Both the position numbers and the translations under genes were made by a program. Source: a virus. Taken from it: a stretch of 64,000 nucleotides of DNA. The DNA is taken from positions 35,767-99,766 of IMG/VR virus record IMGVR_UViG_3300032235_000653. One strand, written 5' to 3'. Shown piece by piece: positions 1 to 64,000 of this stretch. The notes beneath the pieces are model-generated. The model was not told where the DNA came from. It saw only the letters and a list, made by a program, of their open reading frames with translations, and searched no databases. How positions within the stretch are numbered: position 1 is the stretch's first letter; each line of letters opens with the position of its first letter.

Positions 1-497
1 CTCGTTCTAGCTCGCGTTCGTTCGCTACTCCACGTAGCTGGACCTTCGTCAGTGAAATTCTTGAAGATGAAGACACTTCAGATTCTGAATTGATCGATTT
101 GGTTGCAGGTGCAGTTGGCGAAGGTGTTGCAGTTAAGTTTATGGCCCATCGCAAAGTTGCAGGGCAACTGCCTAAGCCTGCAGACATTTTGGCTGGCAAA
201 GTCACTGAACTCAAAGTGAAAGAGATCAGTGCCATGTATTCGCTGACTATTGCTATGTGCTATGAGCTCCAAGATGTTGCCAAGAAAGAAGGCGGCAAAC
301 CTTCCGCAGAATGGCATTCAATGAGCGACAACTTCTTTAAGTTCATGATGGATAATTTTACCACTGAGCTTACTGTTATGGGTGCTCGTGTTGCGTTGAC
401 TACTTACAACCTGCCCTTTGTTCCTGGCAAGTTGAAGAACTTCGACGAGTTCCATAAGCGTTTTGGTAAGTATATCGTGGCAGCTAGCCAGAAGTAA
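1..497 (+). CDS. MoxR-type AAA+ ATPase, C-terminal part (5' end outside window)
   Basis: The frame of ORF 90..497 stays open back to position 3 and reads RSSSRSFATPRSWTFVSEIL. FATPRSW is typical of phage MoxR-like AAA ATPases, and a VWA partner gene lies downstream. Confidence 0.8.
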   Translation, partial: RSSSRSFATPRSWTFVSEILEDEDTSDSELIDLVAGAVGEGVAVKFMAHRKVAGQLPKPADILAGKVTELKVKEISAMYSLTIAMCYELQDVAKKEGGKPSAEWHSMSDNFFKFMMDNFTTELTVMGARVALTTYNLPFVPGKLKNFDEFHKRFGKYIVAASQK

Positions 498-549
498 GTT
501 TAGGGGCAGAGATTTCAAACTCCTTTGACTCGTAAGTCCCCAATTTATT

Positions 550-843
550 ATGAAATTTAAAATCGAAAAGTTAGATGGAAGACATAAAGGCAATAGTTCC
601 TTTACTCATCGAGCTGTGGTTTTAGGATTAACTGCGGACAGGTTTATCGACTTTTTAACTCTCAGAGAGTGGTGCTGGAATACTTGGGGACCTAGCTGTG
701 AACGCGAAATTTATCTAAATTCTCATTATAATAAAGTTAGAAATAATCCTTGGGTGTGGCACTATAATGGTGATTATAGCGAGTGTTGTATCTACCTGAC
801 AGGATCCAAAGAATTAGAATTGTTTACCTTGAAATGGTTGTAA
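550..843 (+). CDS. small hypothetical protein, 'FxLKW' C-terminal family
   Basis: 97-aa ATG ORF, Trp-rich, ending ELELFTLKWL. Confidence 0.7.
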   Translation: MKFKIEKLDGRHKGNSSFTHRAVVLGLTADRFIDFLTLREWCWNTWGPSCEREIYLNSHYNKVRNNPWVWHYNGDYSECCIYLTGSKELELFTLKWL

Positions 844-852
844 AAATTGTTT

Positions 853-881
853 TTGACAATAAATCCAATTTCAAATATAAT
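853..881 (+). promoter_or_regulatory. sigma70-type early promoter
   Basis: Perfect TTGACA (853-858), 17 nt, TATAAT (876-881); AAGGAG SD precedes ATG 906. Confidence 0.85.
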
Positions 882-905
882 ATACGAATAAACAAGGAGT
901 ACTAA

Positions 906-2204
906 ATGGCTACTACATCAAGCGAAAAGAAAAGCGAACATAAACTTGCAGGTCAATTGACCGAGAATACAGACCCTCGCCTAGACGCCACAGTGCGTGA
1001 AAAACTTGTTACAGCCCGAATCGGTCTCCTTCTTCGTGCGCCCTTTTTCGGCAATCTTGCTACTCGCCTAAAATTGGTTAATGCAGATAGTTGGCTGGGC
1101 ACTGCGGCCACCGATGGTCGTAACTTTTATTACAATACTGAATTTGTAAACAAACTCAAACCCAAGGAAGTCGAGTTCCTTTTTGGACACGAAGTCCTAC
1201 ATAACGTATATGACCATATCGGCCGTACTGGCGATTTCCGTGACCGTCGCCTGTTTAACTGCGCCGCAGATTTTTGCGTAAACAGTGACCTTATCGAACA
1301 AAAGATTGGTGATAAGATTACTCCTTGCCTGTACGATCCAAAATACAAAGGTTGGAGTGCTGAAGAAGTCTACGACGACCTTTACGAAAAAGCAGAAAAA
1401 ATCGACATCAGTGACCTTCTTCAGCAAGTGTTGGACGAGCACATGGACGGAGACGAACAGTCCGACGGAGACGGTGAAGGCGAAGACGGCGATAAAAAAG
1501 GCAAAGGTCGTCCTCGCTTGAGCGAAGAAGAAAAGCGTCAGATCAAAGACGAAATTCGTGAAGCACTGTTGCAGGCTGCTCAGGCTGTGGGCACAGGAAA
1601 CTTGCCAGGTGGTGTTAAGCGTCTTATTAAAGATCTCACTAAACCCGTGGTGAACTGGCGTGAACTGTTGCAACAACAAATTCAAAGCACTGTAAAAGAT
1701 GACTTTAGCTGGATGCGTCCTAACCGTCGTGGCTGGCACATGGATGCTGTCATGCCAGGCATGAAGCCAGGTACTCAAATTGATGTCTGTGTTGCCATTG
1801 ACACTTCGGGTTCTATCAGCGAAAAAGACCTTAAAGACTTCTTGAGTGAAGTTAAAGGTATCATGGAGTCCTACGACGAGTATAAGATTCGTGTTATTAC
1901 ATGGGATACTTCAGTATATAACCCTGAAGAATTTACCAGTGACAATATGTCAGATATTACCAGCTATACTCCCGGTGGCGGTGGTGGTACTGATCCACAT
2001 TGTGTTTGGGAATGGCTCAAAGACAACGACATCGAGCCTAAGAAGTTGATTATGTTTACTGACTTCTGCTTCTTCGGCTGGGATCCTGCTAGTGTTCAAG
2101 ACTACTGTGACACTGTTTGGGTTATCAAAGGCAACAGAGATGCAGAACCTGAGTTTGGTGTTTGGGCTCATTACGAAGAGGCAAAAAAACATGCTCATGC
2201 ATAA
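906..2204 (+). CDS. HExxH putative metallopeptidase + VWA domain protein (DUF2201-like), MoxR partner
   Basis: TAATDG, HEVLH, an acidic linker, the VWA MIDAS motif DTSGS, GGGGTD and FTD. Confidence 0.85.
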   Translation: MATTSSEKKSEHKLAGQLTENTDPRLDATVREKLVTARIGLLLRAPFFGNLATRLKLVNADSWLGTAATDGRNFYYNTEFVNKLKPKEVEFLFGHEVLHNVYDHIGRTGDFRDRRLFNCAADFCVNSDLIEQKIGDKITPCLYDPKYKGWSAEEVYDDLYEKAEKIDISDLLQQVLDEHMDGDEQSDGDGEGEDGDKKGKGRPRLSEEEKRQIKDEIREALLQAAQAVGTGNLPGGVKRLIKDLTKPVVNWRELLQQQIQSTVKDDFSWMRPNRRGWHMDAVMPGMKPGTQIDVCVAIDTSGSISEKDLKDFLSEVKGIMESYDEYKIRVITWDTSVYNPEEFTSDNMSDITSYTPGGGGGTDPHCVWEWLKDNDIEPKKLIMFTDFCFFGWDPASVQDYCDTVWVIKGNRDAEPEFGVWAHYEEAKKHAHA

Positions 2205-2481
2205 AGATGTTACTACTGTCCACAAAGATATTGTTGAAAACATTTTAGATAAACTGGCAGATGATCTAGGAAAAGAAATTGACTTCAACATTATGGCAGA
2301 AGAGTTGTCCAGGTGCGGTTGGTCTAATGTAGATCTTCCGCCATTTGATAATCGATACAATCTCAATGACATCTTAGATTGGGCATATCATCATTGTCAG
2401 GGCGGATTTGAAACTTGTGGTGTGCGTTATATTTTTGAAGATCAAAAGGATGCTACAATGTTTGCGTTAAAATGGTTGTGA
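2191..2481 (+). CDS. small hypothetical protein, 'FxLKW' family
   Basis: Likely start at ATG 2191 or 2197, overlapping the end of the VWA gene; ends DATMFALKWL. Confidence 0.65.
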   Translation: MLMHKDVTTVHKDIVENILDKLADDLGKEIDFNIMAEELSRCGWSNVDLPPFDNRYNLNDILDWAYHHCQGGFETCGVRYIFEDQKDATMFALKWL

Positions 2482-2526
2482 CATCTTACGTAAGACTTAA
2501 ATATTTTTAGCTCATCAAAGGTATAT

Positions 2527-2823
2527 ATGAGTCACGAACAAGACAAACTTAAGAACAGTAAACGCAGATTTGAAGATGAGAATGCCGTAAAGAAACAGAC
2601 TAAGATTGCTAAAGAGCACGGTGCTCCTGTAAAAGAACCGCATCGGTTGCATAAAAAACATGCCATGGATTGTGGAAATCCAGAATGCTATCTCTGCGGC
2701 AATCCCAGAAAAACACATAAAGATAAGTTAACTATTCAAGAAAAAAGATTCTATCAGGACACAGATAAAGTCACTGACAGGCATAGTAACGGAATTTCTT
2801 CAAATGAAACGAATGAAAATTGA
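2527..2823 (+). CDS. basic hypothetical protein with Cys cluster (possible Zn binding)
   Basis: HAMDCGNPECYLCGNPRK; TAAATA at 2498-2503 upstream. Confidence 0.65.
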   Translation: MSHEQDKLKNSKRRFEDENAVKKQTKIAKEHGAPVKEPHRLHKKHAMDCGNPECYLCGNPRKTHKDKLTIQEKRFYQDTDKVTDRHSNGISSNETNEN

Positions 2824-2983
2824 TCTTCGAGACGTGATGGACGAAGATGAGTTTTACAGTAAAAATCATCGTGAAACAGACGACGACTTTTATAAGAAGT
2901 CAGATAAAAATTTAAACAATAAGAAATCGACTAAAAATCGACATGCTCAATATCGAGACGAAGACGACAAAGAGTTTCTATAA
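2813..2983 (+). CDS. small charged hypothetical protein (56 aa, not in ORF track)
   Basis: MKIDLRDVMDEDEFYSKNHRE...DEDDKEFL; fills the gap between co-oriented genes and overlaps the upstream stop; alternative ATG at 2804. Confidence 0.5.
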   Translation: MKIDLRDVMDEDEFYSKNHRETDDDFYKKSDKNLNNKKSTKNRHAQYRDEDDKEFL

Positions 2984-3003
2984 AATAACTTAGTGAGTAA
3001 ACT

Positions 3004-3231
3004 ATGAGCAAAAGAGTTGGACCTATTACCCTTGACAGTGACGCTGCGGATCGTATTACTTTGTTGAACTTAAAAGAGTATCGCGGCTTTCTTAAAAAAG
3101 AACTTAGAGATTGGAGGAAAAATCCTCTAACAGATGATAATCCCATGGGACGTTGGTTGCACCCCGAAGATGTCGCACTTAACATCCGTGTAATTGACGC
3201 ACTAACTACAGTTATTAAGCAATTCGAATGA
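3004..3231 (+). CDS. hypothetical protein
   Basis: 75-aa ORF with ATGA overlap to the next gene. Confidence 0.65.
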   Translation: MSKRVGPITLDSDAADRITLLNLKEYRGFLKKELRDWRKNPLTDDNPMGRWLHPEDVALNIRVIDALTTVIKQFE

Positions 3232-3695
3232 AGAAAATCTTTTACGAAAAGCAGGGTCGAAAATACGTTCCTGTATACGAGTATGATCAAAATCTACTAG
3301 ATGCCTTTCCCAAGGGCACACACATTGTTATGTGTTATCCAGGTGGGCAAAGTCGCAGATACAACATCGACCCCAACTATGCTGCATTAATTGCTGCCGG
3401 GCGTGTGGCAGAAGAGGCCATGACGAAAGCTATTCGCGAAGCCAGTGAGATGCGGCCCCAACGAGCAATGCTGACTGAAGGTCAGCACAAGGCATGGAAA
3501 AAATTGGCAAAAGAATTTGGGGACGATTTGGCCACACTGAGCATTAAAAGCGCACATGATATTGCCGAAGCTGGATTGGCTGCTCTCAATGAAGAAGCCG
3601 ATAAACTGATGAAAAACGCAAGTGTGCGCGAAGCTTATAATCAGTTCATTATGATGTGTGAACTTTGTAAAGAACACGATGCTGAAGTACGGTGA
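3228..3695 (+). CDS. hypothetical protein
   Basis: 155-aa ORF, translationally coupled to the upstream gene. Confidence 0.7.
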   Translation: MKKIFYEKQGRKYVPVYEYDQNLLDAFPKGTHIVMCYPGGQSRRYNIDPNYAALIAAGRVAEEAMTKAIREASEMRPQRAMLTEGQHKAWKKLAKEFGDDLATLSIKSAHDIAEAGLAALNEEADKLMKNASVREAYNQFIMMCELCKEHDAEVR

Positions 3696-3951
3696 AATTA
3701 ATCCTTTGAATGTGTTCGGACTCCGACGGATGGACCATTGTCCCCCACATTTCGAAAAAGTACATTTCGATTTACGCACCAGTGAAAAACATATCACTGA
3801 TTGGATTTATGAGCACCTAATTGGAAGATTTTGGTTTGGTGATTTTTACGACGATAAAAATACTTTGTGTAAATGTGCTGCTTTTGAAACCAAAAGCGAA
3901 GCCAGTTATTTTATGCTGATGATAGACTCTTTTAATGTTTATCAACAATAA
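3679..3951 (+). CDS. small hypothetical protein, possibly a distant 'FxLKW' family member
   Basis: Likely ATG 3679; ITDWIYEHL..RFW and AFETKSEASYFML pattern. Confidence 0.65.
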   Translation: MLKYGEINPLNVFGLRRMDHCPPHFEKVHFDLRTSEKHITDWIYEHLIGRFWFGDFYDDKNTLCKCAAFETKSEASYFMLMIDSFNVYQQ

Positions 3952-3980
3952 ACATATTCATACTTAGATCTAAAAATTTT

Positions 3981-4022
3981 CTCCGGTGATGTAACAGGTT
4001 AAATAACTTTATATCACCGGAG
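3981..4022 (+). promoter_or_regulatory. RBS-sequestering hairpin with a late-promoter-like TAAATA in its loop
   Basis: CTCCGGTGATGTAA (3981-3994) pairs with TTATATCACCGGAG (4009-4022). The loop holds TAAATA (4000-4005) and the 3' arm holds the GGAG SD of ATG 4028. Confidence 0.7.
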
Positions 4023-4027
4023 TAATA

Positions 4028-4234
4028 ATGACCACTGAATCTAAACAAGTTCAAGTTCCTTCTAAAGAACTTCTTACAATCTTATCTAGTATGCAATTGG
4101 CCAGCAGCCGTGGTGCATTCAGGCCTGAAGAATTTACAGAAATCGGATCTGCATATCAGGCATTATATGCTTTTTTAGTTGATCTGAATGTTATCGCGCC
4201 AGCGCCAGCCGCTACAGAAACACCCAATCAATAA
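4028..4234 (+). CDS. hypothetical protein
   Basis: 68 aa with GGAG SD; SSRGAFRPEE motif. Confidence 0.7.
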   Translation: MTTESKQVQVPSKELLTILSSMQLASSRGAFRPEEFTEIGSAYQALYAFLVDLNVIAPAPAATETPNQ

Positions 4235-4243
4235 GGATTTATT

Positions 4244-4930
4244 ATGATTAAACATGTAGGCAAACACAGTAACAAAAAATGTGTTATTTTATTTAAAACA
4301 GTACCAGGAGAAGAGCATATGTGTTTGGTCATATACCCTGATACATTACCCCGCCACATTCATGACGATGTAATGACTGCTCTAGAAAGCGAATCCGGGC
4401 AGCAAGCCAAAGAGTTCAGTGATTATCTATTTAGATATACACTAAAAGATGGCAACAATGCATTAGAAACTTTACACAAAGAAGGCATGATTAAAAAAGT
4501 GCCAACTAATCAGGTTATTGTTACACCTAATGCCAAAAGCACTGTACGTTTAGATGAACTTAATTCAATTTTATCAAAGTTGGCGCAAGGAGAAGATGCA
4601 GTTAAGGCATTAGCTGAATTAGACAAAAACTCAGGCATGGTAAACCAACGTCGAGTTCGCGAAGGATTGGAACCTGGCGAAGTGCGGGCACCGCGTGAAT
4701 CTCGCAGTACTCCTGCTCAGATTACAAACAACATAAGTATTAATGATGTGCTGTCAGACGAAGACCTTGCCACACAACGTCTAGCCCAAGCACAGAAGCT
4801 GCAATCGGACGCCAAAGCATTGTTAGCAGAAGCAGCTCGTTTGCAAGAAGAAGCATTAAAACTTAACGGTCCCGCAGCAAAAAATGGCACAACAAAATCC
4901 AAAAAAACAGTCAAAGCCAAAGAAGCTTAA
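4244..4930 (+). CDS. hypothetical phage protein with C-terminal coiled coil
   Basis: 228 aa, AAGGA SD. Confidence 0.75.
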   Translation: MIKHVGKHSNKKCVILFKTVPGEEHMCLVIYPDTLPRHIHDDVMTALESESGQQAKEFSDYLFRYTLKDGNNALETLHKEGMIKKVPTNQVIVTPNAKSTVRLDELNSILSKLAQGEDAVKALAELDKNSGMVNQRRVREGLEPGEVRAPRESRSTPAQITNNISINDVLSDEDLATQRLAQAQKLQSDAKALLAEAARLQEEALKLNGPAAKNGTTKSKKTVKAKEA

Positions 4931-5222
4931 TTTAAATTCAAAATCTATTTGGAAAAACATTCTTAAAGAAGTTGAAAAGAGGGAAGTACCTATACATGTT
5001 TTAGAAAAACTTATGGTACATCTTAAAGACGGTACTATGGTCACAGTTGATATTAAAAAACTGTTGGCCGAAGGTGCAGATCCCGACGAAATAGAACAAC
5101 ATGTTTCTAGTAGACTCGATGAATTAGATTTATATATAGACAACGTAGATTTTTTTGTAGACATCGATTTAGTAGAAAAAACAGTACAACCAGAAACAGA
5201 CAGGCTATTATCTAAACTATGA
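4884..5222 (+). CDS. hypothetical protein
   Basis: 112 aa, ATGA-coupled to DHFR. Confidence 0.7.
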   Translation: MAQQNPKKQSKPKKLNLNSKSIWKNILKEVEKREVPIHVLEKLMVHLKDGTMVTVDIKKLLAEGADPDEIEQHVSSRLDELDLYIDNVDFFVDIDLVEKTVQPETDRLLSKL

Positions 5223-5722
5223 TCAAGGCAATTTTTGCTGTAGATCACTGGGGAGGAATGGGGTTTAACGGTTCATTGCCGTGGCCTCATCATCCCGAAG
5301 ATTTACAATATTTCAAAGAACAAACCATGGGAGACATTGTCGTCATGGGAAGAAAAACATGGGATGATCCCAAAATGCCAAAACCGTTGCCTGGACGTAT
5401 AAATTACGTAGCAACAAATAAACCCATTTTTGGTTATGGCATTACTACTATCCGCGGAGATCTGCAGGAAAATATTCGTAAAATTCAAAATGTATATCCA
5501 AAAAAAACAATTTGGATTATCGGCGGGCCTGACATTTTGATGGAAACTCGAGATTTAGTAGATCAAGTTCATATTACTCATTTCAAAGGTCAGTTCAGAA
5601 CTGACCGGCAAATTGACTTAAAAAAATATTTAAGTTTATTCAGAGCTACCAGTGCTGCAACTAGTTTAGACAAAAAATGTTCCTGGATGACTTATAAAAA
5701 TATTGACATATTCCGTCAATAA
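5219..5722 (+). CDS. folA: dihydrofolate reductase
   Basis: GMGFNGSLPW, DLQYFK, VVMGRKTW, PLPGRIN, IIGG motifs. Confidence 0.95.
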   Translation: MIKAIFAVDHWGGMGFNGSLPWPHHPEDLQYFKEQTMGDIVVMGRKTWDDPKMPKPLPGRINYVATNKPIFGYGITTIRGDLQENIRKIQNVYPKKTIWIIGGPDILMETRDLVDQVHITHFKGQFRTDRQIDLKKYLSLFRATSAATSLDKKCSWMTYKNIDIFRQ

Positions 5723-5731
5723 AATTATACT
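5703..5731 (+). promoter_or_regulatory. sigma70-type promoter for thyA (possibly leaderless transcript)
   Basis: TTGACA (5703-5708), 17 nt, TATACT (5726-5731); 6 nt before ATG 5738 with no SD. Confidence 0.65.
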
Positions 5732-5737
5732 TGATGC

Positions 5738-6643
5738 ATGGAACAACAATACTTAGATGCATTAAAATATGTGCTAGAAAATGGCACTAACAAATCCGAT
5801 CGCACTGGCACTGGCACCATTAGCGTGTTTGGTATGCAACAACGCTACAACTTACAACACGGATTCCCTGCCGTAACAACTAAGAAGCTCGCATGGAAAT
5901 CTGTTGTGTCCGAATTGCTGTGGTTCATTGAAGGTTCGGGGGACGAAAAGCGGTTACGCGAGATATTACATGGTAGCACCGAGTCTAGCAAGACAACCAT
6001 CTGGTCTGCCAATGCCACAGCACCTTATTGGACTAATAGATATAAAAAATTCCCCCCACGTGGTCCACAATTTGAAGGCGACCTCGGTCGTGTATATGGT
6101 GTACAGTGGCGACATTGGCGCACCAGTGAGAAAAAATTAAATGATAATAACAACGATATTGTCAATGTTGAAGTAGATCAACTCTTAGAATTAATTAAGG
6201 GAATAAAAGCAGACCCTCACGGACGAAGACATATATTATCTGCATGGAATCCAGGTGAATTACAAGACATGGCCCTGCCACCGTGCCACTGCTTTGCTCA
6301 ATTTTATGTAGCAGATGGTAAACTAAGTTGCCAGATGTATCAAAGAAGTTGTGACATGTTTTTAGGTGTTCCCTTTAACATCGCGAGCTACAGTTTGTTA
6401 ACACACCTAGTGGCTCAAGTGTGCAATTTGGATGTTGGAGAGTTCGTTCACGTGCTGGGAGATGCACACATATATCTAAATCATGTAGAGCAGGTAAAAG
6501 AACAATTATCACGTGAACCATTGCCTGCCCCACAATTGTGGTTAAACCCAGACATCAATGATATCGATAAATTTACCATGGCCGATATTCAATTAGACAA
6601 CTATCAAAGTCATGGTACTATCAAAGCAGACATGGCTGTATGA
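5738..6643 (+). CDS. thyA: thymidylate synthase (ThyA type)
   Basis: DRTGTGT, ELLWF, YGVQWR, MALPPCH, YQRSCDMFLGVPFNIASY, GDAHIY. Confidence 0.97.
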   Translation: MEQQYLDALKYVLENGTNKSDRTGTGTISVFGMQQRYNLQHGFPAVTTKKLAWKSVVSELLWFIEGSGDEKRLREILHGSTESSKTTIWSANATAPYWTNRYKKFPPRGPQFEGDLGRVYGVQWRHWRTSEKKLNDNNNDIVNVEVDQLLELIKGIKADPHGRRHILSAWNPGELQDMALPPCHCFAQFYVADGKLSCQMYQRSCDMFLGVPFNIASYSLLTHLVAQVCNLDVGEFVHVLGDAHIYLNHVEQVKEQLSREPLPAPQLWLNPDINDIDKFTMADIQLDNYQSHGTIKADMAV

Positions 6644-6882
6644 AAGTAAAAGTACACGAGTTTACTATGAGTGATGTAGACGACTTTGCAATTTACGTCG
6701 CTGAACCTTTATATAATTGGGAAAAGAGCGAGCAAGGCCAGTGGGTTATGAATAATGCTGTCGGAGCACCTTCATGGCATTCGGGCTGGGATGCCAATAC
6801 TTTTCAAAATAAGGTAACCATTATAGCAGACTTGCAAGAAAAAGATCTAACATATTTTACATTGAAATGGGGCATTAGATGA
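6640..6882 (+). CDS. small hypothetical protein, 'FxLKW' family
   Basis: 80 aa, coupled on both sides; ends DLTYFTLKWGIR. Confidence 0.7.
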   Translation: MKVKVHEFTMSDVDDFAIYVAEPLYNWEKSEQGQWVMNNAVGAPSWHSGWDANTFQNKVTIIADLQEKDLTYFTLKWGIR

Positions 6883-7847
6883 GATTCATAGTAACAGGCG
6901 GTGTAGGATTTATCGGACATAATGTAGTAAGACAGTTAGAACAGTTAGGTCATGAATGTTTTATAATCGACTGCGTCACTGATTATGGTTTTGTATCAAA
7001 AGACGAATTAGCTTATTTGGTTAAAGCTCGTAAAAATAGAATTCGTAGTTCCGTACATCATATCGATATTAGAGATCATTCTAACTTAGAAACATTTTTT
7101 AAAACTTTTGGACATACCTGCGATGCTGTCATTCATTTAGCAAGTTTTCCTAGACAAAAAGTAGTCAATCAAAACCCAATTTGGGGCAGTGAAGTAATGA
7201 GTACTTCTTTGGTAAAACTATTAGAACTAACAAAAATTAGCCGAATCCCCAAATTTGTTTATATCAGCAGCAGTATGGTGTATGGAGACTTCACTGATCA
7301 AGTAACAGAGGACTTCAACTGTAAACCCCAAGGGCAGTACGGTATTATGAAATTAATGGGCGAATGGTTAGTTAAAGATTATTCGCGAAGAAAATGTTTT
7401 GATCATGTTATTATTCGACCCAGTGCTGTATACGGCGAGTATGATGTCGAGGATCGTGTGGTGTCTAAATTTATGTTATCCGCAATGAGAGGACAAACAC
7501 TTAAAGTCAATGGCGCTGGCGAAACATTAGATTTTACATATGTCGAAGATGCCGCAATGGGTATAGTACAGGCTGCATCGAGTAGTAATGCTATTAATAA
7601 GACATACAATATCACAAAAAGTCATAGTCATAGTCTACTAGATGCTGCAAATTTAGCAGTAAAAATTGCAGGCCGCGGGTCGATCGAATGTAAAGACAAA
7701 GATGCCGACTTTCCCTCAAGGGGTGCATTAAACATAGATGCAGCTCGCAATGATTTTGGCTTTGATCCCAAAGTAGATGTCGAAGAAGGATTTCGTCGAT
7801 ATCATAATTGGTTTTCTGAAAGTAAATTTTGGAAGTCAAAACTATAA
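6879..7847 (+). CDS. NAD-dependent NDP-sugar epimerase/dehydratase
   Basis: TGGVGFIG, HLAS, ISSSMVYG, YGIMK (YxxxK), DFTYVED. Confidence 0.92.
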   Translation: MRFIVTGGVGFIGHNVVRQLEQLGHECFIIDCVTDYGFVSKDELAYLVKARKNRIRSSVHHIDIRDHSNLETFFKTFGHTCDAVIHLASFPRQKVVNQNPIWGSEVMSTSLVKLLELTKISRIPKFVYISSSMVYGDFTDQVTEDFNCKPQGQYGIMKLMGEWLVKDYSRRKCFDHVIIRPSAVYGEYDVEDRVVSKFMLSAMRGQTLKVNGAGETLDFTYVEDAAMGIVQAASSSNAINKTYNITKSHSHSLLDAANLAVKIAGRGSIECKDKDADFPSRGALNIDAARNDFGFDPKVDVEEGFRRYHNWFSESKFWKSKL

Positions 7848-8938
7848 TTCCATTTTTTGGAGTAAAAAGGCAATACGCCAATTTACGAAAAGAAATACTG
7901 GATGTAGTGGACACTGTCTATAGTACAGGTCAAGTCTTAGACGGACATTACACTAAAGAGTTTGAAAAGCAAATTGCGAAAAGATGTCATCGCCGATATG
8001 CTGTTGCAGTTAATAGTTGCAGTCAAGGTTTGCTGTTTGCTCAACAAGTTTTGTTCTTAGAGAATACAAAAATTCTCATTCCCACTATTAGCTTTGTTTC
8101 TACTATTAACAGTGTATTGCTAAATGGCAATGAACCAGTGTTGTGTGACACGGATGATCAAGCGTTAATAAATTTAGAAAGCTTAGACTACGCTATTAAA
8201 GGGGCAGGGGTACAAGGTATTATGTATGTTAACCTGTTTGGCAATACAGTTGACTGGGACCGGTTTAAGATGACCACAGAATTCTTTAATCAAGATTTGA
8301 AAATCATCGAAGATGCGGCGCAGAGTTTTGGCGCTAGCTATAAAGGAATGCCCAGCGGAGCATTAGGTGATATCAGTGTATTAAGTTTTGACCCTACAAA
8401 AAATTTACCCAATTACGGTAGTGGCGGTATGATACTGACAGATGATTTAGAAATAGCCGCTTCTCTGAGAGATCTACGAGATAATGGCAAAACCAGAGGA
8501 CACGAAAACCCGGGCACTAACAGTAAAATGAGCGAAGCAGACTGTGCTCAGATGTTAGTTAAGCTTGAATATTTTAATGCCTGGCAATCTCGTCGAACAC
8601 AAATTGCAGAATATTATAACGCCGAACTAAACGATTGCGTTGACACACCTAAGACCACAGAAGGCACTGTTCATGCTTGGCACAAGTATGTAATTAAGCT
8701 GAATGATCGAAACGGATTAAAACATCATTTAGCAATTAAAGGAGTAGAAACTAAAGTACACTACGAAGCTCCGCTATACGAGCATCCAGTGGGATATCCT
8801 TACATTAACTATGCGTCAGAACTATATAGAGAAGCCAGCGCATTTTGCCAAGAGTGTTTAAGTTTGCCTATCTATCCTGAATTAACAGATTCTGAAGTTG
8901 AATCTATTGTAGAATCTGTTAAAGAATTTAATTCTTAA
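7829..8938 (+). CDS. DegT/DnrJ/EryC1/StrS family PLP-dependent sugar aminotransferase
   Basis: IIEDAAQSFGA, SFDPTKNL (PLP lysine), GGMILTDD, LSLPIYPEL; start codon uncertain. Confidence 0.92.
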   Translation: MEVKTIIPFFGVKRQYANLRKEILDVVDTVYSTGQVLDGHYTKEFEKQIAKRCHRRYAVAVNSCSQGLLFAQQVLFLENTKILIPTISFVSTINSVLLNGNEPVLCDTDDQALINLESLDYAIKGAGVQGIMYVNLFGNTVDWDRFKMTTEFFNQDLKIIEDAAQSFGASYKGMPSGALGDISVLSFDPTKNLPNYGSGGMILTDDLEIAASLRDLRDNGKTRGHENPGTNSKMSEADCAQMLVKLEYFNAWQSRRTQIAEYYNAELNDCVDTPKTTEGTVHAWHKYVIKLNDRNGLKHHLAIKGVETKVHYEAPLYEHPVGYPYINYASELYREASAFCQECLSLPIYPELTDSEVESIVESVKEFNS

Positions 8939-10659
8939 GTTTGATCTTCTTTAAATGCACTTCTTATTCTACTGAATAAGCTAGGTTTCATTTTAGGTTC
9001 TTCTGGTTTAAGTGCTACCGGTTTTCTAATTGATTTATTTAATCCAGTCCACATACCTTTGCCCATATCTGTTTGCATAGCACTGGGCTGTATATCATTG
9101 CCCAATGTATCATTGGCATATTGATACATTAATTTAGCAAGCCCTTTGCCTCGATGTCTCGGAGAAACAAATACGTATGCAGCTTCTAAATATTTTTCAC
9201 CATCTTCATGACGTTTTTTAACTAAAAAGTCTGTCCAGGCAAGTTCTTCGCGCTCTGGCGTATTGGTTAATACTCGTATATGTAAGACATTTACGTCAGT
9301 GTTATAAACTTTCCTGTCTTCTCCTTCAGCAGTGAGTAATAAATCCCCCACAACTTGTTGATCTCTAAATCCTGTCTTAACAGTTTCAGCATTTACATAT
9401 TCGGTTATGCTGTCAGATTTCCATTTATCAGCTAAAAGCTCCACTAATTTTTTTACAGTAGATACATTGTTTCGACGCATGTAATTAATGATTTTAACTG
9501 CATTAGCTCTATCGGCGCCGGCACTGGGTTTTCTAGCATTGCTTAAATCTGTATTCAATCCTTGAGCAGCATTTTCTTTATCGTAAGTATAATTTAAACT
9601 GTATCGCAGATCGTCGGCTTTTTTACTTAACTGACTTTTATTTTTGGCACTAATTAATTCTATCCACGGAAGCAAGTATTCTCGTTCAGGATAACTACGA
9701 TAACTTGTATGTTCCGGACCTGTCAACAAACTGACATCTCCTGGATTTCTTTGATCAAAATTTCGCCAAGCTTTAGGGTCGGTATAAAAATATGTATCAA
9801 TGCCCAGACGTTTAGCTGCTATTAGTGCTTGTCTGGCTCTAGCACGAACTTCAGGATCAGATTTGGGATCAATATAAATGTGTACGGCCACAATTCCATC
9901 AATGGGTATAGTAGGTTCTCGACTGAACACTCGATCTTCAGCTTCATGTTTTCGATGATGTGCCAAAGATGGGTTACGATTTTCCCAATAGTCCACTGGA
10001 CGAGAAATATAATGATTGTTGAACCAGTTACCATCTAATACAAACAACACAGCCTGATTACCAATATAGTCATGATACCCACCTTGTCTCGTGCGTGTAG
10101 TGCTTAAAAAGTAAAGGTGATCTTTAGGTGCGTAACTTTGTTCGATACTACCCAACACACTGCTTAATTCAAACTGCCCAGAACTTAAAATTTTTAAAGC
10201 TGAATGAATATTAGTATAATGATATACTATACGACTCAGACTTTCGTCTAATTTTTCTGGTTCCCAGAACATATTCTTAGAACCCTTTGTAGTAGGTTTA
10301 AATCCATGTCCTTTATAGAACTTAGTTAGTTTGGCTTGACTTACTTGCCCTTTGTCCCAAGGGTACAATGTTAATGCAATATTATCTTCTTTAGCCAAAC
10401 GTTGAAGCTCAGCCATTGCTCGAGAACCCACGCCTTGACGTAGAGGATACGCTTGAAACCATTTAACTTCTACCGCATCGTGTTTAGACAAGCTAGGCAC
10501 TAGTTCGAACATGGCAAACTGTTGTTCGTCACCTTCTCCCCATGTCATGACATGATTGTTTTGCCATACTTGTGGATATTTAGAATAAACTTTTTCTATC
10601 CATTCTTTTGCACGGCTACGATCTATATTAGATAATTTGATAACTTCGTCAATACGCAT
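8935..10659 (-). CDS. multidomain protein: GNAT-like + ADP-ribosyltransferase-like + GNAT-like
   Basis: RQGVGSRAM and FYKGHGF; HYT...STT...EAE; VSPRHRGKGLAKLMY. TAAATA at 10664-10669 lies just upstream. Confidence 0.6.
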   Translation of the reverse strand: MRIDEVIKLSNIDRSRAKEWIEKVYSKYPQVWQNNHVMTWGEGDEQQFAMFELVPSLSKHDAVEVKWFQAYPLRQGVGSRAMAELQRLAKEDNIALTLYPWDKGQVSQAKLTKFYKGHGFKPTTKGSKNMFWEPEKLDESLSRIVYHYTNIHSALKILSSGQFELSSVLGSIEQSYAPKDHLYFLSTTRTRQGGYHDYIGNQAVLFVLDGNWFNNHYISRPVDYWENRNPSLAHHRKHEAEDRVFSREPTIPIDGIVAVHIYIDPKSDPEVRARARQALIAAKRLGIDTYFYTDPKAWRNFDQRNPGDVSLLTGPEHTSYRSYPEREYLLPWIELISAKNKSQLSKKADDLRYSLNYTYDKENAAQGLNTDLSNARKPSAGADRANAVKIINYMRRNNVSTVKKLVELLADKWKSDSITEYVNAETVKTGFRDQQVVGDLLLTAEGEDRKVYNTDVNVLHIRVLTNTPEREELAWTDFLVKKRHEDGEKYLEAAYVFVSPRHRGKGLAKLMYQYANDTLGNDIQPSAMQTDMGKGMWTGLNKSIRKPVALKPEEPKMKPSLFSRIRSAFKEDQT

Positions 10660-12330
10660 TCAGTATTTAGCGTCATAGTACTGTTTGAGCCAAGCCCACT
10701 CGTAGGATAACATTAGCTTGTCGTAGTCGCCTTTAACAGATTCATAGTAATTGATAGCATCCTGGGCTCCAAGAATACTCCATTCACCGTACTGCCCGTT
10801 GCCCACTGTTAACCATTTTTTAAGTCTGAATTCAGTTTCAACACTGGGCTGTTCGATACTAAAATGTTTTAACTTAATAACTTCGCGAAATGCTGTACGC
10901 CATGTGGTCCAAGAGTCTTGATCATAATGTGCAGTGCCACTTAAAATGGGCACTACGTCGTGAGCTTTACTTAAAGTAAAATCTAGTCCACTGTTCACAG
11001 TTTCCAGTACCAAACGTTTATTGTAAGCAATCATTGCCTGATGTCCGTAGACCAATCCATTTACTGGATTTCGAGCATGAAAAATGTAGTGTTTTGGTTC
11101 TTGAAAGTAGTCAGGTTGCCATGACCAATTAAAATTAACGTCAACTTCTAATTTAGCAAACACAGCAAAGAACCACGGTGTTTCGCTTTTTTCAGCGGCA
11201 GTTTTGTATGCGGCCATACGACCGTCGACATTTTGGACACGTTTGATTGCATTACTGAACTTTAGTACAGGAAATCCAGGGTCTTCTTGATCCAAAACTT
11301 CACACAAATGATTATACCACTGTTCTGCTTCTGGTTCGCCGTTACTGATATAGACTATGTCTAAACAGTCTTCTGTGTGTATAGATTTGCCCCTTTTTTC
11401 AACGTTTACGTAAGGATAATCGTAGATTTGTGTGCGTAAATGTGTCTTAACGTCTCGGGGCACTACACAAATACTGTTGCTTTCTGTAAAACTTTCCACA
11501 GTCCTGTCTTTTTCAGTCCATAAGCAAATTTCACTGTTAAGTAAAATACTGGGCCTATTCGAAAATGCAGCATAGGGGAATTTGAAATCGTGTTTACGAA
11601 TTTCATCTACTAGATTGTCATGATCATAATGAACTCTGGGACACATATATCGATATACTCTTTGATCTTCACAATAGTTAATAACATTAAACCAATCCAA
11701 TAATTCCAAATCGACCATTTGCTTTTTGAATGATTCTACATGAATATAAAATGTATCTCCACGTTTTTGATTATTGCTGGAAAAACAATGAATCATTTCT
11801 TCTTGCCACTGAGCAGGATGCCAAGTAAAGTCAAAATCTCGGTAATCGCAGACACTGCTAATCACCCACACATATTCTGTGGTAGCTAAATTTACTATAC
11901 GTTTTAGTACGTTTAAATGATCCGACACATATCTGGTAGATTTAATCAAAGGATATCTTTCTTTAAGAGCAACAAGTTGTACTTGACTCTCTGGGTTCAT
12001 AAAATCCATATAGAAAATATCAGTACTACCGGTACGAGGAACACAATAATCATTTACAGGACAATGCCAGTGCCATTGATGCTCTTTTGTATTTTTTGGT
12101 ATCAGATAAGTGCCACCATTTTGTTGCCATTGGCTGGGCCAAACATGTGTATACTCTGCTTCATAACTAATGGGTTTCCAATGAAAGTCAAAATCACTAT
12201 AGTCATTGTGCCCGTCTACGTACCAAAAATATGCCGTACGACAAAGTGTATCAGCCTCTACTAGAGAGGCTGCCGGTTGTTCAAAGGCAAACAGGTTAGG
12301 CTTTGGTCCTTTGTAAAATATATCAAACAT
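10660..12330 (-). CDS. glycosyltransferase-like protein with internal repeats
   Basis: Three DI(F/V)Y...(T)xxxW...F(D/N)(F/W)xWxP modules; the C-terminal module (RVQNVDG..AAYK.AA, WRTAFRE) parallels 26164..27090. Confidence 0.55.
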   Translation of the reverse strand: MFDIFYKGPKPNLFAFEQPAASLVEADTLCRTAYFWYVDGHNDYSDFDFHWKPISYEAEYTHVWPSQWQQNGGTYLIPKNTKEHQWHWHCPVNDYCVPRTGSTDIFYMDFMNPESQVQLVALKERYPLIKSTRYVSDHLNVLKRIVNLATTEYVWVISSVCDYRDFDFTWHPAQWQEEMIHCFSSNNQKRGDTFYIHVESFKKQMVDLELLDWFNVINYCEDQRVYRYMCPRVHYDHDNLVDEIRKHDFKFPYAAFSNRPSILLNSEICLWTEKDRTVESFTESNSICVVPRDVKTHLRTQIYDYPYVNVEKRGKSIHTEDCLDIVYISNGEPEAEQWYNHLCEVLDQEDPGFPVLKFSNAIKRVQNVDGRMAAYKTAAEKSETPWFFAVFAKLEVDVNFNWSWQPDYFQEPKHYIFHARNPVNGLVYGHQAMIAYNKRLVLETVNSGLDFTLSKAHDVVPILSGTAHYDQDSWTTWRTAFREVIKLKHFSIEQPSVETEFRLKKWLTVGNGQYGEWSILGAQDAINYYESVKGDYDKLMLSYEWAWLKQYYDAKY

Positions 12331-12769
12331 CGATTTGTTCTACTGTAACTTTACACTTGTTTAAAAATTCAACACCGGACGTATCACGATAAGCTTGCCC
12401 AAAATACACATGAGATATGCCTGCTCCGTAAATACTTTTAGCACACTCTAAACAAGGAGCATGGGTAATGAACATAGTAGATCCTAGCCCGCCCTCATTG
12501 CCTTTTGCTAACTTGTCTAGAGCATTTCGCTCTGCGTGGAGCACTTCTGGTTTTGTTTTTAATTCGTAATCGCCTGTTTCATCCCAAACTTTGGTTTCAC
12601 AGTTGTTATCCCACCCGGCAGGCATGCCGTTATAACCAATACTGATAATTCTATCATCTTTAACCACAATGGCGCCAACATGCAGTCGCCGAGCATGACT
12701 GAGTTCAGCAAATATTTTTGCAGTCTGCATATATGCTTGAATTAATTTTTTCTTCATTTTCTTAACCAA
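12323..12769 (-). CDS. cd: dCMP deaminase
   Basis: VGAIVV, IGYNG, HAE and PCLEC zinc motifs. Confidence 0.93.
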   Translation of the reverse strand: MVKKMKKKLIQAYMQTAKIFAELSHARRLHVGAIVVKDDRIISIGYNGMPAGWDNNCETKVWDETGDYELKTKPEVLHAERNALDKLAKGNEGGLGSTMFITHAPCLECAKSIYGAGISHVYFGQAYRDTSGVEFLNKCKVTVEQIDV

Positions 12770-13455
12770 GAAATATTATCCCAGGCATCACCACTGGGAT
12801 TAAATTTTTGAACAACTCTATTGTATAAATCAATGTCAGGTAACAAATATTCCATTATTTTTTCATTGGGGGAAGACTTAAACTTTTCTTTTATATTTGC
12901 TTCGAGTTTCTTTTTTGACCCAGATGAAATATTTGACTTTCCGTCAGTTGCCCAATAACTATCTATATAAATTTTATATTTTTCTAAGAGTTTTGCAATC
13001 GCCCATTTAACCCCGTCGTGATTTTTTACAGATTCCATTGGAATCCAATCAATTTGATCACAGAAATTTTCGTAATAGTTATAAACATACCCGTATGAAT
13101 GTATGTCTATTATAGGAGTACTCAAAACAAAGTTTTGCAATTCAACATTTTTATAATATTCAGATACTAGATTCTTTTGAAATAACCATTCTGCTATTGC
13201 TTTATAACGCCTAGTTAAAGGATCCGTCATCAAAGTAAAAACATGACTCTTATCCCAATTGATTTCTGAAAACGGTATTTTCCTCCATCGACAGTTTTGA
13301 TTAAAAGTGGTCGTCAAAAAACTGGAGCCGCATTTTAAAGTTGCAATACAGGTCAATACTTCGCAGGTATACACTGCTGCTGTGGCCCCAGGACTTCTTT
13401 CAAATTTATTAAATTCTTCAACTTCTGAAAAATAGGGTAACAGATTCATTGACAT
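12754..13455 (-). CDS. sulfotransferase-like protein (Sulfotransfer_2-like)
   Basis: KCGSSFL resembles the 5'-PSB loop, DPLTR resembles the 3'-PB (RDP..R) motif, and D..LY occurs near the C-terminus; an APS kinase gene is nearby. Confidence 0.5.
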   Translation of the reverse strand: MSMNLLPYFSEVEEFNKFERSPGATAAVYTCEVLTCIATLKCGSSFLTTTFNQNCRWRKIPFSEINWDKSHVFTLMTDPLTRRYKAIAEWLFQKNLVSEYYKNVELQNFVLSTPIIDIHSYGYVYNYYENFCDQIDWIPMESVKNHDGVKWAIAKLLEKYKIYIDSYWATDGKSNISSGSKKKLEANIKEKFKSSPNEKIMEYLLPDIDLYNRVVQKFNPSGDAWDNISWLRK

Positions 13456-13482
13456 GAATTATAAATGTATAAATGATATAAG

Positions 13483-13707
13483 TCAATCTTTGTCAGTTAC
13501 TATAACTGCAACTTGGTCCACCCAAATCATTCTGCCATGGCAAGCAATATTCCATTTTGTTTCACCATGCTCGTGTGTGCATTCAGTAAAAGTTTCTCCG
13601 ATAAGTCGAACATCTTTAGCTAAATGTTCTACTCCGTTTTCGAATACACGCCAGACTAATTCACTGCCGTTGTGTTTAGTATTAAATCTGACGTGATACT
13701 TGTTCAC
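13483..13707 (-). CDS. hypothetical protein
   Basis: 74 aa, overlapping the stop of the upstream gene. Confidence 0.65.
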   Translation of the reverse strand: MNKYHVRFNTKHNGSELVWRVFENGVEHLAKDVRLIGETFTECTHEHGETKWNIACHGRMIWVDQVAVIVTDKD

Positions 13708-14495
13708 TTTAGTCCTAGTTCTTTTCTAATTTTAGTGGCAGAAATATCGGTAATTGACTCATTAAATGTTTCTTCACCAGCAGAATATCCCACGCCACGA
13801 CCCCAACCTATATGCACAATATTTGGAACTACTTGTATGTCGTACTGTCCTTGGTATAGTGGATCTAAGTCTCGACGGATAAATGATTTAACCTTTTCTA
13901 CTTCGAAAGGATTGGACCCTTGCCAGCCCTGCACATCACGAACTTGAATAATAACTTGACCTGTACGTTGTAACAGTCTTTCAAATAATGCTCTATGACC
14001 ATCGTGCCACGGTTGCCAACGCCCTAACATTTGGACTGTTTCTTTTTTCCAATCAAAGACAGGTCGTCTACGATGGTCAATAATATGGTCAGCAATAAAA
14101 TCTGCCCATTTTTCTGCATTTTGTTCCGTGACCCTAAAATCATAAACTTCGGGTTCAACAAACATTTTATTTGTATCAGCGTAACGACCTTCGCGTATAG
14201 TATCTACCCATACAGTCCAATCTGCTTTAAAATTATTACGCATTTCTACTAATGGTGCAACGAAATCACATAGTGCATAATCTGTGTTGCACGACATTGA
14301 TAATTCAAACATACGTTTACTTTGGCGAATCCTACCAGCTTCGCTGAAATCCCAATCGTCGAATTGTTTTCTTACTTCATCTGCGTTAAACCAAGTAACT
14401 GTTTTGCCATTGGCTTCTAATAACTTCTTTAATTCTGTTGCCAAGAAGGTTTTTCCTGCTCCGGGCAGGCCCATAATCAAAATTCGTTGTGTCAT
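13704..14495 (-). CDS. cysC: adenylylsulfate (APS) kinase-like domain fused to an HxGH nucleotidyltransferase domain
   Basis: GLPGAGKT P-loop, NADEVR, DFSEAGRIRQ, FVAP; C-terminal GRWQPWHDGH and ISATKIR. Confidence 0.8.
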   Translation of the reverse strand: MTQRILIMGLPGAGKTFLATELKKLLEANGKTVTWFNADEVRKQFDDWDFSEAGRIRQSKRMFELSMSCNTDYALCDFVAPLVEMRNNFKADWTVWVDTIREGRYADTNKMFVEPEVYDFRVTEQNAEKWADFIADHIIDHRRRPVFDWKKETVQMLGRWQPWHDGHRALFERLLQRTGQVIIQVRDVQGWQGSNPFEVEKVKSFIRRDLDPLYQGQYDIQVVPNIVHIGWGRGVGYSAGEETFNESITDISATKIRKELGLK

Positions 14496-15967
14496 GATAG
14501 TACTTTTACTCCGTATAATTGTTCAAATCTGTTAGCGTCCTTACGGTCATTGACCATAGGCTCGCCTCGAATGTTTAGACTAGTATTTAATAGCATAGGG
14601 CACCCCGTCATAATAAACCATTTTTCTAAAAGTTGTCTGATTCCTGATCCATCCGGCGGCACAGTCTGAACACGACTAGTTCCGTCATAATGCACAACAG
14701 CAGGAAATAAGTCAGGATTCCTGCACTGACTGATGACTTGCATATACCTACTGTTATTCCAATTACAAGGGATGTCGAAATAATTATCAGACAGTTCCTC
14801 CAAAATAACCGGCGCAAAGGGTCTGAATTTTTCTCTTTGTTTAATTTCATTTACTCGATCCTTGATATCACTGCCCCGTGGGTCAGCTAATAAACTCCTA
14901 TTTCCCAATGCTCGGGGGCCAAATTCTGCTCTGCCAGATGCCACTCCTACAATACGATTAGATAATAGTTCATCTAATAGAGCATTAACAGGATAAGGCC
15001 CAGGTATGTTATGACCTAAATAAGCATTTTTCCAATTTATCTTTTTTCCATATGCCAAAGCTGCGGCACCCAGACTGGAGCCAGCATCACCAGGATTAGG
15101 CATGACCCAAATGTTTTTAAAATATTCACCCAATCTATCATTGACTTTACAATTTAAAGCAACACCGCCCATATAAACTAAATTGCTGCTCCAATTAAAA
15201 TCTTTGGCGCGGCGCATTACATTTAGTATCAATTCTTCTGTTAAGTCTTGTGCGCTGGCTGCAATGTCCATATCCCCGACGTAGGACAAATACTTTTGTT
15301 CTATGCCAGCGTGAAGATTTTCTTTAAATTTAATTTGCCATTCGTCGGATAAAAATTTAGATTTAAATAAATCAGTGAACACAGGTGCACCATATGCAGC
15401 CATGCCCATCATAATGTATTCTTCTTCATTGGGTTTTAGTCCTACCCGTTCTGTCATTGCACTATAAAATAATCCAATGCTGTGTGGATATTTTTGGCGC
15501 CATAATCTTTTATAAACGGCTTTTCCTTGATTGTATTCTGCTGCCCAAATACTTATTGTGTCCCATTCCCCTATAGCGTCAATTACAACCACTGTGGCTT
15601 TAATAAAAGAGCTTGTTTGAAATCCTGCAGCCGCATGGCATAGGTGATGATTGAAGTTGTACACACGCTCTGGATCGAGCTGGCCACCTAACTGCTGAGT
15701 TAATATTTGTCGAGTGGTAAGTTTGTTCCACTCAATACCCTGTCCTGCATACCACTGACGCAGTTGTTTTGACCAAGGGCGCTCATAATATGCAATTACT
15801 CCTGGACCATAATCCGACACATCATCTAATAACCCTTGACAAAAGTTGGGATCGTTTTTCTTTTTCGAATAGCGTTCCGAATGCCCAGCAAACAATATCT
15901 CGCCGTCTGGTGAAACTACTGCGGCGGCTGCATCATGAAATCCTGCAGATATTCCTAAAATATTCAT
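14492..15967 (-). CDS. O-carbamoyltransferase (NodU/CmcH/TobZ family)
   Basis: HDAAAA, SERYSK, HHLCHAA, DAIGE, GGVALN, GDAG, EFGPRALGNRS, FRPFAP, LLNTSLN. Confidence 0.95.
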   Translation of the reverse strand: MNILGISAGFHDAAAAVVSPDGEILFAGHSERYSKKKNDPNFCQGLLDDVSDYGPGVIAYYERPWSKQLRQWYAGQGIEWNKLTTRQILTQQLGGQLDPERVYNFNHHLCHAAAGFQTSSFIKATVVVIDAIGEWDTISIWAAEYNQGKAVYKRLWRQKYPHSIGLFYSAMTERVGLKPNEEEYIMMGMAAYGAPVFTDLFKSKFLSDEWQIKFKENLHAGIEQKYLSYVGDMDIAASAQDLTEELILNVMRRAKDFNWSSNLVYMGGVALNCKVNDRLGEYFKNIWVMPNPGDAGSSLGAAALAYGKKINWKNAYLGHNIPGPYPVNALLDELLSNRIVGVASGRAEFGPRALGNRSLLADPRGSDIKDRVNEIKQREKFRPFAPVILEELSDNYFDIPCNWNNSRYMQVISQCRNPDLFPAVVHYDGTSRVQTVPPDGSGIRQLLEKWFIMTGCPMLLNTSLNIRGEPMVNDRKDANRFEQLYGVKVLS

Positions 15968-16065
15968 TTATAGATAAAAGGATCTCGCTTGCGTAATTCT
16001 TTAAGTTTTTTTCTATATCGAATTTCAAGCACTATTCGGTAGTATAAATTTTTAATCCATTTCAT
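15964..16065 (-). CDS. 33-aa basic peptide ending DPFIYK, coupled to the carbamoyltransferase (not in ORF track)
   Basis: MKWIKNLYYRIVLEIRYRKKLKELRKRDPFIYK; GAGG SD; ATGA overlap with the carbamoyltransferase start; TAAATA at 16082-16087 upstream. Confidence 0.7.
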   Translation of the reverse strand: MKWIKNLYYRIVLEIRYRKKLKELRKRDPFIYK

Positions 16066-16080
16066 AGTTGAATCCTCTTA

Positions 16081-17181
16081 CTATTTATTGATCAAACTAC
16101 TACTATAATCATAGCCAGGTTTTAATCGTTCAATTTGTTGCTGGTAATAATCTTTGTCTGTCCATGTATAAGGATACACAGATTGCAAAATATTTTCCGA
16201 CCCATCGTCGCATTGTATAGCATAAATGTCCAGATATTTTGACAATATAGGCCACACTTCGCTATAGTTGGTTGTGCCAAAGCTTGTTTGTAGATCAACT
16301 TTACCAACTGGATGATATCCAAAATTATATTCAGGATTTTCTGGGTCAAAACCGTTTCTGACTAGCCATGGACGAAAGCCAGACATTACGTTATCGTACC
16401 ATGGCGCCATACCGTTGTAGCAAATATCTTGTGCCCATTCGATATCAAATTCACCACTATAATAACGTAAATGGGTTATAGCTTCACAGACTGCTTTATC
16501 GATGTCTATGCCATTTTCATCTTTGAATACTTCGAATAGAGTTTTACCAATTTGAGACCAATGCAAATAAACTTCTCCAAATTTTCTATCATATCTTTTT
16601 TCATCGAAAGTTGTTTTGTATTCTGCAGGAAATTCATATCTTTGTGCATTTAAAAATGTGGTAATTTGACTGGGTCTAACCCACTCGGGTGCGGTTATTT
16701 TTTTACGCTGACTGAGCACCAGACTTTCTGCTTCGTGACACAGATTATTCAATTGTCTGATTGCAAACTTTGTTGTATAATCAGCTCTTTTATAATAGTC
16801 ACTGAGTCCCCAAACCGTGCCTTGCAATATTTCAAAATGATTATGAAGTTTATTCATCAAATCATGATCGAGTTTTAAGGTATGGGAATCTCTGAGTGTG
16901 TCTGGCAGAAATACTTCTTTAATCTGATATTCTTCGCCGAAGAAACTGTTTATTTTGTTTACTGCCCACGCCAGCTCAGAACAAATAAATTGCAAATTTC
17001 GTTGACTGTCCGGAAATCCTAAAAAACAAAAATTCTTTTCTAGATACTTGTTTTGTCTTAATAAGTCTTGCAAGGCCACAAACCATTTCTGTGCCATGTT
17101 ATGGTCATATACGTCGATTATATAATCTAGTGTATCTGATTTAATCAACGGGTTACGCAGTGTTACTATTACTTTATTCAA
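16081..17181 (-). CDS. hypothetical protein within the radical SAM cluster
   Basis: 366 aa with His/Glu helical motifs (NKLHNHFE, NNLCHEAE); overlaps the upstream gene. Confidence 0.75.
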   Translation of the reverse strand: MNKVIVTLRNPLIKSDTLDYIIDVYDHNMAQKWFVALQDLLRQNKYLEKNFCFLGFPDSQRNLQFICSELAWAVNKINSFFGEEYQIKEVFLPDTLRDSHTLKLDHDLMNKLHNHFEILQGTVWGLSDYYKRADYTTKFAIRQLNNLCHEAESLVLSQRKKITAPEWVRPSQITTFLNAQRYEFPAEYKTTFDEKRYDRKFGEVYLHWSQIGKTLFEVFKDENGIDIDKAVCEAITHLRYYSGEFDIEWAQDICYNGMAPWYDNVMSGFRPWLVRNGFDPENPEYNFGYHPVGKVDLQTSFGTTNYSEVWPILSKYLDIYAIQCDDGSENILQSVYPYTWTDKDYYQQQIERLKPGYDYSSSLINK

Positions 17182-18463
17182 TCGAATTCCACCATTCTAA
17201 TACTTCAGGTTTTGTTGAAAGTATATCACGCATAGTATAACTATCATTTCGAATTTGTTCAAGTCTTTCGATTCTTGCTTTTCCTTTACGCAAGCCAATT
17301 TGATAGTCATCGGGCCACTGTTCTGCAAATGTAGGTCTAGTTTTTAGCTGGGCAAGGATATCCTTTAAGGCGCCGCCTACTACGGGTACGAGTTCATCTA
17401 TCCATGGATCTAATAGATTCCTGGGCAGTGATAAAGGTGACATAACTATGTCCGGACTAAAACTAAAAATTACTTTCGCGAGAATATCGACTTTTTCTTC
17501 TTCTGCAAGTCGCTGGATATTAATAACTTCGAACATGCCGGGCAAAGTGAGCGTAAAGTCAATTCGCATTTGACGTCGGTGACTAGCGATTTTAGTTCCT
17601 TGGCGGAAGTTCTCAAGCCATTCATTGTAGTTGAGACCTGTTCTAATGTATTCGCCAATCGGGCCTGTGCCGTCGATGCTTGCACAAATCTGCCAATCAC
17701 GAAGCCTGTTGAGAATATCACTATAAAGATTAATGCCTTTATAATTAATTCTTGATAAATTAGTGTTATACCTAGCATAGACATTTGGGCCATCTCCTAA
17801 CTCTATTATTCTTTTCATGTAGCGCCAATGTTGTTCGTACATTAAAGGTTCGCCACCAACCCAATATACTTCTTCAACTCGATGCTCTTCGACAGCTTGG
17901 CTAAATTCTGCTTCGACTTGATTATCTTGAAATTGTTCAATTTGTTTTTTGATGTCAGGTTGCATCCAATTATTCTTTGGATCTGACCAATTGATCATGT
18001 TGTGCTGACGTTGTTCACTTTCCCATGAACTACTTAACATGTCTCCACACATTCGACATTTAAAATTACAAAGATTACTAAATCTGTAATCCCAACTCAC
18101 AGGCTTCATATCTGTTGAGCCGTCGGGCTGTGTCTTTTCCATTGCCTCATTGTACTTATGGCCAAATAACTGATTAAAATAGCTACGGTAAACGCTGGTG
18201 TTTAGTAATTTGTCATTGCATACTTCACACTCAGGCAAAGTTTCCCCTGCCATCATGCGACGACGAACAGACTTCATATGCTCGCCATTCCAGTGCTCGT
18301 CTAAAGTGACAGGTATATACTTTCCTGTACCTGCACTAGTATCAATATACTGTTGAAAATTTTGTGCAGGTTCTCGACTCGCGCAACACATCCTGCGTTC
18401 TGTTTGCGGACTTAGATATGTATGTGTCCATGGAGCCATGCACAGTGTCGCAGGTTTAGTCAT
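17174..18463 (-). CDS. radical SAM protein with N-terminal Twitch/SPASM-like domain (1 of 7)
   Basis: CMAPW..CC..CEVC; CNFKCRMC; GGEP. Confidence 0.92.
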   Translation of the reverse strand: MTKPATLCMAPWTHTYLSPQTERRMCCASREPAQNFQQYIDTSAGTGKYIPVTLDEHWNGEHMKSVRRRMMAGETLPECEVCNDKLLNTSVYRSYFNQLFGHKYNEAMEKTQPDGSTDMKPVSWDYRFSNLCNFKCRMCGDMLSSSWESEQRQHNMINWSDPKNNWMQPDIKKQIEQFQDNQVEAEFSQAVEEHRVEEVYWVGGEPLMYEQHWRYMKRIIELGDGPNVYARYNTNLSRINYKGINLYSDILNRLRDWQICASIDGTGPIGEYIRTGLNYNEWLENFRQGTKIASHRRQMRIDFTLTLPGMFEVINIQRLAEEEKVDILAKVIFSFSPDIVMSPLSLPRNLLDPWIDELVPVVGGALKDILAQLKTRPTFAEQWPDDYQIGLRKGKARIERLEQIRNDSYTMRDILSTKPEVLEWWNSIE

Positions 18464-19592
18464 TTAAATCATTGACCCAGTAATTTTTAATTATGATATC
18501 ATCTTCTAGTATTTCAGGCTGTCTTAATACGTCTAAGAATTCTTTATATTGTGGATGATTCTTATCGCTAACATTTCTTTCTTGAAATTCTTGTTGCGAC
18601 CATGTATCCCAGTTCCACATTTTTCCTATTCTAATAATATCAAACCCAAGCTGCTTGGATATCTGTACATAATCGGAAATTTCTTTGTAGTTATTTAACT
18701 GAGCAACAAAGTCTGCAGACACTTGAGTTTTAAAATTATATTTTTTAATTAAATCAATTACCCAAGCGCAATTTTCTAATAGAGTTTGCCAGTTTCCGTT
18801 TACCCTGTTTTTCTCATATGTTTGTGCTGTTCCAGCATCAAAACTAATTCTTAATTCAGTTATGTACGGCAAAAACTCTATTAACAAATCTTCTTTCTTT
18901 TTTAAATAACTACCATTGGTCTGAATAATATTCTTAATAAATTTGTTTTTCGACTTGGCAATATATTCCCACAGCTCAACATATGCTTTGCTAATAAAGG
19001 GCTCGCCGCCTGCCCATCTAATTTGTGTGGGTGTCGAAATATTATCTATTAACAGCGTTTTAATTTTTTCGACTATTTTCTTATTAGTACTTGCCATCGG
19101 TCCTGTATTATTATTAACAAGATCGGTACGACAAGAAGGACATACAAAATTACAAGTATAGTCAAAATCAAAAATAATTTCTTTGGGTATTTTTTTTACT
19201 TTTGCTTTCTCTGTAAAGCTAACAGAATCCAGTAACACAAACTCCGTAGTGTCAGACGCAGAATTAAATTCTGTCTTATCTAACTGATTAAAAAACATCC
19301 CGCATATATTTGAATTACAATACGAATATCGGTTATTTAAAATTTCAGTTCTAATAGACATTGCCTCATGAGAATTCAACAAATCGTAAACATTATCATA
19401 ATCTAAGATACTGCCAATGGACTTTGGTAACCATGCAGGACTCAAACAAATATAACTTTCTCCAAATTGATTTACTACTAATGTTTCCCAAGGATAATTA
19501 CATCTTCTAATAGATTTAACTTTTTTATCAAATAAAATTTGATTATTATTTTTTCTTTGATAATAGTCGGAAAACAAAATTACTCGTTCCAT
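18456..19592 (-). CDS. radical SAM protein (2 of 7), AT-rich and divergent
   Basis: CNYPW..C..CNSNIC; CNFVCPSC; GGEP. Confidence 0.9.
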   Translation of the reverse strand: MERVILFSDYYQRKNNNQILFDKKVKSIRRCNYPWETLVVNQFGESYICLSPAWLPKSIGSILDYDNVYDLLNSHEAMSIRTEILNNRYSYCNSNICGMFFNQLDKTEFNSASDTTEFVLLDSVSFTEKAKVKKIPKEIIFDFDYTCNFVCPSCRTDLVNNNTGPMASTNKKIVEKIKTLLIDNISTPTQIRWAGGEPFISKAYVELWEYIAKSKNKFIKNIIQTNGSYLKKKEDLLIEFLPYITELRISFDAGTAQTYEKNRVNGNWQTLLENCAWVIDLIKKYNFKTQVSADFVAQLNNYKEISDYVQISKQLGFDIIRIGKMWNWDTWSQQEFQERNVSDKNHPQYKEFLDVLRQPEILEDDIIIKNYWVNDLND

Positions 19593-19606
19593 CGATACTC
19601 CATAAA

Positions 19607-20812
19607 TTAATTGTAACCCATTGCTTTGGCTATTTCTGGATGAGTATCCATAAAGTTTTGTTTTCGATATGTATCTGTGCGCTTCATATTGTTTAAAAAT
19701 ACTTGCCCATCGCTGCCTGCACCATTTTCAATAAATTTAATTACATTCTCAATTTCTTGATGATGTTCCTTTGTATTCCAAAAAGTTGTTTTGAGTTTAT
19801 TTAAAACTAATTCTCTGGCTGCGGGCGTTAATTGCTGAATACTCATATGATCAGGGCTGTGCAACATATTAAAATAAATGCTGTCAAAAGGTTTAGTGCT
19901 TGCCCATGCCAGTAATTCATCTAAGTAATATACATTTTGAATATTAATAGTGAAACAAAGTTGAGTAGTAATGTTAGGCGTGTCAACATCCCGTGCAAAA
20001 TGAACTCCGTCGATTATTTCATTGGCTTTATCCCAGTCTGCACCGTATCGTTCATATTCAAATCTTACGCCAACATTGTCGATACTGAATGCAATATCTA
20101 CACGGCCAAAATGATTCCATAAAGCTGATTTTTGTATGCCCAACCCGTTAATAGTTGCATTGGTGTTATAATGAATATCAATGTGTTTACTATGACCTGT
20201 AGCTACTGCATATCGCAGTAGCTCCCAATGTTCTTCGATTAACCAAGGCTCACCTCCGGTAAATTCAAAATACTTAATATTGGGCAGCAATGATTTTAAA
20301 TTCTCCCAAAAATCAGGACTTTCCTCTGGCCATTTACCTTGTTTAAGCCAAGTATATGCAACATGTTTTTTCTTATCATATCCTTGCGGCAAATACTCCA
20401 ATTCTTCTGCCGCCCACTTACTACTGCTCCAGCTGCCGCATATCCTGCACTTTAAATTACAAATGTTGCCCAGCTTTAAATCAATGAACCACAATTGATC
20501 AGGTACATCGTTTTGCCAATCAACCAATGGGTATAACTCTTTGAGTCTGACTTGACTGTGAATACGTTTACTAGTCCTGTTTGCTGCTTCTTCATCCCAG
20601 CATAATTTACAGGTATTTGGTTTTTCGCCGCGGCGGAATTGTCTACGTAAGTTTTGCATATACTCGCTGGTATATGCATCTTGTAATGTATGTCTTCTAA
20701 GATCAATACTGGTAATATCTTCTCTTGCAAGACAACAAGGTCTTGCGGTGCCCATTGGACTGGCTTCTATACTAATCCATGGCAACATACAAATACTATT
20801 AGGTAGTGTCAT
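19607..20812 (-). CDS. radical SAM protein with N-terminal Twitch-like domain (3 of 7)
   Basis: CMLPW..PCC..CKLC; CNLKCRIC; GGEP. Confidence 0.92.
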   Translation of the reverse strand: MTLPNSICMLPWISIEASPMGTARPCCLAREDITSIDLRRHTLQDAYTSEYMQNLRRQFRRGEKPNTCKLCWDEEAANRTSKRIHSQVRLKELYPLVDWQNDVPDQLWFIDLKLGNICNLKCRICGSWSSSKWAAEELEYLPQGYDKKKHVAYTWLKQGKWPEESPDFWENLKSLLPNIKYFEFTGGEPWLIEEHWELLRYAVATGHSKHIDIHYNTNATINGLGIQKSALWNHFGRVDIAFSIDNVGVRFEYERYGADWDKANEIIDGVHFARDVDTPNITTQLCFTINIQNVYYLDELLAWASTKPFDSIYFNMLHSPDHMSIQQLTPAARELVLNKLKTTFWNTKEHHQEIENVIKFIENGAGSDGQVFLNNMKRTDTYRKQNFMDTHPEIAKAMGYN

Positions 20813-22146
20813 TTATTTTTTAACTCGCTTAATTCAGGAAATGTATTCCAAAAGTTTTCTCCCCTAAGATTATCAATTAAATTAATTTCTTGTTTAAATT
20901 TATCCCAGTGCTGTGAGCCGTCAGTGGACATTAGGAAATTAATGACGCTCTTGAATCCGGTGGTTGCTCGTTTCAATGAGTCTTGAGGTTCTAACCATTC
21001 TATGTGTTGTTCATACGCAGGCTTAATTACACGTTCTTTAAATTCTTGTGGGAATATATCAATCCTATACCACTCAGGACTTTGGCAAATATTCACATTA
21101 AAATCCTTGGGTTTAATAAACCCCATGTCGACCCATTCTTTATGAAAATCTAAGACGTGTAATACATTCATGGAACTAATAGTGCTGGCGATATAAAAAT
21201 CTACATGCGGCACTTCTTCTAACATACGTTCACGATTACGAACTGTTTGTTTCCAGTCTGTGCCTTTTCTCATTAATTCTGCTCTAGTACCGCTGGCATC
21301 CAGGCTGGCGCCTACCCCCACTGTTCTAAAATGTTTCCAATACTCGAATACGTGTTTATCTTTGAATGCTAATTCGCTAAAGTTTGTATTGTACTGAATG
21401 CATACGTCTGTTCGGCCTGCTTCAATAAGTTTTTCTAATAGATAATAGTGTTCCTTCATAATCAAAGGTTCACCGCCTGCAAAATAAACTTGTTCCAAGT
21501 AGGGAATATGTTCTTCCATTTGTGCAATCATATAATCTTCGTCGCCGGCAGCATATTCAATTCTGGCCAAATCTTTGCCATTTACGTCAGGTACTCTATT
21601 GAATAATTTGACATGATCATTATACCAGTTACTGCTAAAAACAGGACCGCACGTTCTGCAACGAAAATTACACAGATTACTAAATCTAACGTCCCAATAT
21701 CTAATCTTAAATTCTGGATGTGTTCCGTCTGGCAGTGTTTTATCTACGTCTGCAATGTTATGTCCGTAACTACGATTAGCATCATAGCGCATACTAAAGA
21801 ATCCGTTTTCTTCCTGTTCGTAACATTTGGTACATTGTTTGACTGGCTGATCTGCCATCATCAATCGTCTAATTTCTTTATAGCCTTCTTGATTCCACAC
21901 TTCTTGCATTGAGTTCTTTTTTAAATTCCCAATTGGATGAAAATATTCTGCAAGGCAACAAGGATATACCCTGCCGTCCGGATAAGCATGTTGGTGAACC
22001 CATGGCAACATACAAAAAGATTTACTGTTCGTTAATCTGTTGATTTGAGTTTCTGTTAGTGTTTCAGAATCTGCAAATAATGGTTTCCTACTATTGTAAT
22101 CGTAACCACGTTTATAAAATCTATCAGTTTTTTTATCTTCGCTCAT
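20809..22146 (-). CDS. radical SAM protein with N-terminal Twitch-like domain (4 of 7)
   Basis: CMLPW..PCC..CTKC; CNFRCRTC; GGEP. Confidence 0.92.
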   Translation of the reverse strand: MSEDKKTDRFYKRGYDYNSRKPLFADSETLTETQINRLTNSKSFCMLPWVHQHAYPDGRVYPCCLAEYFHPIGNLKKNSMQEVWNQEGYKEIRRLMMADQPVKQCTKCYEQEENGFFSMRYDANRSYGHNIADVDKTLPDGTHPEFKIRYWDVRFSNLCNFRCRTCGPVFSSNWYNDHVKLFNRVPDVNGKDLARIEYAAGDEDYMIAQMEEHIPYLEQVYFAGGEPLIMKEHYYLLEKLIEAGRTDVCIQYNTNFSELAFKDKHVFEYWKHFRTVGVGASLDASGTRAELMRKGTDWKQTVRNRERMLEEVPHVDFYIASTISSMNVLHVLDFHKEWVDMGFIKPKDFNVNICQSPEWYRIDIFPQEFKERVIKPAYEQHIEWLEPQDSLKRATTGFKSVINFLMSTDGSQHWDKFKQEINLIDNLRGENFWNTFPELSELKNK

Positions 22147-23492
22147 AGTGTACTATACCAATCTGCTAAAGCAGGAAATGTTTTACAGAAGTCTTTACCT
22201 CTGCGCTGATCGTACTGTGTATAAAATTGTTTGAAATCACTGCGTAATTTAGATAGTTCAAATGCATCGCTGTGTGGAGTTTTTACAACATCCAAGTAAT
22301 CTACTAATCGTTGTAAATGATTTATTTCATGTTCGTGTAAATAGTTATTCCCTTTATGTCGAACAAGAAAATTAACTAATTGATCTTTATATTTTGATTT
22401 AATGTCATCAGGCAGCACTAATGGGCTTTGAAAACTAGGAAAACGTAAAATATTTAAAGTAAAATTAGGATAATCTCGGCCGAATTCTTTCTTTAAGTCT
22501 ACTAAAGTATCTAAGAAATCAGGCAATGTGTCCAGACATAATGCATTAATTGTACACATCACATGCAGTCCGCGAAACTTTTTACTTTTTGCAAGCTTTA
22601 TAACATTTTCTAACCACAAAGTATAATTTAACCCATCTCGTATATATTCTGCTTGAACATGATCGCTTTCGTTGCTGGTATATAAATCCATTTCTAAACC
22701 ATCTATGCTATCAATCAATCTGTCGATATCAACTTGATAACCTAAATTACTATTAATGGCTAAACGGGTTTGGCTTTTGCCTTTGTTAGATTTAAACCAA
22801 TCAATTAGCTTCCAAGTCTCTGCACTCATTAATGGTTCCCCGCCAGTGATTCGCAATTCTTTAAGAGTTCTATGTAAGTCGCTTTCCCACCATTTGTGAA
22901 ATGCTTCTGCATACGGATTAGTTTCGCCAAATTTATATAATTGACTGCTGTCGTGCGTATGAGTAAAATGATTTCTGCCGTCACTGACAAGATTGGTATA
23001 AGGCCCGTTACGCTTTATATCATTTACCCAGGTACTACTGAACGCAGGATTGCAGTAACTACAAGCAAACTGACAAGTACGATCAAACGCAATTTCGAGA
23101 GTTTTGAGATCAAAATCTTCTCGGGCAGGTGTTCTGTATGCATATGCCAAGTCTTCATCATTGTAAATTACAGTTTTGTATACACGATCACTTACTGCAT
23201 CTCGGCCCATGTCTTCGATCTTCCAGCAATACTCACAACCAGATGGACGCTCACCTTTTTGCATTTGTTCGCGTTCCATCTTTTTCTTTTGAGTATTGTG
23301 TAATGCCTTGGGATTTCGTTCGACATCATCGATATCTACTTTGTGCGGCAAAGGATGGTGGCAACTAGTAGTCATTCCGCTACCTAACCATATAGTAGCA
23401 TTATACCACTTAGCTCCGCAAAAAGATTTCGATTTAATATCGATTACTCTGCGTTTGTAATCTAAATCTGTTTCATTGTTTATTCTTGGCAT
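22143..23492 (-). CDS. radical SAM protein with N-terminal Twitch-like domain (5 of 7)
   Basis: CGAKW..SCHHP..CEYC; CQFACSYC; GGEP. Confidence 0.92.
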   Translation of the reverse strand: MPRINNETDLDYKRRVIDIKSKSFCGAKWYNATIWLGSGMTTSCHHPLPHKVDIDDVERNPKALHNTQKKKMEREQMQKGERPSGCEYCWKIEDMGRDAVSDRVYKTVIYNDEDLAYAYRTPAREDFDLKTLEIAFDRTCQFACSYCNPAFSSTWVNDIKRNGPYTNLVSDGRNHFTHTHDSSQLYKFGETNPYAEAFHKWWESDLHRTLKELRITGGEPLMSAETWKLIDWFKSNKGKSQTRLAINSNLGYQVDIDRLIDSIDGLEMDLYTSNESDHVQAEYIRDGLNYTLWLENVIKLAKSKKFRGLHVMCTINALCLDTLPDFLDTLVDLKKEFGRDYPNFTLNILRFPSFQSPLVLPDDIKSKYKDQLVNFLVRHKGNNYLHEHEINHLQRLVDYLDVVKTPHSDAFELSKLRSDFKQFYTQYDQRRGKDFCKTFPALADWYSTL

Positions 23493-23643
23493 AGTTGTTA
23501 AATTTAGTTATAAAATCATTTATTAGTTGTTTATGGGCGGGTGTGAATGTCATTGCATTCTCACTATATCATGCTCTATTATTTCGAAATAATCAGGATA
23601 CCAATTAAAGAATTCTAAATCATTGTCTTTTAACGAGTTAATT

Positions 23644-24789
23644 TTAATCTTTTGCATTTAAAAGATCCTTAACTTTGTCAGGAAGAGTTATATTTTTTCT
23701 ATCTTCCCATTGTTTTAAAAAGTGTAAAAATTCTGAAAATAAAGTTTTATTAAATTTGGTTGAAGACAATATACTTAACACCACATCAACATTCTTTATA
23801 TTCTTATTATCTAACAAAGTTAATAATACAGTCTCTGCTTGTTTTTTAATATTGTCCGGAGTTGCTTCAATACTTTGAATTCTTGGATATTGACAATAAG
23901 ATAATGCCCAAAGAAAATTATCTTTGTATTTTTCTATTCGAGGCATTATTACACTAGATAAAAAGTTTTCAATATCGCAGAGAGTTATATTAGTCATCAG
24001 ACTTAATATATTAATTTTGATATTTCCTTCACTGTTTTCTAATAGATAGTCCAAATTTTTCAAAAATAAATCATAATCGATTCCGTATCTAACAAATTCT
24101 GATATTTCTTTACAAGAATCCAGACTGACATTTATCACAATGTATTTGAATTTATTTCTATAGGTTAGCAATTTATCAATTGATTTTTTATCAACCATTA
24201 GATTTGAAACCAGAGTTAAAACGCCTTTATGATCTATTGTATCTAAGATATTAAAAAATTTTTTATTTATTAATGGTTCGCCTCCTATTATCCTTAAAGT
24301 TTCAAATTGCAGAGTATTCAACAATTCTAAATTTTCATCCACTAACTGTTTATTTTTAACATCCACACTGTAAATATGTCGGTCTGTAAATAATTGATAT
24401 TTTCGATCTTGTACGTCTTTTTCCCATTGACTACTAAATTTTGGATTGCAATACATGCACTGCATATTACAAGCATTGCCGACATTAATTTCAACTAATT
24501 TGGGAATTTTGTTATTTTTATATTCATTAAATGTCGATATTTCAAATTTTTTTAATAATTGAGTTCTGAGACTGGCCCCGTTTGTTTTCTCAGAATTCCA
24601 ACAGTACGAACAACTGGGATCTTGTACGTTGTTTAATAAATTTTGTTTTTGATAATTAATAATTTCGGTATAATCGTTGACAAATTTTTCTGGTCTTGCT
24701 TTACAACAACCATATACATAATTATAACTAGTATTAATAACTAGCTCGTCCCATTTAGCTGGACAAAACGTGTCAGGTAGTTGTTGCAT
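23644..24789 (-). CDS. radical SAM protein (6 of 7), AT-rich and divergent
   Basis: CPAKW..GCC..CSYC; CNMQCMYC; GGEP. Confidence 0.9.
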   Translation of the reverse strand: MQQLPDTFCPAKWDELVINTSYNYVYGCCKARPEKFVNDYTEIINYQKQNLLNNVQDPSCSYCWNSEKTNGASLRTQLLKKFEISTFNEYKNNKIPKLVEINVGNACNMQCMYCNPKFSSQWEKDVQDRKYQLFTDRHIYSVDVKNKQLVDENLELLNTLQFETLRIIGGEPLINKKFFNILDTIDHKGVLTLVSNLMVDKKSIDKLLTYRNKFKYIVINVSLDSCKEISEFVRYGIDYDLFLKNLDYLLENSEGNIKINILSLMTNITLCDIENFLSSVIMPRIEKYKDNFLWALSYCQYPRIQSIEATPDNIKKQAETVLLTLLDNKNIKNVDVVLSILSSTKFNKTLFSEFLHFLKQWEDRKNITLPDKVKDLLNAKD

Positions 24790-26170
24790 AGTATTTGCAT
24801 TCCTTCCAAAAATCTACCATTTCTGGAAATGCCAAAATAAAGTTAGTGCCGCGGCGGCGATCATGTTCATTGAAAAATTTATAAAAATTTGCTTTTTGCA
24901 TTTTAACATATTCAGGATCTAATTTGCTACCTTCTCTCATCCAATCAATGACTCTTTGTAAACGGTGAACTTCGTAATCTTTGAAACCGTGAAATGGAGT
25001 TTCAGGTTGTTCCATTTTTGTAATCATAAAACTCCACGATGTTTCTAAACTGTCTATATAACTTTCTGGTAATAGTTGTAAACTTTGCCATTCTGGTTTA
25101 CGAAGAATTGGAGTATCAAACCAAACACGTTGATATGTTTTGCTGTGTATTTGCCTAAGTCCCAGTATACAGCCCAATAAATTTTGAAGGCCGGCCACAT
25201 TTAAATTATTCATAGTAATTATAAATGTCAAGCTACTACGATTGGGCACTTCATATAAAAATCTGTTGATGTTATCCCAAAATCTTTCAAAATTTAATCC
25301 GTGTCTGATATATTCGGCCTGCATAAAAGTGGCATCTATACTAACATACTGCATGAAATGCTCAATTTTTTTATCTTCATTGCTGCATAGTCGTTTTACA
25401 TAATCCAAATACTTGTCAAACAATGCAGGCTCAACACTGAAATTAGAAGTCACATTTAAGTGTAAGTTGGGACTAGGATTTTCTAATACATAATCAAATA
25501 CACGATATGTATTCTTATCCATGAGAGGCTCTCCGCCAGTCATTCTAAAATGTTCCAATTCTGGATATAGCGTGGGCCACCAAGACCAGAACGCATCAAC
25601 ATAGGGATTATCTTCCCTGGCAGGAATAATTTTTCTTTCTCCGATAAAATGACTGGGATCGTTGTGCAATGGACTTGTAGGAAAAGCGCCATTGCGCTCT
25701 ACGTCACTGGCCCAACTACTGGAGTACTGAGGGCTGCAATAACTACAAGACAAGTTGCAGGCATTATTGAAATTGACTTCTACATAAGAAGGAAGAACGT
25801 CTTCGTCCCCAGTTGAATTAACTATTGTTTCAAAATCTTTTGCAGCCCACGGCTCACCACTGCGATAATGTCGATCGCTTAAGTTGCCTAAATCTTCTTG
25901 AGTCCAGCAATAACTACATTCTTGTGGGCGCTCATTACGCAGCATAATCTTACGCTGCTCTTTTTTATAAGGTGTGTTGTGCAATGCACCAGGATTATCT
26001 TTTAACAGCGTCGAGTCAATTTTATGCAACGGTGGATGGTAGCAACTGTTATTAAGGCCTGTGGGCAAATGTAAGCTAACTTGTTTCCATTTAGCTAAAC
26101 AAAGTGAGGGACCTAATTTAGATTTTGCTTCTTCTGCGGAATTTAAAAATACGCTTTTAGTCATTACCAA
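24773..26170 (-). CDS. radical SAM protein with N-terminal Twitch-like domain (7 of 7)
   Basis: CLAKW..SCYHP..CSYC; CNLSCSYC; GGEP. Confidence 0.92.
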   Translation of the reverse strand: MVMTKSVFLNSAEEAKSKLGPSLCLAKWKQVSLHLPTGLNNSCYHPPLHKIDSTLLKDNPGALHNTPYKKEQRKIMLRNERPQECSYCWTQEDLGNLSDRHYRSGEPWAAKDFETIVNSTGDEDVLPSYVEVNFNNACNLSCSYCSPQYSSSWASDVERNGAFPTSPLHNDPSHFIGERKIIPAREDNPYVDAFWSWWPTLYPELEHFRMTGGEPLMDKNTYRVFDYVLENPSPNLHLNVTSNFSVEPALFDKYLDYVKRLCSNEDKKIEHFMQYVSIDATFMQAEYIRHGLNFERFWDNINRFLYEVPNRSSLTFIITMNNLNVAGLQNLLGCILGLRQIHSKTYQRVWFDTPILRKPEWQSLQLLPESYIDSLETSWSFMITKMEQPETPFHGFKDYEVHRLQRVIDWMREGSKLDPEYVKMQKANFYKFFNEHDRRRGTNFILAFPEMVDFWKECKYYATTT

Positions 26171-27090
26171 CCTTCAACTCGTCTAATAACATCTAATTCT
26201 GTCATTGTTGTTCCCATATTACGATGCACTGCTTTATAGTGATGTTTAAAGAATGCACTTTGATCTGCGTTCATATCAACTATAGGCAATCCCAATCGTG
26301 TACGCAATGTTTGTCCGATATTTTCACAAGCAGATTCTTCGTCTTTACCAAAGCTATTCCAAAGATATGCAAGGTGATCAAAATCTTGTACTTGTCGATA
26401 ATCCCACTCTCTTAACATGGTCATATAAGTGCCTAACCGAGCACCGTATATAGCCCACTGACCATTTTCTACATCTTGCCCGACACTTTGCCAAATACAT
26501 AAATGGTCGTAGTTCCGAGCATGAACTTTTTGTTCAAACTCTTGCAAGCTGGGTTTCTTCCCGCGATCCAAACACATTTTAACACCTTCACGGAATCCTG
26601 CACGCCAAGCTTGAAAAGGAGTTGCATTAGGAAATGTAGTACTATAGCAGTCATGCATAGGGATGTATTTTGGATCAAAACAAAACTCTATAACAGTTTC
26701 ATCTCTACCGTCAGTGGCTTCGTGCGTTCGCATTTGATTTACAAAGTCTTTGGTCCAACAACTTATTCCGCCATTACCGTACATCAGTCCGTTAATGTGA
26801 TTACGAGCCTTCCATCTGAACACACAGTCATGATTGTTGTCGTCCAGCTTAAGCTGAAGATTAAAAAATTCAGCGTCTGGTATATTGTCCCCATCTATTA
26901 GCACGAACCTATCAGTGTCACTGGCTGCTGCTGCTGCTTTGTGTGCAGCATCACTGCCTTTTATTCCATCAACACGTTTAGCCCATGGTATTAAATTTTG
27001 AATCTTAATCCAAAACTCTTCTTTTTTTGGTTCGTCGTAGGTTAAAAATATGCAATCAAGATCTGCAATATCAACGATTTTTGTAGTCAT
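26164..27090 (-). CDS. GT-A fold glycosyltransferase-like protein
   Basis: DCIFLTYDEP, AHKAAA, FVLIDGDN (DxD), YGNGG, AWRAGFRE. Confidence 0.65.
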   Translation of the reverse strand: MTTKIVDIADLDCIFLTYDEPKKEEFWIKIQNLIPWAKRVDGIKGSDAAHKAAAAASDTDRFVLIDGDNIPDAEFFNLQLKLDDNNHDCVFRWKARNHINGLMYGNGGISCWTKDFVNQMRTHEATDGRDETVIEFCFDPKYIPMHDCYSTTFPNATPFQAWRAGFREGVKMCLDRGKKPSLQEFEQKVHARNYDHLCIWQSVGQDVENGQWAIYGARLGTYMTMLREWDYRQVQDFDHLAYLWNSFGKDEESACENIGQTLRTRLGLPIVDMNADQSAFFKHHYKAVHRNMGTTMTELDVIRRVEGW

Positions 27091-27496
27091 AGTGTTCTAC
27101 ATCTTTATAAGTTTCGCCGTCTTCTAAAATTATACCAGGAAGATTTTTTACTGTTTTGAACCCTGTTTGACTTTTTTCAAGTTGAGGTGTTTGCGTAGCA
27201 TTGTTGTTTTTAATTGTGATTTTATTATTATGTACAATATACTTGTGTACTTCTGCAAATACACTTTTATAAGTATTTTCATCTACTATGATATAATCGC
27301 CGGTAAACCCATACATCTCTGCATCTTTTACAGTAGGGGATGTAGCTGTGATATTTCCTAAATTGTCGTAGTAGATTCGATATTCGTATTCAATTGCTGA
27401 AGGTTTATCTATTAGACCCAACTCGTCTAATTGTCTAATTATTTCTTCTAGTGTGGTATCTTCGTTAACTGTTATGGTAGGTTCGTTCATATTCAT
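27071..27496 (-). CDS. hypothetical protein
   Basis: 141 aa, overlapping both neighbours. Confidence 0.65.
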   Translation of the reverse strand: MNMNEPTITVNEDTTLEEIIRQLDELGLIDKPSAIEYEYRIYYDNLGNITATSPTVKDAEMYGFTGDYIIVDENTYKSVFAEVHKYIVHNNKITIKNNNATQTPQLEKSQTGFKTVKNLPGIILEDGETYKDVEHYDYKNR

Positions 27497-28331
27497 TTAT
27501 TAATTCCCCTGTTACATAAGATTTATCATAGTAATGCACTGGACTATATTGATTTAAGTTATGAATGTTAATCATATGATTATCTCTATAATGCATTACT
27601 ATGTCCTGCCAGGATTGATCTGTATTGCCCCACCCGTTGATACCAGGTTTCAAATGTACAAAATTAATGAAATCCATGGTTGGTATGGTACACAATTCAA
27701 CCCCTATAGTTTTTGCTGTTAACGCATACAGTACATCAGTGCTAGGCGTGTCTTCTCGACAATTTTTTAGAACATTATCTCTAAAATATTCCCAATTTCT
27801 TAAAATTCGTTGAGCTGTTAAAAAGAAATCATTGGCTACTTTGCTATATCTAAAATACATTAAACCGTTGTAAATGTCCGGTAACTCGTTGTCATCAAAA
27901 AATTTTCTATAAAGTCTAGTTGTAGCTAGTTCTTGCCTATATGTTTTACATCCTGTACTTAATACAACGTCCCGCAGTCTAAACGCATTCCACCAATGGT
28001 CTATATTTCTAGTGAATAACAAATCGCTTTCTAATTTAATAGTTTCTTTAAAAGGACTCAGTGAAAAAACTTGGTATTCATTGGATAGTTTCCATGTACT
28101 GTCTTTATCATTTTCGTCATAGGGTATTTCGATTATATGATCAAATACTTTTTTATGTTTATCCGTGATTTGCTCGATAGTATTTTTATCGCAGATCACT
28201 GCATACTTGGCGGTTGGATGCAGGCTTTTTACATTCATTGCTTGACAATACGCAAGGGATAGATAGTCCACCTTATCTGTATTTTGTGCAAATGTTAAAA
28301 AACCTTTAGTCATTGCAGATTCTTTCCACAA
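27465..28331 (-). CDS. GT8-like glycosyltransferase
   Basis: KGFLTFA..Y..LA, SPFKETIKLESD (DxD-like), YNGLMYF, TD, FVHLK; likely ATG 28313. Confidence 0.6.
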   Translation of the reverse strand: MWKESAMTKGFLTFAQNTDKVDYLSLAYCQAMNVKSLHPTAKYAVICDKNTIEQITDKHKKVFDHIIEIPYDENDKDSTWKLSNEYQVFSLSPFKETIKLESDLLFTRNIDHWWNAFRLRDVVLSTGCKTYRQELATTRLYRKFFDDNELPDIYNGLMYFRYSKVANDFFLTAQRILRNWEYFRDNVLKNCREDTPSTDVLYALTAKTIGVELCTIPTMDFINFVHLKPGINGWGNTDQSWQDIVMHYRDNHMINIHNLNQYSPVHYYDKSYVTGELINEYERTYHNS

Positions 28332-29127
28332 AATTTTTGAATTGATCCGACAATAGATAATTCTTATCCATGATATGTAAATTTTGTCTGCTTATTACAT
28401 CTGCTCGGCTATCATACTTAACCGTTAAAAATTTATTTTTAAGATCAATTGACTCAATGTCATCTTCTATAGTTAACATTGGCCACGGTATACTTTGTTC
28501 GGGAGTAAGGGTATGTCCATTTAAAATAATATTGGCCATACTGAATGCAAAATCATTTCTATAGTTTGTTTCTCTAATAGAGAATAAACTTCTATAATAT
28601 CCATAATTTTTTTGTATGCGTCCCACTAAATCAAAAAATATTTTGGCTCTCAGAGTTTTTCGAAATAACACAACTGTGGCCCATACCATTGGCAAACTCG
28701 CAGGTCCCATTTCATCTGTATTAAGTGCTTGTGGTGTCTGCATGTTGTACATTAATCTATAATCAAAAGGTTGATCTAATAGTTTTAACAAGCTAGTGTC
28801 CAGCATCAAATAATCTGTGTCTATTAGAATAGTTTCATCATAAGGACTAAGATCAAATGCTCGATATCTGTCAAAATTTTTCCATTCGTATACTTGTTGA
28901 TCTTTAGAAAATCTAACATTGCCAGTTTTACTGTCAACGCGAATTATTTGATCATAATCAAATTTTAATTCAGCATCTATGTCGGTGACCAGAGTTATAG
29001 GAAGTCCCAATGTTTGATGGACCAATCTGCTAGTCTGATCTGCTATTTCGGTATACTTAACTTTTTGGCTGTTAAAAGCAAATACAAGTACACCTTTAGA
29101 TTTTTCTAATTTGCTTGAGCTCTTCAT
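28306..29127 (-). CDS. GT8-like glycosyltransferase (paralog of the adjacent gene)
   Basis: KGVLVFA, SPYDETILIDTD (DxD), WATVVLF, RNDFAFS, LHIMDK. Confidence 0.65.
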   Translation of the reverse strand: MKSSSKLEKSKGVLVFAFNSQKVKYTEIADQTSRLVHQTLGLPITLVTDIDAELKFDYDQIIRVDSKTGNVRFSKDQQVYEWKNFDRYRAFDLSPYDETILIDTDYLMLDTSLLKLLDQPFDYRLMYNMQTPQALNTDEMGPASLPMVWATVVLFRKTLRAKIFFDLVGRIQKNYGYYRSLFSIRETNYRNDFAFSMANIILNGHTLTPEQSIPWPMLTIEDDIESIDLKNKFLTVKYDSRADVISRQNLHIMDKNYLLSDQFKNFVERICND

Positions 29128-29413
29128 GTTGTTGATGCCATTCGTTCATTACACTTTGGTAGTGCTGTCGAGCCTTTGTTAAAAACGATTGTTTATCTAG
29201 TTTAATTGGGTTCAAATAGATATCTTCTACGTATAACACATCCTCGGGCCACGTTGCTACAAATGCCAATAACTCCGGATTTATTTTGAACAATCCGTTT
29301 TCATAGGGCATATGTAACTCTGTTAAAATACGCTCCCTTAACACTCGCTTGTTAATTTGGTAATCTGTGGATAATTTTACTTGATTTACAATTTCTTCTA
29401 CTGTTGTTGTCAT
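29096..29413 (-). CDS. hypothetical protein
   Basis: 105 aa; first gene of the cluster transcription unit. Confidence 0.7.
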   Translation of the reverse strand: MTTTVEEIVNQVKLSTDYQINKRVLRERILTELHMPYENGLFKINPELLAFVATWPEDVLYVEDIYLNPIKLDKQSFLTKARQHYQSVMNEWHQQHEELKQIRKI

Positions 29414-29425
29414 AGCGAATAAAAT

Positions 29426-29469
29426 AATAGGTATATACTATTGTAATATATACCTATTCCACTTGTCAA
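29426..29469 (-). promoter_or_regulatory. sigma70-type promoter overlapped by a perfect 12-bp inverted repeat (operator or terminator)
   Basis: TTGACA (29469-29464), 18 nt, TACAAT (29445-29440); arms AATAGGTATATA (29426-29437) and TATATACCTATT (29447-29458). Confidence 0.55.
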
Positions 29470-29486
29470 TTGATTAAATTTAGAAA

Positions 29487-30419
29487 TTACGAAATGGTCA
29501 CTGTGCCCCAAGAATTGGTTAAGTTAGTTGTTTCTGGATATACGGCTGTTAACAACATTGTTAAAGTAACATTAATAGTATCGGCTGGCTCAGTTGACCC
29601 TGTAGTAGCAGAAAATGCATTAACTGTGATAGTAAGGACGTTGCCGTTTGCAGCATAAGACCCAGTAGTACCATTGGTGGAATAGTTAACAGCAAAATAA
29701 TCGCCTGTATAGTAACTGGTGCTGTTTACTCGAAAATCTTGTGTAGGAGTAGTGCTTAACCCATAATACCCGCCTGTGGTAGTGTCTGTGACTAAGGTTC
29801 CTCCAGTACCGGTTCTGTTACCGTAAGATGTAGAATATATCGGTTTCGATGAAAAATTAGTTTGGGCTAAAGTTTGAATACTAGTCCCACGAGCTGTTCC
29901 GCCGGTATTAGTGAATGCACTATATCCCAGAGTTAGTCGGCCGCCTGCATTAAAGAAATAACGTGCCTGATCGACTGATGGGAAAGTAACAGTAAAAGTA
30001 ATAGTGCCAGTCGACGAAACATTTGCAGCGGCAGACATTGTTACAGATTTACTAAGTGAAGTTGTTGTGCCAGTAGAAGATGAACTAATTCTATTAGTGG
30101 CCGCAGTTGCAATTGCGGATGTTAATGTGGACAAATAAGATATTGTGGTTCCAGCAGTTGGAGCACTAATGCCCGATCCACTACTAGTTTGATGAATTCT
30201 AGCAGAATTTAAAGTATTAATTAAACTAGCCCAGTTAGTTGCCGCAACAGTTCCACTAATTGATACGTTGCTGACTGCGGTTTGACCGTACCCATAATTT
30301 CCTCGGCCTGTGGCCCAGACTGGATTAAGCTGAGTTCCACCGCCTTGAGTTCCTGCCGCAGCCCCGACTAAATTATTGAAATCACTTGCTTGTATTAGTC
30401 CGCCTGATGAGTACGTCAT
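29487..30419 (-). CDS. Ser/Thr/Gly-rich virion structural protein (tail fibre-associated)
   Basis: Very high S/T/G content; GYGQT and ARYFFNAGG motifs; follows the tail fibre gene. Confidence 0.65.
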   Translation of the reverse strand: MTYSSGGLIQASDFNNLVGAAAGTQGGGTQLNPVWATGRGNYGYGQTAVSNVSISGTVAATNWASLINTLNSARIHQTSSGSGISAPTAGTTISYLSTLTSAIATAATNRISSSSTGTTTSLSKSVTMSAAANVSSTGTITFTVTFPSVDQARYFFNAGGRLTLGYSAFTNTGGTARGTSIQTLAQTNFSSKPIYSTSYGNRTGTGGTLVTDTTTGGYYGLSTTPTQDFRVNSTSYYTGDYFAVNYSTNGTTGSYAANGNVLTITVNAFSATTGSTEPADTINVTLTMLLTAVYPETTNLTNSWGTVTIS

Positions 30420-30432
30420 GTTTTATTCCGTT

Positions 30433-32085
30433 TTAACTATTTAATTTTACAATGGCCATTACTGTGCCTACATCTGCATCGACTTTATTTTCTAAAGCTC
30501 TACCAATTACATTAAAGGGTGTAACTTCAGCCTTGCTAGCAGCACGAGCCATTCCTTGACCGGCACTGACCAGCCTGTCTCCTTTACGCACGGTACCAAT
30601 GACTTTAACAGGAACACGACCACTGACTGCAATAGGGGGATGAGTTTCATTGGATCCAGCTTGACTATTCATTAGATAAGCTGCTTTTGTACTTACAACT
30701 CCAAAAACTTCATCACTGAGTTCTTCATTGGCCAATGTAACTTCTTTTTCACCACCCATAGTCAATACTGTACCAGGCTGATAATACGCATCTGCTTCGA
30801 ATCGTTCCGCCAAGTCAGCATATAATGCATTAATTGCAACACCGTTAAAGAATGCCCCGTTGACATTTCCCTGTGCAAATATTGCCCCAGTTAAACTCAT
30901 TCCACCTGAAATTCGTACAGCACCTGTTACGTTACTGGTAGCAGCTTCGCCGCCAGTTACCAATAGGTACGCAGCCGTTGATACGTTTCCAGTAGCTTGA
31001 ACTCGCCCAGCAGCAACTATATTCCCAGAAGTTATCACACTGTTTGATGTAAACAGATTACCAGTTAGGCCGATGCCGCCAGTGACTCTGACGGCTCCAG
31101 TTATATTACTGGTGGCATTGTCGCCTTGGGTAGTTTGAATATACCCAGAAGTAACAAATGCACCGGTTGTACTTAAGTTTGCAATGTTCGTTACACCAGT
31201 TTGACCATTTACAGTTAATACTGGAGTCAGAGTGCCTAATACATTGGCCACAACTTGCAAGTTTCCGCTGTTTATATTGTTTACTAACTGAGTTGTGTTA
31301 CCAGTGATAGAAACTGTAAAATTGTTTCCTGTACCAACGGTTAATCCGCTGTTATTGTTTATGTTAATTGTATTGGCAAACGTAGTAGCAATATCTGTTC
31401 TAGCATAACTACTAGCAGGTTGACTACCTAAATTGTTAGCATTGGTTGCGTTGCCCACAAATGCAATATTTCCAACCACTGAAGTAGATGCTAAATTAAA
31501 TCCAGGTTTAATAGTTGTAAATCCAGTTGGACTGTCTGCTGGTGTATATTCTTGATCTCTACTAATAATACCTACTAGAGTTGTGCCAACAAACACATTG
31601 ACTGCAACGTGATCTGCTACCAATGGATTGCTGTCTGCAATTTGTCCTACGCTAACACCAGACTGACCAACGTTACTTGTAAATGCAGGTCCAATTAAAA
31701 CCCAACTTGAGCCATTATAAATATTCAACTGTTGAGAATTTGTATCCCACCATGCATTTCCTGTTTTAGATCCAGTTGGCTGTGTATTACTAGAGGTCAT
31801 TGTCCCCATTGTGCGCCATGTTGATCCAGTGTATACTTTTAAATTTCCAGCAAGATCCCACCATAACTGGCCAGTCAACGGATTAGGAATAGCTGTACTA
31901 TCTCCACCAGCAGTAGACACACTGGCGAAATTTTCCAACATGTGTACTAAGTCAGAATTCAAAAATGTTCCGTAGCCTGCATAGTTTTTACCTATCAGAG
32001 CTAAACTGGTACTAGTTTGATTAACAGTACCATCTTGAATTGTGGTTAAAAGTGTACCGTTACTTAAAGTTATTGTATAGGCCAT
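30433..32085 (-). CDS. tail fibre protein with C-terminal chaperone-like domain
   Basis: LIGKNYAGYG..LENFA, GQLWWD, TGAVR.SGG repeats, C-terminal YADLAERFEAD..YQPGTV..GRVPVKV. Confidence 0.75.
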   Translation of the reverse strand: MAYTITLSNGTLLTTIQDGTVNQTSTSLALIGKNYAGYGTFLNSDLVHMLENFASVSTAGGDSTAIPNPLTGQLWWDLAGNLKVYTGSTWRTMGTMTSSNTQPTGSKTGNAWWDTNSQQLNIYNGSSWVLIGPAFTSNVGQSGVSVGQIADSNPLVADHVAVNVFVGTTLVGIISRDQEYTPADSPTGFTTIKPGFNLASTSVVGNIAFVGNATNANNLGSQPASSYARTDIATTFANTININNNSGLTVGTGNNFTVSITGNTTQLVNNINSGNLQVVANVLGTLTPVLTVNGQTGVTNIANLSTTGAFVTSGYIQTTQGDNATSNITGAVRVTGGIGLTGNLFTSNSVITSGNIVAAGRVQATGNVSTAAYLLVTGGEAATSNVTGAVRISGGMSLTGAIFAQGNVNGAFFNGVAINALYADLAERFEADAYYQPGTVLTMGGEKEVTLANEELSDEVFGVVSTKAAYLMNSQAGSNETHPPIAVSGRVPVKVIGTVRKGDRLVSAGQGMARAASKAEVTPFNVIGRALENKVDADVGTVMAIVKLNS

Positions 32086-32106
32086 CGTTCGTGTATCCGT
32101 TTAATG

Positions 32107-32114
32107 TATTTATA
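32107..32114 (-). promoter_or_regulatory. T4-type late promoter TATAAATA
   Basis: Exact gp55 consensus ~20 nt upstream of the tail fibre ATG. TAAATA cores also precede genes at 32907-32912, 50384-50389, 50794-50799 and 56982-56987. Confidence 0.75.
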
Positions 32115-32125
32115 TTTCTTTTTAA

Positions 32126-32719
32126 TTACAAATTCGTACTCAAATTGGTTAAAGTTTGAATTCTAATAGTGTAATCGATTTGAATAAGTCTGTTAAGTGC
32201 TTTTTGCACTGGATGAAAAATTACGTGAGTTAACAGTTTTCCGCTTTCGCTGATTAACCCTAACTCGTCAAATACATAAGTTCCACTCATTGTTGCACTA
32301 TTGTCAAATGCTTGCTGTCCTGCAGGCTCTGTGTAATCTAGTAGACAACTTACAAAAATATCAGTGTAGATCAAACCTGGGGTGTGTCTTACTTCGATAT
32401 AATTTCTAGCTGGATCCGTGTTTAATGCACTGGTGTTGTCGACTATTTTACTGTAAGTTTGATTGTATAAACTAGCATTTTGTCCAAAAGTATTAGTGGG
32501 CAAATATGTAATAACACCAGTACTATCTACCGCAGTTGCTCCGTTTCCGAACGCCATGTTTTGTATATACCCAATACCTTTGTTCGCAATGCTTTGTGCT
32601 AACGCTTCACTCATATTTTCATAATGAATGGCGTTGGGTTTATCTCTGAAAATTTCGCCGGTTGCAGGATCCCAAATTTTAATGTGTCCTTGTATCATTG
32701 TATTTGTTTTATCTAGCAT
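32126..32719 (-). CDS. putative virion structural protein (baseplate/tail)
   Basis: 197 aa in the structural module; FDELGL, LLTHVIFHPVQK..NR..I.YT.RI. Confidence 0.6.
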   Translation of the reverse strand: MLDKTNTMIQGHIKIWDPATGEIFRDKPNAIHYENMSEALAQSIANKGIGYIQNMAFGNGATAVDSTGVITYLPTNTFGQNASLYNQTYSKIVDNTSALNTDPARNYIEVRHTPGLIYTDIFVSCLLDYTEPAGQQAFDNSATMSGTYVFDELGLISESGKLLTHVIFHPVQKALNRLIQIDYTIRIQTLTNLSTNL

Positions 32720-32729
32720 AAGTGATCCA

Positions 32730-32900
32730 TTAATTTCCAGTTTCTACTATTACATCACCAGACTCTGGATCTGTAATTTTTACAAAACCACGCATATAAA
32801 TTCCCGTAGATTCGTTTGGTTTTTCTGGAACAGATTTTTCAAGTTTTTGTTCCAAATCAGTGTTTGTATGGTTATTTATCATGGTCTTCTGTGTGTTCAT
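32730..32900 (-). CDS. small protein (50-56 aa, not in ORF track) resembling the N-terminus of the downstream gene
   Basis: MNTQKTMINN...PNESTGIYMRGFVKITDPESGDVIVETGN versus IQGHIKIWDPATGEIF; TAAATA upstream. Confidence 0.6.
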   Translation of the reverse strand: MNTQKTMINNHTNTDLEQKLEKSVPEKPNESTGIYMRGFVKITDPESGDVIVETGN

Positions 32901-32920
32901 TGTTAATATTTATTTGCTTT

Positions 32921-35900
32921 TTATCCTTGCAATCCTTGTTTTAAGAAACTAACTGGTAAAGTATTGGCGTTAAACAATCCTTGTCCATTTGAGGCTGTTG
33001 TATTTCCTAGCACCCCAGTAGCAATTGCCTGAGCAGAATTGCCCAAACTGTACCAAATATTGGTTTGTACATAAGCAACATTTGCCTCAAAAGTATAATA
33101 TGTAGTGAATCTTTCGTTTGTCAAAGTTGCCGAAGAGTTACTGCTGATATAAGCAGAAGTATTACTTACTACATTACTAATAGTGCCTATTAAGTTTCCA
33201 CCATTATCGTATAAATCATTGCCAACATTTAATTCGGCCAAGAATATCGTACCATTTCCGGTAACAATATTACTGCTGTTATTTGCTGTAATATTTCCCG
33301 TATATCGAACGGTAACATTAGATATGTTTGCAGCTACAAAATACGGTGTATTATTCGCAGAAATATATGCCCATTCAACTGGGATTCCTTCTGGTGCATT
33401 TGGATTTCTCTTTGTAACTTGTAATAGTGCAACTGTATCACTTAATACGCTGCTAATAGTACCTATTAACTGTTGACCAGTAAAAGTAGAACTTGTACTA
33501 GAATTTCCCAAAGTTAATTCTACTGCATTTTCGTCTCCGGTGCCAGCAAATATTTGTGTCCCTGGGGTTAACATAGTAAATGTGGTACCTACGCCTTGTA
33601 GTGTACTGCTGTAAACATTTACATTAATTGTGCCAGGGCCTTGGGATCTGGCGTACCATGTACTATTTCCTGAATCGGGTATAACTTGATTTTGACTTCC
33701 ATCTAGCACTATGTTGCCAATAAAATGATTTTTAGCCCCGGTGCCGCCAGTTCCTCTGCGAATTCTTCCCAAAGTATTAGTTGCTAGATCTTTAGAATAA
33801 TAAGTAATTCTTTCACCGTTAATATACACGACTCCGGGTTGTCCACCACTAGGAGACGGTGTCGCTAGTTTACTGGCGTCAATTACTCGAATAACTGTAT
33901 CTGTCAGATTTAAATTTGCAGCTAGTGTTGTAGTGCTTGCCCCATCTTCTCTGAGATATGTGAAATTGTCATTCATATCTTTAAAAATACGATAAGACAT
34001 CAATGGCCATGCATTTCCAGTTGGAGAATCACCTAGCTTCATCGTCGCAGTGGCAATCATTGGTGATGTATTAGATCCCGAAATAACAACGGTAGGTGTT
34101 GTATCATATCCACTGCCGTTATCAATTACCTGGAAAGATATTGCAGATCCATTTGAATCTAATATTACCTGCGCTCGTGCTTGTGTATAATAATCTCCTC
34201 CCAAGATCGTTACCCCAATTTCTTCCGGAGAATATCCACTTCCTGGATCAATAATTTGTATAGATTCAAGTATAACACCGCTAGTGGTTGACCAGTTAAT
34301 ATAATAACTATCAGTAGGATCTGTTGCTATAGTAGTAACTGTCATGTCTAACGTATCATATACTCTACCAGGAATCATTTCCTCAGGAGCATGACTTGCA
34401 TATGGTCCCACGTTGTAAATGGTCAAATTAGCTGTAGAAAATACATTTCCTGTAGTAGTCGGTGTTACTACATACCATACTTTATCGTTATAAGAAATTA
34501 AATCGCCTTTATCATAGTATGTGTTAGCTGTCCATTCAGTGAAATAACTATAAACAAAAGGCCCGCCATCGACGATGATGTCCTCTGGTTTAGTTCCTAA
34601 TGTTGTATCAGCAAAAGTGCTGGTTATCTTAGCATCTAATATAGCATCACTTAAAATAGGAATTCCGTTTTCATCAAATTCCAATGGATCAAATAAAGTG
34701 GCATCAAAACCATCAGCAGCACTGATGCCAGGCAGTGGGGGCTCAGGACCTGATCCGCCAAATCCTCCGTTATCGCTGAATGTTGGGCCTTCTACTTTTA
34801 CCCCAGGATAGTCAATGCCTGATTGCAGTAATGACAAATCTTTTCCGGGCTGACCTAGTTCAGGCTGATAATATGCTTGGATTCTGTCATTTGCATTATT
34901 AATATTATCTACCGGATATACCGTTAGATTAGTAAGAACATTCGAATCGAATGTTGGACCTGAAGTGAATGTCTGACTTACAATGTAAGCAACACCTTTG
35001 TGATCAATTATTGTACCTTGCGTGAACGTAGTGTCTGGCACCCAGTCAATGATGGTGGTAGAATATGTATATCTGTCATATACCAGAGTAGTTTTAATAT
35101 TTCTAATCAGCCCATTGACTAAATTAGCTCGGGCAATTGCTCCTGATCCATTCCCGCCGTCTATGGTAACTACTGGTGTTGTAACATAATCACTGCCGGG
35201 GTATAATAAAATTATTTTTGTTAGTACTCCGTCAGTTACTAGCGCTCGTGCTACTGCATTATTTCCGTTCCTACTACCTGTAATTGTAATAATTGGAGGT
35301 AATGTATATCCTGATCCGCCATCTATTATGTCTATAGAAGAAATACTGTAAGAATAATTAGATAGCCAGTTAGCATATTCGGGTTGCTGCAACAATCTTG
35401 CATCTTGGATAAATTCGCCGCTGGGACTTCTTGTAGTTTTTAATACACTGTCGTAAGTCGGCGGAACATCAAAATCAGATACATAACTGTTATAATTGTC
35501 GTAACCCTGATAGTCTACCACATACTCTCGAAGAGTAGTTTTGTAAGGTTTAACTTCCTCTATGTATTGTTTATAGAATTCTTGATTTTCTTTAATATAG
35601 ATTGCAGGTTGAGTTAATCCTTGTATCTTTTGTAATACATTAATAAAGCTAGTCTTAAATAACCAATCCACATACTTTTGTTCATCTAGTATATAGTTAA
35701 TGAATACAAAGAATAAATTTAAGAATTCAGGATCAAGTTGATCAATAAAAATATCATCTTTAAGAGTTTGAATAATCTGTCGTGTTTCAATTCCAGGATT
35801 TTGATCAAATCTTATAGTATCAAAATTATCTGCATCAAATCCAAGTCCAAATTCTTCTAGTGCGTAAAGATTTTTCTTAAGTTCAATAGTACCATCTTGA

Positions 35901-38900
35901 ATTCCAACAGTAGTCACAGTGTTAGGATATACTTGAATTAAGAACCATTTACCCTGACCATTATTGTTAATTTTAACAAGGTCTTGCGATCGCAGAGTTA
36001 AATCATTCAATTGAGCACTGGTTTCAATAGTATAAGTTGGTCTTACTGTCCTATCAAATCCAGGAGCATACCAATCTTTATATTGCCAGTATTCGCTGGT
36101 TGCATAGCTTTGTACTCTATTCAAATTCCATTCATTTTGTACTTGATAATAAGTATAATCATTTACGTCGAAGGTTGCTCCAGTGGTAATAGTCTGATTT
36201 ACGCTATATGTAATGGTGTTATATCTGACGATTGTGTTTGTTAAATATCGAGTATTTGGTTGCCACTCATCGATCACACCATCTTTAATATAGATAGTCC
36301 ATAAATTGTCCACTGAGCTGTCACTCTGAACTAATACCTTGTACCCCATTGGAAGAATTGCAATATTTACATAACTTAATTCTTCAAGATTATTTACAAT
36401 TAAATCATAAGCTCCAGAATTAGGTGCAGGTTCAGGCTCGCCTTGGCTTAGTCTAGTTAAATCATAGCCTTGACTAATGACATTTAAATCAAAAATAGAA
36501 TTAACATACAGAACCATTTCTCGAATAGCTTCATTCCTATTAATGAACATACTTTGTCGAGGTCTGATATCAATGCCATATCTGTTTTGTACTGCAAGAG
36601 TTGGATCTGGGACTGGATTACCAAATCTATCAATTCCGCTGGCACTATCTAATAATTTGTTGTATATATTATCTGGAATATTTTCAGACTTATTATTAGT
36701 GGCCGATAACAATGCATATTCGTTGTGTATAATATTACTGTTTAACAGTGTTGCATAGTCTAAATGAAATATAATATCTCTGCCCACCGTTTCATTGACC
36801 ATATTGAACAAAGCAACAGAGTCATCTTTTATTGCAGCAAAATATTTTACTCCGCTATTTTTAGGAGATTCGATGTAACTGGCTACTGTTGTCGTAGGAA
36901 TAGTTCTTCCAAATTGATTAATATTTACAGTAGTTTTATTTTTTACCCAGAAATAATATTTTACAGTGGCAAAATTTGTGTTAGGATCTATATAATTCAA
37001 TGTTACATAAGCACCATTGCCAGTGTACTTAGGCTCACCGTCACCACCGTTTGCAACATACTGACTAGGAGGATATAAACTTTCTACCCACTCGTAAACA
37101 TCTATGCTGCTACCTGGAAATGTTCTTCCCCAGTTTGCGGTTCTATACTTGATACTTCCTTGTTCGTAATCTATATATTTTACAGTACTTAAATCCCACC
37201 ATAGCTGACCTACTTGCTGATCGGTCCAATATAAATTGTTGTTAACACTTACATTGTCGACACTAGCGTTATTATAGATTGCAGGATCATAATCAATTTT
37301 ATAAGTAAGTTCTTGCTCAGCAAGGCCTAAAATTTTACCTTTTGCTGGATCAATATAATCCAGATTATATTGCACTGTTTGAGTTAGTGCATTATAAGTG
37401 TACGCTTTAATAATCCCGTTAATCTCTATTTTAGGCTCCTGGCTTCTAAATACATCCCAGCCTAATAAGTTTGTTGGATTAGAAAATTTGTAAACTCTAC
37501 CGCCATTAAACGCTAACTGTTTACTGTTCTTGGAACCAACAATTAATTCATACGTACTAATAGATATAGAGCTTCCAAAACTATCATTTGTTTTTAACCC
37601 ATCATTAGTGGTAGTAGGAGTTAACTGCTGAATGAAAGCAAAAGTGCCTGGGGATTCTATTGTAGATACATTATTTGGCAAATACGAATATATCCAAACT
37701 GCGCCGCTGTCATCCACAGGCTCACTGAAGATGGTTAAGTCTCTATCAAAAGTTGTAGGACTCGGCGTATATGTTTTAGAATTATCAAAAACAGTCTCTT
37801 GTAAAGTTGCTGCAATATCACTTGCAACTACTAATATATCACTGTTATCGTTTATCTTAACAAGTTTTCCAAAGTAATCATATGATTTAGTTGAATTGTT
37901 ATAAATGATATCGACTTCAGGAAATATATCTAATCCCAAGTCTGCAATTGCAGTTCCCACACCAGGTAACACATTCAATTTGTTGAATGTAACTTCTGAA
38001 TTACTGACTAATTTTAATTTATTATTTTCAATACTTGCAGTAACACCCGGAATCTTAGGACCGATAGGTTCTCCAAGTGCATTTACATTGTTAATAGCAT
38101 TAACAACACTCGACAATGATGTGTCAGTGAATTGAACTGCATAGTTGTTAATTCTAATAGAATCCCCACTATTTACAGTGGCATTTGCTATAGTTCCTAC
38201 TAACTCTCCGTAAACTTTTCCTTGATTTAAGAAACGATAAACTGCTCCGTTATATAAATTAATCTGAGATTGATAAGGAGCTCCAGCATATAAACTACAA
38301 CTGTTTGTACATATGTCAACACTGTAGCCAAATTGTTGATCAGCGTACGGCTGTGCCGGCACTATAGTCTGAATTGGATGGAATACATTTGTTTCAATAG
38401 TTAATATTTTACTTTGACCAACTGGACTATAGAATGTTATTAAATTCAACACGGAATTGCTAACATACCAGTCTATACCGACAAATTTTTCTATATTGTC
38501 GACGTATATTCTTGTATATTGGGTAACAGGTGCAACAGCGTTGAAAGTAACAGTGAGATCATCTTGAACAATAAAATTATTAATTGATCTGTTCCACAAA
38601 TGTATTGCACCAGAATCTGTATATGTTGTAATATTACCACTGATATTAGCAGTCACATCTTCTAAAGGGGCGCCAATCATGATTTGCGATCCGTCGACCG
38701 TGGCACTTAAACTATAACCAAATTGACTACCTGAATTGCCCGAGATTGTTCCTACCAGATTGTAACCTGGGCTCTGAGAAATAATGATGGCCCCTGCAGG
38801 GGGCGGAGATGTAAATGTGATAGTCGAAGAGCTTACAGTATAATCCCTGTGCGGAACATAAGTTGCCGTCGAACCTTGAACATAAATGGTTTCTGCACTC

Positions 38901-41900
38901 ACTGGTACATACGGTAAAATAAACGAACTAATTGATCCGTTTGGAGTTAATGTCACTACGTCTTGGTCTGGCACCGTATTATCATATCCATATATGTAAA
39001 CAATGTCATCGTCTGGCGCCCCGATATACAACCAGTTGTCGTCGGCACTAATAGCAATGCTAGTTCCGAACTTGCCAATGTTGGCACTGATTGGTGACAG
39101 TATTTGTACGTCAGATAATGTTCCGATACTTTCTCTCTTGTATACAAAGACATAACCGATACCGTTTGCGCTGTTTGGTGCTCCTGTTATTACTTTAGCA
39201 TTTCCACTTTCAATAACAGATCCTAGACCAACTGTGGCATTTGCGCCAGAAGTAAGAGTAACATCTTCTACTAGAATTCCGTTAAAGTTAATGACATAAT
39301 TAGTAATGGCACCAACATTGCCGTTATATCCAGGTTGGCCGATTACTGCAAAATTATCATCGCCAGCAAGATTTACTGCTGCACCAAATTGAAAATTATT
39401 TTCTAAAGTTCCTTTTTGTAATGCTGTGGTCAATTCCCATGGATTTGTTTTATTATATACTGCCCAATCGCCGTTGGAGTTGTAGGAATTTACCCATACT
39501 TTATTGTTAACACTCCACCCCAATTTCGGAGTTAAATCAGTAATACCAAGAGGACTTTCAGTTTTCATACTGACCAATTTGTATAACTGACCTGTCTGAT
39601 TAAATGTACTAAATCCTCTGAGATCGCCCGTAAATTCAATTATAAAACTAGTTAACCCAATGATACTTTGGACTTTATAAAATCCGGTAAATTTGTCTAC
39701 ACCAGTTAATAAAATAGTGTCGTTTTTTACTAACCCATGTGATTTATTAGTAGTTACTTGAACTTTTCCATTCAGTGCATTACTTAAACTTATAACGTCA
39801 GATTCTGAATCAGATACTCTATATACATTCCAATTTTGTTCATAGTCTTTTGCTATCCAAATTGTTGACCCCGCAGTTATATTAGCTATGTCTGCATTTA
39901 ATGTAGAAACATTAGTTAAATCAAATAGTGTAAAATCAATGTCGTCAATGCTGACATAACCCGCAGTTTGAATATCATCACTGTAATCACTGTCAATGGT
40001 CCTGTTTATTAAGAATGGGGATGACCATGGAACTAAGCTAGTTTTATATAGTGCTTGAATATCATTATAAAGTGAACTAAACAATACAGAATTGTTTGAT
40101 CGAACTTCTAAGCTAGTGGGATTGCTTAACACATAATTTTCGTCGAGAACTAATTCCACAAATCGATTAGTTCCAGTACTACCATAAGATCCAACTCTGA
40201 ATGCCCAATCCTCGCTGATAGTTACATCGCTGGGACGACCGCTGAAACTAACCTTGCCCAACGCATTAATGGCGTTTAGCGTGCCTTTCTCTTTAATAAA
40301 TCCTTGATAGAATTTAACTTGACTAGTATCATCTAATCCCAAATCATTTAAATAATTTCTATTTCTATAACCAATTAGCCCTAAAGAATACTGGTCGAAT
40401 TCACTTTCTAAGTTGACTTTATCAACATTATAAAATGTTTCCCCGATTCCTGCATTTCGAGCAAAGTTATTCAACAATCCTGTTCTAATTTTATTTCTGT
40501 CTACAGGCAACCAATCACTGAATTTGAACTCAGTTGCCCCTGGCAGATTTTTGCTAGCAGTATAATAAAAACTCTTGTATTCAACTAAGTCGCCCTGTAA
40601 ATAATCTTTATTTTGTCTCCAAGCAGCTACGCCTGGTTGATTGTAAATAAATCCTGGTGCAGACAGTGTTCCGGTCCACTCTCCTGTTTTAGAACCAATA
40701 AGCTTTAACCGGTACTGACGTTGTCCCATTATAGGGTCGTATATGATGTCATTGAACTGTGTCTTATTGTCAAAAATCAAAACATGTTCAAATTGAACCA
40801 AATTAAGATCCACATATCCTATTAAATCAGTGGAACTAGTTAACGACAAGGAAAATGTGTTATTATCTCTGACTACAGTGTAGTTGTCTGTATTCAAAAC
40901 TTTATAGTTTTGATTCAACACCTTGGTGCCGTAGAATGTATTATTGATTCCATCTACTACCGCAGTACTGTTGAATAATTTTAAATTATTTGAAGCAGGA
41001 CTTAATACAATAACACTGTTATTTGTCCATCCTTGCTGTACCCAGAACAAAAATTCTTTTACACTCAGTTTCCAATCTTTAATCTGAGCCAATGTTTCGT
41101 CATAATACTCAAATTTAAACCCTTGTAATTGAAGGTATTGCTCGTATCCACTTATAAAATTTGCAACTTGTTGCAGTGTAGTTAATTCAGAACCGTATGG
41201 GATATTAATTTTAAAATTGGTAAATTCATTGTAATAATTTACAGTTTGACCTTCTGATGTAACTAATAGATAGTTACCAGTCTGCGAAGGAGGAACAATT
41301 GTAAAATACGGTCTTGCGCTATCATATCCAGAAATAGTAAAGCCGTTGCCAGTTTTTTCTATTATCACAGCACTATATCTAGAATTAAAAACAGGAGTAG
41401 ACTTATTTAACGCCAGAGAATAGTTGTCGTCTGGGATAATAATAGTTTCATTGGTACTATTTGGACTATTTTGTTCAGCTAAAATCTTTAAATAATTTTT
41501 GCCACTAAATCCCGCCATTCTATAAGATAATTGAATAGAGTAGTCTCTAACAAAATTTAATAATGGAGTTTTATCTGTTGCGCCGACAGTTACTTGATAA
41601 TCACTGATCCAATTTAAATATCCCGAAGCTCTGGCAATATCTCCCGACGAATTCACATACCCGTTAACATCGATGTCTTCTTGTGTAATTCTGTTATTTG
41701 TGCCTATTATCAGATACTGATCTAAATCGCTGTCATAACGATATTTGTTTGTTGTAATACCATACGCAAAATATTTTCCAGGATTAATTATTGCAGAAGT
41801 GTACTGCACTGCAAAAGGATATTCGCTGCTATTTCTCCAAGCAGTCTCGACTGGACTAAACTGGCCCATATTCCAATTATCATTAAACTGTGTGGAATCA

Positions 41901-44900
41901 TAACGATTAGTTAAAAGACCAATAGGCGGCAGTAATTGCCCATTTTCGTTTACTGGAATAAAGTTACTTAATCCAGGTCTTGCAAATTTAGTGTCAAAAC
42001 CGGCCCTGCTTCCAGCCGCAATGTAACCAACTTCTAAATCATCCCACAAAATTTTATTACCAGAAGTATATGGAGCAGGACCATATGTAGATCTCCACCA
42101 GTCCGGTTCTTCACTGAATCCCAGCATTTCCCATGGTGCAGTATTAGGCCGTTGAGTATCATAAAAATACTGAAAACATGCACGCCAAGAACCAGGTAGA
42201 GTTTGACCGTCGACTACATCCAATGCAGTGCTATAATTATAACTAAAAGGTGCATCATTTTGATATGTAGTATTATCTACATAATTCAAATTATTAACAC
42301 TGGCCCATTGCAAATAAAAGCGAGATAACAAATTATTATATTGAGATATAGTATAACCAGTATCTCTGAACTTACCAGGAATCGAATCGTAAGGAGATAC
42401 CAGTTTATCGCTATATTGAACTTTAATGTTGTTGTATATGCGCTTTTCTAGTTCTAAAACAATATTATCTCTAAAATCACCGAAACTAGGCGTTAGACTG
42501 CCGTCATGGCCTCTAATCATAAGTTGAGGTTCTGTATATGTTACGTCTGTATAAATTGCTGGTGTAAATTTTGGATAAAGTCCTAATTTTGAAGGTGTTT
42601 CAGGAATCCAGTTACCGTCTGTGTCTTGATATTCAACAATAGTAAGAGTGTTACCGACTGCTAATGTTATATTGTTTTTAATACTGACACCGGGGCCTGT
42701 TACCAAAAATTCATAATCACGTCCGTATAATAGTTGACTGCCGTTCAAATAAATTAAAATAGACTTGTTGCTTAATGTTTCATTTGAAAAGATAGTTGTA
42801 ATTTCATAATTACGTTGTTGCGGATTAAAAATGTTGTAAGTGATTACATTTTTATTATCCCCATACGGCACCATGTCACTATAGTACCATGGAAACGTTT
42901 TATCTTTAACTGAATTTATTTGTTTAATAATGTAGTCTACTGCCCCAACAGGATCACTAGGGTTGACCTGATTGCTGTTACTAGCAATGTTTATAAACTT
43001 ATTTTTAAATCTTGTATATTCTTGTTGAGCATTAATTAATCCAGATGCAAAATTATATTTTTCATCACTTAAGAACATGGCAGCAAAACTAACTGGTGCG
43101 CTTTGCTGCAACATAGTACCAGATTGATTTTCGATATATAAATCTCTGAGATTGCTTACCCCAGGGTAATTACCGACAAAATATAAACTATTTCTGCTCA
43201 GTGAACCTATGTGATTACGTAGCTCTCCGAGAGTTGGACTTGCTAACGTTCTATTCTGTGCATTTAAATTTAAATTGTCAGGTATTTGATAGAACCCGAG
43301 TTCGCTTATATTTTTGCTATAAACAAGAATATCAATTCTATCGTTAATTTGTAATTTGCTTCTTTTTATAACAATTAAAATTCCATCTGGCACATTATAC
43401 GCCAGGTAATCATTAATTGATATCTCTTTAAAATTAACATAAACTAACAAGTTAGGTTTAACTGTTGCTACTTCCGGAGTAATATCAATTTTGAATGTAT
43501 TGTCAACACCATCGTATGTAAATGGTATATCTTGCATTTGTCTAGTGTCAACATTGACATTAGTCCATACATTAAGTTTAGTAATACTAGAATCTGCATT
43601 ATTTTTATACAACAATCCTGAATCTATTTTTTTAGTGTACACAACTTTGTCGATGCCGTAATTGAACGTTTCGATGTCAAAATTATTATCGAATTGTATA
43701 TCACCGATGTTATTAAAATTTTTATAACTTAAAGGAAAGCCCAATACAGGATCAGCTATACCGGTGCCTGTCTTATAGCTAAAAATTTTGGTACCAACAA
43801 ATTGTGTAGCAGAATTAATTACTGGATATTTTACACTATCAGAAAAACTAACGCCTTCAGTATCAAATACATCAAATAAAGGTGGTTGATTTATGCTAGT
43901 TTTACTTTGACCTTCTACCCAATTTTCGCCCAGAAAGTAAAAACTTTTACCGTTATTAACTACACCGTTAAAAACACTGACAGTGTTAAATTCTTCTACA
44001 GTGTCAACTTGAATCAAATGAATTATAGCAGGATCCAATGGATTACCTGATGTGTTTTCTAGCGTTACTTCCCAAATTTTATTTCTTACAACCGGGTCTT
44101 GGTCAGCCGCAAAAATTACACGCATTCCTTGTACTAGATTAATACCGTCGACGAAAATAGACGTTTTACCTTCGACTGATAAAAATGCATTCGTGTACAC
44201 TGTGTCGAATATATCAACTGGAGGCTTGGCTATTTTTCCAAAATTAATTAATTGTAAATCTGCATCGAATTCGATTATGGGCCTTTTTGCTCGCTGTTCA
44301 GAATCAAAAACTTGCGGAATATTATTATACAAACTAGTTAATTCAATAATGTCTTTATGAAACCACCGATTTCTTCTAGTCCATGGATTAAGATCTCTGC
44401 TGGCTCTACTGATCACAATATAGTCAGGCGTAGACAAACTGGCGTTAGTGTCTATGCTTGTACTTCCATAAAATGCTCTGCCAATTATATAAGGATAAAT
44501 TGGAGATCCATCGCTGGCCTGTGTTGTAAAATATGCATAAGTTCCATTTGGAAATTCCGGTGTTAAACAAAAACGACCGTTGAATTGATCCAGTGTGCCA
44601 CTGCCTTCTACATAAGAATAATCTTCAATGAATGCTCCTGTTAAAAATTCAAATGTTAAAGATGTACCAGCCGTTAATGTAACATTACTGCTTAATTGTA
44701 CTTGACTTGCAGTACCCAAGAACTGTGGTAAGCCTGATGCTGTTTTTAATCCATTGTTAAGTATCCATACACTGCCAGATTCGAGACCAGCAGAGTTAAC
44801 TGTTATCCTCATGCCAGGATTTAATCCATTTGTACTAGATACAGTAATTAAACTATTATTGATTACATCAGCAGTGATAGTTACAGTCTGTGGTACTGGT

Positions 44901-46942
44901 CGAAATAGTCCGTCGTTAGAGGATTCGTATGAACTGACCATGCGAATGATAGAGCTGCCTGCGTTTAGCGGATTCGAATATCCATAAGGTCCGTAAATAG
45001 GATAACCGTCTGCTGCAAATCCTATAAGTTTACTATGATTTGTTGTAGGATCTAAATATCCATTAGTAAACCCTGATACATTTCCCCATGCATTGGCTGT
45101 AATAAAATTAGAATTTGTATAAACATAACGGCCATTCTCCAATGGATAACCACCATAGCTGTCTTGTCCATTTATTAATACCTGAGTAGTATCGTAATTC
45201 CATTTACTGCCGTCTAACCCAGGAACCGAAGCTCCATTGCTTACACCGTTGATAAGAATTCCTGGTAAGGTGACTCCAATTACGTCGGACGAGTATGTAA
45301 GATTATCATGTTCGCCAGGATCATTTAGTCCAGGTCTATAAGGATATTTTAATTTGAGATCTTGAGCAACGATATAATTTGTGTTAACACTGTTAGGAAA
45401 ATTGCCGACTTTTACGTTCACACCGTCAGGAAAATCAGTTGTGGTTACGGTAAGTTGATCTTCTGCCAAATTAAGACTAGCAGTTGCATACAATACAAAG
45501 TTGTTGCCAGGGTCATAATTCGATTTTGCTTGTGCCTGATTGACCACTAAGTCTGACACTGGAATTAATCGAATTCCTGTTCCTACTCCATCAACATAGT
45601 ATTCTTTATTTTGATAAGATGTAGGTGTAACACTGTTATCGAAATTAATTTTTAGTCCGTTAGTAAAAACAACACCATTAGGACTAATATAATTTGTTTT
45701 CCCGATTACTTCCTCATCTATGTTAATGGTATTATTATTAGAATCTATAAGTCTGATCGTGCCAACTTGGTTTGCATCTAACCCATCTTGATAATATAAT
45801 GTATTCAAGGGAGCAGTAATTACTGGTATCTGTTCTAGTGTATTTTCAGAATTTGTATACCATTCGGTGTTACCATAATTAATACCCGACAGTATCAAAA
45901 CTTTGTTGTTACTGGGTATAGGCAAATAGTAAACTAAATCAATGATGTAATCTGCACCGAACGGAGTCAAAACAATTGTCCAAATTCCGTATCTTTGATT
46001 TTCAGGCACAGTAACAGAGTTAGAAGTCCAATCAGCATCCAAATTGTAATTTGGAAAAATTACGTATTTTCCGTTTAAGTTCGCAACTTGTCCGTCGATA
46101 CCGCCGTAATTATTTTTAATGTCGGACAACAGTTTGCCTTGTAAATTAGCATAGCTTATTGTGCTTACTAAATCTACTGTTTGCACTGTTGGCATAGTAA
46201 TATAGAAATCTTGTGCTGTTGAGTCCGGAACAAAGAAGGTTATAGTGCCAACATCGATTCCGTTATTTTGCACACCCAAGACTTGCCTTGTACTTAAATT
46301 AGTTTGAGGACTTAGTCCGCTTAATCCTGGGTTTGTTTGTATCCAAAAAGGCTTGCCGGGCTGATTAACGTTAAACGTATAATTTCCGCCGCGAGCCAAT
46401 ACAATGTCAGGATTAGGCGCAGTGTTGTATCCACTTATATTATAGACTTGCAGACCATTTTCAGCATAGATATTAAATGTACGCGACATATCTGCTTCGC
46501 CGGCGAACACATTAACAGATTCTGGTCCATTTGGTAACCAGTAATATTGACTAAAGTTAATAAATGCATCGGCGTTTATTCTTGGGTTATAACTGTAAAA
46601 ATCACTTTCCCATAGATTGTCTTGATTGTCAATTTTTCCGCCGTAAAAATCTATTTTTTGTAAAACTTCAGGATATGTAGTATGAAAATCCACTTCTCCT
46701 GTTTCTTTATTTTTTACAACTATACTAGGCTCAAGTTGATAGTCTGCACGAAGCGCAGTAGGCTCTTTAACATATGTGTTAATTCCTTTAAACCCGGGCG
46801 CAAATTTTCTTCCAACATAACCATTAATAGGAACCAAATTTGGTTCCGTCATTAGCTGATCAAGAGTAGCGTTTAAAAATCTCTTGTTAGTGTCAGACTG
46901 AAATACTGCTGGAAGAAAATTTATTGTTTTAGTAATTGGCAT
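32921..46942 (-). CDS. giant (4673 aa) baseplate/tail structural protein with YHYH-like insert and FG-GAP-like repeats
   Basis: Uninterrupted ORF after the gp6-like gene; LIGFAADGYPIYGPYG and LDQFNGRF; repeated FGxS(V/I)..IGAP; GSGY..P...GA.A repeats. Confidence 0.75.
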   Translation of the reverse strand: MPITKTINFLPAVFQSDTNKRFLNATLDQLMTEPNLVPINGYVGRKFAPGFKGINTYVKEPTALRADYQLEPSIVVKNKETGEVDFHTTYPEVLQKIDFYGGKIDNQDNLWESDFYSYNPRINADAFINFSQYYWLPNGPESVNVFAGEADMSRTFNIYAENGLQVYNISGYNTAPNPDIVLARGGNYTFNVNQPGKPFWIQTNPGLSGLSPQTNLSTRQVLGVQNNGIDVGTITFFVPDSTAQDFYITMPTVQTVDLVSTISYANLQGKLLSDIKNNYGGIDGQVANLNGKYVIFPNYNLDADWTSNSVTVPENQRYGIWTIVLTPFGADYIIDLVYYLPIPSNNKVLILSGINYGNTEWYTNSENTLEQIPVITAPLNTLYYQDGLDANQVGTIRLIDSNNNTINIDEEVIGKTNYISPNGVVFTNGLKINFDNSVTPTSYQNKEYYVDGVGTGIRLIPVSDLVVNQAQAKSNYDPGNNFVLYATASLNLAEDQLTVTTTDFPDGVNVKVGNFPNSVNTNYIVAQDLKLKYPYRPGLNDPGEHDNLTYSSDVIGVTLPGILINGVSNGASVPGLDGSKWNYDTTQVLINGQDSYGGYPLENGRYVYTNSNFITANAWGNVSGFTNGYLDPTTNHSKLIGFAADGYPIYGPYGYSNPLNAGSSIIRMVSSYESSNDGLFRPVPQTVTITADVINNSLITVSSTNGLNPGMRITVNSAGLESGSVWILNNGLKTASGLPQFLGTASQVQLSSNVTLTAGTSLTFEFLTGAFIEDYSYVEGSGTLDQFNGRFCLTPEFPNGTYAYFTTQASDGSPIYPYIIGRAFYGSTSIDTNASLSTPDYIVISRASRDLNPWTRRNRWFHKDIIELTSLYNNIPQVFDSEQRAKRPIIEFDADLQLINFGKIAKPPVDIFDTVYTNAFLSVEGKTSIFVDGINLVQGMRVIFAADQDPVVRNKIWEVTLENTSGNPLDPAIIHLIQVDTVEEFNTVSVFNGVVNNGKSFYFLGENWVEGQSKTSINQPPLFDVFDTEGVSFSDSVKYPVINSATQFVGTKIFSYKTGTGIADPVLGFPLSYKNFNNIGDIQFDNNFDIETFNYGIDKVVYTKKIDSGLLYKNNADSSITKLNVWTNVNVDTRQMQDIPFTYDGVDNTFKIDITPEVATVKPNLLVYVNFKEISINDYLAYNVPDGILIVIKRSKLQINDRIDILVYSKNISELGFYQIPDNLNLNAQNRTLASPTLGELRNHIGSLSRNSLYFVGNYPGVSNLRDLYIENQSGTMLQQSAPVSFAAMFLSDEKYNFASGLINAQQEYTRFKNKFINIASNSNQVNPSDPVGAVDYIIKQINSVKDKTFPWYYSDMVPYGDNKNVITYNIFNPQQRNYEITTIFSNETLSNKSILIYLNGSQLLYGRDYEFLVTGPGVSIKNNITLAVGNTLTIVEYQDTDGNWIPETPSKLGLYPKFTPAIYTDVTYTEPQLMIRGHDGSLTPSFGDFRDNIVLELEKRIYNNIKVQYSDKLVSPYDSIPGKFRDTGYTISQYNNLLSRFYLQWASVNNLNYVDNTTYQNDAPFSYNYSTALDVVDGQTLPGSWRACFQYFYDTQRPNTAPWEMLGFSEEPDWWRSTYGPAPYTSGNKILWDDLEVGYIAAGSRAGFDTKFARPGLSNFIPVNENGQLLPPIGLLTNRYDSTQFNDNWNMGQFSPVETAWRNSSEYPFAVQYTSAIINPGKYFAYGITTNKYRYDSDLDQYLIIGTNNRITQEDIDVNGYVNSSGDIARASGYLNWISDYQVTVGATDKTPLLNFVRDYSIQLSYRMAGFSGKNYLKILAEQNSPNSTNETIIIPDDNYSLALNKSTPVFNSRYSAVIIEKTGNGFTISGYDSARPYFTIVPPSQTGNYLLVTSEGQTVNYYNEFTNFKINIPYGSELTTLQQVANFISGYEQYLQLQGFKFEYYDETLAQIKDWKLSVKEFLFWVQQGWTNNSVIVLSPASNNLKLFNSTAVVDGINNTFYGTKVLNQNYKVLNTDNYTVVRDNNTFSLSLTSSTDLIGYVDLNLVQFEHVLIFDNKTQFNDIIYDPIMGQRQYRLKLIGSKTGEWTGTLSAPGFIYNQPGVAAWRQNKDYLQGDLVEYKSFYYTASKNLPGATEFKFSDWLPVDRNKIRTGLLNNFARNAGIGETFYNVDKVNLESEFDQYSLGLIGYRNRNYLNDLGLDDTSQVKFYQGFIKEKGTLNAINALGKVSFSGRPSDVTISEDWAFRVGSYGSTGTNRFVELVLDENYVLSNPTSLEVRSNNSVLFSSLYNDIQALYKTSLVPWSSPFLINRTIDSDYSDDIQTAGYVSIDDIDFTLFDLTNVSTLNADIANITAGSTIWIAKDYEQNWNVYRVSDSESDVISLSNALNGKVQVTTNKSHGLVKNDTILLTGVDKFTGFYKVQSIIGLTSFIIEFTGDLRGFSTFNQTGQLYKLVSMKTESPLGITDLTPKLGWSVNNKVWVNSYNSNGDWAVYNKTNPWELTTALQKGTLENNFQFGAAVNLAGDDNFAVIGQPGYNGNVGAITNYVINFNGILVEDVTLTSGANATVGLGSVIESGNAKVITGAPNSANGIGYVFVYKRESIGTLSDVQILSPISANIGKFGTSIAISADDNWLYIGAPDDDIVYIYGYDNTVPDQDVVTLTPNGSISSFILPYVPVSAETIYVQGSTATYVPHRDYTVSSSTITFTSPPPAGAIIISQSPGYNLVGTISGNSGSQFGYSLSATVDGSQIMIGAPLEDVTANISGNITTYTDSGAIHLWNRSINNFIVQDDLTVTFNAVAPVTQYTRIYVDNIEKFVGIDWYVSNSVLNLITFYSPVGQSKILTIETNVFHPIQTIVPAQPYADQQFGYSVDICTNSCSLYAGAPYQSQINLYNGAVYRFLNQGKVYGELVGTIANATVNSGDSIRINNYAVQFTDTSLSSVVNAINNVNALGEPIGPKIPGVTASIENNKLKLVSNSEVTFNKLNVLPGVGTAIADLGLDIFPEVDIIYNNSTKSYDYFGKLVKINDNSDILVVASDIAATLQETVFDNSKTYTPSPTTFDRDLTIFSEPVDDSGAVWIYSYLPNNVSTIESPGTFAFIQQLTPTTTNDGLKTNDSFGSSISISTYELIVGSKNSKQLAFNGGRVYKFSNPTNLLGWDVFRSQEPKIEINGIIKAYTYNALTQTVQYNLDYIDPAKGKILGLAEQELTYKIDYDPAIYNNASVDNVSVNNNLYWTDQQVGQLWWDLSTVKYIDYEQGSIKYRTANWGRTFPGSSIDVYEWVESLYPPSQYVANGGDGEPKYTGNGAYVTLNYIDPNTNFATVKYYFWVKNKTTVNINQFGRTIPTTTVASYIESPKNSGVKYFAAIKDDSVALFNMVNETVGRDIIFHLDYATLLNSNIIHNEYALLSATNNKSENIPDNIYNKLLDSASGIDRFGNPVPDPTLAVQNRYGIDIRPRQSMFINRNEAIREMVLYVNSIFDLNVISQGYDLTRLSQGEPEPAPNSGAYDLIVNNLEELSYVNIAILPMGYKVLVQSDSSVDNLWTIYIKDGVIDEWQPNTRYLTNTIVRYNTITYSVNQTITTGATFDVNDYTYYQVQNEWNLNRVQSYATSEYWQYKDWYAPGFDRTVRPTYTIETSAQLNDLTLRSQDLVKINNNGQGKWFLIQVYPNTVTTVGIQDGTIELKKNLYALEEFGLGFDADNFDTIRFDQNPGIETRQIIQTLKDDIFIDQLDPEFLNLFFVFINYILDEQKYVDWLFKTSFINVLQKIQGLTQPAIYIKENQEFYKQYIEEVKPYKTTLREYVVDYQGYDNYNSYVSDFDVPPTYDSVLKTTRSPSGEFIQDARLLQQPEYANWLSNYSYSISSIDIIDGGSGYTLPPIITITGSRNGNNAVARALVTDGVLTKIILLYPGSDYVTTPVVTIDGGNGSGAIARANLVNGLIRNIKTTLVYDRYTYSTTIIDWVPDTTFTQGTIIDHKGVAYIVSQTFTSGPTFDSNVLTNLTVYPVDNINNANDRIQAYYQPELGQPGKDLSLLQSGIDYPGVKVEGPTFSDNGGFGGSGPEPPLPGISAADGFDATLFDPLEFDENGIPILSDAILDAKITSTFADTTLGTKPEDIIVDGGPFVYSYFTEWTANTYYDKGDLISYNDKVWYVVTPTTTGNVFSTANLTIYNVGPYASHAPEEMIPGRVYDTLDMTVTTIATDPTDSYYINWSTTSGVILESIQIIDPGSGYSPEEIGVTILGGDYYTQARAQVILDSNGSAISFQVIDNGSGYDTTPTVVISGSNTSPMIATATMKLGDSPTGNAWPLMSYRIFKDMNDNFTYLREDGASTTTLAANLNLTDTVIRVIDASKLATPSPSGGQPGVVYINGERITYYSKDLATNTLGRIRRGTGGTGAKNHFIGNIVLDGSQNQVIPDSGNSTWYARSQGPGTINVNVYSSTLQGVGTTFTMLTPGTQIFAGTGDENAVELTLGNSSTSSTFTGQQLIGTISSVLSDTVALLQVTKRNPNAPEGIPVEWAYISANNTPYFVAANISNVTVRYTGNITANNSSNIVTGNGTIFLAELNVGNDLYDNGGNLIGTISNVVSNTSAYISSNSSATLTNERFTTYYTFEANVAYVQTNIWYSLGNSAQAIATGVLGNTTASNGQGLFNANTLPVSFLKQGLQG

Positions 46943-46951
46943 CTTATAAGA

Positions 46952-49900
46952 TTAATTAATTATAGTATTTACCGTTAAATTTTGTATGTTTAATTGTGCT
47001 GCGGTAATAGCGCTGATAATTTCAATATTTTCTACAGTAGCAGAGCTTATTAAAATTTCGTTAGGTTCACTGTTGATTTGTTGCAACGATCCATATGTTT
47101 GACTGGTACTATTAGGCACAATAATAATACTACTAATGTTTGGAGCCAACCCTTGCTGTATGTACGTTGCTAATTCTGTGAAGTAAAATGTTTCTCCAAA
47201 ATCCCAATTACCTACAGCAAAAAATGCATTAATATATGCAAGCACTTGGCTTCGAATTTCGCTGTCAGTTAAATTGATATTTGGATTTTTAATAATCTTA
47301 AATGTGGCTTGAAGCTCAGGTCTGGCTTTATTGCCAAACAAAGGCTTAAACACTGCTGCATTATAAATGATAGCATCGCTGACTGATTTATAATTTTCTA
47401 AATCACCGAATGCCAACTTTAGACTTTCTCCTGTTTCTTTTTCAGGCTCTTGAACTGTTCCGGTAGTATCCAATATCCATGCTCTGTATTCTGTTTCGTA
47501 TTCTTTAGTTAGCACATACAAATCTATTAGATTACTTGGACTTGGGTCTATCCTTCTACTACCAGGAGCATTGTGTTTATATTGAAAATACAGCGATGAC
47601 CTGCCAACTCTTGCAATATAATCATTGCTTTCAGTTAATGATCGTGTAGTAAGATTAATAGTTAGAACATAGAAAATTTCTTCTTCATATGCATAAAAAA
47701 TCTGGCCTTCAATATAATTGTTAATATTTGGAATAACATCAAGTTGATTTCTAACAATAACTACTGCAGATGAAGGGATAGGTGTGAAAGTCACAAAGCT
47801 ATTGTATTCATAAGTTTTTTCAAAGAAAACAAACTTAGTGGGAGGAGAGTTGTTAACGTTGGGTTGCACCACGGTATTGAAAATATCTGGATCATCTGGA
47901 ACACCGTCATTGTTTATATCACTGTATGTAACTAAAACTTTACTAGCATCTACGTATCCATCAGATTCTGCAATCTGATCGTATATGTACCAAAGAACAT
48001 TTTCTGTTAATGGTTGACCTGTGTCGGGATCTCCGTTAACTTTTAAAATATTCACACTGTCGTTGACTGTATACCCAGTTACTGGATCAAAAATCTTTAT
48101 TCTATTATCAAAATAAAATTTTGTTTCTTGTGTACTTTCAAAAATATAACTTAATCCTCTAATTTGTACTGTATAAGTGGAATTCGAAACGGTGAAGCTT
48201 AGTAACCAGCTAGCGTCTAAATTTTGACCGCTAGTAGAGCCTTGATAAATTTGACTAAACGGATCAGTCAAATTTAAATCTTGAGCACTAATAGTTTGCC
48301 AGGTTTGTGTGTTTTGATCATATCTGATACCAAACTCGCTGTAGTTACTGATTAGTCCTATAAGTTTAGAAACAAACTCTGTTGTAAAAGTATTACTAAA
48401 TGTAGGTATTACAGTGACAGCTTGAGCAGTGGACGGTAAATTTAAACTTAATTTAACTGGACCTTCACCATTACCTAAATTGCCTTGATTACCGTTGCCT
48501 ATTAAATTTGTAATAGAAACATAAAGTAAAGGTTGTCCGTTTTGCGGCACTTGACCACTGGAAGGTAATGCTATTATTTCGTTGGCAGAGTTAAAATAGT
48601 TACCGGGACCTGGGCTGAACACAATGATACAGCCTTCTGTCAAGTACCTATTATTTCCCACTACACCTGTTCCCACAGCAACTTTATTTCCTGATGAAGG
48701 AAAATCTATGAAATACCCAGTGCTACTGCCAGATCCTGCAGTACTTCTATTCCAATATAGGTTAGTCAGTGAGAATCTATTAAAATATTCATAATAAAAA
48801 TGTTGCAGCGACTTACTTCTTATGCTAGGCAATATTTGATTTTCAATAATTCTATTAATATCTGCTGTTGTCCCAAATGTAAAACTAAAACTAGAATCAG
48901 CATCTTCTTTATATAATATTCCATCTTCTGAAAAAATATTAGTGCTGCTGTATCTACCGCTGGTATCAAATATATCTAAGTATCTACTGATTCCGCTACT
49001 AGTGCGATTAACAGCTTTTACTTTACTGATTGTACTATAGTTTGCATAAGGAAATGTGTTATAGTCTTCTCCGGTGACCATACGATTTTGTGTATAGTAC
49101 AGTTGTGGCGCTTTGGTTTTAATTTCATTAATACTTTCTCTAGGAATAGCATTGGCCACTGTGTATTTTAGACTGGCAACAATGGTTAATGTTTCCAATC
49201 TACCTGCACGACTAATATAAGGTATAGTCAGACGAATATTTGTCATTTCGTCTGGTGTAATTTTATAACTTAATCCAGTACTAGTTCTAAAATAAGTTAT
49301 GAAACTCCCCACAGGGACAGCAGCAAAAGTTCCATCGCCGAATACTAAATCAACTTGATCTCCTGCTCTGGTGTTGACTTGATAACTTTTTTGTGCTGCA
49401 TTGTTATTATAGATAATATTAACTCCGTTAACACTGGGGATTTGATTCCATGCTTGCCCTATGTTACCTAAACTGCCAATTTCATACAGCCAAACGTCTG
49501 ACTTGTTGATGTTATCAAAATTAATACTGACTAAGTTGTTAGGTAAACTTTCAGGAAATCTAAATGTCTGTGTTTGTAAATTTCCTTGTTTAAAATAAAA
49601 GAAAAACCCTGTGTTATTGCTGGCATTGCCTAAATTATCGTTTTTATAAATTACGTTAAGAGGACGGCCAGGCGCAGGCGCTGATTCATAGATATAACTC
49701 TCATCTGCACTAGTACCACTGACTACTTCAAAATTTAACACAGAATTTTCGATTTGTGTATTATATCCAAAAACTGGTAATGTTCCGGGAGGTAAATTTA
49801 TATTATATTCTGCGTTCAGAACTCCGGCAATAGTCTTGCTATTGGCAGGTTTGCCAACTTGCTGATTCGTTGGTAGCGCAGCATTAATTATTGTAATAAA

Positions 49901-50365
49901 TTGTTCATACCAATTGACATTTCCATTATCGTTCCAGTTTATAATAAGATTAGTAAGGTCGATCCCGTTGCTATCCTGTAATCTTTCAGTGGTTTGTACA
50001 CTGTCAAATTTTATAAAACCATTGGCTGTTTGGTTACGTTTAGGTACGTAGCTAATTAATTTAGCTAGTTTTAAAACACTGTCCCTACGTTCTGCTGTAT
50101 CGATAAAATTTTCACGAGCGTTTAAATCTGTACGGAATGCAAGACTCTGCCCCAAAAATGCGATAAGATCAATTAATGCTATGTATTCACTGGATTCAAT
50201 AAAATCATTGAAATTTTCTGGATAGTATATGCGTAGATAATCCAGCATTGTTTTACGCAAAGTTTGAAAATCATAACTTTGAAAATCTGCGTTTCTGAAA
50301 GTTTCGTAAAGAATAGTCCAGTCTTGATTGACTAAAAGACTACTTTGTCTGGTTGTAAGTGCCAT
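46952..50365 (-). CDS. gp6: baseplate wedge protein, T4 gp6-like
   Basis: DFQTLRKTMLDYLR, ENFIDTAERRDSVLKLAKLISY.PKR, FGDG, QNRMVTGEDY. Confidence 0.8.
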   Translation of the reverse strand: MALTTRQSSLLVNQDWTILYETFRNADFQSYDFQTLRKTMLDYLRIYYPENFNDFIESSEYIALIDLIAFLGQSLAFRTDLNARENFIDTAERRDSVLKLAKLISYVPKRNQTANGFIKFDSVQTTERLQDSNGIDLTNLIINWNDNGNVNWYEQFITIINAALPTNQQVGKPANSKTIAGVLNAEYNINLPPGTLPVFGYNTQIENSVLNFEVVSGTSADESYIYESAPAPGRPLNVIYKNDNLGNASNNTGFFFYFKQGNLQTQTFRFPESLPNNLVSINFDNINKSDVWLYEIGSLGNIGQAWNQIPSVNGVNIIYNNNAAQKSYQVNTRAGDQVDLVFGDGTFAAVPVGSFITYFRTSTGLSYKITPDEMTNIRLTIPYISRAGRLETLTIVASLKYTVANAIPRESINEIKTKAPQLYYTQNRMVTGEDYNTFPYANYSTISKVKAVNRTSSGISRYLDIFDTSGRYSSTNIFSEDGILYKEDADSSFSFTFGTTADINRIIENQILPSIRSKSLQHFYYEYFNRFSLTNLYWNRSTAGSGSSTGYFIDFPSSGNKVAVGTGVVGNNRYLTEGCIIVFSPGPGNYFNSANEIIALPSSGQVPQNGQPLLYVSITNLIGNGNQGNLGNGEGPVKLSLNLPSTAQAVTVIPTFSNTFTTEFVSKLIGLISNYSEFGIRYDQNTQTWQTISAQDLNLTDPFSQIYQGSTSGQNLDASWLLSFTVSNSTYTVQIRGLSYIFESTQETKFYFDNRIKIFDPVTGYTVNDSVNILKVNGDPDTGQPLTENVLWYIYDQIAESDGYVDASKVLVTYSDINNDGVPDDPDIFNTVVQPNVNNSPPTKFVFFEKTYEYNSFVTFTPIPSSAVVIVRNQLDVIPNINNYIEGQIFYAYEEEIFYVLTINLTTRSLTESNDYIARVGRSSLYFQYKHNAPGSRRIDPSPSNLIDLYVLTKEYETEYRAWILDTTGTVQEPEKETGESLKLAFGDLENYKSVSDAIIYNAAVFKPLFGNKARPELQATFKIIKNPNINLTDSEIRSQVLAYINAFFAVGNWDFGETFYFTELATYIQQGLAPNISSIIIVPNSTSQTYGSLQQINSEPNEILISSATVENIEIISAITAAQLNIQNLTVNTIIN

Positions 50366-50410
50366 GCCTGTCCTCGTTTTATGTATTTATTGAGAACAAA
50401 ATATGGTATT

Positions 50411-50788
50411 TTAAAGCATTGAATTATTTTGAATCATTTGCTGATCAAACTGTACAGCTAATTTAGCAGTCTGATTTGTTTGAATATAAATTAGCTCTAA
50501 TTCTATTTGTAATCCTCTGTCATACTGAGTTACAATTACATTCTGGGCTGCAATCCTTGGATCGTTTGCAACAATACGTTTTATGTCCTGTATTATTGTA
50601 GTTTTGCTTTCTTCATTCAATGGTTCAAATAGCATGTCCCATATGATGGTACCAAACTCAGGATTCATTAACTTTTCGCCTTTGCGAATGTTAAAATGAT
50701 TTTGTAGATCTCGTTTTACTAATTCAAAATCAGTCAATCGAAATCTCTTGTTACTTTCTAATGTGCTGAATCCGTTGTATAATGCCAT
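50411..50788 (-). CDS. gp25: baseplate wedge subunit, gp25-like
   Basis: LVKRDLQNHFNIRKGEKLMNPEFGTIIWDMLFEP..DPRI. Confidence 0.85.
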   Translation of the reverse strand: MALYNGFSTLESNKRFRLTDFELVKRDLQNHFNIRKGEKLMNPEFGTIIWDMLFEPLNEESKTTIIQDIKRIVANDPRIAAQNVIVTQYDRGLQIELELIYIQTNQTAKLAVQFDQQMIQNNSML

Positions 50789-50796
50789 AACTATAT

Positions 50797-52956
50797 TTAC
50801 CCTGTGCTAGTTATATTAGAGCTTTCAACACTAGCTTGTATAACAGGAACCTGTGTTTGACTGTATTTTCCTTGATTATAAAAAGCAGAAGCAGTTCTGC
50901 CATTATCGTCAGTTGTAGGCTGTCCTGTTTTGTACCAGTTAGTTGCAGCAGCAGACCCGACTAAATGGGCAGCACTAACAATGCCTGCAACATCTTCTGC
51001 AGAACTGTCTGCTGTAATAATACCATTTTTTTGTAATCTTGCATAATTATTTTTGGTATAGTTATACATTGCCTTTTCTTGAATGGTCCCATTTTCTCTG
51101 AATGCATCCGAGCTTGATATACCATCTTTTCCAGTCCAATTGTTGGGATTATTCAATGCTTCTGCTGTCTGCGGCGTCCCAACCTTAATATATCCCAAAT
51201 CTTGCAGTGCAAGAGCCCCTAATTGATACTTGCCCTGATACCCTGCGTCGTTTTGTGCTTGATAAGACCCACCGCTTTCACTGTGTCCAATTTGTGCCAT
51301 GACAGCTCTAAGTTGATTTTTATCTAAATTTCCCAGACTATCAATCGGTTCAGGCTGGGCAATAAAAACTCCAGCTGGTGCTGCTCCTGTTAAGTTTTCA
51401 GTAGCTGCTTGATTCGGCCCTACCCTACTAATATCAACAGGGGGATTTATAGGATCCCCTAAAACGTCTTTTGGCAAGCTAGCCACTGTTTCTCTTTGAC
51501 TCTGAAATACTGCTGCTGCATCACCTCTGATATATGGTTCGTGAGTCGGTACTTTATAATTTGTAGAAATTAAAGAATTTTGTTGCGCGAACCAAATACC
51601 TGGATTAGCAACTTTAGCATCAGGTAATTGATATAAGTTTATCCTACTAGGCGGATTTATTTCTGCACCCCCACCCCCGCCACCATTTAACGCAATAGCA
51701 GCACCGTTGACTGCAATAGATCCGCCTGCTCGTATACCCATAGATTGTTGAGCAACAATCGACAACCCTGAACCGCTTCTTAATTGCGCTTGTTTGCCGT
51801 AAAGATTCAGCGCAGTTTCTGCACTGGCTTGAACTAATTGTCCTGCCATCTTAACACTACCCACTGCTTGCATATTAATATTACGACCTGCAAAGAAACT
51901 AATATTATTATCACTGTGCATCATAATATTGCCTTGAGTGCGTAAAGCAAAATCTTTTGCACCGTAGACTAAAATGTCTCCTTCTTTAGTAAGTTCTATC
52001 CATGCAGTACCGTTAGAATTTGCAACATATATAAAACCTTCAGTGTCGTTTAACATTATCTGATGGCCCATTGCTGTTTTTAATCTAACTAAGTTATCTT
52101 TACCAAACAGATCTCCGTCGTCCATGACAAAACTATGGCCGCCCATTCTTGTTGTAACATTGTACGTTGCAGGATTAAACTCACCCGACACTAATTTTTG
52201 TGCGATATTGGGATCTGTGGCAGGATCTTGGCTGCCGAATGGACGGCCTGGTGTACTAACTCCGAATACTGCGCTGACTGGGTCTCGTTGACTGCTACTG
52301 CTGATGGCTCCCCGAACATTGTCGCTGTCTAGACCTTGTACTACTAGTCTAATAGTCTGCGGGATGTGTAAGGGTTTTTGTAAATTTGGCAAAAATCCAG
52401 CTTTACCGTATACATCTTTACTCTCTACTGTTTCTGCCACAGGGTAAAATTTTCCTGGTAGCAAGTAAGGCCCTAAACCTGATTCAGAAATGCTTTCTTG
52501 AGAAATATAACTAAGTTCTACTGAACCAATTGCCGGAGTCATATTTCTTGTAATTGAAGAATTCACACACGCAAACCAATACCCTTCTTGGCTTCCTGGT
52601 ACAAAACAACACAAGACTTCTGTGCCAATATCAGGCGGCGTCATGTAAAATCCGTAACTCTGTGTCGATAATGAAAAAGTATTTTGGCCTGGTACAGGTT
52701 GTGTATATTCTCCTAATGCACTGGAAGTACTGCCCATAAAGGGACTAGCATAGGATACAAGTTTCCATGTTGTTGGATTTTCAGGATTTGCGCCGCCAAA
52801 TTGAGGTATGAATACTTGTAACCTACCAGATCGTGTATTTGTATCAATGGCTTTTACTTTTCCAATATATATTCCGCTGGGTTGCGGAATATCCATTTTT
52901 GTAGTATCGATGAATGTGGGGTGTTTTGTACCCAAATATGGTTGATTGTATGACAT
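50797..52956 (-). CDS. baseplate hub/spike, gp5-like, with C-terminal lysozyme-like domain
   Basis: OB-fold motifs (GRLQVFIP, PPDIGTEVLC), beta-helix region (GHSFVMDD, GHQIMLND), C-terminal ESGGSY..N..GY.GKYQ and AAHL.G. Confidence 0.75.
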   Translation of the reverse strand: MSYNQPYLGTKHPTFIDTTKMDIPQPSGIYIGKVKAIDTNTRSGRLQVFIPQFGGANPENPTTWKLVSYASPFMGSTSSALGEYTQPVPGQNTFSLSTQSYGFYMTPPDIGTEVLCCFVPGSQEGYWFACVNSSITRNMTPAIGSVELSYISQESISESGLGPYLLPGKFYPVAETVESKDVYGKAGFLPNLQKPLHIPQTIRLVVQGLDSDNVRGAISSSSQRDPVSAVFGVSTPGRPFGSQDPATDPNIAQKLVSGEFNPATYNVTTRMGGHSFVMDDGDLFGKDNLVRLKTAMGHQIMLNDTEGFIYVANSNGTAWIELTKEGDILVYGAKDFALRTQGNIMMHSDNNISFFAGRNINMQAVGSVKMAGQLVQASAETALNLYGKQAQLRSGSGLSIVAQQSMGIRAGGSIAVNGAAIALNGGGGGGAEINPPSRINLYQLPDAKVANPGIWFAQQNSLISTNYKVPTHEPYIRGDAAAVFQSQRETVASLPKDVLGDPINPPVDISRVGPNQAATENLTGAAPAGVFIAQPEPIDSLGNLDKNQLRAVMAQIGHSESGGSYQAQNDAGYQGKYQLGALALQDLGYIKVGTPQTAEALNNPNNWTGKDGISSSDAFRENGTIQEKAMYNYTKNNYARLQKNGIITADSSAEDVAGIVSAAHLVGSAAATNWYKTGQPTTDDNGRTASAFYNQGKYSQTQVPVIQASVESSNITSTG

Positions 52957-52959
52957 AAT

Positions 52960-55758
52960 TTAAATTAAACCAGTAAAGTCACCGAATTCTAAATCGCTTA
53001 ATCCTTCGAATGCTGCGGTCACATCGATATCTGTTACTCCGACATCCAAATCGAAATTGCCAATTGAGTCGAATCCGGATGCGTAATCCAGTGCTCCTGC
53101 GTATTGAAAATCTCCGATGGAATCAAAACTAGTATTATAGTCTGTGCCTAGTGCAGTTGGGCCTTTAAGTATATCATTAATTCCAGCCGTTACTTTATCT
53201 ACTGCAATATTTAATCCTCGGCCGACAACGTTATTAACTAAAGATCCCGCTACTTGCGCTCCGATAGCTTGTAGGAAGCTTCCACCTTGTCCATTTGCTA
53301 GTGCAGTGGCTCCTTGTATTGCAAGGTTTACTGCTGCTGAAGAATTAGTAGACGGAAGCAAGGAAGAAATATTAGTTCTTGGGCCTGCAAATCTGATTGC
53401 TGTATTTACTGTTGGGGTTAGCGCATTTGTAAATGCAGTTTCTACTCTCTGCTGAGCTGAACTCGACGGAACTGGTTTTCCTTCTTGATCATATAATAAC
53501 TTTGCTAAAGTTAAATTTTGCTCAAATTTGCCTTTACTAAAAGAATTATCAACAGTAATTATTTTATAAACTCCGCTAAATTCACTGTATCTATATCTAC
53601 TAGATGTTACATCTGCTATACCTTTAGTTTCGTCGTAGTCCACTGGACTTTGGAAATTCACAAACACATACAGTTCTCCACCGTCCATATATAAACTACT
53701 GCCAGAACTATTGTTTAAAAATTGGCCCGAAGGTGTATCTAATCCCTGCCCCATGAAAAAATCATCTTGTTTAATAAAGTGCGGATCACCTACAATTTTT
53801 AAATTTAACGTTATCATATCCCCTTTAGCGCCTAGCATCAAAGATCTATTCAAATCTCCTGCGTCCACGGATGCTTGAGGCATTCCACCAGCTCTTATAG
53901 TTGTTGCAACATTGTCACTGACTAATGCTATAGAAGTTGGCGCAATATTCTCTTGTGGTCTTTCTTCAGTATTGGGATTAGGAGGCGCAATGTTTTTTCC
54001 GTAATCTGGATTGGCCGTGGCTCCACCGTCCCCCGGAGTTCCTGTTTGTGGCTGTCTACTTTTTACACGATTGGTAGACATTTCTATTAGATATAGTGTA
54101 TTAAAGTCTATTTGTAAATCAATAACATCTTTGTTTTTTCCTGTAAAAATATAATCATATTTTTTTACAAATCCAGGTACACGCCCTTTGGGATAAAATG
54201 GATGTTTGGCAGATAAGTTGTATGGCTTTACATAAAACACCACATCCATACTATATCTATTTTGCGTTGGATCGTATTCTCTTATATAAATGTTAGGAAT
54301 AATTTTAAACCATCTCAACCATGTAACAGTATTAGGATTTCCTCCTGATATAACACCTTCTCTCTGGGCTGGAGTTATTGTTGGGTCTTTTAATTGTTCA
54401 CTGATATATTCGCTATTTCTGACTGCCCAATCGATCATTCTGTCAACAGTAGTCCCTGCAGGAATATTTACTGTTGCTCCGTCGAATCGTAGTTGCCCTT
54501 TAGCAGCGCCCGATGCTGCTTGAATTTGTGCTTTTTGGGCATTAGTTGATGTTCCACTGACCGGAGTGCCTGCTGCATTTACAGGCCCTGCTGTTGTATA
54601 TAATTTACTGTTGCCTATTTTTGCATCAAATACAACCCTGACTGTATTAATTCTAGATATTTGATTTTGTAGCTTCAATGAACTAAAATAACTATTGATA
54701 GCAGCGCAGAATCCAGTTATTCCAAAATTTCCATACTCATTATTCAATTGATCTGTTAAGTCACTGATTTTTGATCTGGCCTGAGATGCAAATCGAGCGT
54801 CGAAGCCCCCTGATGCGGATGCTGTAAATGGTCTGAGTTCACTAATCTCCCGCTCAATATTAGCTTTATTAACAAGTTTTACAGAGAATTCATTGTCGCT
54901 GGCTGACACTTGTGCTGGCCCACCAAAAATTTGACTGACTGTGGTAGCAGTGACTGTAGTGCTAACAGGCAAGCTTACATTTATTTGATTAAATGCCTGA
55001 TGATTAAATGGCACTGCATCAATTTGATATTCTGTGCCTCTGGAAGTCAACTTGGATTTAATATTGGTCAGCCTAATAGGAATAAATTTTGAATGTTCTT
55101 TGAGCGGACCTGGAGGGCCACCATCTACACTGCCAAAGAAGTCTATTTCTAACATGTATGGCATTTGCAGATAGCTACCCAATCCCGCGTTAACCCTGTT
55201 TGCGGCATCCAACATTCTATTAATTAAAGTAAACCCTAATGGTTCAATTATAGTGAAACTGCATTCAATTAAATTACTGTTTCTATTTCTGGAAGTAGTA
55301 TTGACTATAGTTTTTATTTTTAAATCTTCAAAATAAAAATCTTCTTCAAATGCAGGATCTCGTCTAAAAGTTTCCCCGTATCTTCCTGCACTACTAATTA
55401 AAACATTTTGTGGTACATACTGTTTTTGTAAAGTATTGTTCTTACTCACTAAGTTATTGTAATTTTGAATTCCCATTAGGTGCAAACTTAGACAATAGGT
55501 ATAAGAATCATATTCTAACAATGGATTATCAACTACACCTTGTCTAGTGTTAGAACCTATAAAAGCAGTGGTACCAAATATTGTACGACCTTCTGCATCA
55601 CGTATCTGTGCCAACTCAGCTTCGTTGGCTGCATCTATTGCTTCATCACCCACAGCTGGAATTAAATCTATCACAGGAGTGGTAATATTTTGTCTTTCAT
55701 TGAGAGAAATAGCAACAGCTGATGCGTTGATGACCGTAGAATCTAAAGGATTTATCAT
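52960..55758 (-). CDS. putative baseplate hub/tail protein
   Basis: 932 aa immediately upstream of the gp5-like gene; IIEP.G, YDYIFTGKN.DV, LKIVGDP, GVYKI..V...F..G.F.Q.L. Confidence 0.55.
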   Translation of the reverse strand: MINPLDSTVINASAVAISLNERQNITTPVIDLIPAVGDEAIDAANEAELAQIRDAEGRTIFGTTAFIGSNTRQGVVDNPLLEYDSYTYCLSLHLMGIQNYNNLVSKNNTLQKQYVPQNVLISSAGRYGETFRRDPAFEEDFYFEDLKIKTIVNTTSRNRNSNLIECSFTIIEPLGFTLINRMLDAANRVNAGLGSYLQMPYMLEIDFFGSVDGGPPGPLKEHSKFIPIRLTNIKSKLTSRGTEYQIDAVPFNHQAFNQINVSLPVSTTVTATTVSQIFGGPAQVSASDNEFSVKLVNKANIEREISELRPFTASASGGFDARFASQARSKISDLTDQLNNEYGNFGITGFCAAINSYFSSLKLQNQISRINTVRVVFDAKIGNSKLYTTAGPVNAAGTPVSGTSTNAQKAQIQAASGAAKGQLRFDGATVNIPAGTTVDRMIDWAVRNSEYISEQLKDPTITPAQREGVISGGNPNTVTWLRWFKIIPNIYIREYDPTQNRYSMDVVFYVKPYNLSAKHPFYPKGRVPGFVKKYDYIFTGKNKDVIDLQIDFNTLYLIEMSTNRVKSRQPQTGTPGDGGATANPDYGKNIAPPNPNTEERPQENIAPTSIALVSDNVATTIRAGGMPQASVDAGDLNRSLMLGAKGDMITLNLKIVGDPHFIKQDDFFMGQGLDTPSGQFLNNSSGSSLYMDGGELYVFVNFQSPVDYDETKGIADVTSSRYRYSEFSGVYKIITVDNSFSKGKFEQNLTLAKLLYDQEGKPVPSSSAQQRVETAFTNALTPTVNTAIRFAGPRTNISSLLPSTNSSAAVNLAIQGATALANGQGGSFLQAIGAQVAGSLVNNVVGRGLNIAVDKVTAGINDILKGPTALGTDYNTSFDSIGDFQYAGALDYASGFDSIGNFDLDVGVTDIDVTAAFEGLSDLEFGDFTGLI

Positions 55759-55762
55759 CGTA

Positions 55763-56065
55763 TTATCCTATTGCGCTGGTTATTGCAGCTTTCTTAGGCA
55801 AAAATATTCTATTGCCTATTTTCATATCGAAGATAGGATCTTTAATAGTGTTGGGATTACGTAGTGCAAATACCCACCAAAGGCCTGTATCTTCGTACAA
55901 GTCGTATGCTAACAAGTCAGGTCTGTATTGATAAGTTTTGTTTATAGCAAAAAGTACGTCATCTGGGTTTTTAGGTATTGCTGGAAAATTTGCAAGATCT
56001 AAAAAGTCTCCATAAAAAGATGTCTTAGAATATAAACTATTTTGAGCATATTGAATTTCAGCCAT
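55763..56065 (-). CDS. baseplate wedge protein, gp53/LysM-like
   Basis: YQYRPDLLAYDLY..GLWWVF..RN. Confidence 0.7.
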   Translation of the reverse strand: MAEIQYAQNSLYSKTSFYGDFLDLANFPAIPKNPDDVLFAINKTYQYRPDLLAYDLYEDTGLWWVFALRNPNTIKDPIFDMKIGNRIFLPKKAAITSAIG

Positions 56066-56964
56066 TATAGGAAACCTCCAATAGGTGAATTACCATTTTG
56101 AATTAGAACGCCTCGCGCGAATCTATCTAGTGTAAAGTTTCTAGCAATATTTTGTCTGCTGTATACAGGTTGTAGGGTAATGTTCACTGTGCTACTTGTT
56201 GGCAGTCTGACTGGGCCTCCTAGATTTTGTGTAGGAGAACCTATTACTACGCCTGACCTATCATTGTAAATAGGTGCGCCAACTGGAATGGCAACATAAT
56301 CTACTTCCCCTGGCATAGTATGACTGAATGCCGTTACAACACAAGGAACATGAGGAAGATATGCTGCCCCAAATCCATCTAAGAATACCAGTGGAGGGGG
56401 ACTACCTGCATTTTGATCTGCGCCAAAAAACATCTTAGTAACAGTTCTAAAAAATTGTATTACTGCCATCAAATACTGACCTTCTTGAATATTCTGAACC
56501 GTAAACTCTCCGTTTATATTAATTGAAGCAACTTCGCTGCCCTCATAAAAATAACTGGAATAATTGCTATGTGTTAATGGAGTAGAACCATATCTTGCAT
56601 TGTGTGTTACAGACAATGACGGCGTATACGGAAACACTACTCCGCTAGTAGCTGCCAATGGACGGAGAATGACATTATCTGTCCTATTGTAAAATAAATC
56701 AGCAGTGGCTTTTGCCATGCTAATTCGTACTCGCCAATCATCTTCTGATTTTATAGGTGATCCGTCGGTGCCGTTAAAATTAACGTTAAATACACTACCG
56801 GCTATATCTGTCAACAAACCATTGGCACCAGGAGCAAGTCCAGAATTCGCTAACCTCGATCCACTCGACGATGCTGAGCCAGTAGATCCTAGTACACTGA
56901 CTGGGTCGTACAATGCATTTTGGTTGGAACCGTCCCCTGCAAAATTAGAAGTGTTATATGACAT
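56065..56964 (-). CDS. tail tube initiator/baseplate protein (gp48/gp54-like)
   Basis: VFPYTP, GSPPPLVFL, PCVVTAFS; position in the baseplate module. Confidence 0.55.
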   Translation of the reverse strand: MSYNTSNFAGDGSNQNALYDPVSVLGSTGSASSSGSRLANSGLAPGANGLLTDIAGSVFNVNFNGTDGSPIKSEDDWRVRISMAKATADLFYNRTDNVILRPLAATSGVVFPYTPSLSVTHNARYGSTPLTHSNYSSYFYEGSEVASININGEFTVQNIQEGQYLMAVIQFFRTVTKMFFGADQNAGSPPPLVFLDGFGAAYLPHVPCVVTAFSHTMPGEVDYVAIPVGAPIYNDRSGVVIGSPTQNLGGPVRLPTSSTVNITLQPVYSRQNIARNFTLDRFARGVLIQNGNSPIGGFL

Positions 56965-57018
56965 TTTTTACCTGTTTTAGATATTTATCGAACCAAAAAT
57001 AGTAGCTTATTATTGGCA

Positions 57019-57048
57019 TTGACATCACCGCTTATACTATGTTAGTAT
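57019..57048 (+). promoter_or_regulatory. sigma70-type promoter for the gp55-like gene
   Basis: TTGACA (57019-57024), 18 nt, TAGTAT (57043-57048) with TG extension. Confidence 0.5.
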
Positions 57049-57075
57049 GTACCAACCGCAGATTTAAAGGATAAA

Positions 57076-57957
57076 ATGAAATCAAATTACTTAAACAATA
57101 AAGATATTCTTAAAGAGATACACAAGAGCAAGAATTCATATTGCACATTCAGTGACCCAGAAGTTGCAGACTATGACATGATTCTGCCAGACATTAAAAA
57201 AATTAACAAAAAAAATATTTTAGATGCCCGAAAACTAAGAGCAGAAAGATTGAGTAAATTGGCACACGAAGCTGCTGTGGCGGCCACTGGGGAAAAGCAA
57301 AAAGCTGACCAATTTGAAATCAAATATACTAAAATTCCCCAGACTGATGTAGTCTTTCGAATTATGACATGGGAACATATACCATTAGACGACGTTAAAA
57401 CTAAAAAAGCCAAAGATGCAGCCAAAGAATTATTTGACGACGAAGACGAAACTTCTCATACTGAATATGATGAAGATGATCCTAAACACAACAAATACGT
57501 TAAAGTTAACTTCCCGCCGTTTTTTCATTACAAAGTAGATGAAGAAGGCAACCCTATTCTAGTAGGCAAAAGTCATTGGTCGGGCGGATTAGACACTGGA
57601 TCTTTTAACAGAGATCACGGTGCAATGACTAATAAACTAGCTCACATGTTTATGAAACTGTGTGAACGTTATGCAACTAGAAGTAATTGGAGAGGGTATA
57701 CTTATAACGATGAAATGAGAAGCCAAGCCCTACTACAGCTCAGCCAAATTGGCCTTCAATTCGACGAATCAAAATCGCAGAACCCTTTTGCGTATTATAC
57801 TGCCGCTATCACTAATAGCTTCACTCGTGTGTTGAACATCGAAAAACGCAATCAAAACTTACGTGACGATATTTTAGAAATGAACAATCTTAATCCGAGT
57901 TACACCAGACAAGGAATGAGTTCTGGCGGCAGCGGGGGTAGCTTTTATGACGAATAA
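57076..57957 (+). CDS. gp55: late transcription sigma factor, T4 gp55-like
   Basis: NYLNNKD, RSNWRGYTYNDEM, FDESKSQNPFAYYT; synteny with gp47 and gp46. Confidence 0.85.
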   Translation: MKSNYLNNKDILKEIHKSKNSYCTFSDPEVADYDMILPDIKKINKKNILDARKLRAERLSKLAHEAAVAATGEKQKADQFEIKYTKIPQTDVVFRIMTWEHIPLDDVKTKKAKDAAKELFDDEDETSHTEYDEDDPKHNKYVKVNFPPFFHYKVDEEGNPILVGKSHWSGGLDTGSFNRDHGAMTNKLAHMFMKLCERYATRSNWRGYTYNDEMRSQALLQLSQIGLQFDESKSQNPFAYYTAAITNSFTRVLNIEKRNQNLRDDILEMNNLNPSYTRQGMSSGGSGGSFYDE

Positions 57958-57974
57958 TGTGTTATACTAGGTAG

Positions 57975-58991
57975 ATGAGTAATTTATTTAAAAAAGCCGC
58001 AATATTTACTGACATCCATTTTGGCTTAAAATCAAATAGTCAGTTACACAACGAAGATTGTTTAAATTTTGTTAAGTGGGCAACTAACAAAGCAAAACAA
58101 GAAGGCTGTGAAACCGCCATGTTCCTCGGAGATTGGCATAACAATCGAGCCAGTATTAATATTGTTACCCTCAATTACAGTTTAAAGGCACTGGAGTACT
58201 TAAATGATAATTTTGAACGTGTTTATTTTATTCCTGGTAATCATGATTTGTATTATCGGGATAAACGTGATATTCAATCGGTTGAATGGGCTCGTCATCT
58301 CCCGAACGTTCAAATTGTTAACGATTGGTTTACTAGCGGCGATGTGGTTATTGCTCCTTGGCTTGTCGGAGACGACCACAAACGAATTTCCAAACTTAAA
58401 GGAAAATACATGTTTGGACACTTCGAGCTGCCCCACTTCTATATGAACGCCATGGTGCAGATGCCTGATCACGGCGAAATTAAAAATGAACATTTTGGAA
58501 ATTTTGATCAAGTATTCACTGGTCACTTTCATAAAAGACAGCAACGTCAAAATATTACGTATATCGGAAATTGTTTCCCTCACAACTATGCTGATGCTGG
58601 CGACGACGATCGTGGACTAACTATTTTAGAATGGGGCAAACCCCCAGAACATCATGCCTGGCCTAATCAGCCCCGCTATCGTGTTTTAGGCTTAGGTGCT
58701 ATTTTAAATAATGCAGATTCTGTTCTAGGACAGGGTATGCATGTTCGTGTTAACATTGACATTGATATTAGCTACGAAGAAGCAACGTTTATTAAAGAAA
58801 CGTTTATGCAAAGTCACAAGTTACGTGAGATTACATTAATTCCCCAAAAGAATGCAGACTTAAATGAATTTGCAATACAAGGCAATGTTAATTTTGAAAG
58901 TGTAGATCAAATTGTTACAAATCAATTAACAGCAATTACCAGCGATCACTACGATAATAATTTGTTGCTGGATATTTACAGAAATTTATAA
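57975..58991 (+). CDS. gp47: recombination endonuclease subunit, gp47/Mre11-like
   Basis: DIHFG, LGDW, GNHD, GHFE, GHFH phosphoesterase motifs. Confidence 0.93.
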   Translation: MSNLFKKAAIFTDIHFGLKSNSQLHNEDCLNFVKWATNKAKQEGCETAMFLGDWHNNRASINIVTLNYSLKALEYLNDNFERVYFIPGNHDLYYRDKRDIQSVEWARHLPNVQIVNDWFTSGDVVIAPWLVGDDHKRISKLKGKYMFGHFELPHFYMNAMVQMPDHGEIKNEHFGNFDQVFTGHFHKRQQRQNITYIGNCFPHNYADAGDDDRGLTILEWGKPPEHHAWPNQPRYRVLGLGAILNNADSVLGQGMHVRVNIDIDISYEEATFIKETFMQSHKLREITLIPQKNADLNEFAIQGNVNFESVDQIVTNQLTAITSDHYDNNLLLDIYRNL

Positions 58992-58993
58992 TC

Positions 58994-60766
58994 ATGTTTA
59001 AGATTAAATCACTGTCAGTTAAAAACTTCATGAGCGTGGGCAATGCTACCCAGGGTATCGACTTCGATCGCAACGATTTAACTCTTGTGTTAGGCGAAAA
59101 CTTAGACTTGGGCGGTGATGACAGCGGTGCTCGAAATGGAACTGGTAAAACTACTATCATTAACGCATTGAGCTACAGTCTGTTCGGCCAGGCACTAACT
59201 AATATTAAAAAAGACAATTTGATTAATAAAACTAACAGCAAACACATGTTAGTTACCATTGATTTTGAATCCGAAGGTCGCCGTTATAGAATTGAACGGG
59301 GTCGTAAACCAAATGTACTAAAGTTTTACGTAGACGACGAAGAATTAGAAACCAAAGACGATAACAGTCAGGGCGACAGTCGCGAAACACAATTAGAAAT
59401 TGAACGACTGTTAAACATGAGCCACGATATGTTCAAACATATTGTTGCTCTAAATACATACACAGAACCATTTTTAAGTTTAAAAGCCAATGATCAACGA
59501 ACTATCATTGAACAATTGTTGGGTATTACTGTACTGTCAGAAAAAGCCGAAGCTCTTAAAGAGCAAAACAAATCCACTAAAGACGCAATTCAACAGGAAG
59601 AATTTCGAATTAAAGCTGTAGGCGATGCAAACAAACGAATTCAAGATCAAATCGATGCGCTGATTCGTCGACAAACATTGTGGACTAATAAGCACAAAGA
59701 TGATATTGCATCATTACAGGCAGCATATGATCAGCTCGCAGAATTAGACATAGAGTCTGAGTTAGACGCTCATAAAAAACTAGCAGAATATAATACAAAA
59801 AGTAAACAAATAGCTGATTTTAAAACTTTGGTTAAGCGCTGCGAACAAGACGAAACCAGAGAAACCAAGGAGATAGAAAAGCTTAAAAAAGAAATTTTGG
59901 CTTTAGAAAATCATACTTGTCATAGCTGTGGGCAATCATTTCATGATGCCAAACAAGTAATTGTTTTGGAAGAAAAACAAAAAACACTGCAAGAAACTGC
60001 ATTGCAAGCATTGGCTACTAATACACAATTGCTGGAAAATCAAGAAGCTCTCAACCTACTAGGCGAGCTGGGACAGAAACCAGTGACATTTTATAAAGAC
60101 GAAAGCGATGCTTTTGAACATCGTAGCAGCATGGCATCTGTTCTTACACAATTAAATTCTAAACAGTCAGAACAAGACCCGTACACAGATCAAATTAATG
60201 ATATGAAGGAAACGGCTGTTGAAGAAATAAATTATGATTATATGAATTCATTGGTACGAATTAAAGATCATCAAGAATTTTTACTTAAGTTATTAACCAA
60301 TAAAGATAGTTTTATTCGTAAAAAGATCATCGATCAAAATCTAAGCTACTTAAATGCAAGATTGGGATTTTATTTAGATAAAATCGGTTTACCGCATACT
60401 GTTAAATTCAACAATGACTTATCTGTTAGTATCGAAGAACTAGGTCGTGAACTAGACTTTGATAATTTAAGTAGGGGCGAGCGTAACAGACTTATACTCA
60501 GTCTAAGTTGGTCCTTCCGAGACGTCTGGGAAAGTTTGTATCAACCTATTAATTTATTGTTCATCGACGAGCTTGTTGATAGCGGTATGGATGCTAGTGG
60601 TGTTGAAAATAGTTTAGCAATTTTAAAGAAAATGAGTCGAGAAAGTAACAAGTCTGTATGGCTAGTGTCACACAAAGACGAACTGGCTGGGCGAGTAAAC
60701 AACATACTTACTGTTGTTAAAGAAAACGGTTTTACTAACTATAATACAGATATTGAAGTTGTTTAA
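58994..60766 (+). CDS. gp46: recombination ATPase subunit, gp46/Rad50-like
   Basis: KNFMSVG, NGTGKTT, coiled coil with CHSC hook, LSRGE, FIDE, VSH. Confidence 0.95.
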   Translation: MFKIKSLSVKNFMSVGNATQGIDFDRNDLTLVLGENLDLGGDDSGARNGTGKTTIINALSYSLFGQALTNIKKDNLINKTNSKHMLVTIDFESEGRRYRIERGRKPNVLKFYVDDEELETKDDNSQGDSRETQLEIERLLNMSHDMFKHIVALNTYTEPFLSLKANDQRTIIEQLLGITVLSEKAEALKEQNKSTKDAIQQEEFRIKAVGDANKRIQDQIDALIRRQTLWTNKHKDDIASLQAAYDQLAELDIESELDAHKKLAEYNTKSKQIADFKTLVKRCEQDETRETKEIEKLKKEILALENHTCHSCGQSFHDAKQVIVLEEKQKTLQETALQALATNTQLLENQEALNLLGELGQKPVTFYKDESDAFEHRSSMASVLTQLNSKQSEQDPYTDQINDMKETAVEEINYDYMNSLVRIKDHQEFLLKLLTNKDSFIRKKIIDQNLSYLNARLGFYLDKIGLPHTVKFNNDLSVSIEELGRELDFDNLSRGERNRLILSLSWSFRDVWESLYQPINLLFIDELVDSGMDASGVENSLAILKKMSRESNKSVWLVSHKDELAGRVNNILTVVKENGFTNYNTDIEVV

Positions 60767-62471
60767 TTTTAACAAAATCGACGAATATCAAATTGAGCTG
60801 ACTACTTACTGTAATGCAGCGTGTCCACAATGCCCTCGAAATATTAATGGTGGACGTATAAACCCACACTTAAAATTAGAGCATTTGTCAAGAGCTGTTA
60901 TAGATCAAGCGTTTTCCACTGATCTATGTAATAGACTAAGACAAATATTTTTCTGTGGTAGTTATGGTGATCCTATCATGCATCCAGATTTTCTGGACAT
61001 ACTTTGGGACTTTAGACAAAAATCGCCTAAATTATGGCTTTACATGCATACAAACGGCGGAGCGCACGATACTGAATTTTGGCAAGAGATTGCTTATATT
61101 TTAAACGGTCACGGTCAAGTTGATTTTAATATAGACGGTCTCGAAGATACAAATCATCTATATAGGCGCAATACTGATTTTAATAAAATCATTAAAAATG
61201 CAAAAGCATTTATTGATGCAGGGGGCAGGGCTGTTTGGAACTTTATTGTGTTCGAGCATAACCAGCATCAAATTAAACAAGCAGAACAACTAAGCAAAGA
61301 ACTGGGATTTGAAAAGTTTTTGTATCGTTCAACTGGGAGATTCTTAAATCACAGGACCATGACAACGTTTGACGAATGGCCTGTAGTAGATCGCAATGGC
61401 AATAAAATCTATAGCATAAAACCGACAACTAGTGTAGAATTTACAAATCGCAGTATTAACAACCTGCCTGTATTGCAGGAAAAGTACGAAGATTTTACAG
61501 ATTATTTTAAAAATGTAGAAATAAAATGTGATTCGTTAACTCATAAAAGAGTTGCTATTAATGCACACGGGCTTGTTTTACCTTGCAATATGCTTAATCA
61601 TAATTTGCACGATGCAAGATTTTATGACGACAATGTAATGCCTTGTAGCAATAGCTTGAGTACCGTGGACAAAAAGAATCAAGTTGCAGAATTTATCAAA
61701 CAACACAATGAACAAAGCCTAAACATAAAAAGCAATAGTCTAGAACAAATATTCAAAAGTACATTTTGGTCTGCCTTGGAAAAAAGTTGGAGCTGTAATA
61801 GTTTTCCAGAACGTATTTTTGAGTGTGCATTGACTTGTGGAAAACAATTTACAAAAGTTTGGGATCAAACAAAAATGAAAAAGAAATTTTTAATAACGGG
61901 CGGCAACAGAGGGCTAGGTCTTTCACTGGCAACGCATACCAATGGCCAAAGTGTTAGCAGAGCAGAGGGATACGATATTACTAAAAATGATGACATTCAG
62001 CGCATTGCTCAGAAGAGTCTCGAGTATGATGTTTTTATCAATAATGCGTTTGACGGTCCTCCACAAGAAGCATGGGCTAATTTTGCACAAACTAACTTGT
62101 ATATGGCTGTCTACGATGCGTGGAAAACTGCCAATAAGCAGGGCTGGATTATCAATATCGGTAGTTCAGGATCCAAATCTATAGTTGCACCCGAACCCAG
62201 ATTTGAAACATATCGTATTAGTAAGGCTGCACTAGAACATGCTAGCAAGCAAGGCACACAAGCATTTAAACAAAACAAAGTACCTTTTAAAACAACATTA
62301 ATCACTTTAGATAGATTAGACACTGAATTAAGCAGAAATCGTTCAAACTGGACAGGTAACGGCATTGATTTGACTGATGTGTATAATTTTATCGACTATG
62401 GCTCAAACATAAATCCAAACACCTGCATAGAAGAAATAACATTTTATTGTAACTTAGACTATCTGGCATAA
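60759..62471 (+). CDS. radical SAM/SPASM-like protein fused to a C-terminal short-chain dehydrogenase
   Basis: CNAACPQC, GSYGDP, C-terminal C..PC..CALTC; then MKKKFLITGGNRGLG, INNA, IINIGS, YRISK. Start is probably TTG 60753 or 60759. Confidence 0.85.
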   Translation: MFNFNKIDEYQIELTTYCNAACPQCPRNINGGRINPHLKLEHLSRAVIDQAFSTDLCNRLRQIFFCGSYGDPIMHPDFLDILWDFRQKSPKLWLYMHTNGGAHDTEFWQEIAYILNGHGQVDFNIDGLEDTNHLYRRNTDFNKIIKNAKAFIDAGGRAVWNFIVFEHNQHQIKQAEQLSKELGFEKFLYRSTGRFLNHRTMTTFDEWPVVDRNGNKIYSIKPTTSVEFTNRSINNLPVLQEKYEDFTDYFKNVEIKCDSLTHKRVAINAHGLVLPCNMLNHNLHDARFYDDNVMPCSNSLSTVDKKNQVAEFIKQHNEQSLNIKSNSLEQIFKSTFWSALEKSWSCNSFPERIFECALTCGKQFTKVWDQTKMKKKFLITGGNRGLGLSLATHTNGQSVSRAEGYDITKNDDIQRIAQKSLEYDVFINNAFDGPPQEAWANFAQTNLYMAVYDAWKTANKQGWIINIGSSGSKSIVAPEPRFETYRISKAALEHASKQGTQAFKQNKVPFKTTLITLDRLDTELSRNRSNWTGNGIDLTDVYNFIDYGSNINPNTCIEEITFYCNLDYLA

Positions 62472-62508
62472 ATTAAAGTACATATCATGGAAATCGTACA
62501 AATACAAT

Positions 62509-62943
62509 ATGACTTGGTTATTCGAAGGCTCTGAGGTTGAGAATTTACCCGACAGTTGTGTTGGATTTGTATATCTTATCACAAACAAATCAACAAACAA
62601 AAAATACATTGGCAAAAAACTGGCAAAATTTAGTAAAACTACGCAACGAACAGTAAAATTAAAAAACGGTACAAAAAAGAAAAAGAAAATTCGCTCAAAG
62701 GTCGATTCGGACTGGAGAGATTATTATGGATCAAGTCCTGAATTAAAAAGGGACGTAGAAACACTGGGCTTAGAAAATTTTACTAGAGAAATTCTTTATT
62801 ATTGTGAATCAAAAGCAATTTGTAGTTATATTGAAGCAAGAGAACAATTTACCAGGCGTGTATTAGAATCAGATGAATATTACAACGGCATAATCGACTG
62901 CCGTATCCATGGCTCCCATATAAAAAATAAGTTAAGCATTTAA
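62509..62943 (+). CDS. stand-alone GIY-YIG family nuclease
   Basis: GFVYLITN...KYIG, WRDYYGSS, F.REIL, IEAREQ, YYN; Lys-rich insertion; no C-terminal DNA-binding repeats. Confidence 0.85.
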   Translation: MTWLFEGSEVENLPDSCVGFVYLITNKSTNKKYIGKKLAKFSKTTQRTVKLKNGTKKKKKIRSKVDSDWRDYYGSSPELKRDVETLGLENFTREILYYCESKAICSYIEAREQFTRRVLESDEYYNGIIDCRIHGSHIKNKLSI

Positions 62944-62948
62944 GACTC

Positions 62949-63353
62949 GCACAAGTCAATATCATGTGCCCTAGACCTGGATCTCGGATCGCAGGGATGG
63001 AAGACTCACCGTGCTAGTGAGCACTCAACCACTACCCGAAAGGATGAGGATTGCCAATGCCGCAATTTGGTTGTTTGAAAAGGATTAATAGGCTAAAAAG
63101 ACGTAGCAGTGATGCTACACGGTTTATATGTATGTTAGCGTATAGATATAAACCTGCCGTTGTGATAAGAACTGAGCTCGAGGTACCGGACAACCGCCTC
63201 TGTAACTGCTTTAACGCTAATGACTGTGCTACTCGGATGAAGCATTATCATTTTTGCCCTGTGCGGGCAAAGTGTGACTGATTAATCTGGATGAAACTTA
63301 TATCGCTTCGCTCTTTAATTAAAATATATCACTGAGCGACAGCGAAAGTGATA
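62949..63353 (+). ncRNA. putative structured non-coding RNA (unassigned family; strand inferred)
   Basis: Intergenic region with many helices, GAAA and GTGA (GNRA) tetraloops on the + strand, and a possible 7-bp pseudoknot. Confidence 0.55.
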
Positions 63354-63371
63354 GATGTGCTACGCACATCT
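63353..63371. terminator. hairpin at the convergence of the + and - transcription units
   Basis: AGATGTGC-tac-GCACATCT abutting the stop of the gp51-like gene; no clear U-tract. Confidence 0.4.
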
Positions 63372-63589
63372 TAAAAGAATGGTAATCCTGTTTCTTTTGT
63401 AGTATTGATGTTGTCTTCGATGATACCATTAATGATTTCTCTTTCTTGAAAACTTATTTCCAAAGCTTCGCTATAAGTTATTCCACCCCTCATGTGCCAA
63501 CAAATTTTTAATATATTCTTCTTAAGGGCTTTTGAATCTTTCTCGAAGTCTTTAATCATTTCGACGATCGATTCATTATCTAAACTCAA
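63371..63589 (-). CDS. baseplate hub assembly protein, gp51-like
   Basis: ICWHMRGGITYSEA....ERE pattern; follows a gp26-like gene. Confidence 0.6.
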   Translation of the reverse strand: MSLDNESIVEMIKDFEKDSKALKKNILKICWHMRGGITYSEALEISFQEREIINGIIEDNINTTKETGLPFF

Positions 63590-63594
63590 AAGCC

Positions 63595-64000
63595 TTATAC
63601 GAAAAAACTTGCTTGCTCAAAAACTAATGGGGTTTCATAGGGTTTGTTACAGTCTTCGTGTTCACACGTTATAGGAACTTTTTTAAGTGGGCTTTGTTCT
63701 CCAAAGCTTTCTAACTTTGATTTAACTGAGTCCCACACTGTTTTATTGCAATTTTGAAAGAATTCATGAATCTGTTCCGGATTTTCTACTACAACACCTT
63801 CTTCGGTTTTAACCCCAGCTACACTTATACTGATTTGTTCAACTGTTAGAGTTAATAATCTTTGAAAAACAACATTGAATTTTGCTAATTTTTCTTCTTC
63901 ACTCAACGAGTCATCTCCCACTACAGATAATAATCGTTGATGCTCGTAGTTTTCTAAACTGGCTTTGTTAAATTGTTGGTAATCATGAGGCTTGATATAA
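63595..64000 (-). CDS. baseplate hub subunit, gp26-like (5' end outside window)
   Basis: Frame is open to the window end (YIKPHDYQQFNK...); C-terminal ITCEHEDC...FEQASFFV. Confidence 0.6.
   Translation of the reverse strand, partial: YIKPHDYQQFNKASLENYEHQRLLSVVGDDSLSEEEKLAKFNVVFQRLLTLTVEQISISVAGVKTEEGVVVENPEQIHEFFQNCNKTVWDSVKSKLESFGEQSPLKKVPITCEHEDCNKPYETPLVFEQASFFV

What the first reader, a model, noticed from the sequence alone, without database searches (positions are those of the whole stretch)
62509..63371. Minimal GIY-YIG nuclease followed immediately by a ~420-nt helix-dense putative ncRNA
Seen: the longest non-coding gap in this gene-dense window starts right after the nuclease stop and looks GC-richer than its flanks. 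Helices include CTCAC/GTGAG (63005-63021); CAACCA/TGGTTG (63026-63073) enclosing a CC-GAAA-GG loop and an ATTGC/GCAAT hairpin; GTAGCA-GTGA-TGCTAC (63103-63118); GGTTTATAT/ATATAAACC (63121-63154); GAGG/CCTC (63180-63200); and TTTGCCC/GGGCAAA (63253-63271). The apical TTAGCGT (63135-63141) is exactly complementary to ACGCTAA (63214-63220), a possible pseudoknot. The nuclease has only the catalytic domain plus a Lys-rich insertion (TVKLKNGTKKKKKIR), without the DNA-binding tail of I-TevI/Seg homing enzymes. Inference: a co-transcribed structured RNA that may form an RNP with, guide or inhibit the nuclease, or an independent large phage RNA. I do not recognise the family.
Basis: partly seen in the sequence, partly recalled or inferred. 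Interest (0 to 1): 0.8.

Follow-up and report, generated by a model that had tools for sequence, protein, structure and literature searches.

The report
Full-length Polynucleobacter-1 phage RNA
The gene-free stretch behind a small nuclease gene of this uncultured freshwater T4-like phage encodes a real, roughly 435-base, multiply knotted non-coding RNA; its first third is an RNA motif catalogued in 2010 with no known function, the rest is uncatalogued, and the nuclease looks like a constant neighbour, not a required partner.

Summary

The family is partly known. Window 62944-63076 (+) is a full-length match to Rfam RF01718, Polynucleobacter-1 (114 bits, cut-off 37). Its 2010 description already placed it downstream of the gene family to which this nuclease belongs (PSSM2_218).

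What is not in Rfam or in the papers I could search:
- The RNA runs from 62936, inside the last codons of the nuclease gene, to about 63371.
- It has four pseudoknots.
- A 3' domain is shared with a second class that has an unrelated 5' domain.
- Two 7-letter words are identical to each other in 102 of 102 RNAs while differing between phages.

A nuclease-RNA particle or guide is not supported. The locus is syntenic (gp55-gp47-gp46-nuclease-RNA). A complete phage genome has the nuclease without the RNA. Some RNAs follow an unrelated PD-(D/E)xK nuclease or no nuclease. No guide-like end was found.

This scan has found the same RNA on many other genomes. My results were reached before I read those notes and agree with them.

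The parts
62509..62943 (+). 144-aa stand-alone GIY-YIG nuclease gene. It belongs to PF19835, phrog_447 and T4-GC213, the family of PSSM2_218, which is widely mis-annotated as 'NAD synthetase'.
   Evidence: Pfam E 2.4e-32. PHROG E 1.8e-37. AF2 pLDDT 92.6. VIA-align: I-TevI catalytic domain Z 8.2, PD-T4-3 Z 7.1, T4 EndoII Z 5.3, UvrC N-terminal domain Z 5.3. 36% identical to PSSM2_218, E 6e-17.
62936..63371 (+). Full-length structured RNA of about 435 nt.
   Evidence: Conserved end to end directly behind the nuclease in relatives. 97 covarying pairs. G-U far outnumbers A-C, which fixes the strand.
62936..62940 (+). PK0, 5' strand. It lies in the last sense codons of the nuclease ORF and pairs with the P3 loop at 63011-63015.
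   Evidence: 78-95% standard pairs, up to 6 pair types, double changes in 30-37 sequences at two pairs.
62944..63076 (+). 5' domain, the Rfam RF01718 Polynucleobacter-1 motif. It holds S1 (62944-47/62954-57, an H-type knot with P1), P1 (62949-53/62965-69), P2 (62976-82/62988-95), P3 (63003-09/63017-22), P4 (63026-31/63068-73), P5 and P6 (63049-54/63062-67).
   Evidence: cmscan 114.3 bits against a cut-off of 37, model positions 1-141 of 141. Per-pair covariation.
63103..63118 (+). P7 hairpin. It follows an A-rich linker at 63077-63102.
   Evidence: 5 pair types and 19-31 double changes per pair.
63122..63154 (+). P8 long hairpin. Its loop at 63135-63140 is the 5' strand of pseudoknot PK1.
   Evidence: 12 pairs with 4-6 pair types each.
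63215..63220 (+). PK1, 3' strand.
   Evidence: 92-100% standard pairs. GC<->AU double changes in 12-13 sequences.
63160..63212 (+). P9 (63160-63 with 63190-93, inside the P10b loop, so another pseudoknot), P10 (63173-77/63208-12) and P10b (63179-83/63197-202). The loop holds the near-invariant GGUACCGGACAACCGCC.
   Evidence: P9 is 95-100% standard pairs with 13-29 double changes. P10 has up to 48 double changes.
63231..63242 (+). Box A, ACUCGGAUGAAG. The 7-nt word GGAUGAA is at 63235-63241.
   Evidence: Identical to the box B word in 83 of 83 type-A and 19 of 19 type-B RNAs, 11 different words in all.
63252..63272 (+). P11 hairpin, UUUGCCC/GGGCAAA.
   Evidence: Conserved. Covariation mainly at one pair, which shows 6 types.
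63285..63296 (+). Box B, AUCUGGAUGAAA. The 7-nt word is at 63289-63295. Like box A it is preceded by AAGUG(UG)AC-N6.
63297..63326 (+). Linker that varies strongly in sequence and length, A/U-rich. Many relatives have a small covarying hairpin with a UUC(G) loop here; in this window it is weak.
   Evidence: Alignment A1.
63327..63353 (+). P12 hairpin with the conserved loop UGAGCGnnAGCGAAA, which contains a small GC stem capped by a GNRA-type loop and flanked by G/A-rich strands.
   Evidence: 4-5 pair types and 18-37 double changes per pair.
63353..63371 (+). P13 terminal hairpin. No U-tract follows. In many relatives TATAAATA (T4 late-promoter consensus) and a + strand gene come next. Here the stop codon of a minus-strand gene comes next.
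   Evidence: 96-100% standard pairs, 14-38 double changes. Alignment A1. Promoter and terminator scan.

Best explanation
Window 62936-63371 (+) encodes the full-length form of the RNA whose 5' third is catalogued as Polynucleobacter-1 (RF01718). It is an autonomous, conserved non-coding RNA gene of a lineage of uncultured freshwater T4-like phages.

Shown:
- About 17 helices and four pseudoknots.
- A fixed position at the end of the gp55-gp47-gp46-(variable genes)-nuclease block.
- Two modules: a 3' domain (P9-P13) shared by all, and at least two unrelated 5' domains.
- Two single-stranded 7-nt words that are always identical within one RNA and differ between phages.

Inferred:
- It is made by read-through from the nuclease gene, since no promoter of its own was found and its first helix starts in the ORF's last codons. 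It then persists as a stable folded RNA.
- It works by presenting the two identical words to a bivalent or repeated partner: a dimeric protein, or a nucleic acid that fits either box.
- The nuclease is an operon neighbour, not the partner.
For: - Rfam match.
- Conservation of the whole gap.
- Covariation statistics.
- Synteny in about 120 loci.
- Of 106 full-length RNAs found without reference to the nuclease, 101 have it 0-100 nt upstream, except four where other genes lie between (775-1050 nt). The exceptions carry PDDEXK_15, with an RNase H gene between in one locus, or no nuclease.
- The nuclease occurs without the RNA in a complete genome and in about 24 of 80 loci.
- Type-B RNAs share only the 3' domain.
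- The two words are identical in 102 of 102 RNAs.
- No conserved late-promoter box lies upstream of the RNA.
- A metatranscriptome contig spans 62735-63088.
- The 2010 description places the motif downstream of PSSM2_218 homologues.
Against: - No direct evidence for a discrete transcript. Only assembled contigs were available, nothing covered 63089-63371, and DNA carry-over cannot be excluded.
- The near-universal adjacency, and PK0 overlapping the stop codon, could still mean a functional tie to the upstream gene.
- No reader of the two words was found.
- The two words could be read as DNA rather than RNA.
Confidence: 0.6

Rival explanations
1. Cis-acting 3' UTR. The fold controls or protects the nuclease mRNA, for example PK0 forms or melts as ribosomes reach the stop codon, or the knotted 3' end blocks 3'-5' exonucleases.
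For: - PK0's 5' strand lies in the last codons.
- The RNA starts within 10 nt of the stop in most loci.
- No promoter of its own.
- A contig bridges the junction.
Against: - 435 nt with four knots and invariant unpaired stretches is far more than stabilisation needs.
- The same RNA follows an unrelated nuclease, an RNase H gene or an amidoligase-like gene.
- In several loci 0.2-1 kb separates the nuclease from the RNA.
- Nuclease genes elsewhere do without it.
Confidence: 0.18
2. Nuclease-RNA particle. The RNA guides, targets or inhibits the GIY-YIG nuclease.
For: - About 95% adjacency.
- The nuclease lacks a DNA-binding domain.
- A second nuclease fold can occupy the same slot.
Against: - A complete genome has the nuclease and no RNA.
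- The same RNA and the same words sit next to PDDEXK_15.
- No variable terminal segment.
- No nuclease column tracks the words beyond controls.
- Weak distance correlation.
- About 500 phage records have the nuclease family, and none matched the 428-nt gap by blastn.
Confidence: 0.08
3. Homing target. The RNA gene is a conserved landing site beside which selfish nuclease genes (GIY-YIG, PD-(D/E)xK) insert and spread. This is compatible with the best explanation for the RNA itself.
For: - Two unrelated nuclease families sit in the same slot.
- The nuclease is 69% identical in a phage whose gp46 is 26% identical, so it moves horizontally.
- The region between gp46 and the RNA is variable.
Against: - Occupancy is about 95%, not sporadic.
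- There is one copy per genome.
- There is no DNA-binding domain.
- The family is near-universal in cyanomyovirus records.
Confidence: 0.12
4. A DNA-level element. The two words are repeated binding sites for a DNA-binding protein (iteron- or operator-like), and part of the conservation is not RNA-based.
For: Direct repeats that change in concert are typical of protein-binding DNA sites. Their spacing is 48-57 bp.
Against: - The surrounding helices show strand-specific G-U pairing.
- The boxes sit in strongly conserved single-stranded context within the fold.
- The variable spacing argues against helical phasing.
Confidence: 0.05

Closest known systems
Polynucleobacter-1 RNA motif (Rfam RF01718; Weinberg et al. 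2010, Genome Biol 11:R31, PMC2864571)
   Same: Window 62944-63076 matches the whole 141-position model at 114 bits. The habitat is the same (fresh water, estuary). The gene context is the same: downstream of the GOS11034 / PSSM2_218 family, which is this GIY-YIG nuclease.
   Different: The catalogued motif is only the 5' third. It does not include PK0, S1, P7-P13, PK1, the P9 knot or the two boxes. The 2010 authors found no instance in a purified phage. Here it sits on phage contigs in a T4-like replication and recombination module. A second class keeps the 3' domain but lacks RF01718 altogether.
GOLLD, ROOL, OLE and HEARO: large ornate bacterial and phage RNAs (Weinberg 2010/2017; Kretsch et al. 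2025, PMC12286853)
   Same: A large, multi-domain, heavily conserved RNA found by comparative genomics, phage-associated, with no known biochemical function.
   Different: No Rfam match to any of them. It is smaller (about 435 nt). Oligomerisation was not tested. HEARO is a guide RNA for IsrB, whereas no guide segment is seen here.
I-TevI / Seg-type GIY-YIG homing endonucleases and T4 EndoII (DenA)
   Same: The upstream protein has the GIY-YIG fold. The best structural match is the I-TevI catalytic domain, and it matches PF19835, the SegE GIY-YIG domain.
   Different: There is no linker or DNA-binding domain. A Lys-rich beta-hairpin is inserted. There is one copy per genome at a syntenic position. 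EndoII is a weaker structural match (Z 5.3) and was not detected by sequence.

Membership tests
Rfam RF01718 Polynucleobacter-1 | Covariance-model score at or above the curated gathering score, over the whole model. | tested here: met
   114.3 bits against 37, model positions 1-141 of 141, E 5e-24.
Rfam RF01718 Polynucleobacter-1 | The model's helices are kept by compensatory changes. | tested here: met
   P1, P2, P3, P4 and P6 are 79-100% standard pairs with many double changes in 85 sequences.
Rfam RF01718 Polynucleobacter-1 | Located downstream of a GOS11034 / PSSM2_218-like gene (supplement of Weinberg 2010). | tested here: met
   The upstream ORF is 36% identical to PSSM2_218, E 6e-17, and both belong to T4-GC213 / phrog_447.
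GIY-YIG nuclease superfamily (PF19835 SegE_GIY-YIG) | Profile match and GIY-YIG fold. | tested here: met
   Pfam 112 bits against a cut-off of 25. I-TevI catalytic domain Z 8.2, rmsd 2.7 A over 82 residues.
GIY-YIG nuclease superfamily (PF19835 SegE_GIY-YIG) | Catalytic residues kept (the Tyr of GIY and of YIG, Arg, Glu, Asn). | tested here: inconclusive
   Y22, Y33, G35, E109 and N126 are invariant and R93 nearly so in 21 homologues. I did not map them residue by residue onto I-TevI.
Seg / I-TevI-type free-standing homing endonuclease | A C-terminal DNA-binding domain that gives site specificity. | tested here: not met
   The protein is 144 aa and the Pfam match covers residues 3-129. The model shows one domain plus a beta-hairpin.
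Seg / I-TevI-type free-standing homing endonuclease | Sporadic presence among close relatives, and mobility. | tested here: inconclusive
   About 95% occupancy and one copy per genome argue against it. 69% identity in a phage whose gp46 is 26% identical argues for horizontal transfer.
RNA-guided nucleases (OMEGA IscB/IsrB/TnpB, CRISPR-Cas) | Obligate co-occurrence of the protein with its RNA. | tested here: not met
   A complete genome, G003, has the nuclease and no RNA. RNAs occur with PDDEXK_15 or with no nuclease.
RNA-guided nucleases (OMEGA IscB/IsrB/TnpB, CRISPR-Cas) | A variable guide segment at one end of a conserved scaffold. | tested here: not met
   The 5' end is PK0 and the 3' end is the P13 hairpin. 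The only very variable stretch is internal and A/U-rich. No complement of the 7-nt words was found in 1.1 Mb of phage contigs.
Group I intron carrying a GIY-YIG gene | A group I core, with flanking exons of one interrupted gene. | tested here: not met
   No Intron_gpI match at E up to 10. The upstream gene ends with its own stop. The downstream gene is on the other strand or has its own late promoter.
Type III toxin-antitoxin | Tandem repeats of a short RNA upstream of an endoribonuclease toxin. | tested here: not met
   The RNA is downstream, is not a tandem array, and the protein has a DNA-nuclease fold.
T4 endonuclease II (DenA) | Specific similarity to EndoII above other GIY-YIG enzymes. 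| tested here: inconclusive
   2wsh scores Z 5.3, below I-TevI (8.2) and PD-T4-3 (7.1). No sequence match to any PDB chain. In cyanophages the family lies near nrdB, as denA does in T4; the cyanophage position is, the T4 comparison is from memory.

The most novel reading that the evidence does not exclude
The full-length RNA is a new class of large phage RNA machine, either a ribozyme or an RNA or RNP scaffold. Its two always-identical, fast-changing 7-nt words would base-pair with a rapidly evolving nucleic-acid target of the host or the phage. That would be a bivalent, sequence-programmable recognition module unrelated to known guide-RNA systems.
Probability: 0.12. Interest if true: 0.85.

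Novelty: new variant of a known kind. Interest (0 to 1): 0.5.

Why it matters
An orphan motif that Rfam has carried since 2010 as a 141-nt 'sRNA' turns out to be one module of a roughly 435-nt, four-knot RNA. That RNA is a fixed part of the replication and recombination gene block of a widespread group of uncultured freshwater T4-like phages.

RNAs of this size and intricacy have often turned out to be ribozymes, guide scaffolds or self-assembling particles. The two words that always change together give a concrete handle for finding the partner.

It also corrects a widespread mis-annotation: 'NAD synthetase' for a GIY-YIG nuclease in about 500 phage records.

It is not new to this scan. The same RNA has been reported on many other genomes.

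Tried and rejected
- **Other Rfam families.** With permissive thresholds nothing else scored in 62400-63700. The other rows were at E 1.7 to 8, far below their cut-offs.
- **tRNA or tmRNA.** None in the window.
- **Isolated phages.** blastn of the gap against 50,697 phage records gave no match.
- **Bacterial genomes.**
  - 120 pattern matches were all chance hits in GC-rich genomes; the nhmmer profile found none.
  - Nuclease homologues occur only on MAG contigs with scattered taxonomic labels, probably phage contigs placed in the wrong bin.
- **Own promoter.** No conserved TATAAATA-like box in the 70 nt upstream in 85 loci. No sigma-70-like site on the + strand.
- **Expression.** Only assembled contigs of four metatranscriptomes were available. 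One 354-nt contig bridges the ORF and the first 145 nt of the RNA. Nothing covers 63089-63371, so ends and levels cannot be read.
- **Coding potential.** The 76-aa ORF at 63051-63281 is not conserved.
- **Reader of the two words.**
  - No complement inside the RNA: 55 own hits against 60 control hits.
  - None in the flanking loci. The apparent + strand excess comes from the common AT-rich word and a gp46 codon run.
  - None with conserved flanks in eight long contigs, 1.1 Mb in all. The best pair matched 34 of 60 flank letters, and in 34 loci the word lay near that gene in only 2.
  - No helix between the segments flanking the boxes beyond cross-sequence controls.
  - No column of the nuclease, the two downstream minus-strand proteins or the 93-aa protein tracks the words beyond controls. 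The gp46 and gp47 signals look like clade structure.
- **EndoII orthology.** Not specifically supported.
- **Co-evolution of nuclease and RNA.** Spearman 0.23, lower than gp46 with RNA at 0.39.

Full report
**What is at the coordinates**

The ORF at 62509-62943 (+) encodes 144 aa. It matches PF19835, the SegE GIY-YIG domain, over residues 3-129 (E 2.4e-32), and PHROG 447, whose label is 'NAD synthetase'.

An AlphaFold model built on 21 homologues is confident (pLDDT 92.6). Its best structural neighbours are all GIY-YIG enzymes:
- I-TevI catalytic domain, Z 8.2
- the 5hmC-specific enzyme PD-T4-3, Z 7.1
- T4 EndoII, Z 5.3
- UvrC N-terminal domain, Z 5.3

The Lys-rich segment is a beta-hairpin insertion, and there is no second domain.

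Downstream, no gene follows on the + strand. The next ORFs (63371-63589, and 63595 onwards) are on the minus strand. The gap is GC-richer than its flanks, 0.40-0.47 against 0.31-0.35.

**Known part**

Rfam's covariance models give one hit above threshold in the whole window. Positions 62944-63076 (+) match RF01718, Polynucleobacter-1, at 114.3 bits (gathering score 37), covering model positions 1-141 of 141. Nothing else in 62400-63700 scores, even at E up to 10.

The only papers in the searchable library that mention the motif or its accession are Weinberg et al. 2010 (PMC2864571) and two genome papers that list the accession. The 2010 supplement makes these points:
- The motif occurs in environmental samples and in one Polynucleobacter genome.
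- Its 3' half is not always detected.
- Most examples lie downstream of genes of family GOS11034, 'with possible homology to PSSM2_218'.
- No example was seen in a purified phage.

I checked the gene family. PSSM2_218 (T4-GC 213, annotated 'NAD synthetase') is 36% identical to the window's nuclease, E 6e-17. So the nuclease-RNA adjacency was on record in 2010, although the gene was not recognised as a nuclease.

**The RNA is three times longer than the catalogued motif**

I collected 80 viral contigs by the nuclease and, separately, 120 by a 14-base pattern from the RNA's 3' part.
- BLAST and an nhmmer profile show that the whole gap, not only the first 133 nt, is conserved at about 70-80% identity directly behind the nuclease.
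- I aligned 85 non-redundant full-length copies.
- I searched for covarying columns without assuming a structure and then counted each proposed pair.

Supported helices, in window coordinates:
- PK0: 62936-40 with 63011-15
- S1: 62944-47 with 62954-57, an H-type knot with P1
- P1: 62949-53 with 62965-69
- P2: 62976-82 with 62988-95
- P3: 63003-09 with 63017-22
- P4: 63026-31 with 63068-73
- P5
- P6: 63049-54 with 63062-67
- P7: 63103-07 with 63114-18
- P8: 63122-33 with 63142-54
- PK1: 63135-40 with 63215-20
- P9: 63160-63 with 63190-93, inside the P10b loop
- P10: 63173-77 with 63208-12
- P10b: 63179-83 with 63197-202
- P11: 63252-59 with 63265-72
- P12: 63327-32 with 63348-53
- P13: 63353-59 with 63365-71

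Overall figures:
- 97 pairs with 91.1% standard pairs.
- Shuffles give 74.1 +/- 0.3%, and partners slid by 1-3 columns give about 39%.
- 77 pairs carry double (compensatory) changes.
- G-U cells (833) far outnumber A-C cells (125), so the + strand is the folded strand.
- No ORF is conserved: the median longest ORF is 30 aa.

Single-sequence folding energy does not discriminate between strands (z -2.5 on +, -3.2 on -).

**Features that extend the Rfam entry**

1. PK0 pairs the P3 loop with the last sense codons of the nuclease ORF, so the fold begins inside the gene.
2. There are four pseudoknots: PK0, S1/P1, PK1 and P9/P10b.
3. About 22 loci ('type B') keep only the 3' domain (P9-P13) behind a different conserved 5' region of similar length. 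Rfam does not recognise that region. The 3' domain is therefore the common core, and Polynucleobacter-1 is one interchangeable 5' module.
4. There are two single-stranded boxes: ACUCGGAUGAAG at 63231-42 and AUCUGGAUGAAA at 63285-96. Each is preceded by AAGUG(UG)AC-N6, and each contains a 7-nt word. The two words are identical to each other in 83 of 83 type-A and 19 of 19 type-B RNAs, although 11 different words occur. This is identity, not complementarity, so the two boxes do not pair with each other.

**Relation to the nuclease**

Gene order is the same in nearly all loci: gp55 (late sigma factor), gp47, gp46, optional genes (a 93-aa protein, a radical SAM/SDR fusion), nuclease, RNA, 0-3 kb of variable genes, then two conserved minus-strand genes. 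The locus is a syntenic part of a T4-like genome, not a roaming cassette.

Of 106 full-length RNAs found without reference to the nuclease, 101 have it 0-100 nt upstream, except four where other genes lie between (775-1050 nt). The two are nevertheless separable:
- Five loci have a PF24608 PDDEXK_15 nuclease in its place, with an RNase H gene between it and the RNA in one of them.
- One locus has an amidoligase-like gene instead and no nuclease.
- About 24 of 80 close nuclease homologues (66-77% identity) have no RNA and sit in another context, mostly followed at once by a membrane-protein gene.
- A complete 161.9-kb phage genome with terminal repeats has one nuclease copy at 69% identity. It has no RNA by Rfam, BLAST or either nhmmer profile, and its gp46 is only 26% identical.
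- Every genome checked has a single copy.
- The nuclease family is present in about 500 isolate phage records, mostly cyanomyoviruses, none of which matched the 428-nt gap by blastn.
- Pairwise distances of nuclease and RNA correlate weakly (Spearman 0.23), less than gp46 and RNA (0.39).
- There is no variable segment at either end that could serve as a guide.

These results argue against an obligate nuclease-RNA particle. They fit an operon neighbour, possibly with the nuclease gene itself moving horizontally.

**Transcription**

- No T4-late-type box is conserved upstream of the RNA, and the + strand has no sigma-70-like site.
- In many relatives TATAAATA follows P13 and starts the next gene.
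- P13 has no U-tract.
- Lake-water DNA runs hold the stretch. Four metatranscriptomes hold parts of it, but only as assembled contigs.
- One 354-nt contig (62735-63088, three differences) bridges the ORF and the RNA. This is a weak hint of co-transcription and cannot show ends, strand or level.

I found no complementary site:
- inside the RNA;
- in the flanking loci;
- with conserved flanks in eight long contigs carrying six different words, 1.1 Mb in all. The best candidate failed in 34 further loci.

No neighbouring protein has alignment columns that follow the words beyond controls. A bivalent partner, either a dimeric protein or a repeated or alternating nucleic-acid site, is inference only.

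**Earlier notes of this scan**

After reaching the above, I looked up earlier notes. The same RNA had been reported on at least 84 other genomes, with the same reading: an extended Polynucleobacter-1 RNA, 'twin boxes', and the nuclease as a neighbour. My results agree and were obtained independently up. Those notes prompted the partner search.

**Verdict**

The thing is a longer, modular form of a known orphan RNA family. Its function is unknown. The most likely reading is an autonomous structured phage RNA made from the end of the nuclease transcript.

Noticed in passing
L018:3430-3840, also L004, L007, L055, L084, L103, L108 and others: A second RNA class ('type B'). It has the same 3' domain and the same pair of identical words, but an unrelated conserved 5' domain of similar length that no Rfam family matches.
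   Followed up: partly
L023:1976-2400, L025:3426-3592, L040:3435-3537: Behind the nuclease there is other GC-rich conserved non-coding sequence that my profile barely matches. It may be a third kind of 5' domain.
   Followed up: no
L171:3911-4304, 5169-5240 and 8395-8836: A viral contig with a permuted (two-piece, alpha-type) tmRNA and a tRNA. It also has the RNA, preceded by a 649-aa amidoligase-like gene and no nuclease.
   Followed up: partly
G003 (L341-L349), nuclease at 369-791: A complete 161.9-kb phage genome with terminal repeats. Its nuclease is 69% identical to the window's, while its gp46 is only 26% identical, and it lacks the RNA. The nuclease gene seems to have moved between distant phage lineages.
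   Followed up: partly
window 62509-62943; L405:26712-27149 (PSSM2_218); L203:2953-3408: The family phrog_447 / T4-GC213 is annotated 'NAD synthetase' in hundreds of phage records, but it is a GIY-YIG nuclease by profile and by fold.
   Followed up: yes
L126:3963-4484, L195:8819-9385, L105:1198-1719 (-): A PF24608 PDDEXK_15 nuclease of 173-188 aa occupies the slot upstream of the RNA in place of the GIY-YIG gene. In L105 an RNase H gene lies between it and the RNA.
   Followed up: partly
window 60714-62471: A 585-aa fusion of a radical SAM domain and a short-chain dehydrogenase-like domain. It overlaps the end of gp46 and is present in only some relatives.
   Followed up: no
window 63329-63345 (-): A terminator-like hairpin followed by TATATTTTAA on the minus strand lies inside P12. 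It could end the convergent minus-strand gene in this particular phage.
   Followed up: no
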